Under the pieces are notes generated by a model. That model was not told the origin of the DNA, did no database searches, and saw only the letters and a program-made list of their open reading frames with translations. Positions 1 through 28,945 of a stretch of DNA of 28,945 nucleotides are shown here, in pieces (within the stretch, counting starts at the first letter, position 1; each line of letters starts with the position of its first letter). The position numbers and the translations under genes are program-made. The stretch spans positions 1 to 28,945 of the IMG/VR virus record IMGVR_UViG_3300021411_000018. One strand, 5' to 3'. This stretch comes from a virus (Duplodnaviria > Caudoviricetes).

Positions 1-1
1 C

Positions 2-226
2 AGCCCCGACCGCCTCCAAAAGGTGATCGATGTCCTGTACCGCTCTGCGGTCGGGACGGGTGATGTGGCGGCGGCGAAGCAGTTCCTTCTGTACGCCGAG
101 AAGCTGATGCCACCGAAGACGGTCCAGCGTGACGCCTCGGTGGCGCACATGACCGATGTCGAGCTGCGGGCCGAGGTCGAGGGGATTCTCGCTGGCGGGT
201 TCGGTGACGTGGACCCCGCCCCGTGA
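2..226 (+). CDS. Putative terminase small subunit, C-terminal part (5' truncated by window edge)
   Basis: Frame is open from position 2 (SPDRLQKVIDVLYRSAVGTGDVAAAKQFL...); helical; stop overlaps the TerL start (GTGA at 223-226). Assignment is mainly positional. Confidence 0.6.
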   Translation, partial: SPDRLQKVIDVLYRSAVGTGDVAAAKQFLLYAEKLMPPKTVQRDASVAHMTDVELRAEVEGILAGGFGDVDPAP

Positions 227-1116
227 ATCAACACACTCACACCGTTGAGGGTGATCGGGCACGGATCGAGGAGCTTCGTGCCGAGATGCTGTTTCGCATC
301 TACGCACGTGACGAGATCGCGTTCCTCGAAGACGTGTGGGCGATCGCCACACCCGCGAGCGGGAAGCAACTGTTCAAGCTGCGTGACTCGCAGCGCTACG
401 CGCTTAACCACTTCGAAACCAATAGGTATTCCCTCACGTTGAAGGCACGGCAGATCGGCTGGTCGACGCTGGTCGCTGCTCATGCTTTCTATTCAGCGTT
501 CTTTGGTGACGCTCGCGAAATCATCTTTCTGTCGAGGGGTGAACGTGAAGCTACCCAGTTGATGACGAAGGTTAAGTACGGGTTCAAACATTTGCCTCAG
601 TGGCTGCTCGATAAGGGTCCGAACGTCAGAGCTGACCATCAACAAAGGATGATGTTTGATAATGGGTCGAGCATTGTATCTATGCCTTCCGCCAGCGATC
701 CCGCCCGAGGCTCTACAGCGTGGCTTGTGGTGGTGGATGAATGGGGGTTCCTCCCCAACGCTGAGGAAGCCTGGTCCTCGATCGAACCTGTGGCGGACAT
801 CGGCGGTCGAATCATTGGTCTGAGTACCGCTAACGGTGTCGGCAACTTCTTTCATCAACTGTGGGTTGATGCGGAGAACGGGCACAACAACTTCCAGACA
901 ATGTTTTTCCCGTGGTCAGCGAACGAGGACCGTGACGCTGACTGGTATGAGTCTAAGCGGGCGTCGATGTCTGAATGGCAGCTCGCCCAGGAGTACCCGA
1001 CGTCGGTAAACGACGCGTTCATCAAGTCGGGTCGCCCCTACTTTGATCTCACAACGATTCAGCGCAGGTCGGTTGATGTGAAGCCACCGAAGACAGGTCA
1101 TCTAGTCGCAGCCTAA
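223..1116 (+). CDS. terL: Terminase large subunit, N-terminal ATPase domain (split gene, part 1)
   Basis: Walker A region LKARQIGWST, Walker B LVVVDEWGF, coupling motif GLSTANG, QEYP motif; ends at TAA before any nuclease domain. Confidence 0.92.
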   Translation: MNQHTHTVEGDRARIEELRAEMLFRIYARDEIAFLEDVWAIATPASGKQLFKLRDSQRYALNHFETNRYSLTLKARQIGWSTLVAAHAFYSAFFGDAREIIFLSRGEREATQLMTKVKYGFKHLPQWLLDKGPNVRADHQQRMMFDNGSSIVSMPSASDPARGSTAWLVVVDEWGFLPNAEEAWSSIEPVADIGGRIIGLSTANGVGNFFHQLWVDAENGHNNFQTMFFPWSANEDRDADWYESKRASMSEWQLAQEYPTSVNDAFIKSGRPYFDLTTIQRRSVDVKPPKTGHLVAA

Positions 1117-1130
1117 GAAGGTGAAGTGAT

Positions 1131-1238
1131 ATGAACAATCTACTCGCACACGCCGATGGGGTTCCGCATAGCTTCTGGTGGATGATCATTGCGCTTGTAG
1201 CGATCGTGGTCGTGTTGAAGGTACTCGACCGCATCTAA
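1131..1238 (+). CDS. 35-aa single-pass membrane micro-protein between the two terL halves
   Basis: Hand translation MNNLLAHADGVPHSFWWMIIALVAIVVVLKVLDRI*; SD-like AAGAAGGTGA at 1115-1124; hydrophobic core FWWMIIALVAIVVVL; below the ORF-track length cut-off. Confidence 0.65.
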   Translation: MNNLLAHADGVPHSFWWMIIALVAIVVVLKVLDRI

Positions 1239-1256
1239 CTTCAAAGTAGATCGGTA

Positions 1257-1964
1257 ATGATACGTTTTGAAGTGAACGAGGGCGCCAAGTCGCCTGTGCA
1301 GATTTGGGCGATGCCCGATCCCACCCACAGGTACTGCATGGGTGCTGACGTCGCTGAGGGCCTGGACCACGGCGACTACAGCGACGCCTCTGTCCTTGAT
1401 GCGAACACAGGCGAACTGGTCGCCAAGTGGCACGGACACATCCCGCCACGTGAGTTCGCTGGTCAGCTCGACATGCTCGGTCGCTTCTACAACACGGCGC
1501 TACTCGGTTGCGAAGCGAACAACCATGGCCTCTCCACGATCGACGCTCTCAGGGATCTGCGTTACCCGAGGCTCTATCGCAGGCGTACGTACGGGGAGAC
1601 GCACAAGAAGCCGACGCTCAAGTGGGGTTGGTACACGGACCGCAGAACGAAACCGTTGATGATCGACGGGTTGGATCAGGCGATGCGTGACGACGCGATC
1701 ATCATCTACGACAGGCACACGTTCGGGGAGCTGCGCACGTACATCCGTGACGAGAAGGGCCAGCTCCATGGTTCACCACATGATGACCGTGTGATCAGTT
1801 TGGCGATTGCGGTGCAGATGTTGGAGTACGTCAACTCAAGCGAGATTGATGTGTTCGAGATCCGTGATGATCGTGGGACGTTCGATTGGTGGCTCAGGAA
1901 GGCGAGCGAGGCGGACGATCCTGAGGTTCATCCGATTGGTTTCCACCAGCGCCGACAGCCATAA
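1257..1964 (+). CDS. terL: Terminase large subunit, C-terminal RNase H-like nuclease domain (split gene, part 2)
   Basis: YCMGADVAEGLDHGDYS (first catalytic Asp), CEANNHG, GWYT, HDDRVISLAIA (last catalytic Asp) are typical of TerL nuclease domains. Confidence 0.9.
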   Translation: MIRFEVNEGAKSPVQIWAMPDPTHRYCMGADVAEGLDHGDYSDASVLDANTGELVAKWHGHIPPREFAGQLDMLGRFYNTALLGCEANNHGLSTIDALRDLRYPRLYRRRTYGETHKKPTLKWGWYTDRRTKPLMIDGLDQAMRDDAIIIYDRHTFGELRTYIRDEKGQLHGSPHDDRVISLAIAVQMLEYVNSSEIDVFEIRDDRGTFDWWLRKASEADDPEVHPIGFHQRRQP

Positions 1965-2103
1965 CAGCGCACCAGCCTGCGAACAGGAAGACACCGACCC
2001 CTTGGGCGTCGGTGAGGTTCACGTCAGGGTGGATCTGGTTGGCCAGGATAACGATGCACGCGGCAGCGAAGCCGACCGTGAACAGGAACTTGATTGCTCG
2101 CAT
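1894..2103 (-). CDS. Putative two-TM membrane protein, antisense to the late operon (start 2103 or 2115)
   Basis: MRAIKFLFTVGFAAACIVILA...GVGVFLFAGWCAVMAVGAG has two clear hydrophobic segments; overlaps the terL 3' end by 71 nt. Confidence 0.45.
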   Translation of the reverse strand: MRAIKFLFTVGFAAACIVILANQIHPDVNLTDAQGVGVFLFAGWCAVMAVGAGGNQSDEPQDRPPRSPS

Positions 2104-2194
2104 GTATTGCTCCAACTGTGAGAGGTGGTTTGACCCGATCAGGTGCCGTTGGCGGTGTCCTCACTGCGGGTGGAAGGAACACTGCTGCGGTTAG
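2102..2194 (+). CDS. 30-aa Cys-rich zinc-ribbon micro-protein
   Basis: MYCSNCERWFDPIRCRWRCPHCGWKEHCCG: CxxC...CPHCG...CC pattern; ATG at 2102 within track ORF 2012..2194. Confidence 0.6.
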   Translation: MYCSNCERWFDPIRCRWRCPHCGWKEHCCG

Positions 2195-2234
2195 CAAGTG
2201 CGGCGTCGATGTACCTTTCCATCGGGTCGTACGC

Positions 2235-2402
2235 TCAATGGGCCACGCCCTCGATGTCGTAGCGCACGAGCCTGATGCGGTGATCTCCCTCCGTCCATGA
2301 GATCTTCCAGATCTCGGGATCTTGTTCGGCCGCTTCGAATGCTTCCTTCAACGAGCTGACTCGTGGCAGGTCGCCTTCGTGTGTCCGTAGCTGTATCTCC
2401 AT
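2235..2402 (-). CDS. Hypothetical protein, antisense to the late operon (start 2402 or 2423)
   Basis: MEIQLRTHEGDLPRVSSLKEAFEAAEQDPEIWKISWTEGDHRIRLVRY has globular-like composition and fills an otherwise empty gap. Confidence 0.55.
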   Translation of the reverse strand: MEIQLRTHEGDLPRVSSLKEAFEAAEQDPEIWKISWTEGDHRIRLVRYDIEGVAH

Positions 2403-2416
2403 CGGAGCGACCCTAG

Positions 2417-2440
2417 TGGACATCCCTGCCTCTCAGTAGA
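2417..2440 (+). promoter_or_regulatory. Candidate late promoter motif copy 1 (TGGACA-N13-GTAGA)
   Basis: tggaca tccctgcctctca gtaga; precedes the 2465/2753/portal genes. Confidence 0.55.
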
Positions 2441-2464
2441 GATGCATCGCACTGGGAGTCCTCG

Positions 2465-2749
2465 ATGAACAAGGGTTCGTACAACAGCTCGGGTGAGGGC
2501 GCCAAGCCGTCGCTCGGCCTCAAGTCCTCGGCCAGCGGTTTCGCGCGGCCAGGTAAGCGAGCGGTGAAGAGCGCAGCCGCAGCTCCCGTCGCGTCGGCGA
2601 ACGGTAAGACGCCGCGTCCTGGCTACCCGCAGAAGGTACCGAAGGTAGCCGCTGGCCGCGGGTCTATTGCACGTCCAGGAGGCAACGAAGGGATCAGCGG
2701 GCGAGGGAACGCTTCGACTGGTTCGAGCCGCCCCAAGACCACGGGTTGA
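2465..2749 (+). CDS. Small basic G/S/A/K/R/P-rich protein (disordered; possibly DNA-associated in the virion)
   Basis: GGGAG SD upstream of ATG; 94 aa, strongly basic and low complexity; in register with the downstream genes. Confidence 0.65.
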   Translation: MNKGSYNSSGEGAKPSLGLKSSASGFARPGKRAVKSAAAAPVASANGKTPRPGYPQKVPKVAAGRGSIARPGGNEGISGRGNASTGSSRPKTTG

Positions 2750-2752
2750 CCG

Positions 2753-2968
2753 ATGGTCGAATGGCTGCACACGGAGTGTGCGGACGATCCGCACCCGTGC
2801 TTTGCGTGCAAATCGAGGTATTGGCGCAAGCACGGGATGAGCCTTTCCGTGCCGCAGACGTGGTCTGACGGTCCCACGGGCCGTGAGCAGGAGTATGAGG
2901 CTCGCACGCAGGCGGAAGCGTCGGGTCGTCCGTTCGACCTTGCAGACGACAAGTACAAGCATTGGTGA
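2753..2968 (+). CDS. Hypothetical protein with H/C metal-binding motif, pre-portal
   Basis: HTEC...CFAC; 3-nt spacing to both neighbours. Confidence 0.7.
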   Translation: MVEWLHTECADDPHPCFACKSRYWRKHGMSLSVPQTWSDGPTGREQEYEARTQAEASGRPFDLADDKYKHW

Positions 2969-2971
2969 TTT

Positions 2972-4879
2972 GTGCCCCGTGAGTCGAAGCAGAAGGCGCT
3001 AGACCGCTACCGAGGGCTTGTCGATAACGCCATCAGGTTCCGTGACGAAGAAGGTTACGACGATCTGTGGTGGCGCATGATCGACATGTACCGAGGGAAG
3101 CATGTCGTTGAACTGACCCGTGAGGATCGCATCACGGTCAATATCAGCTTCGGCACCATCAACGTTATCTATCCCTCGGTGTCCGTGAACTATCCGAAGA
3201 TCACGGTTAACCCGAACGAGCCTGAGAACGAAGACCCAGCGGTCATCATTGAAGCTCTCGTGAACTGGCAGTGGAAGCACTACGAGTTCCAGCCCGAGTT
3301 CCGTGAAGCCGTGAAGGATTGGCTACTGCTCGGTCACGGCTGGGTGAAGGTCGGGTACATCTACCAGGAGAAGCCTGTACCGCTCACCGCTGACGAGATG
3401 GATGAGCAGTACGAGGTTCAGGTCGCTGAGGCGGACGATTACGCGGCATCGAACCCCGAGATGGCCGCGGAGCTCCCCACGGATGAAGAGATCCGTGAGC
3501 ATCTGACTGACACGCAGATGGTCGCAATGCAGGATCAGCCGTTCGTGGAACGGGTCAGTCCGTTTGACATGTACGTCGATCCCGCCGCTACCCGTTTGCA
3601 GGACGCCCGTTGGATTGCTCAACGGATTGTCCGTCCTCTTGCTGAGGTGCGTGCCGACAAGGATTACAAGAAGTCGGTTCGTGAATCGGTCAAGGGCGAC
3701 ATGCAGTCGTACACGCAGCGCGACGACAAGCAGTGGCGCCGCAAAGAGAACCTGAACAACCCTGAGCAGGAGTACTGCACGATCTGGGAGTTCTACGACC
3801 TCGGCGGACAGACCATGTGTGTGTGGGCTGAGGGCGCCGATCAGTACCTGGTCGACGCGCACGAGCTGCCGTTTGCGTTCGGTCACCCGTACGTGATGCT
3901 CCGCAACTACGACGTGCCCGAGTACTTCTACCCGATGGGTGATCTTGAATCTATCGAGTCGCTGCAATCTGAGCTGAACAAGACCCGTTCACAGATGATG
4001 CAGGCTCGTAAGAAGTTTGCTCGCAAGTACCTGTACAAGGAATCGGCTTTCGACAAGTCGGGCCGCGAGGCTCTTGAGTCGGACGTCGACAACACGTTTG
4101 TGCCTGTGTCTGATGAGGGCACGCCGTTTGTTGATCTTGTGCAGCCGTTGCAGCAGGTCCCCGTACCTCCCGAGATCTACAACTACACGTCAGTGATCGA
4201 ACAGGACATCGCGACCGTGACGGGCGTGTCCGAGTACCAGCGTGGTCAGACATCGGAGACACGTCGTACCGCTACGGAAGCGGCGATCATTTCCGATTCG
4301 ATCAGTGCTCGTGCTGCTGACAAGTTGGCCGTGATCGAGAACACGTTGTCGCTTGTCGCTCGCCGTGTTGTACAGGTCACTCAACAGTTCACTACGGGCG
4401 AGCAGGTGTTCAGGGTTGTTGGCGCCGACGGGGCGATGATTTGGGTTCCGTGGAGCCGCGAGGAAATCCAAGGCGAATACGACTTCGAGATCGAGGCTGG
4501 TTCTACTCAGCCGATGAACGAGACGGTCAGACGTCAAACGGCGGTTGCCGTGTCGCAGGCGATGGCGCCGTTCATCCAAATGGGTGTCGTTGACCCGATG
4601 GCGCTGGCTCGCTACATGCTGCAATTTGGTTTCGGCATTAAGAACCCCGAGAAGTTCTTGACACAACCAATGCCGATGATGGGACCCGAAGGGATGCCTC
4701 CCGAGGGCATGCCACCTGACGGTTCGATGCCTGGTGTTGGCGGCGGTCAGGGTCCACCTATGGGCAGTGGCTACATCGACAGCGAGACAGGCAATACCGC
4801 TAACCAAGAACTTGAGCAGATCCCGCCCGAGCTGCGTCAGCAGTTGTTCGGGCAGGTCGGCCTCGCTAACCCGAGTTAA
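2972..4879 (+). CDS. Portal protein (P22/podovirus-like)
   Basis: 635 aa after the terminase; LLGHGWVKVG, ERVSPFDMYVDP, TGVSEYQRG, TATEA, IQGEYDFEIEAGST; M/P/G-rich disordered tail. Confidence 0.88.
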   Translation: MPRESKQKALDRYRGLVDNAIRFRDEEGYDDLWWRMIDMYRGKHVVELTREDRITVNISFGTINVIYPSVSVNYPKITVNPNEPENEDPAVIIEALVNWQWKHYEFQPEFREAVKDWLLLGHGWVKVGYIYQEKPVPLTADEMDEQYEVQVAEADDYAASNPEMAAELPTDEEIREHLTDTQMVAMQDQPFVERVSPFDMYVDPAATRLQDARWIAQRIVRPLAEVRADKDYKKSVRESVKGDMQSYTQRDDKQWRRKENLNNPEQEYCTIWEFYDLGGQTMCVWAEGADQYLVDAHELPFAFGHPYVMLRNYDVPEYFYPMGDLESIESLQSELNKTRSQMMQARKKFARKYLYKESAFDKSGREALESDVDNTFVPVSDEGTPFVDLVQPLQQVPVPPEIYNYTSVIEQDIATVTGVSEYQRGQTSETRRTATEAAIISDSISARAADKLAVIENTLSLVARRVVQVTQQFTTGEQVFRVVGADGAMIWVPWSREEIQGEYDFEIEAGSTQPMNETVRRQTAVAVSQAMAPFIQMGVVDPMALARYMLQFGFGIKNPEKFLTQPMPMMGPEGMPPEGMPPDGSMPGVGGGQGPPMGSGYIDSETGNTANQELEQIPPELRQQLFGQVGLANPS

Positions 4880-4888
4880 GGCGAAGCA

Positions 4889-5908
4889 ATGGCAGTTGAT
4901 CAGCAAGACCTTTTGAACCGCGATTTCGAATACTTCGGTGACCTGAGAAGCGAATGGGCACCTGATACGTCCGCCCCGTCTACGGCGTGGGATGCGTATG
5001 ACACTCGCATGGTGGCGACGTCCTCGACGCCTGCTGTAACTCTGACTCCATCGGTTGAGGCTGACCCTGGTTCTTCGAGCACCTTCAACCTGATGAAGGT
5101 GACGTCAAGTGCGGGCGGCGACGACGCCCATCGCGAATGGTTCCTACGCTCCGACAAGCGATTCCAGTACAGCGAGATCCGCAGTGTCATCTACGGGCAT
5201 GGCACGTGGGCTAGCGCCGCGAACTTCACCCAGCAGGGACACGTCCATAGAGCGCAACGCTACGGGTCTGGTCACATGCGGGCGTTTGTTGCGTGGCATG
5301 ACGTCATCTTCGGGCTGCCAACTATTACGAACGTCGGCCTGTGGGAAGCCAACGGCGCTAGCACGCTGAACCTCCACTTCGTCAACGCCAACCTCTCAAT
5401 CTCGCCAGTACCTGAGCGGGCTGTGACGCACAGCAGCCGAACCTCGAACGTCGTAACAATCCACGTGCCTGGTCGGCATCGCATCAGCGTCAACGACCAC
5501 CTTGACACTGTCCTTCCTGGCGGTGATCTCGGAGCCACGAACGTGACCGTGACGGGTGTAGCTGGACCTGCGATCACCTACGCCGACACTGGCACCGACG
5601 CGACGAACGGTGGTGGTGGTTCGGTGCGGAAGCACAGTGCGGACAACCCTTACCAGCTGCTGAGCAACTTCCCCTATGTGTTCGCTTCGCGACTGCTTCC
5701 TAACGACACCTTCCAAGCCAAGATGTATCGAGTTGATGACCCCGAGCCGCCGTGGAGCGCTGGCGTCACGTACTCGACTGCGAGCTTTGCACCAGTCGAC
5801 CACCACCCTACGGGGCCTGGCTTCAGCGGTGTCCTCGTCGGTCACATGGGTAACTCTGAGTCGGTCAGGTTCGGTCTTCCTGTCATCCGTCAACTGGGAC
5901 CCTCATAA
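4889..5908 (+). CDS. Beta-rich virion-associated protein (possible head fibre/decoration)
   Basis: 339 aa, T/S/V/G-rich, between portal and scaffold; segment SRTSNVVTI...HRISVND...NVTVTGV...ITY resembles small beta-barrel inserts of phage fibre proteins. Confidence 0.55.
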   Translation: MAVDQQDLLNRDFEYFGDLRSEWAPDTSAPSTAWDAYDTRMVATSSTPAVTLTPSVEADPGSSSTFNLMKVTSSAGGDDAHREWFLRSDKRFQYSEIRSVIYGHGTWASAANFTQQGHVHRAQRYGSGHMRAFVAWHDVIFGLPTITNVGLWEANGASTLNLHFVNANLSISPVPERAVTHSSRTSNVVTIHVPGRHRISVNDHLDTVLPGGDLGATNVTVTGVAGPAITYADTGTDATNGGGGSVRKHSADNPYQLLSNFPYVFASRLLPNDTFQAKMYRVDDPEPPWSAGVTYSTASFAPVDHHPTGPGFSGVLVGHMGNSESVRFGLPVIRQLGPS

Positions 5909-5915
5909 GCCCTGG

Positions 5916-5940
5916 TGGACAGTCTTGACGTCTAAGTAGA
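5916..5940 (+). promoter_or_regulatory. Candidate late promoter motif copy 2 (TGGACA-N14-GTAGA)
   Basis: tggaca gtcttgacgtctaa gtaga; in the gap before scaffold and capsid. Confidence 0.55.
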
Positions 5941-5963
5941 AGAGCAACCATCTACTTGGACTC
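5930..5963 (+). promoter_or_regulatory. Structured leader of the scaffold gene
   Basis: gtctaagtaga (5930-5940) pairs with tctacttggac (5951-5961): 11 bp with one G-U and a 10-nt loop; directly before GGAG and ATG 5971. Confidence 0.45.
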
Positions 5964-5970
5964 GGAGACA

Positions 5971-6714
5971 ATGACAGTAATTGAGAACGAGGCTCCTAGC
6001 GGAACCCCCGACGAAGGCAACGCCTTTGAGGGTGACACTCCTGCTGAGCCTGTTGAGGCAGTTCCAGCGGAACCAACAGCTTCGGACGGCGAGCTTTACA
6101 CGATAAAGGTCGACGGCCAGGAGCAACAGGTCACCCTCGAAGAGCTGCAAAGCGGCCACATGCGTCAGCAGGATTACACCCGCAAGACGCAGGAAGTGGC
6201 CGAGATGCGTAAGCGGTTGCAGTCCGCCGAAGCTCTCGCCTCCGCACTGGACAAGGACCCTGTCGGAACCTTGCAGGCCCTCAACGAGCACTTCAACGTG
6301 CCTTCGGATGATGGCGCCGATTGGGATGACATGGACCCCCAGGAACAGCGGATGACGAGGCTTGAGCACGAGCTGCGAAACATGCGAGCGCGTGATGCCC
6401 AATCGACTATCGATTCGGAGTTCCGTCAGCTTGAAGAAGCTTACGGTGAAGTCGACCGTGCTGACGTGGCGAACTACGCCATCCGTCACGGCATTGACGT
6501 TCCGACCGCGTATCGGGCAATGCACTTCGACAACCTGCGAGCCGAACATCAGAGGCTCGCTCAGGAAGCGAAGGTCGTTGGTCAGAAGCGGAGCGGTCAG
6601 CTCCCCACTGCTCAGAGTGGCGCCCAGCGGGGCGCCGTTACTCCTGCAACCAGCGGGAAGCTGATGAATATCCGAGAGTCGTATCGGGCTGCCCTCAAAC
6701 AGGCGGGGATGTAA
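5971..6714 (+). CDS. Capsid scaffolding protein
   Basis: Acidic disordered N-terminus, YTIKVDGQEQQVTLEEL..G..RQQDYTRKTQE motif typical of podovirus scaffolds, coiled coil; directly upstream of the capsid gene. ATG 5971 preferred over TTG 5956. Confidence 0.85.
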   Translation: MTVIENEAPSGTPDEGNAFEGDTPAEPVEAVPAEPTASDGELYTIKVDGQEQQVTLEELQSGHMRQQDYTRKTQEVAEMRKRLQSAEALASALDKDPVGTLQALNEHFNVPSDDGADWDDMDPQEQRMTRLEHELRNMRARDAQSTIDSEFRQLEEAYGEVDRADVANYAIRHGIDVPTAYRAMHFDNLRAEHQRLAQEAKVVGQKRSGQLPTAQSGAQRGAVTPATSGKLMNIRESYRAALKQAGM

Positions 6715-6746
6715 CCCCGAATTTAGCAGCTTGGAGTTAACGCGAG

Positions 6747-7679
6747 ATGGCTCTGCCTCTTGACACGATTCTCGCTACCACTTTGGCGAACTACCTGCCG
6801 AAGCTCGAAGACAACATCTTCTCGGCTCGGCCTCTGGTCTTCTTCCTCAAGGAAGCGGGCCAGGTTCGCACGATCAGTGGTGGCACCCGAATTCAGCTTC
6901 CCCTCATCTATGCGGTGAACGGAACTGCTGGTTCGTATGCGGGGTACGACGCTATCCCGACGACCCCGCAGGACGGCCTTGGTGCGTCTGGTTACGACTG
7001 GAAGCAGTACGCCGTCTCTATCTCGATCAGCGGTATCGAGGAAGCGATCAACAACGGCGAAGAGGAGGTTATCGACCTTCTCGAAGCAAAGATCATGCAG
7101 GCCGAGGAAACCACCTATGAGCTGATGGACGACATGTTCTTCGGTGACGGCACTGGCAACGGTGGCAAGGACTGGAACGGCCTCGGAAACCTGGTCAACC
7201 AGAACTCCACGACCGTTGGTGACATCGACCCTGCCGCGAACGCTTGGTGGCAGTCCTATCGGGAGACGACCGCTGAGGTTCTGTCTCTCGCCAAGATGAC
7301 CACCGCGTACAACACGGTGTCGGTTGGTAACGACAAGCCGAACGTGATCCTCACCACGCAGACGCTCTTTGAGAAGTACGAGAGCCTTCTGCAGCCGCAG
7401 GCTCGTTATACCGACATGAAGACCGCTGATGCGGGTTTCCAGAACCTTCTGTTCAAGGGAACCCCGATGACGTACGACAGCTATTGCGATACGGGACTTA
7501 TGTACTTTTTGAATAGCAAGTACATTCGTTTGGTCGGACATAAAAACGCCTGGTGGAAGCCCACCCCGTTTATTCGTCCCGAGAACCAGGATGCTCGTTA
7601 TGCGCAGATCCTGACCTACGGGAACCTCACCATCAGCAACCGTAAGCGTCAGGGTGTCCTGACCGCTAAGACCGCTTAG
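6747..7679 (+). CDS. Major capsid protein (HK97 fold inferred)
   Basis: 310 aa after the scaffold; GGAG SD; LEDNIF..RPL, ISISGIEE..N.G, DGTGNGGKD..GL, AGFQNL.FKG.P..YD, YGNLT.SNR..QG patterns of phage capsid proteins; strongly biased codon use. Confidence 0.88.
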   Translation: MALPLDTILATTLANYLPKLEDNIFSARPLVFFLKEAGQVRTISGGTRIQLPLIYAVNGTAGSYAGYDAIPTTPQDGLGASGYDWKQYAVSISISGIEEAINNGEEEVIDLLEAKIMQAEETTYELMDDMFFGDGTGNGGKDWNGLGNLVNQNSTTVGDIDPAANAWWQSYRETTAEVLSLAKMTTAYNTVSVGNDKPNVILTTQTLFEKYESLLQPQARYTDMKTADAGFQNLLFKGTPMTYDSYCDTGLMYFLNSKYIRLVGHKNAWWKPTPFIRPENQDARYAQILTYGNLTISNRKRQGVLTAKTA

Positions 7680-7687
7680 GAGTACTG

Positions 7688-7921
7688 ATGGCTGATATCA
7701 CGAAGAGTCCTGTTCATTGGCTTGAAACCGTCGTTCTAGGCGATCCCGCGAACGTTGCTCTCTTGACCGACAACACGGGCGGAACCGCTTCCGACACCCT
7801 TGCCGATGTAGCTGGCACCTATGCGGAAGCCACTTTGGCGAACCAGCTCGCGAGCCTTACGGCAAAGATCAACGCGATCCTTACCGTGATGCATGCAAAG
7901 AACCTGCTGGACGCCAGCTAA
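7688..7921 (+). CDS. Small head decoration/fibre-like protein
   Basis: AGGAG SD; C-terminal amphipathic helix LASLTAKINAILTVMHAKNLL like short trimeric head fibres; follows the capsid gene. Confidence 0.6.
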   Translation: MADITKSPVHWLETVVLGDPANVALLTDNTGGTASDTLADVAGTYAEATLANQLASLTAKINAILTVMHAKNLLDAS

Positions 7922-7932
7922 CCCAACGAGAG

Positions 7933-7956
7933 GGGGACGGCGGTCGCGCCGTCCCC
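7933..7956 (+). terminator. GC-rich stem-loop (terminator/attenuator without U-tract)
   Basis: ggggacggcg-gtcg-cgccgtcccc: perfect 10-bp stem with 4-nt loop, after the capsid/decoration genes. Confidence 0.65.
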
Positions 7957-7973
7957 GACTTGAGAGGACCCGT

Positions 7974-8327
7974 ATGGGTGCAGTTACTTTCACCAAAGCC
8001 ACTCCTGGCGGCACGACCCTCAAGGGCGGTCACGGCACGCCTGTGATCGACAACAAGCGGGTGGTTCGTGGGACTCTGACATTCTCAGCGTCCTATGCCA
8101 CGGGCGGCGACACGCTTGACCTCAAGACGGTTGGTCTGACGGAGCTGACGTACATCCTTGTGGACGCGACCGCTCCGCTCGGCAACATCAGCGGTCTGTC
8201 GATCCTGTTGGGTGGCACGAAGATCGCGCCACTGATCTCGGCGTTCGACAGCAACGCCACTCAGGTCACCAGCACGACCGATCTTTCGGCACGCACAGCG
8301 ATTCCCGTTTGGCTGCTTGGTTCCTAG
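7974..8327 (+). CDS. Virion structural protein (beta-rich, possible capsid decoration)
   Basis: GAGAGG SD then ATG 7974 (MGAVTFTKATPGG...); SYATGGDTLDL..VGL motif; the track start at 7893 runs through the hairpin and is unlikely. Confidence 0.7.
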   Translation: MGAVTFTKATPGGTTLKGGHGTPVIDNKRVVRGTLTFSASYATGGDTLDLKTVGLTELTYILVDATAPLGNISGLSILLGGTKIAPLISAFDSNATQVTSTTDLSARTAIPVWLLGS

Positions 8328-8597
8328 ATGTCCCACTACCACGCCGATGCATGGGGCGGCACCGCCCTCGACGACTTCTACGGCGGTGTTCTGCCTCAGC
8401 AGGCGATCGTGCCGTCGAACGGCGAACTCGTGCAAGGCCAGTGGGACGAGGACGTAGAGGTTCCTGATGCAAAGTTCTGCATCAGCACCAGCGCTAAGAC
8501 GGACAAGCAGTGCCGTGCTTACCCGAAGAAGGGTGAGCTGCATTGCATCTACCACCTACACAGGGTGAAGGCGTCTGTCGATGGCGCTGACACTTGA
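8328..8597 (+). CDS. Hypothetical protein with C-terminal C-x10-C-x10-C-x2-H motif
   Basis: CISTSAKTDKQCRAYPKKGELHCIYH; abuts the previous stop and overlaps the next start. Confidence 0.7.
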   Translation: MSHYHADAWGGTALDDFYGGVLPQQAIVPSNGELVQGQWDEDVEVPDAKFCISTSAKTDKQCRAYPKKGELHCIYHLHRVKASVDGADT

Positions 8598-9261
8598 CGC
8601 CATCAGGACGTTTGTCCGACTTCATCTAGACCTCGATACCGAAGACCTTCCCGATTCGCTGGTCGACGTCTTCATTCGTGAAGGCTCGAAGCGGATCGAG
8701 AAGGCGTCTTCGCGCTGGCCGTTCTACGAGAAGGTGTGGACCGTCTCTACGATGGCGGGCCAGCGCTCGTATCCGTTTACGGACATCGGTACGGATGTTG
8801 ATCAGATCGCAGCCATCTTGAGGGACGACGAGACGTTGCATTGGGTCGGCAACGACCTCTATTCGATCCTCAACCCGATCGACGCCACAAGCCAGTCGAA
8901 GCCCGTGCAGTACGCCTGGTGGAACGACACGCTCTACCTGACGCCCACGCCTGATTCGGCGTACACGTTGACGGTGTTCGGGTACCGCGACCCGATCGAT
9001 TGGATTGCGAACGGTGCTGGCGCCCAGCCCGACCTACCCGACGAGCTACACAACACGGTAGCGATATGGGCTTTGTCGAAGGCGTACATCCAGCAGGAGG
9101 ACCCCGAAATGGGGTCTGTATATGAGCGTCAGTTCGCTGACGAGTTGACCGAGTTCAAACGACGTATCACGGAGACACCGCACCCTCAACCGCTTGTCCT
9201 CAACGGGCAGGCAATGTCGGTTATGCGACCCTTCGGTCGAATGCGTTTCGATTGGGAGTAG
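8581..9261 (+). CDS. Head-tail adaptor (functional analogue of P22 gp4/T7 gp11)
   Basis: MALTLDAIR..VR..LD, RWPFYE, P..YA.W...LYL.PTPD..YTL, P.LPDELH..V..WAL..AY patterns of podoviral adaptor proteins; position before the nozzle. Confidence 0.75.
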   Translation: MALTLDAIRTFVRLHLDLDTEDLPDSLVDVFIREGSKRIEKASSRWPFYEKVWTVSTMAGQRSYPFTDIGTDVDQIAAILRDDETLHWVGNDLYSILNPIDATSQSKPVQYAWWNDTLYLTPTPDSAYTLTVFGYRDPIDWIANGAGAQPDLPDELHNTVAIWALSKAYIQQEDPEMGSVYERQFADELTEFKRRITETPHPQPLVLNGQAMSVMRPFGRMRFDWE

Positions 9262-9264
9262 GCA

Positions 9265-10842
9265 ATGCCTCCCCGCATTGAGCTGGAACACCAAAGGGAC
9301 TTCACTGGCGGTTTGAACGTTGCGGACGATCCGATCAACCTTGAACCGACCGAGTCGTTTGCACTCATTAATGTCGACATCGATCGACGTGGTGGGTTCG
9401 GCATTCGACGTGGTTCACGTCGATGGATCGAAGATCCGACGACCCTCAGTGAGGACGTCGACTCGATCTACACGTATGTAGATCCGTCTGGTGTGCGTCA
9501 TCTGTTGGCGGCATCCGAGGGCCAGGTGCAGCGCTGGAACGGAACGACCTGGGTTGAGATACAGGCCGCCGTCAGTGCGGGCACGACGTGGTTTATCGAG
9601 ATGGAAGACGCCCTATATCTCGTTCATGCCTCGCGTAGCGTCACTCGCTGGACGGGTAGCGGTTCCACGACTGCGATTACGGCAGCAGGTTTCAATGACA
9701 ACTTGGGTGCGCCTGCGAACAACCGCATGATCCATGGACGCTGTGCGGCGGTCCACAACGGCGTGCTGTTCATGGCGAACATCATTGACAGCTTGGATGC
9801 CGCTACTCACCAGAGTCGTATCAGGTGGTCGCATCCGAACAAGCCTCGTGACTGGCGAACCAACGATTGGATTGACATCGACCCTGAGGACGGTTGCGGT
9901 CCGATCACGGCGCTCGTACCGATGGCCGACCGACTCGTCATCTTCAAGGAACGGGCGATCTACACGTTGCACGGTTTCCCACCCGAGGGGTTCAGTGTCA
10001 CAGCCATCACTCGTGATGTCGGGACTCCAAGCAACTACTCGTTGTCCGCTACTGAGAGTGTCGTCTACTTTTGGGATGTCCGCAAAGGCGCATTCGAGCT
10101 GACGGAACGCTCCCTGAAATGGATCTTCCGTCCGCTCTACCCGTACATCGATGACAACCAAATGGACCTGGCGATGTCAGCGGACACGCTCTGCGAGTTC
10201 CATAACGATCGCGCCTGGTTCTCTGTGCCCTGGACGGCTGCACCGTACTCCAACCTGAACCTTGGCCTCGTGTACGCCCCCACGGTCGGTCAGGGGGCTT
10301 GGACGTTGCACGACAGGACGGCTGCGTGTCTGCACGTTCATCGGGCGTCCTCTGGGGCCGACGTCCATCTGTTGGGCGGCAACGGGCTTTACGTCATGGA
10401 GCTGGACGTCGCGAACTACTACGTAGACGAGACGCCAGACACGGAGGCAACGAGTCGCATCGATGCCAGCTATACCACGCGATGGTTTGACGCTAAGAAC
10501 AAGGCTCTACAGAAGCGATTCAAGCGACCGATCGTCGTTGTTGGATTGAACGCAGATCAAGAATTTCATGTAGATGTGTTCTCCGACTATGACCCGACTT
10601 CGGTGAAACGCTCGTTCTCGTTGTTCACGTTTGTTGACGAAGCCGAGGGAGTTTGGGACGTCGACAATTGGGATGAGGCTAACTGGGCGGGTGAGATCGG
10701 TGAGGCGGCGAAGATTCTTCGTGGCTCACCGTTGAGCAACGGAACGGCACGAGCGTTGCGTTTCTCAAATGTGACGAGTGGCGTTGATTGGCGTATCCAC
10801 GGTCTAACGATCAAGTGGGTCAGTAAGAGGATAAGGAACTAG
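9265..10842 (+). CDS. Tail nozzle/stabilisation protein (functional analogue of P22 gp10/T7 gp12)
   Basis: DFTGGLN start, NVDID.RGG...R.G, SRIRWS, ITAL....DRLVIFKE.AIY; beta-propeller-like composition; 525 aa. Confidence 0.78.
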   Translation: MPPRIELEHQRDFTGGLNVADDPINLEPTESFALINVDIDRRGGFGIRRGSRRWIEDPTTLSEDVDSIYTYVDPSGVRHLLAASEGQVQRWNGTTWVEIQAAVSAGTTWFIEMEDALYLVHASRSVTRWTGSGSTTAITAAGFNDNLGAPANNRMIHGRCAAVHNGVLFMANIIDSLDAATHQSRIRWSHPNKPRDWRTNDWIDIDPEDGCGPITALVPMADRLVIFKERAIYTLHGFPPEGFSVTAITRDVGTPSNYSLSATESVVYFWDVRKGAFELTERSLKWIFRPLYPYIDDNQMDLAMSADTLCEFHNDRAWFSVPWTAAPYSNLNLGLVYAPTVGQGAWTLHDRTAACLHVHRASSGADVHLLGGNGLYVMELDVANYYVDETPDTEATSRIDASYTTRWFDAKNKALQKRFKRPIVVVGLNADQEFHVDVFSDYDPTSVKRSFSLFTFVDEAEGVWDVDNWDEANWAGEIGEAAKILRGSPLSNGTARALRFSNVTSGVDWRIHGLTIKWVSKRIRN

Positions 10843-10844
10843 TC

Positions 10845-11465
10845 GTGGCAACAGCATCAGTCACATATCCCGACTTCGTGTCGGGCACACTGATCCAGTC
10901 GGCGCAGGTTGACACGAACTTTGCCGACATCGTGTCGTTCCTCAACAACGAAACGATCCACAAGGACGGCAGCGTCGCCGCTACCGCGCATTTAAGTGGC
11001 CCTGCTACTGATCCTTCGTCTGGTGCGCAGTACACCAACAAGACGTATGTCGACCGTCTCGGCATCGTTGCCCAGGAAGCGCTGACGGCTTCTACTGGCA
11101 ACTTTGGGGCTAACGCTGACACTGACATGAACCTCGCCAACGTGTCGGTAGTGGCTGGTCGCACGTATTCGGTTCACCTGCACACTCAGTGCCAGTTCAA
11201 CAACGTTAACCCCGCGTCACAGTGGGAGATCTTCTTAAAGATCAACGGCGCCGAGTTTGACCGTTTCTGGCATATGGAGCCACGCACCACGGGCGTGGTC
11301 GTTGGAACCATCGACAGCTACGTCTACTGGACCCCCAGCGTCACAGCAGCGACCGACGACCTGCTTGTCTCTGTCAGGGAGGTGGTTGACGGTGCGACCT
11401 TGCAGTTCGAGGCAAGCGCTGTTGCGAAGCGCACTCTGACACTCACTGACCTCGGAGTGCTGTAG
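10845..11465 (+). CDS. Tail fibre/spike-like protein
   Basis: N-terminal F.SGT.I.SAQV..NF..IV.FLN anchor-like motif, P.....NKTYVD repeat-type motif and a beta-rich C-terminus. Confidence 0.65.
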   Translation: MATASVTYPDFVSGTLIQSAQVDTNFADIVSFLNNETIHKDGSVAATAHLSGPATDPSSGAQYTNKTYVDRLGIVAQEALTASTGNFGANADTDMNLANVSVVAGRTYSVHLHTQCQFNNVNPASQWEIFLKINGAEFDRFWHMEPRTTGVVVGTIDSYVYWTPSVTAATDDLLVSVREVVDGATLQFEASAVAKRTLTLTDLGVL

Positions 11466-11983
11466 TGCTCCGCAATGCCCGTCTCGGCTGGCATGACCCG
11501 ATCGCCAATGCGTTCACGGGACCTGATGCCGACACTCTGAGACGAACGTTTCAGTCGTTGCAGACGTGGCTGGATTTCCCGATCGTGGGCCTCACAGGAT
11601 CGGTATCAGCCTTTGCTGCGGGGAACGCGACCGTGGCATGGGGTACCGAGCTGTATGACGACTACAACCTGCATGACACCAGCGCTACGACGATCCGAGC
11701 ACCGCAACAGGCACAGCGGTTCTTTGTTGTGGGTGCAGTCACGGGCAAGTGGGCGGGCACTGGCGCAGGCCGACGCATCTTCACGTGGCTAAAGAGCGGT
11801 GTTGCCACCAACTTTAACAACAGCAACAGTACGGCTGTTACTGCGAACCCGTTGACAGCAGTGTTCATGGGGACGCTGCTGCGCACGGAGACGTTAGGTG
11901 TGCAGGTCACCCACGATGCTGCCACGAATCAGTCGGTTGCCGATATGGAGCTGTGGTTGATCTTCCTGCCCATGGGCGGATGA
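11465..11983 (+). CDS. Tail-associated beta-sandwich protein
   Basis: TAGTG overlap with the previous gene; W.TELYD...H motif and beta-strand pattern. Confidence 0.6.
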   Translation: MLRNARLGWHDPIANAFTGPDADTLRRTFQSLQTWLDFPIVGLTGSVSAFAAGNATVAWGTELYDDYNLHDTSATTIRAPQQAQRFFVVGAVTGKWAGTGAGRRIFTWLKSGVATNFNNSNSTAVTANPLTAVFMGTLLRTETLGVQVTHDAATNQSVADMELWLIFLPMGG

Positions 11984-12007
11984 TGGACACGTTGAGGTTT
12001 AGGTAGA
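11984..12007 (+). promoter_or_regulatory. Candidate late promoter motif copy 3 (TGGACA-N13-GTAGA)
   Basis: tggaca cgttgaggtttag gtaga; directly after the stop at 11983 and before the ejection-protein module. Confidence 0.55.
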
Positions 12008-12018
12008 GGTTTCGACAC

Positions 12019-12447
12019 ATGGCGATGCAAGGGCTAGCTCCGCAACAGCTCTACGATTTCCAATCGCAGCGCAACACCTACGGCCAGGATCTGGCGCGTA
12101 GCAAGGCGGGCAACCTCTATCAGCAGCAGCTCGGCAACATGACGTTGGGGCGCAACACCCGCAATTACAACAACATGTGGAATCAGCGCCGAACCGAGTT
12201 GCCCACAAGTTTCTTGCAGCGTGGCGTCGGCCGCTCGGGCATCTATCAGGGTGCGCTACAGAACTACGCGAGGGATCGGTCGTCTGGCTTGTCCGATCTG
12301 CTGCTGAATCACCAGCTCGCACAGCAGGGCATGGTGTTCCAGGACCGTGGGTTTGAGGACGAGTACGCACAGCAAATGGCTAACAACTACGCACGTCAGT
12401 ACACGTCGCAGGCGCAGATAGCGTCCACACTTCGAGGGGCGATGTAA
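12019..12447 (+). CDS. Putative internal virion/ejection protein 1
   Basis: Q/N/Y-rich, helical, contains QRGVGRSGI; GAGGT SD; position after the tail genes in a podovirus layout. Confidence 0.6.
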   Translation: MAMQGLAPQQLYDFQSQRNTYGQDLARSKAGNLYQQQLGNMTLGRNTRNYNNMWNQRRTELPTSFLQRGVGRSGIYQGALQNYARDRSSGLSDLLLNHQLAQQGMVFQDRGFEDEYAQQMANNYARQYTSQAQIASTLRGAM

Positions 12448-13245
12448 ATGCCTGCTCCCTATACGAGAAGCCAGAATGAACTGAACGCTGGCTACAAGCC
12501 GAAGCCTAAGCCGAAGCCAAAGCGAACTGGGACACGCCTCAGTGGCCGCAGTAACGAGGAGCTGCTTGCGGGCTACGGCGGTCAGACGGCGGGCTACAGC
12601 GCACAGTACGTGCCTCCTCCCCAGGACGATCGGACACTCAGGGACCTTCGACCCGACCTGTTCGGCGGCGGTGGCGGCGGCGGAGGCGGCGGGGGTGGCG
12701 GCTACGACGCTGATGCTGCACGCCGTGCCGAGGAGGAGCGGCGCCGTCTCGCTATGCGCAAGGCGATCGAAGAGCAGTACGGGCGAGCTATCGGCTCCCT
12801 CAAGGGACTGAACAGGGATACGCAGGCGGGCCTCGGTCGCGAGTACAACGCCGCCAAGGGGCGCATGGCGCCCATCTACCAGCAGAACCAGGCACAGACA
12901 GGCGCCTACAGCAAGCAGCTTGCGTCGCTCGCGCAGAACGCCTCTCGTGGCGTCCTCGACCAGGGGGCAATGCTGTCCCGTGACCTACAGGGCCAGGGCG
13001 GCTACGGCATGGCTGGTCTACAGGGTCAAATCTCTGGTGACGTGCGAGACATCCTGGGCGCCAGGAGCGCAGGGGACCAGTACAACACGCGACTGGCGCA
13101 GGTCATGGGTCTTAGCCAGACCGACAACTCTGCGATGTTGAACGCCATCCTGCAGGGTGCTCAGTCGACTCGCCAGAACTCTTACGATCAGCAGTTCAAC
13201 CAGTTGACTGCCGAGCAGGCGATGCGCCTAGCGGAGCTGGCCTAA
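12448..13245 (+). CDS. Putative internal virion/ejection protein 2
   Basis: KP repeats, poly-Gly linker and Q/A/G-rich helices; tightly coupled to neighbours. Confidence 0.6.
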   Translation: MPAPYTRSQNELNAGYKPKPKPKPKRTGTRLSGRSNEELLAGYGGQTAGYSAQYVPPPQDDRTLRDLRPDLFGGGGGGGGGGGGGYDADAARRAEEERRRLAMRKAIEEQYGRAIGSLKGLNRDTQAGLGREYNAAKGRMAPIYQQNQAQTGAYSKQLASLAQNASRGVLDQGAMLSRDLQGQGGYGMAGLQGQISGDVRDILGARSAGDQYNTRLAQVMGLSQTDNSAMLNAILQGAQSTRQNSYDQQFNQLTAEQAMRLAELA

Positions 13246-14339
13246 TGTCTGGCAACGGCGACTGGGGCGACCTCACGGTCGCTGATCTTGAAGCGATGGG
13301 CCTGACGCTCGAAGACCTCGACTCCATCATGGGGGAACAGGGCACGGGCATGGACTACGGCTCGTACGGTGTCCTCGACCCGATCGACATCAGCAAGCAG
13401 GCCACCCAGTGGGATGTCCTCGATGCGCAGAAGACGGCTCGTGCTGCGAACGCACCGCCGTCACCTACTGAGCGTCGACTGAGTCGAAATTTCATCTTCC
13501 CGAACCCTGACGAATTCAGCTACGACGCAGCGCTACAAGCCAACCCGTACATTCGGCAACTGCTGATTGACGCAGTCGGCACTGTCGGCCCCGATGATCC
13601 GTATGGGGCGAATGCCTGGCTTGCGGGCAAGGACCAGGAAGACGAGTGGGCGGGCGCTGTTGACAAGGCGCTCCCCGATTTTGAGAACATCGCTGACACG
13701 GTGATGTTCGATGATCCTGATTGGGCGACCACTAACGAGGACAAGCAGCGGGCGCTGCTGACTCAGTATCTGCAATCCGAGGGTGAGAACTGGCTTGCTG
13801 GTGCTGCACCGTCTGCCTCTCGTAATACTAATTGGGCGGATTGGGCAGAGAACCGTCGCCCTGGTTCGGGTGAGCAGTTCCCCATGTTCGAGGGCGCAGG
13901 CTTCGACCAGGGCCAGGGCGACCCCCAGCAGGGCGGCGGCGGTGGTGGTCAGCAGCGTGGTGGCTATGAGCCTCGTGTGAGGACAGATCCGTCAATGTTC
14001 AGTGAGGGTGCTCGTCCCGATGCGGCTGCTGAGATGTCCGCATACGATTTCCGTAAGGCGTACCAGAACACGCTGTTGAAGAACACGGCGCTGCTCGAAG
14101 AGGGCGATCGTGTCGAAGATCCCGATGGCGGCTATTGGGTGATCAGTAAGGGTTCGATGCCGAAGACGGCGGTTGAACGCAAGCGGCGCTCGAACAAGAA
14201 CAATGCCGCACGGACCCGTCTGCGGCGCCGCGGTCAGGGTGACGACAGTGGTGACAGCACGGTCGGTCGTGCCCGCCGTTCGTGGCAGCCGACGTCGAAT
14301 CCGATCTCTCGCTGGTTGGGTGACAGGGTCGGCAGGTAG
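13245..14339 (+). CDS. Putative internal virion/ejection protein 3
   Basis: 364 aa; acidic N-terminal two-thirds, Gly/Gln linker, Arg-rich C-terminus; TAATG overlap. Confidence 0.6.
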   Translation: MSGNGDWGDLTVADLEAMGLTLEDLDSIMGEQGTGMDYGSYGVLDPIDISKQATQWDVLDAQKTARAANAPPSPTERRLSRNFIFPNPDEFSYDAALQANPYIRQLLIDAVGTVGPDDPYGANAWLAGKDQEDEWAGAVDKALPDFENIADTVMFDDPDWATTNEDKQRALLTQYLQSEGENWLAGAAPSASRNTNWADWAENRRPGSGEQFPMFEGAGFDQGQGDPQQGGGGGGQQRGGYEPRVRTDPSMFSEGARPDAAAEMSAYDFRKAYQNTLLKNTALLEEGDRVEDPDGGYWVISKGSMPKTAVERKRRSNKNNAARTRLRRRGQGDDSGDSTVGRARRSWQPTSNPISRWLGDRVGR

Positions 14340-14341
14340 TT

Positions 14342-17300
14342 ATGCCGCAACGTCTGCCTCCGTGGCTGGCGGTGTTGGCGAGGCGTCAGGTCAATCCGAC
14401 ACGCGGCATTCCGCTCAGATCCGTCGCCCTCGGGCGGCTGCCTGGCTCGTTGTCGAACGAGGACATTGGTTCGCGGCGAAGCGGTGGTGGCTCGCGCCGT
14501 AAGAAGAAGAAGCAGCCCGACACCAAGACACCCGAAGGTGTCGTCCAGCGTCTACGTGACCAAGGATTTGATCTCGATCAGATCGAAGAGATCGTCGGTG
14601 ACGCTGATGTCGACAGCTTCGACCCGCTCTCCCCTAGCGACTGGTTGAGCGGCGGCGGCGACCTTCTCACTGGGGTTCTCGACAAGCTCGACATCCCTCG
14701 TGCCGCCGTGATGTCGGGCCTTGTCGAGACAAGCGACCTCCTGTCGAAACTTCCAGGCGGCCGTCCTGTGAAGGAGACTGAGAACCTACAGCAGACGGGT
14801 GTCTCTTGGCAGGATTTCATACAGAACTTTAACAACCGTGTTGGTTTTGCTGATGTCCTAGAAGCCAACCCTGACAAAGACTTTCTCGGAATGAACACCG
14901 AGAACCCTGCCGTGAAGGCGGGCCTCGGCTTTGCTGTTGACGTCGCAACCGATCCGCTCAACTACCTCGGGGTCGGTCTACCTGATGATGCGGCGAAGGT
15001 GGCGCAGGCGTTCCGTGGTGAGGGGGCGATAGCTGCCCTCGGTAAGGAAGCGGCCGACGAAGCGGGGGGACGTGTCCTTCAACGGGGTGTGACGTCTCTC
15101 GGTAAGGAAGAGTTGGAGGCGGTCGGTGAGAAGGGCGGTCTGTACTTCAAGACGCCTGGCACTGGTGTGGTTGGTCGGACGCTCAAGCTCGACAAGCTCA
15201 TGGGTAACCCTGAGCGGTACACGACGCTTGCGAAGCGTGGCACACGTCTCGGTGATCTCGCGACGGAAGCGGCACAGCTCACACGTAAGGCAACGGGCCT
15301 GAACGCCGCTCTAAGGCACATCGGTGGGGGTGCGGCCAACAAGGGCTTGGCGGGCAACCTGGGGCCTCTGAGGGCGGCTACACGGGGTGCTAACGACATC
15401 GCCAAACCGCTCGATGCGTTGGTGACGGTCAAGAGCGAATCGAAGGCACGGCACCTCGCGAAGGCATTCGAGGCTCGGCTGATGGATCAGTGGAAGGGGC
15501 TGCTCGCCTCAGCCAAGGGACTTGGGGTCAACGGACAGGAACTGTTCCACGCCATCGGCAACGCCGACAACGCTGTCGCTCAGAGCGAACCTGAGTTGGT
15601 TGGTGCCTTCCAGAAGTTCCTTGGCGACGCACGGGTCGAAGCGAACAAGCTCGTTGGTCGCGACGTCATCCCCGAACAAACCAACTACGTGCCGAGGGTG
15701 TTCACGGACGAGATGCGAGAGCAGCTCGGACGACCCCAGGCACGAGGCAAGGGCGGTACCCGATCCATCACCCGCAAGCGGGAATACCTCCCTGGGACGG
15801 AGCACACGTTCGGGACGGGTAAGAACAAGAAGACACTCAAGCTTGTTGACCCCGTCGAAGACGGCCGCTCGGTTGAGGGACAGATCGAAGACTTCCTAGC
15901 CGACAACGACATGACCCAGTGGTTCAAGGACGATGCCCTAGAAGTCATGCCCGACTACATTCGCAAACTGTCGGGACAGGTGAGAGACGACTACCTCGGA
16001 CAGGAGTTGAAGCGACTGGGTGTCGGTGAAGACCTGTGGCGAGAGATGCTCGACCGCGCACCCGAATCTGTCGGTCAGCTACGAATCCCCCGCATTGAGA
16101 CTGGCCTTGGTCGACGTGCCTATCAGAAGTTGACGAAGCAGATCGCTGACGCTGAGCGCATCGTTGACGAGTTCGGAGCCAAGAGCCGCGAGGCAAGGGC
16201 GCTCGACTGGGAAGACCTGCACGCAAAGGCGAAGCAGATCGGTTCGGAGTGGGAACCTCAGATCCACAACGCTCTTAACGACATCTTCAAGCAGACGGGC
16301 GAAAGGTTCGCCCAGTTCGGTACAGGCACCGCTCTCCCAGTGGACATCGTCGGTGTGCTACGTGATGTCGGGAAGATGGCTGAACCTGGTTCGTGGCGGA
16401 CTCCGCTCGGTGTTCACAACAAGTTGATGGCGATGTGGAAGAAGGCCGCACTGTTGACGCCTGGTTATCATTGGCGCAACTCGTTCGGTGGCGTCTATAT
16501 GAATTGGTTGGGGGATGTTGATGAGGGCAAGTATGCGCAGCTAGAGCGCCTTATCGCCAACGATCCCGACAATGCACCGTTCTTCCGTACGCCGATCGCC
16601 ACCAAGCCTCTGCCTTCTATAGACGATGATCAGTTGCAAGCAGGCTACGACGAAGCGAAGCGGCTCGGCGTGTTCACGGGCGGGCAGTCGATCAAAGAGA
16701 TTGAGAAGGTGACCGAAGGTCGGTGGCCGTCGCTGTTCCGTGGTTCACGTCGTCTAGGTGGTTCGATCGAGAACCGTCTGCGTGGCGCCATGTTCCTCGA
16801 TGAGTTCGTGAAGAACGGCGGCGACGGCGGACTCGCCCTCGACAAGGTGTTGAAATACCACTTCGACTACGAAGCTCTCGGCGGCATGGAAGAGAAGATC
16901 CGCCAATACGGTATCCCGTTCTACACGTACACGCGACGCTCCATTCCTCTCATGTTGGAGATGGTTGTCCGCAACCCTGGCAAGATCAACCGCTACTTCC
17001 AGGCCAAAGACAACATTGAAAGGTTGAGCGAGGAAGAGGGCATCGTCCCTGAGTACTTCACTCGCAACTTCGCTATCCGTCTCCCATGGATGGCTGACGA
17101 CAGCCAGACATACGCCATGCCCGATCTACCCCTGTTCTCGTTGATCGAAGGCTCCGACCCGAACCAGGCGCTGGGACAGATCAGTCCCGCCATCAAGACG
17201 CCGTTCGAGTTGGCAACAGGTAAGCAGATGTGGAAGGGCATCCCGCTCGAAGATGATCCTGTGGAGATCCCGTCTGCGGTCGGTTTCCTCAGACCCGCCC

Positions 17301-17614
17301 TACAGGCGATGGGTCGTACTCGCACGGACTCTGAGGGCAACGAGACGATGTCTGAGAGGGACCTGTACGCCGTCATGCAGTTCCTGCCTCAGATCGGCCA
17401 GTACCGCCGTCTGTTCCCCTCGGAGGACAAGTACGAGGAGCGGCGCATGACGTCGGTTCTGTCTTTCTTGTTCGGCGTTGGAGCTCGGACCAACACTGAT
17501 CGGGAACAAGCGAATGAGATGTGGCGGCGCTATGACCCGTACGCCGACGAAATCCAAACGAACCGTGACCTTGGGTTTGAGACGGACGAGGCTCGCGACA
17601 TGGCCTTCGAGTAG
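14342..17614 (+). CDS. Large internal virion/DNA ejection protein
   Basis: 1090 aa, helical; GFAVDVATDPLNYLG, NYVPR, PGYHWRN, YHFDY..L...E, IPFYTY.R motifs seen in large podoviral ejection proteins; last gene before lysis. Confidence 0.7.
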   Translation: MPQRLPPWLAVLARRQVNPTRGIPLRSVALGRLPGSLSNEDIGSRRSGGGSRRKKKKQPDTKTPEGVVQRLRDQGFDLDQIEEIVGDADVDSFDPLSPSDWLSGGGDLLTGVLDKLDIPRAAVMSGLVETSDLLSKLPGGRPVKETENLQQTGVSWQDFIQNFNNRVGFADVLEANPDKDFLGMNTENPAVKAGLGFAVDVATDPLNYLGVGLPDDAAKVAQAFRGEGAIAALGKEAADEAGGRVLQRGVTSLGKEELEAVGEKGGLYFKTPGTGVVGRTLKLDKLMGNPERYTTLAKRGTRLGDLATEAAQLTRKATGLNAALRHIGGGAANKGLAGNLGPLRAATRGANDIAKPLDALVTVKSESKARHLAKAFEARLMDQWKGLLASAKGLGVNGQELFHAIGNADNAVAQSEPELVGAFQKFLGDARVEANKLVGRDVIPEQTNYVPRVFTDEMREQLGRPQARGKGGTRSITRKREYLPGTEHTFGTGKNKKTLKLVDPVEDGRSVEGQIEDFLADNDMTQWFKDDALEVMPDYIRKLSGQVRDDYLGQELKRLGVGEDLWREMLDRAPESVGQLRIPRIETGLGRRAYQKLTKQIADAERIVDEFGAKSREARALDWEDLHAKAKQIGSEWEPQIHNALNDIFKQTGERFAQFGTGTALPVDIVGVLRDVGKMAEPGSWRTPLGVHNKLMAMWKKAALLTPGYHWRNSFGGVYMNWLGDVDEGKYAQLERLIANDPDNAPFFRTPIATKPLPSIDDDQLQAGYDEAKRLGVFTGGQSIKEIEKVTEGRWPSLFRGSRRLGGSIENRLRGAMFLDEFVKNGGDGGLALDKVLKYHFDYEALGGMEEKIRQYGIPFYTYTRRSIPLMLEMVVRNPGKINRYFQAKDNIERLSEEEGIVPEYFTRNFAIRLPWMADDSQTYAMPDLPLFSLIEGSDPNQALGQISPAIKTPFELATGKQMWKGIPLEDDPVEIPSAVGFLRPALQAMGRTRTDSEGNETMSERDLYAVMQFLPQIGQYRRLFPSEDKYEERRMTSVLSFLFGVGARTNTDREQANEMWRRYDPYADEIQTNRDLGFETDEARDMAFE

Positions 17615-17615
17615 G

Positions 17616-17640
17616 TGGACAAACCGACCGTTAGGTGATG
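17616..17640 (+). promoter_or_regulatory. Candidate late promoter motif copy 4 (TGGACA-N13-GTGATG)
   Basis: tggaca aaccgaccgttag gtgatg; second box overlaps ATG 17638; start of the lysis module. Confidence 0.5.
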
Positions 17641-17748
17641 ACTGATCTCACCAACGAAGACGAGTCGAAGTGGTCGTTTGACGACTATGTGGCCGACGAC
17701 GAAGCGCCCGAAGGCGAAGCTGATGAAGGCGCCCCCGATGGCGACTAG
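17638..17748 (+). CDS. 36-aa highly acidic micro-protein
   Basis: Hand translation MTDLTNEDESKWSFDDYVADDEAPEGEADEGAPDGD*; overlaps the endolysin start by 11 nt. Confidence 0.55.
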   Translation: MTDLTNEDESKWSFDDYVADDEAPEGEADEGAPDGD

Positions 17749-18388
17749 CGCAGCGACACGAGGATGGGGCAAAGCCCCCGCACCCAGGAGCAGCATCGTC
17801 ACGCTACGGCGAGCAGACGGCCTGGCACTCCCTGTCCATACCGACATCGCCAGTCTTGTCGCATGGCTGTGCGATGAAACCGAGCGGCGAGGGTACGACC
17901 TGAACCCTGCGTGGTGTTGGGGCTATGCCCCTCGCAAGGTTCGAGGCTCAAAGACTGTGTGGTCGAACCACGCATGGGGTCTGGCGATTGACCTGAACGC
18001 ACCCGCTAATCCCCTGACCGAGAATGGCAAGGTCGTCTCGGACATGCCTGCGTGGGTGCCTCAGTTGTGGAAGTCGTATGGCTTCGGTTGGGGTGGCGAC
18101 TACCCAGGTGCCCGCAAGGATCCGATGCATTTCGAGTTCCTTGGCACCAAGGCTGACGCTGCACGGTTCACGCTGCAAACCAAGACGGCACGACCTGCGC
18201 TCAAGCTCGGGTCAATCGGTGAAGCTGTGAAGCTCTTGCAGGCCCGTCTCAACGCCCACGGCGCCAAGCTCAAGGTTGACGGTCTGTTCGGACCGAAGAC
18301 CCATGACGTTGTGCGCTGGTTCCAGGGCACGAAGGGTCTGGTCATTGACGGGATTGTGGGGCCTCGGACATGGAAGGCCCTCGGTTGA
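17738..18388 (+). CDS. Endolysin: M15-family Zn peptidase plus C-terminal peptidoglycan-binding domain
   Basis: SNHAWGLAIDLN (SxHxxGxAxD), WGGDY, DPMHFE; C-terminal LKLGS.GEAVKLLQARL...VDGLFGPKT..VV..FQ...GL.IDGIVGPRTW is PG_binding_1-like. Start set at ATG 17738 (MATSAATRGWG). Confidence 0.9.
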   Translation: MATSAATRGWGKAPAPRSSIVTLRRADGLALPVHTDIASLVAWLCDETERRGYDLNPAWCWGYAPRKVRGSKTVWSNHAWGLAIDLNAPANPLTENGKVVSDMPAWVPQLWKSYGFGWGGDYPGARKDPMHFEFLGTKADAARFTLQTKTARPALKLGSIGEAVKLLQARLNAHGAKLKVDGLFGPKTHDVVRWFQGTKGLVIDGIVGPRTWKALG

Positions 18389-18401
18389 GAGGTATTCGAT
18401 A

Positions 18402-18536
18402 ATGAAGGCACCGAAGAAGAACAGCAAGGCCAGCTCGGGTAACGCTATGCCGAAGCCCGTCATCAAGACGGGCAAGAACCGTGCGGGGTCAAGCAAGCTT
18501 GCGAACACGAGCCGACCCAACGGCTTCCGACGCTAG
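18402..18536 (+). CDS. 44-aa basic micro-protein
   Basis: GAGAGG SD; MKAPKKNSKASSGNAMPKPVIKTGKNRAGSSKLANTSRPNGFRR*. Confidence 0.6.
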   Translation: MKAPKKNSKASSGNAMPKPVIKTGKNRAGSSKLANTSRPNGFRR

Positions 18537-18743
18537 ATGGCGACCACCAACGATGAGATGTCGCGGGCTTTCCTAACGATCTACCCCGACGACGTTGAGA
18601 CGAACGTTGGTGCGCTGTTCCAACGTTATCTAGCTGACAACGATTGGCTTACGTGGGAGACGTGGGTCGCTGAGGTTGCGACTGAGACAAGTATCGCCTA
18701 TTACGGTGATGCGGTCTACGAGTACTGGGCGGCTTTGCCGTAG
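18537..18743 (+). CDS. Hypothetical protein (last + strand gene)
   Basis: Abuts the previous stop; 68 aa; converges with the - arm with a 28-nt overlap. Confidence 0.6.
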   Translation: MATTNDEMSRAFLTIYPDDVETNVGALFQRYLADNDWLTWETWVAEVATETSIAYYGDAVYEYWAALP

Positions 18744-18967
18744 TTCAGAGTACGTGCCCGCCGCAACCGATCGATGGCTACGGCGGGTTTCTGGTTCTGT
18801 AGGTCCTCGATAGCTAGCGAGACTTCCTCGCGCAGCTCGGTGAGGGCCTGGACACGGGCTGTGTGCCTGTCTCGTTCTTCCTCGTACATCCGCTGGTAGT
18901 ACCAAAGCTGATCCATGACGGGTTCTACCGCTGCACGTACGTCGGGGTGTTCGATGACGTCGCTCAT
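18716..18967 (-). CDS. Hypothetical coiled-coil protein
   Basis: ATGA overlap with the upstream gene; 83 aa. Confidence 0.65.
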   Translation of the reverse strand: MSDVIEHPDVRAAVEPVMDQLWYYQRMYEEERDRHTARVQALTELREEVSLAIEDLQNQKPAVAIDRLRRARTLNYGKAAQYS

Positions 18968-19173
18968 GTCTCTGCGTCGTCCTTGCGGTTCTGTTCGCGA
19001 GCTTCGTCACGTTCACCCAACGCCTTCTCAAGGCGCGCCATCAGACGATCCTGCGCACTGTTGACGATGTCATGCACCACGTTCAGCTTGCGCACAACGA
19101 TGATGAACCCACCGATAGCGGGGAGGCCGAGTGCTATGGCGGTCCCGATGGCTGTAATCATTTCGGGACTCAC
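18964..19173 (-). CDS. Single-TM membrane protein with coiled-coil tail
   Basis: GTGA overlap at 19170-19173 sets the start; MITAIGTAIALGLPAIGGFIIVV TM segment followed by a charged helix. Confidence 0.65.
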   Translation of the reverse strand: MSPEMITAIGTAIALGLPAIGGFIIVVRKLNVVHDIVNSAQDRLMARLEKALGERDEAREQNRKDDAET

Positions 19174-19619
19174 GAGTTGACCCAACCCTGCTGGAAAGCT
19201 TCTTTCCAACTGATCCGTTCGCTGAGGGTTCGGTTCATGTCAATGAGCGGCTGTAGGCCCTTGAACTGACCCTGACGCGGTTGGCTGCTGATCATCAACG
19301 GTCGCTGGGCCGTGATCGTCGCGGGATGTTCGGGAACGAAGAACGGCTTGTTGCTACTCAAGCGGAAGTACGAGCCGAACTGATTGTCCGACGGCCTTTG
19401 GGAGATGTCGCCAAGTGACACGATGCGGGTCTTGCCGTTGTGACCGTGGATCGCCTTCACGCTCTCGATGGAGTCCCAGCACACTGACGACTTGTGCTCG
19501 CCAACGAGCCACCGCATGACGACATGTCCGTCTGGAAACTGCAAGCCAGCGGCAACGACACCTGATCCCGACACCCCCGTTTCGTCTTCGTCTCGTACGA
19601 GTAGGAAGATGTTGATCAT
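19170..19619 (-). CDS. Conserved-type phage hypothetical protein
   Basis: F.L.RDEDETGVSG.GVVA.G..F.DG.V..RW...S...WDSI..V..IHGH.G.T pattern recognised from actinophage hypothetical proteins, plus a C-terminal extension. Confidence 0.7.
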   Translation of the reverse strand: MINIFLLVRDEDETGVSGSGVVAAGLQFPDGHVVMRWLVGEHKSSVCWDSIESVKAIHGHNGKTRIVSLGDISQRPSDNQFGSYFRLSSNKPFFVPEHPATITAQRPLMISSQPRQGQFKGLQPLIDMNRTLSERISWKEAFQQGWVNS

Positions 19620-20272
19620 GCTGCTTTCACCAGTTCTTTCGGAGAGTCATCGTTCTCGCACGTGACCTTGAACAACTGCCCGCTCGCTTGATGCCTCACA
19701 ACGATGCCCTCAGGGTTGCCATAACCAGGAGCGGCAAGGCTTCCCTCGGTCTGGAGCTCGCTGAGCGCTACCTTGATCCTCGTGGTACAGAACCTTGGGT
19801 GAACGAGCAGCGTGGGCACAACGTCCAGGCCGACGTCGACAAGGTGTTGGTCGAACAGCTCTTCGCTATCCCAGCGGTGGACGTTGAAGAGAGAAAGCCG
19901 CTTCTCCGTCATGCCGTAGCCACGCTGTATCCCTTGACCCCACCATTCGCCAAAGTGTCTACCGACGCTTAGACCCTCTACGAGGGTGTCGGCGTGGGTC
20001 TTGACCCAGTCAGCGAAACCATGGTTATCGGCCTCGGGTGTGATGAGACGCTTACGGGACTGAGCGAAGACACCCACCAACCCCTCATAGGGCTGCTGGT
20101 TCTCGTCGGTCAGCTCCGTGAACGTCGCTGTGATCATCTGTGGATGTAGGTCGCCTGGTTCGAGTTCCCTGATGATGATGGCGGCGTTGGTGCCGTCGAT
20201 CTTCTCGGTGATGACCATTTCACGGTTGAGTCGTGGGATCTTCGGCCACGCACAGAACAAGTCGTTCATCAT
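19616..20272 (-). CDS. RNA ligase (Rnl2-type nucleotidyltransferase domain)
   Basis: Motif I TEKIDGTN, AQSR, motif III FGEWWG, IIIa LSLFN, IV PEGIVV, V LFKV. Confidence 0.82.
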   Translation of the reverse strand: MMNDLFCAWPKIPRLNREMVITEKIDGTNAAIIIRELEPGDLHPQMITATFTELTDENQQPYEGLVGVFAQSRKRLITPEADNHGFADWVKTHADTLVEGLSVGRHFGEWWGQGIQRGYGMTEKRLSLFNVHRWDSEELFDQHLVDVGLDVVPTLLVHPRFCTTRIKVALSELQTEGSLAAPGYGNPEGIVVRHQASGQLFKVTCENDDSPKELVKAA

Positions 20273-20469
20273 TTGACCTTCTCGTCAACGATCAACGTGA
20301 AACCGATGGTGAGGATCATCAGGAACGAGATCGGCCAGGACACAGCCATCAGCGTCTTTGATGCGATACCCGTGAATGGCACGTCGTTCTCTTGGGTGGC
20401 TATGTACGTCATGATGGTGTACATGAGGACCGCACCCAAGAGGTACAGGTAGACCACTGCGAAGATCAC
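20269..20469 (-). CDS. Two-TM membrane micro-protein
   Basis: GTGA overlap sets the start at 20469 (VIFAVVYLYLLGAVLM...WPISFLMILTIGFTLIV). Confidence 0.65.
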   Translation of the reverse strand: MIFAVVYLYLLGAVLMYTIMTYIATQENDVPFTGIASKTLMAVSWPISFLMILTIGFTLIVDEKVK

Positions 20470-20711
20470 CAGACACCTCGCTGTTCGTAGAAGTCGTCGT
20501 GCTCGGGCCAATCCTCTTCGGGCCAGTAGCCCGCCAACTCGTTGCACAAAACCCCGCTGCACTGGACCTTGCCAGGACGCACGATCTCTAGGTCACAGTC
20601 AGTAGAACAACGTGCCCAAGAGTTGCCGAAACCGTCCGACAGCCAGTCGACTCTGTCGGACGAGTCCTCCAATAGGTACTCGTACACTTCGCGGGACAGG
20701 ACAGCGGTCAC
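20466..20711 (-). CDS. Cys-containing hypothetical protein
   Basis: W..DGFG.SW..C...CDLEIVRPGKVQC; coupled overlaps on both sides. Confidence 0.7.
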   Translation of the reverse strand: MTAVLSREVYEYLLEDSSDRVDWLSDGFGNSWARCSTDCDLEIVRPGKVQCSGVLCNELAGYWPEEDWPEHDDFYEQRGVW

Positions 20712-21028
20712 GTCTCATCGTCTACCTTTCCCGCCAGCCACTCTTCGAGTTCGACCACGAGCTGCTCGCCCGTGTCCTTCAACCGTCGCTCGCAGTCCTC
20801 TGCCGTTGAATGCAGATGCTTACGTCGCGAGTGGTGCGAGTCGATCATTGCACCAAGGTCAGCCATGACACGGTTGCCGTGGGTGATGACTTGCTGCGCA
20901 CGGTCGATCAGTTCGTCAAGTTCCTTGTCTCTGTTGGCGTCCGTACCAATGCTCGGAACCAAAGAGAGCAGCCTTGCCGATGAGTCGTGTTCGGGCGGTT
21001 CGGCTGCTGCTAGTGCTGTGAGAGTCAT
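20708..21028 (-). CDS. Hypothetical coiled-coil protein
   Basis: 106 aa, helical; GTGA overlap downstream. Confidence 0.6.
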   Translation of the reverse strand: MTLTALAAAEPPEHDSSARLLSLVPSIGTDANRDKELDELIDRAQQVITHGNRVMADLGAMIDSHHSRRKHLHSTAEDCERRLKDTGEQLVVELEEWLAGKVDDET

Positions 21029-21254
21029 TGCTTTGTACCTCGTTGTAGACGTACATGGTCGGCCACAACTTCCGTTCAGGAAGATGGGTCTTGCAGTACA
21101 CGGACCCCGCTACCTCGAACCTTTCTGGTAGTGGTTCCGTGAGTCGGTACTTGATCTTGTTGTGCGGTCCGCCTTTCAGCGGGAACTGCCACGACATGAG
21201 GTCATGTCCCGCTGTCTTGCATTTCGGGGTGTGGCAGATCCGCCTCGGTTTCAT
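20916..21254 (-). CDS. Hypothetical protein (GGP motif)
   Basis: TGATG overlap sets ATG 21254 (MKPRRICHTPKC...LKGGPH); the 3' 113 nt overlap the next gene. Confidence 0.5.
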   Translation of the reverse strand: MKPRRICHTPKCKTAGHDLMSWQFPLKGGPHNKIKYRLTEPLPERFEVAGSVYCKTHLPERKLWPTMYVYNEVQSNDSHSTSSSRTARTRLIGKAALFGSEHWYGRQQRQGT

Positions 21255-21373
21255 CACCTGTGACGTAGCCAACCTTCGATGTCGAGGAGGGCGTCCCACA
21301 CCCAGTCGGGTGCGTCTTCGGCGCTCGCCACGTCAAGCAGGGATTTGAGGGCCTCGTGCTCTTTGTCAGTCAC
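21254..21373 (-). CDS. 39-aa micro-protein
   Basis: Hand translation MTDKEHEALKSLLDVASAEDAPDWVWDALLDIEGWLRHR*; fills the gap with overlaps at both ends. Confidence 0.55.
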   Translation of the reverse strand: MTDKEHEALKSLLDVASAEDAPDWVWDALLDIEGWLRHR

Positions 21374-21467
21374 GGCGATGCCTCGGGTTGAGGCACCTGT
21401 CGCCGTTGAGGCACCGCGACCCGCCACGGAAATGACACCAGGGCGTTCCGTCAGGTGCGTACAACAT
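21366..21467 (-). CDS. 33-aa CCCH-like micro-protein
   Basis: MLYAPDGTPWCHFRGGSRCLNGDRCLNPRHRRD; C-x7-C-x5-C-x4-H. Confidence 0.5.
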   Translation of the reverse strand: MLYAPDGTPWCHFRGGSRCLNGDRCLNPRHRRD

Positions 21468-21475
21468 GGCTTCTC

Positions 21476-21742
21476 TCAGACCAGCGTCAACTGGCCGCTG
21501 TGCTGCTTGTTTCCTGCCATCAGCTTCGCTTGGGCCACCTGGGGTTCCACTTCGCTGAGGATCTGCGCCACCTTCTCTTGCCATGCCATCTCCCATTCTT
21601 CGAGGGTGGCGTAGGTCAGCTCGAACACTTGGTCTGTGAGGTGTTGGATGCGGGGTGGGGTGAGGTCAACGGTGAGGGGATGGAGTGCTTTCATCCGCTT
21701 CTCGTTGTCGGCTACGAGGTCGGCGTACTTGTCGTCGGTCAC
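21476..21742 (-). CDS. Hypothetical helical protein
   Basis: 88 aa; GTGA overlap with the upstream gene. Confidence 0.65.
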   Translation of the reverse strand: MTDDKYADLVADNEKRMKALHPLTVDLTPPRIQHLTDQVFELTYATLEEWEMAWQEKVAQILSEVEPQVAQAKLMAGNKQHSGQLTLV

Positions 21743-22113
21743 AGCACGCCAGTCCTACGGCAGGCCACCAACGCTTGCCGCCAGGTGCGGAACTTGTCGG
21801 TGTCGTCCTTGCGCCAGTCGAAACGTCCCTGGACAAGGCAGAGCCATTCGGCCGTCTCGCGGTCCATGTGGCCGTCCTTCACGTATGTCCCGCTCAGCCA
21901 GGCGAACGCCGTGGTGTTACTGCCCTGCCCCGACGGGCACGGTGCGCCGATGCGGGCGAGCATCTCACCGATGATGCAATGGTTGCCGTTGCCGTCGTCG
22001 TAGATGCACGTCTCGACATCGAAAGGGGTGAATCCAACGGCGTTGCGCTTGCCTCGGGGGCTTTCGTTGACGATGTCGACAAGAAGTTTCTTCGCCTCAT
22101 CGAGGGTCAGCAT
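21739..22113 (-). CDS. Hypothetical protein, paralog B of tandem pair
   Basis: TGATG overlap sets ATG 22113 (MLTLDEAKKLLVDIV...CIY...HCIIGE...RTWRQAL). Confidence 0.75.
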   Translation of the reverse strand: MLTLDEAKKLLVDIVNESPRGKRNAVGFTPFDVETCIYDDGNGNHCIIGEMLARIGAPCPSGQGSNTTAFAWLSGTYVKDGHMDRETAEWLCLVQGRFDWRKDDTDKFRTWRQALVACRRTGVL

Positions 22114-22493
22114 CACAGCAGGCTCTCTTGACGGCAAAGCCTGAGTGCCTGCCGCCACGTGCGTGACTCGTAGAGGGGGCTGCTGGGGTTGCTGGGTCCG
22201 CCGTCGAAGACGTTTTGCACCTGGCCGAGCCACTCCCGCGTGGCTTCTGACAGGTAGCCCTTCTGCACGTAGGGAACGCCAGCGCCGCAGTTGAAGGCGC
22301 TCCCGTTCCAAAGGGGGGCGGGCATCTTCATGCGGTGAAGGAGTTCACCGACGATGCAGCGCTTCCCCGTCTTGGGGCAGTGGTAGAGACACATGCTGCC
22401 GTCGCGTGGGTTCTTTGTGCCAGGTGACGACGACTCCACGATCTCAACAACTAGCTCTTTCGCCCGCCCCATTGACAGGTACGTTTGGGACAT
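22113..22493 (-). CDS. Hypothetical protein, paralog A of tandem pair
   Basis: ATG 22493 with AAGGGA upstream (MSQTYLSMGRAKELVVEIV...CLY...RCIVGE...RTWRQAL). Confidence 0.75.
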   Translation of the reverse strand: MSQTYLSMGRAKELVVEIVESSSPGTKNPRDGSMCLYHCPKTGKRCIVGELLHRMKMPAPLWNGSAFNCGAGVPYVQKGYLSEATREWLGQVQNVFDGGPSNPSSPLYESRTWRQALRLCRQESLL

Positions 22494-22537
22494 AGCAGCA
22501 ACGATTCCCTTAGGTTGAACTTCTAGACATAGTACTT

Positions 22538-22553
22538 TGCGACAAACGTCACA
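22538..22553. promoter_or_regulatory. CRP/GlxR-like palindrome
   Basis: - strand TGTGA-cgtttg-TCGCA, 9/10 match to TGTGA-N6-TCACA; 3 nt from a -10-like TACTAT (22534-22529) in an AT-rich gap. Confidence 0.4.
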
Positions 22554-22896
22554 TTGTTTCCTCAAGGCGGACACGCATCTTCGCCAACGCTTGGTCGCGC
22601 AGATGTGCAATCCACGTCTTACCGAAACGTCCCTCGTAACGCGCAGCAATCTTCCTCAAGCTGACATGCTCAAAGAAGTACGCATCAATGATTTCTTGTT
22701 CGATCGGATCAAGAAGGTCCCAAGCGTCATCGACGTATTTGAGGACATTCTCTCTACGATCGTGGATCTCAGGGAATGACTCTTGCGGTTCCTCGAAGGG
22801 CGGTGCTCGCATGAGCGCTTCAAGTTGGCTGTCGGGTGTGGAGTCGCTCCGTACATCCAACATGGTTGGGTCTGGTGCTAAGACTTCTGCACCCAT
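22549..22896 (-). CDS. Stand-alone sigma-70 region-4-like HTH protein (start 22896 or 22929)
   Basis: LDPIEQEIIDAYFFEHVSLRKIAARY...GKTWIAHLRDQALAKMR follows the region-4 pattern L...E+.++...++..++++EIA...+S...+......A+.KLR; no region 2 present. Confidence 0.72.
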   Translation of the reverse strand: MGAEVLAPDPTMLDVRSDSTPDSQLEALMRAPPFEEPQESFPEIHDRRENVLKYVDDAWDLLDPIEQEIIDAYFFEHVSLRKIAARYEGRFGKTWIAHLRDQALAKMRVRLEETM

Positions 22897-23324
22897 TCGC
22901 CCCCCAATGCGTCGATCGGGATATCCCACGTCTGTTTGCCCTCGGGAAAAAACCCTCGGTTGGCGTCACCAATGGAGTCGGTGAGCTGATCCATTGTCAC
23001 GTACGTATATCGCTGGTTCGTCCCATCCCACACAAACAACCTCGTAGGCATCTCCTGGTGCCACTGCAGGAGAGCGATGTGTTTCTCCACTTTGAGTCTC
23101 AGCACCTGCGCTTTGCCAAACCCCATGCACTCCACGAAACCGTCGCTCGTGATGTAGTCGGGCGCATAACGCACCTTCGTTGCCAGAGAGGCAACACTGA
23201 TGGGTGGTCGGTTGAAACCCCACCTCACCCAGCCCTTCTCGTAGACCTGTTCAAAGACACCTTCCGCCTCGTCACCCATACTCCCAAGACGAGAGGCAAA
23301 GTCCTTGTCAGCGAACGCAGCCAC
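22878..23324 (-). CDS. Putative PD-(D/E)xK-like nuclease-fold protein
   Basis: GDEAE...APDY....FVECMG: PD followed by an E-x-(M) variant of ExK; start GTG 23324 just after the RusA stop. Confidence 0.5.
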   Translation of the reverse strand: MAAFADKDFASRLGSMGDEAEGVFEQVYEKGWVRWGFNRPPISVASLATKVRYAPDYITSDGFVECMGFGKAQVLRLKVEKHIALLQWHQEMPTRLFVWDGTNQRYTYVTMDQLTDSIGDANRGFFPEGKQTWDIPIDALGGEWVQKS

Positions 23325-23325
23325 G

Positions 23326-23664
23326 TCAACACGCCAACGCCACAAGCAGACGTGTGATCTGCCTGTCGTTGTCGTACGCCGTGCCTTGTAGACCGTCCAT
23401 TACGAGTTTCGCGTAGTTGTCGACGTCACCTTGAAGCTTGAACCTACGAGGGCCGTCGTCTTCCAGAAGGACATGAGTCTTGTCAGGGTGCAGCCACAAC
23501 GACATGCTCAGCGGTCCCTCGAACGTGGGTCCGTCGTACGCTGCTGCTAACGCCTTCTCTGCTTCGATGGTGCCTTTGGGTGTGTAGAGCTTGCCGCCCT
23601 GCTTCCCGCTTCGAGGGCGCTCTTTGACGTATGGCTTGCTGTGATACCAGAAGTCGTACAGCAT
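23326..23664 (-). CDS. rusA: RusA-family Holliday junction resolvase
   Basis: KERPR, YTPK.T, GDVDNYAKLVMDGL, YDNDRQI: the DxDNxxKxxxD and D.D.QI RusA motifs. Confidence 0.88.
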   Translation of the reverse strand: MLYDFWYHSKPYVKERPRSGKQGGKLYTPKGTIEAEKALAAAYDGPTFEGPLSMSLWLHPDKTHVLLEDDGPRRFKLQGDVDNYAKLVMDGLQGTAYDNDRQITRLLVALAC

Positions 23665-23775
23665 CTAATGCCAGTCCCCGTAGAACATGGCGAAGAACGC
23701 GAGCAGTACAGTGGCGATGCTGACGATGATAAAGAAGTCTTTCGTCGCGTCCCACATGGTTACGAGCATCATCAT
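23665..23775 (-). CDS. 36-aa single-TM micro-protein
   Basis: Hand translation MMMLVTMWDATKDFFIIVSIATVLLAFFAMFYGDWH*; TGATG overlap with the primase stop; abuts the rusA start. Confidence 0.6.
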   Translation of the reverse strand: MMMLVTMWDATKDFFIIVSIATVLLAFFAMFYGDWH

Positions 23776-24734
23776 CAGTACCAGCTATCTCTTTCGGAGA
23801 CGACTTTCTCAACGATTTCCGCTATGCGAACATCGCCGTCGCCTCGTTGGGTGTACTTTCCCCAATGCTCATCGGCTTTATGCACGACGAGTGCGATTTC
23901 TTCTGGTATGTGTGAACCGTCCCTTGCGATACGGCCAGCTAATGCCACCAAAGCGGATGATCTGTCTGACGTCTTTGGTCCGTTCTCGAAGAGTCTCCGA
24001 GCGTCTTTGCTCAGTCGCTCCAACAGTTCGTCGGTTGAGTCGTAGTTCTCGTTTGCGACGTAGACGGTTTGCTGTCCGATCGGTGGCGGCGGGTGGTATC
24101 TACTTGCTAGCTCCGCTAGTTCGACTGGTTCGCAGCGGTTGTCCCAAGCATCCATGACGAACATGCGTAGAGGAATGGTGTGACCGCTAAGGCCATCGAC
24201 CATCCAACGCTTCTCCTGGTTGCTGGGTTCGTCTTGCAGTTCGTCGTATAGCAGCCCTGCTGGGTATGGGAGACGGACGTAGTTTCCGACTTGTCCTTCG
24301 TCTAGCGATACCTGCTTCGGGTTGATCTCTTTTGTCGGAGCACCAACGAACTCGCACGAGTACAGCAGGGCGTGCCGCATGATCTTCGGGTTGATCCATT
24401 CGGTACAGAACACCCATACGTGGTAGCCCTTGCTGCGCGACCGTTCGATCCAAGACACGATGTCGTGGCATTGCAGGAAGTAGGCGACCTGTACGGCGTC
24501 AGTCCAGCTCATTTCGCCGTTATCGAAATCGATGCAGCCCCATTTGCACAGACCGTCGCGAGGGTCGATGGGGTAGGCGCCGATCGGTTCCGACTCCCCC
24601 GTCAAGTGAGCTTCGGCAGCGTCAATCCACCATTCGATCGTTTCGACACTGCCGCCGTCGTCGGTACCGAGACGATCGCCGTTGCCCTCGAACAGAGCGG
24701 CGAAGAGGTCAATGACCAGTTCGTCGTTATCCAC
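23775..24734 (-). CDS. Archaeo-eukaryotic primase (AEP) superfamily primase
   Basis: Motif I CKWGCIDFD, motif II ERSRSKGYHVWVF, motif III region GNYVRLPY; helical C-terminal domain with DRS; near the helicase. Confidence 0.8.
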   Translation of the reverse strand: MDNDELVIDLFAALFEGNGDRLGTDDGGSVETIEWWIDAAEAHLTGESEPIGAYPIDPRDGLCKWGCIDFDNGEMSWTDAVQVAYFLQCHDIVSWIERSRSKGYHVWVFCTEWINPKIMRHALLYSCEFVGAPTKEINPKQVSLDEGQVGNYVRLPYPAGLLYDELQDEPSNQEKRWMVDGLSGHTIPLRMFVMDAWDNRCEPVELAELASRYHPPPPIGQQTVYVANENYDSTDELLERLSKDARRLFENGPKTSDRSSALVALAGRIARDGSHIPEEIALVVHKADEHWGKYTQRGDGDVRIAEIVEKVVSERDSWY

Positions 24735-24966
24735 GAGCTACTTCTGTCGTGCGGAGCTGACCAGCTCCACCGCTACCTTCTCGCGGCCAACGATGCTGGC
24801 AATCGGGACACATCCATTCGACAGTCATGTCACGGGCCGTGGAGTAGATGCCAATCAGACGAGAGAAATGCGTCTTCGTTCCGTAGTACTTGCGGGATTC
24901 TTCACGGATCGGTTCGGCACGCCAGTCGGCTCCGCATTCGGGGCAGTCGTACGTGTCGGTGTTCAT
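24727..24966 (-). CDS. Zinc-ribbon hypothetical protein
   Basis: CPECG...WMCPDC; ATGA overlap upstream. Confidence 0.7.
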   Translation of the reverse strand: MNTDTYDCPECGADWRAEPIREESRKYYGTKTHFSRLIGIYSTARDMTVEWMCPDCQHRWPREGSGGAGQLRTTEVARG

Positions 24967-25121
24967 GACACCTCCCGAGGATCTTCACCGAACAAAAGGA
25001 ACTTGCATTCCATGTTGTTCTCCACTGCGTAGCGGAGAGCCTTGATTTCGGTCTTGAACACTCGGAACGCTGACCAGTCGTTGTAATAGGTCAGCCACAT
25101 GCCGTCGTCGGCGGTCATCAT
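24963..25121 (-). CDS. 52-aa hypothetical protein
   Basis: Hand translation MMTADDGMWLTYYNDWSAFRVFKTEIKALRYAVENNMECKFLLFGEDPREVS*; ATGA overlaps at both ends. Confidence 0.7.
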   Translation of the reverse strand: MMTADDGMWLTYYNDWSAFRVFKTEIKALRYAVENNMECKFLLFGEDPREVS

Positions 25122-26071
25122 GACGCCTTCCTAAGGTTGTCGTCTGCCCGCAACGAACGGATCTTTCCCGTGGCACCATCGAAGAACATGTCGACCACGG
25201 TCGTCTCACCACGCTTGTTCTTACACAACGACAGTGTGATCGTGTTCTTGTACTGATCACGCATCTGCCGTGACAACGACTCGTTGTCGGCACGCTGACA
25301 TACACCGATCATGAACGTCGCCTCACGTTCACCGCCCCACACCATGTCGTGGATACGAGGGACCTTTCCTCGCTTCTCCTCGTTCTTGTGGGACTGCTGA
25401 ATGCAGATGACGGGTAGCCGTTCCAATTTGGTGAACGCCTTGACGCCTTTGGCGGCGGCGCCCTCATCGGTAAACCCTGGGATCGAACCGAGGTAGTCGA
25501 TCATCACCAGGTCAAGTTCTCGTTGGCGTAGGTCTTCGAGCTTGTGACGTACACCAGCGATGTCCTTCAACGTGATGGACGTGTCGATCACTGACAGGTT
25601 CGGGAACTCTTTGGTTGCCGCTTTGCGCAGCAGCCGTACCGCATCGTTGTCTTTCGCTTTGATGCGATCTTCGAAGTCACGGCGTCGCAGCCCGTGCTTG
25701 ATGCACAGCAACTTGACAAGGACGTCCTCTGCGATTTCGTCGGGTGTTACGTACAGGATGTGCTTCTCACGGTTGTGTACGACGGACTGCAACGCCACCC
25801 ACGTCTTGCCTTGCTGGACCTGACCGAAGACGAACGTGAGGTCACCTTTACCTGTGCCTCGCATCATCAAGTCGAGTTCGTGGATGCCGAGCATGATTCG
25901 ACCATCGGGGTTCTGTACGTAGTCGATGAAGTTGTCAGCTACCTCACTTAACGGTCGGACGTGAGGTACGCGGGATTTGAGTTGCGCCGCGGAAGCCTTC
26001 GCCTCCGCGGCGTCTCGGTCTGCGATCCGCTCCCGTATGTCAGCTATCTCGGGGAGGGTCGCCACGCTCAT
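25118..26071 (-). CDS. DnaB-like (SF4) replicative helicase, ATPase domain only
   Basis: LD.MM.G...GDL..V.G, Walker A GQVQQGKT, Walker B VMIDYLG, CIQQ, LCKNKRG arginine-finger region. Confidence 0.82.
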   Translation of the reverse strand: MSVATLPEIADIRERIADRDAAEAKASAAQLKSRVPHVRPLSEVADNFIDYVQNPDGRIMLGIHELDLMMRGTGKGDLTFVFGQVQQGKTWVALQSVVHNREKHILYVTPDEIAEDVLVKLLCIKHGLRRRDFEDRIKAKDNDAVRLLRKAATKEFPNLSVIDTSITLKDIAGVRHKLEDLRQRELDLVMIDYLGSIPGFTDEGAAAKGVKAFTKLERLPVICIQQSHKNEEKRGKVPRIHDMVWGGEREATFMIGVCQRADNESLSRQMRDQYKNTITLSLCKNKRGETTVVDMFFDGATGKIRSLRADDNLRKAS

Positions 26072-26289
26072 GCGAGCTCCCAGTCCTCCGCAAAGAGGTC
26101 ACCCTGAGAGGCGAGCCACGGGACACGATCGCCTGTGACAGTGATGATGTAGATGTAGGGCAGGGTGTTGGCTGAATCGTCGTCGGGGAACTGGACCTTG
26201 ATGTACTGGTTGGGTCCGTTCCAACCTCTGCGGTTGACACGTTCACCTTCCTTGAGGGCGTTCAGCGCCCACTCAAAGTTCATCAACAT
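26068..26289 (-). CDS. tad2: DUF2829 / Tad2-like anti-defence signal-sponge protein
   Basis: MNF..AL..LK.G..V.R.GWNG...YI ... PYI ... VPW.ASQ.D..AEDW is the DUF2829 signature. Confidence 0.82.
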   Translation of the reverse strand: MLMNFEWALNALKEGERVNRRGWNGPNQYIKVQFPDDDSANTLPYIYIITVTGDRVPWLASQGDLFAEDWELA

Positions 26290-26654
26290 CAGCGCTCCAG
26301 CAGGTCCTCGATGACGCCCACGAGGCGGCGCACCAGTTCACGTTCCTTTGACACTTCGACGACCTTGTCGAGGAGCTGATCCTTCAAATCAAGGACGTTG
26401 TCGTCTTCCATCTGGCGTTCCAGATCGATGAGGAACAGGTCCTCGTCGGTGGGATCATCGATATCGAACAGCGGGAACATCGGGAAGTCGCCTGTTCCCT
26501 CGTCACGCACGTCGCCGTAGTCGATGATGTTGTGCTTGAGGATCTCCCACTCGTCGTTCTTGAGTGTGATGAACTTGCCGCTCTGGTCGTCCCGCTGGAA
26601 ATGCAGACGGACAGAACCGTTGTCGAGATCCGTCTTTTCGATCGTCGGGTTCAC
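26289..26654 (-). CDS. Acidic hypothetical protein
   Basis: GTGA overlap sets the start at 26654 (VNPTIEK...); C-terminal coiled coil. Confidence 0.65.
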   Translation of the reverse strand: MNPTIEKTDLDNGSVRLHFQRDDQSGKFITLKNDEWEILKHNIIDYGDVRDEGTGDFPMFPLFDIDDPTDEDLFLIDLERQMEDDNVLDLKDQLLDKVVEVSKERELVRRLVGVIEDLLER

Positions 26655-26818
26655 TTGTTGTCTAGCTCCTTGAGTACAGCCCGCACACGTGTCGCTAGCC
26701 ATTCGGCAGCGGCGTTCAGGTTCTCATCTGAACCTTTGATCGTCCACGACTCAGACGGCCAATGCGTGCAGCCGATGTTGTCGAGGTACTGTTTCGCAGC
26801 GTTCTCTAGAAGGTCCAT
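26651..26818 (-). CDS. 55-aa hypothetical protein
   Basis: Hand translation MDLLENAAKQYLDNIGCTHWPSESWTIKGSDENLNAAAEWLATRVRAVLKELDNK*; GGGG upstream; GTGA overlap downstream. Confidence 0.6.
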   Translation of the reverse strand: MDLLENAAKQYLDNIGCTHWPSESWTIKGSDENLNAAAEWLATRVRAVLKELDNK

Positions 26819-26840
26819 AGACGCGCAATCCCCGCAGTTG

Positions 26841-27108
26841 ATTGTGGGTTCGCCGCCTAGGACGCCGCTGAAACGGTATTGCCCTTAAGTGTTTCAGCAG
26901 CCTCCAAAGAGGCGAACCCACGATGGTCGGGTTGGTGGATGAGGCGAAGGAGGAAACCCCACCCCCAACCCAGCTAGCAGCGTTCAGTGAAGTCCAGAGC
27001 CTTCCGCATTCGGACCGTTGAAGTCGGTCGCTCAGCTCCGACACGGGCGCGGTTCTCTTCTGCTGGCACAGGTCGCGCAGTACTACATCACTGATCGCTC
27101 TAGCGATC
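26841..27108 (-). ncRNA. Candidate structured non-coding RNA / cis-element (four consecutive hairpin domains)
   Basis: Inverted repeats at 27093-27108, 26996-27039, 26929-26971 (loop UUCCUCCUUC) and 26841-26924; the only long gap in an otherwise overlap-coupled arm. Confidence 0.5.
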
Positions 27109-27644
27109 TAGTCGATCCAGAAGGCAACCCCGCTCGACTTGTGCTTGAAGTCGGGAGACGAGGGCTTCGGCTTGTCGTTGCGGTTGTCGTAGAACTCGTG
27201 AGGGAAGGCGTCGTAACGATCCTTCGCCCACTGAGTGTTCGCAGCGGCCTGAGCCTTCTCGATGTCGTTCATCTGCGCACGAGGCTTCCGCAAGACCGTG
27301 GGGTCATACGGCGGCTCGGCAGCCACGCTCGAAGCAGAAGCTTCGGGCTGGGTGGGAGCAGCCGTTTCGACCACGGCATCGGGGAAGGCCCGTTGCATGA
27401 TCTCCATCGGGATACCTGAATCGGACAGCTCCGTGTCGATACCGAGCACGTCGTACACCCACGACTTCGCCTCAAGCGATGCCTCACGGGCACGAGACAG
27501 GTTCTCGTCACTGCTCCCGTCAGGGTCGATCAGATACTGGACCCGATGCGAAAACGTGTCCGTCTCGTACGGTCGGAGCTGGGTCGTCTTACGGAAGTCC
27601 ACTTCCCCTACGAGGTAGGCGGGCTTCTCTTCGACCATCGTCAC
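27108..27644 (-). CDS. Putative ssDNA-binding/recombination protein with C-terminal PDF motif
   Basis: C-terminus W....DAFPHEFYDNRNDKPKPSSPDFKHKSSGVAFWID, after an A/P-rich linker; near the exonuclease. Confidence 0.65.
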   Translation of the reverse strand: MTMVEEKPAYLVGEVDFRKTTQLRPYETDTFSHRVQYLIDPDGSSDENLSRAREASLEAKSWVYDVLGIDTELSDSGIPMEIMQRAFPDAVVETAAPTQPEASASSVAAEPPYDPTVLRKPRAQMNDIEKAQAAANTQWAKDRYDAFPHEFYDNRNDKPKPSSPDFKHKSSGVAFWID

Positions 27645-27898
27645 CAGACGTCCGAGGGGTCAGTGCCCGTCAGGTCCGCGACCTTGGCGTTGTACGTCTT
27701 CTCGACAGCGGTGACGGCGAAGCGGCGAGCGGAGTCGAGGCGGTTGAACGCAGCGACGTTCTCGTTACGGGTCTTCGACAGCACCTCGCGCTTGTCGTGG
27801 TACTCCGTGTCCAGGGCGTCGATCGCCTCGGTCATGGCTCGGTCGGCTTCCTTGATGCCGTCGGTGATCAGATCGAGCAGGGAAGTGGGGGCAGTCAT
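27641..27898 (-). CDS. Hypothetical helical protein
   Basis: AAGAGG upstream; 85 aa; GTGA overlap downstream. Confidence 0.7.
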   Translation of the reverse strand: MTAPTSLLDLITDGIKEADRAMTEAIDALDTEYHDKREVLSKTRNENVAAFNRLDSARRFAVTAVEKTYNAKVADLTGTDPSDVW

Positions 27899-27986
27899 TG
27901 CGTTACGTGTTCCTCTTGTGCTAGGCCCGCCACCCGCTTACCGACATCAACTTCCCGTCGTTTGCAGTTGCGAAACATGACCGTTA

Positions 27987-28820
27987 TCACAACGTCACGA
28001 GTTGGGGGGTGGATGCATACGCCAACACCGCCCCCTTGCATGTACCCCAAGCAGGACACCAGTCGGCGCTACAGAGGGCGTGCTGATCGTTCGTCGGCCA
28101 CGGAGCCGACGCCGACTCGTACGTGTTCACGACGTTCCAGCACTGCTCTTCCAACCACCCCCACTCGCGTGGCCCACGTGTCGTGGTGAGGACACCAGAA
28201 ACGCAGGGTGTCCGTTGCATCGCTACCCACGTGAACGGGACGGGCGTGTCCTCGAAGTAGCCGAGCTGGTGCGCGGCCCACGTGTAGGGTCCTGGCTGAA
28301 TCCCCCAGCGTTGGAGCTGCCAGCCTTCGAGCGTGAACTTCGACAGGCGACTGCATGTCTTCCAGTCGTACACGGATGTCTCGTCAATGAAGTCGATGCA
28401 TCCTGCGAGACGAATGACGGTGCGGCCGCGTCGGCTGAACTCAAGATCGAAGGACAGTTCGACGGCGAGGGGTTCCCCGAGGTGACGCCAGATGTCGCGG
28501 AGCCACGTGTTGAAGCAGTTGGTTATGTGCTGCTCCGACGTCTTGGCTGTCTTGACCTTCACCCAGCGGAAGTCAGAAGCCTCTGAGAGGTCCCTGAATT
28601 GGCGTATGGCGGCCTCCAAGGCGTCGGAGGGGGCATCACCGCCACTGAGCCGCTCTATGGCCGTGTGGGTAGCTGTCCCGATCGCCGCCTCAGCGGACGT
28701 GAAGTCGTCGGCCTCACCCCACCACAGTTGCCGTGCCCGCTCGGGACACAACGTGTACGTGCCGAGATCCGACTGATGAATCGTGTAGGTGGTGACACCA
28801 CCGTAAGTTGATACGTCCAT
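27987..28820 (-). CDS. Cas4/RecB-like PD-(D/E)xK exonuclease with Fe-S cysteines
   Basis: N-terminal LCP, IGTATH, GCIDFID, YDWKT, Q...Y, C-terminal CSADWCPAWGTC (1+3 Cys arrangement). Confidence 0.85.
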   Translation of the reverse strand: MDVSTYGGVTTYTIHQSDLGTYTLCPERARQLWWGEADDFTSAEAAIGTATHTAIERLSGGDAPSDALEAAIRQFRDLSEASDFRWVKVKTAKTSEQHITNCFNTWLRDIWRHLGEPLAVELSFDLEFSRRGRTVIRLAGCIDFIDETSVYDWKTCSRLSKFTLEGWQLQRWGIQPGPYTWAAHQLGYFEDTPVPFTWVAMQRTPCVSGVLTTTRGPREWGWLEEQCWNVVNTYESASAPWPTNDQHALCSADWCPAWGTCKGAVLAYASTPQLVTL

Positions 28821-28945
28821 GATGGCCGTACCACATACCCGTACACGAGTTCAAGTATGGGTCACAGAATTTTCGGCAGCGTCGAACGATAAGGACATGA
28901 CGACGTTGACGTGTGGAACGACCCGACACGGGGCATAGCCCTAGC

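What the first reader, a model, noticed from the sequence alone, without database searches (positions are those of the whole stretch)
223..1964. Terminase large subunit split at the ATPase/nuclease hinge, with a membrane micro-gene in the gap
Seen: the ATPase ORF ends ...KPPKTGHLVAA-TAA (1116) and the nuclease ORF starts MIRFEV... (1257) in another frame. The 140-nt gap holds an intact 35-codon ORF with its own SD and one TM helix. All catalytic motifs of both halves are intact, so this does not look like decay or a 1-nt sequencing error. Known: TerL is usually one polypeptide, and interruptions are typically inteins or group I introns; neither is evident here. Inference: either a two-subunit packaging motor whose halves associate in trans, or a continuous protein restored by recoding. 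A matched GCC codon lies just before the TAA (1111) and in frame at 1284, the geometry a ribosomal hop needs, but that is speculative.
Basis: partly seen in the sequence, partly recalled or inferred. Interest (0 to 1): 0.8.

Follow-up and report, generated by a model that had tools for sequence, protein, structure and literature searches.

The report
Two-chain phage terminase cut past hinge
This soil phage, like many uncultured relatives, encodes its DNA-packaging enzyme as two separate genes with a tiny passenger gene between them, and the two halves are predicted to re-join by docking a short tail of the motor half onto the cutter half, which would let them work although a related T4 enzyme cut at its hinge cannot pump DNA.

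Summary
The split is real: contigs from four runs (two samples) bridge the junction without a difference, and a relative at 85%/83% identity is cut at the same place and keeps the 35-codon membrane gene. Both halves are under purifying selection (dN/dS about 0.1) and no residue is missing against joined homologues. The state is lineage-wide: all 120 best ATPase homologues listed are ATPase-only, with two cut sites about ten residues apart and variable small genes in the gap. The ribosomal hop is not supported: the GCC pair is chance-level, absent in relatives, gaps take all three frames, and the hop would delete ten residues. The cut lies about 23 residues past the hinge, in a predicted beta-hairpin of the nuclease domain; a complex model docks exactly that ATPase tail on the nuclease (score 0.76, best control 0.20). 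Best reading: a two-chain terminase re-joined by fragment complementation. Two-gene terminases are already reported in Arthrobacter cluster AY phages (a dissimilar terminase), and this scan noted split terminases 16 times on other DNA. New variant; interest moderate.

The parts
2..226 (+). 3' end of the upstream gene, probably the small terminase (by position); its TGA overlaps the ATPase GTG start
   Evidence: full 152-aa ORF in L055; 81% identical in relative G001; only a weak HTH hit below cut-off for the relative's copy, so TerS is inferred
223..1116 (+). TerL ATPase chain, 297 aa; carries the hinge-like motif (269-274) plus a 23-residue tail ending in conserved P-x-x-G-x-L-V
   Evidence: Terminase_6N and PHROGs; dN/dS 0.089 against L002; P289 and G292 in 15 of 15, L294 and V295 in 14 of 15 type I ATPases, chain ends 4-8 residues from that G
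1021..1113 (+). Predicted docking segment (ATPase residues 267-297): hinge, short helix and one beta-strand that belong structurally with the nuclease domain
   Evidence: all confidently placed ATPase-side interface residues of the complex model lie in 267-297; equivalent helix 265-270 and strand 277-285 in the joined homologue's model
1117..1124 (+). Shine-Dalgarno-like GAAGGTGA, 6 nt before the micro-gene ATG
   Evidence: sequence; function not tested
1131..1238 (+). 35-codon gene for a predicted single-pass membrane peptide; conserved in the near clade only; one of several different small genes found in this gap
   Evidence: 37-aa homologue in L001/L002 at 63% identity, dN/dS 0.146 on 35 codons; hydropathy 2.5; no Pfam/PHROG hit; a 30-letter loose end in run X1 reads as the same C-terminus with its stop overlapping a nuclease start
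1257..1964 (+). TerL nuclease chain (RNase H fold), 235 aa, own ATG, no clear Shine-Dalgarno, 18 nt after the micro-gene stop
   Evidence: PHROGs/Pfam; dN/dS 0.113; homologues start at the same M-x-x-F position; model pLDDT 83.8
2972..4879 (+). Portal gene (SU10/P22-like), showing an intact packaging and head module downstream
   Evidence: Pfam SU10_portal E 4.5e-30; scaffold and major head PHROGs further on

Best explanation
The large terminase of this phage is encoded as two genes kept by selection, whose products are likely translated separately and are predicted to re-form one enzyme when the last 30 residues of the ATPase chain dock into the nuclease chain. Shown: the split, its conservation, purifying selection on both halves, no residue lost, own start codons across relatives, variable small genes in the gap. 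Predicted: the cut falls in the turn of a beta-hairpin that follows the hinge, so the ATPase chain keeps the hinge, a helix and one strand, and these pack onto the nuclease (fragment complementation); the mechanical path from ATPase through hinge to nuclease would thus survive without a peptide bond. Inferred: once cut, the junction became a slot for small passenger genes joined by overlapping stop/start codons; the membrane micro-gene is most likely such a passenger, not a motor part, and its reading frame likely also hands ribosomes on to the nuclease gene, which lacks a clear ribosome-binding site.
For: Reads/contigs bridge the junction unchanged in 4 of 4 runs. L001/L002 (one sequence, 85%/83% identity) cut at the same place, gap 312 nt. 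dN/dS 0.089 and 0.113, like neighbouring genes (0.084-0.104). Hinge-to-first-nuclease-motif distance 23+28 = 51 residues against 48-59, median 50, in 101 of 120 joined proteins that could be measured. 120 of 120 listed ATPase homologues (search range 163-520 aa; 726 hits in all) are 289-393 aa: 15 cut like the window (type I), 105 about ten residues later (type II). Of 80 metagenome loci kept (of 138), 79 are split and 1 lacks the nuclease in the fetched DNA. Relatives 97% and 95% complete hold only the two halves. Type II nucleases start at ATG/GTG 16-17 codons before the first motif in 67 of 67 distinct loci; GGAG/GAGG/AGGA upstream in 70 of 104 junctions against 163 of 1643 control windows; in-frame stop within 5 codons upstream in 31 of 104. 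Model of joined P0264 (pLDDT 87.5): strands 277-285 and 288-293 form the hairpin; type I cuts its turn, type II the next loop. Complex model: score 0.76, best of 3 controls 0.20 (mark reached by 116 of 157 solved and 2 of 215 mismatched pairs; counts hold only roughly as my own alignments were used); runs agree in at least 96% of contacts, partner pLDDT at least 77; ATPase-side interface 267-297 only. Gap cargo differs: 2 ORFs in L137, 3 in L138, a 43-aa cysteine-pair ORF in L244/L256, a ferredoxin in L293.
Against: No RNA or protein data; translation and binding are not shown. Halves of a split gene tend to pass the complex test by likeness to solved single-chain terminases (T4 gp17 is the top fold match), so the pass is weak independent evidence. 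T4 gp17 split at its linker kept ATPase and nuclease activity but lost translocation (PMC3012670, passage), and the isolated P74-26 nuclease neither binds nor cuts DNA (PMC5389665, passages): a two-chain motor must solve this, and the docking solution is a model only. The SD enrichment in type II overlaps the conserved Glu-Phe codons, so protein constraint may explain part of it; the motif used favoured M/V/L at the start position. The relay role of the micro-gene rests on geometry only (18-nt gap here, 194 nt plus another 39-codon ORF in L002). The window itself is 75% complete, so a second terL in its missing part was not excluded directly.
Confidence: 0.85

Rival explanations
1. Two working chains that do not form a stable 1:1 complex: the ATPase ring pumps DNA on its own and the nuclease is recruited only for cutting, through DNA, portal or small terminase.
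For: In P74-26 the ATPase domain alone grips DNA and the nuclease is dispensable for binding (PMC5389665, passages). Cut position differs between types I and II, and nuclease identity to type II relatives (42-52%) is lower than ATPase identity (60-66%).
Against: The ATPase tail ends with conserved P-x-x-G-x-L-V at the very C-terminus in 15 type I proteins, as expected for a docking strand; the nuclease's first ten residues are a strand in the joined model but not in the lone nuclease model; complex model places the tail in the nuclease. The ATPase/nuclease identity gap is also seen against joined relatives, so it is not split-specific.
Confidence: 0.09
2. A continuous protein is restored by recoding (ribosomal hop at matched GCC codons, frameshift or read-through) or by RNA splicing.
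For: GCC at 1111 and in frame at 1284 exist. Bypassing of 7-10 nt blocks has been proposed for Streptomyces phage Hau3 terL (PMC10732093, passages). Type II genes overlap by 4-32 nt, a geometry frameshifting could use.
Against: Chance of such a match within 16 codons is about 0.3; absent in L002, L137, L138; gaps cover all three frames; hop product 41 residues against a joined minimum of 48 and loses the conserved Phe. Type II overlaps fall in two frames (46 and 21 of 67) and many have an in-frame stop just before the nuclease start. No Rfam match in the gap of window or L002; gap RNA folds no better than shuffles (z -1.38 and +1.09); gap contents are unrelated coding ORFs; no intein-sized segment at either end.
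Confidence: 0.03
3. The membrane micro-gene is a functional third component of packaging (for example anchoring the motor to the membrane or timing packaging) and not a passenger.
For: Kept in place across a synonymous distance above 1 with dN/dS 0.146; a likely third copy at the same junction; co-transcription implied by position.
Against: Absent from the gaps of L137, L138 and all type II loci, which have other or no cargo; the peptide has almost no soluble domain; a DNA pattern from its C-terminus found only the L001/L002 phage in viral contigs.
Confidence: 0.08
4. Artefact or decay: a mis-assembly or a dead terminase gene.
For: The window is a metagenomic, 75% complete, linear record.
Against: Bridged unchanged in two samples; same cut in diverged relatives; dN/dS about 0.1; only terL pieces present in 95-97% complete relatives.
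Confidence: 0.01

Closest known systems
Arthrobacter cluster AY phages (BillyTP, BlueShadow): TerL ATPase and nuclease domains in two consecutive genes
   Same: Two ORFs, ATPase then nuclease, in cultured viable phages (PMC11920828 and PMC12820723, passages; BillyTP annotation 600-1679 and 1663-2259).
   Different: Dissimilar terminase (best BLASTP 23% over 88 aa, E 0.004), so a separate origin is inferred; genes overlap by 17 nt with no cargo; siphovirus-type head module against an SU10/P22-like portal here. Cluster AT has two TerL-related genes, 4 and 10, several genes apart (PMC5513430, passage); I did not examine their sequences.
T4 gp17-type single-chain large terminase (Pfam Terminase_6N/6C; PDB 3cpe, 3ezk)
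   Same: Top sequence and fold match of the joined family (E 1e-53; Foldseek E 1.6e-31); same ATPase, hinge, RNase H order.
   Different: One polypeptide; hinge 354-364 (PMC3074133, passages); splitting at the linker abolished translocation (PMC3012670), whereas the natural cuts here lie 23 or about 32 residues past the hinge-like motif. Matching SGRPYF to the T4 hinge is my inference from position and the models; the HMM alignment is poor there.
Streptomyces phage Hau3 terL with proposed translational bypassing
   Same: Interrupted terL in a phage, recoding proposed.
   Different: 7-10 nt UUA-led inserts inside conserved junctions (PMC10732093); here gaps are -32 to +442 nt, coding, in any frame, with an own start codon.
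Fractured genes with split inteins and free-standing homing endonucleases (including one terminase locus)
   Same: Gene in two pieces with a foreign ORF between (PMC2677866, passages).
   Different: No intein halves (ATPase ends 23 residues after the hinge motif, nuclease begins in register) and no endonuclease-sized ORF in the gaps examined.

Membership tests
T4 gp17-type large terminase | N-terminal ASCE ATPase with Walker A/B and coupling motif | tested here: met
   Terminase_6N above cut-off; K74, R76, D172, E173, S201, T202 invariant. The P-loop reads K-A-R-Q-I-G-W-S family-wide, joined members included.
T4 gp17-type large terminase | C-terminal RNase H-fold nuclease with acidic triad | tested here: met
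   PHROG terminase hits, Terminase_6C below cut-off; D31, E86, D176, D177 invariant in 46 homologues; joined model matches G20c, RB49, P74-26 nuclease domains.
T4 gp17-type large terminase | Both domains in one polypeptide joined by a hinge | tested here: not met
   Two ORFs, 140-nt gap; works like one, but is not single-chain at DNA level.
T4 gp17-type large terminase | ATP-driven packaging and DNA cutting activity | not testable with these tools
   needs biochemistry
Cluster AY-type two-gene terminase | ATPase and nuclease domains in separate consecutive genes | tested here: met
   same order; one small gene between them here, none in most type II loci
Cluster AY-type two-gene terminase | Descent from the AY terminase | tested here: not met
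   BillyTP gp2/gp3 give only marginal BLASTP matches; one AY phage tested
Translational bypassing (T4 gene 60 / Hau3 type) | Conserved matched take-off and landing codons restoring the full protein | tested here: not met
   match absent in 3 of 3 other type I loci; product 10 residues short
Translational bypassing (T4 gene 60 / Hau3 type) | Stimulatory RNA structure at the take-off site | tested here: inconclusive
   window 1090-1300 z -1.38, 23 of 200 shuffles as stable
Group I/II intron-split terL | Intron RNA fold in the gap | tested here: not met
   no Rfam match at E<=5 in the gap of window or L002; gap absent in most relatives
Split-intein fractured gene | Intein N- and C-halves at the cut ends | tested here: not met
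   two chains sum to the joined length, 51 against median 50; no intein Pfam hit

The most novel reading that the evidence does not exclude
One T4-gp17-like phage family has cut its terminase at least twice independently, each time just past the hinge in loops of the same nuclease-side beta-hairpin, so that the ATPase chain keeps the hinge and grips the nuclease by a donated strand: a natural, swappable two-chain packaging motor that shows the covalent link is dispensable only when the hinge is kept, with passenger micro-genes in the gap tuning how much nuclease is made.
Probability: 0.35. Interest if true: 0.65.

Novelty: new variant of a known kind. Interest (0 to 1): 0.42.

Why it matters
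Models of the T4-type motor give the ATPase-nuclease hinge a mechanical role, and T4 gp17 cut at the linker stops pumping DNA. A natural two-chain enzyme from the same structural class, cut in a defined loop past the hinge, makes it directly testable whether the peptide bond, the hinge or only a docked nuclease is needed for translocation and for end cutting, and allows nuclease-free or mixed rings to be built without engineering. It also matters for annotation: a large group of uncultured phages will be mis-scored as having broken or partial terL, a common phylogenetic marker. The two-gene state itself is not new.

Tried and rejected
Ribosomal hop, frameshift, intron and intein readings: tested and rejected. 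RNA evidence: no RNA holder listed. Promoter/terminator scan of 900-3000: no promoter, one terminator-like site at chance level. Micro-gene family: too short for the locus search; Atlas feature hits 0.77-0.78, under the lead threshold; no Pfam/PHROG hit; local tblastn over fetched loci found only the L001/L002 phage; DNA pattern likewise. Independent origin of the two cut types: the ATPase tree of 68 rows (thinned from 255 proteins; 9 dropped for lacking my anchor motifs) puts type II among joined proteins (98/93) apart from 12 of 13 type I rows (100/95), 3 changes, but the AU test does not reject one origin (p 0.095); the nuclease tree (38 rows, 47 candidates dropped) is unresolved (p 0.38); an earlier tree without close joined rows showed one split side. 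Host: no WhiB in 5 of 5 records; type II loci occur in an Acidimicrobiaceae bin but also in a bin labelled Methanobacteriota, so the host is not established. BlueShadow's record was not held. The VIA structural alignment that would give the nuclease-domain boundary could not be run. In one search three loci (L007, L011, L034) were labelled split only because the contig ended; they are in frame and counted as joined. Paper searches for this lineage's split found no description; the library lacks most subscription journals, and I read no supplements, so cluster AY/AT papers or SEA-PHAGES notes not held may say more.

Full report
Observation. Both large ORFs match terminase families and sit between a probable small terminase gene and an SU10/P22-like portal, scaffold and major head gene of a podovirus-like record of 28,945 bases, 75% complete. 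In 4 of 4 runs that hold the stretch (two samples, one possibly the source) a contig bridges the junction with no differing letter, gap or joint, so it is not a mis-assembly.

The near relative. L001 and L002 (identical over the region, so one phage) encode ATPase and nuclease at 85% and 83% identity, cut at the same place with a 312-nt gap; the micro-gene is there too (37 aa, 63% identical) followed by a further 39-codon ORF whose stop abuts the nuclease ATG. dN/dS is 0.089 for the ATPase, 0.113 for the nuclease and 0.146 for the micro-gene at dS above 1, like neighbouring genes. That record (97% complete) and a type II record (95%) hold only the two halves when searched with a profile of joined terminases.

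How common. The first viral scan gave 42 loci: 2 split (that phage), 39 joined at about 50% identity, 1 without the nuclease in the fetched DNA. The metagenome scan kept 80 of 138 loci: 79 split, 1 incomplete. All 120 listed ATPase homologues (of 726; lengths 163-520 searched) are 289-393 aa. Joined proteins of 521-562 aa exist at up to 63% identity, and among the 150 best 50%-cluster representatives about 129 are 400 aa or longer (counted by eye), so the single chain is the wider, ancestral state. Two further viral scans gave, by nuclease profile, 72 joined, 3 split and 5 one-half loci of 80, and by ATPase profile 76 split, 2 joined and 2 one-half loci of 80.

Two cut sites. Type I (window; 15 of 120 proteins) ends the ATPase a few residues after G-x-L and starts the nuclease at M-x-x-F. 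Type II (105 of 120) ends about ten residues later, after E-F-R, and starts the nuclease at M-L/S-x-V-W with overlaps of 4, 7, 8, 20 or 32 nt. In a model of joined P0264 (pLDDT 87.5) the hinge-like S-G-x-P-x-F is followed by a helix (265-270), a hairpin (277-285, 288-293) and a strand (303-305); type I cuts the hairpin turn and type II the loop after it. The window's chains sum to 51 residues between hinge motif and first nuclease motif, against 48-59 in 101 of 120 joined proteins measured: nothing is lost. The ATPase tree places type II among joined proteins, apart from type I (3 changes), but one origin is not rejected (AU p 0.095) and the nuclease tree is unresolved. Two fissions are likely, not shown.

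Recoding. A match of the last codon within 16 codons has about a 0.3 chance; the match is absent in L002, L137 and L138; their gaps and the window's (312, 374, 442, 140 nt) cover all three frames; a GCC hop would leave 41 residues and remove the conserved Phe strand. Type II overlaps fall in two frames (46 and 21 of 67), 31 of 104 junctions have an in-frame stop within five codons before the nuclease start, and 70 of 104 have an SD core against 10% of control windows, though this overlaps conserved codons. Rfam finds nothing in the gap and it folds like shuffles. Bypassing proposed for Hau3 terL concerns 7-10 nt blocks (PMC10732093; passages read). I reject recoding.

Mechanism. The complex model of the two window chains scores 0.76 against a best control of 0.20 (mark reached by 116 of 157 solved and 2 of 215 mismatched pairs; roughly valid, own alignments); runs agree in at least 96% of contacts, partner pLDDT at least 77. 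Its confident ATPase-side contacts are residues 267-297 only, the tightest being 289-292 with nuclease 14-17. Halves of a split gene can pass by likeness to solved single chains such as T4 gp17, so this supports but does not show binding. Independent of the model, P289, G292, L294 and V295 are conserved at the very end of 15 type I ATPases, and the nuclease's first ten residues are not a strand when folded alone. T4 gp17 split at its linker lost translocation (PMC3012670; passage; hinge 354-364 in PMC3074133; passages), and the lone P74-26 nuclease neither binds nor cuts DNA (PMC5389665; passages). The natural cuts leave the hinge-like segment on the ATPase chain, which I infer is why they are tolerated.

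The gap. It is a cargo slot: two ORFs in L137, three in L138, a 43-aa cysteine-pair ORF in L244/L256 and a ferredoxin (Fer4_15, E 9e-17) in L293, mostly chained by overlapping stop and start codons. The membrane micro-gene is confined to the near clade among loci I could read. A 252-nt, depth-3 contig in run X1 shows 30 letters that read as the micro-gene's end with its stop overlapping a GTG nuclease start: a single weak hint that the micro-ORF passes ribosomes to the nuclease gene, which has no clear SD in the window. The peptide's own function is untested; a passenger membrane peptide is my best guess.

What is known. Cluster AY phages encode the two domains in consecutive genes (PMC11920828, PMC12820723; passages); BillyTP's terminase is dissimilar to this one. 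Cluster AT has two TerL-related genes (PMC5513430; passages). A split-intein terminase locus is described (PMC2677866; passages). The jumbo-phage review PMC7824862 (passages) had nothing on split terL. Searches (listings) showed no paper on this lineage or on the position of natural cuts; the library is incomplete and no supplements were read. Earlier notes of this scan list 16 split-terminase findings on other genomes, several with a cargo slot (8 shown, unchecked); none was found by sequence, by place or with the docking-tail wording.

Verdict. Real, old and selected; a two-chain terminase at about 0.85. The kind is known, the lineage, the two cut sites past the hinge and the predicted docking tail are the additions. 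New variant of a known kind; interest 0.42.

Noticed in passing
L293:1112-1393: A 93-aa ferredoxin gene (Fer4_15) sits between the ATPase and nuclease genes of a type II phage, and begins with the same 10 letters as the nuclease gene, as if inserted with a short duplication.
   Followed up: partly
L057-L134, L217-L296: A large group of phages (type II, 60-68% ATPase identity) has the terminase cut about ten residues later than the window, nearly always as overlapping genes; one locus is in an Acidimicrobiaceae bin (L296), one in a bin labelled Methanobacteriota (L295).
   Followed up: yes
window 1965-2971: Four small ORFs separate nuclease and portal: a cysteine-pair ORF 2012-2194 and a reverse-strand ORF 2235-2423 (no match in relative G001), and a basic Gly/Ala/Ser/Lys-rich 94-aa ORF 2465-2749 and a 71-aa ORF 2753-2968, both conserved in G001 (86%, 71%; dN/dS about 0.09) without a family hit.
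   Followed up: partly
window 26068-26289 (-): Thoeris anti-defence Tad2-like gene (Pfam E 1e-25), not found in relative G001.
   Followed up: no
window 19616-20272 (-): RNA ligase gene (Pfam E 2e-11), not found in relative G001.
   Followed up: no
window 23326-28820 (-): Replication module: RusA, archaeo-eukaryotic primase domain, DnaB-like helicase, PD-(D/E)XK nuclease; endolysin with M15 peptidase and peptidoglycan-binding domains at 17678-18388.
   Followed up: no
window 439-468 (ATPase residues 73-82): The P-loop reads L-K-A-R-Q-I-G-W-S-T, with Trp where T4 gp17 has Lys; this holds for joined and split members alike.
   Followed up: no
L002:2701-3000: The relative's ATPase ORF has an open, low-complexity Pro/Gly/Ser/Ala-rich stretch of about 100 codons upstream of the conserved start region; whether it is translated is unknown.
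   Followed up: no
P0381, P0393, P0405, P0456, P0480, P0496: More distant (33-43%) proteins of ATPase-only length, 278-316 aa, may mark further fissions or may be fragments; no DNA was read.
   Followed up: no
L073: One type II ATPase has an in-frame stop near its C-terminus before the G-x-L strand; error or decay not examined.
   Followed up: no
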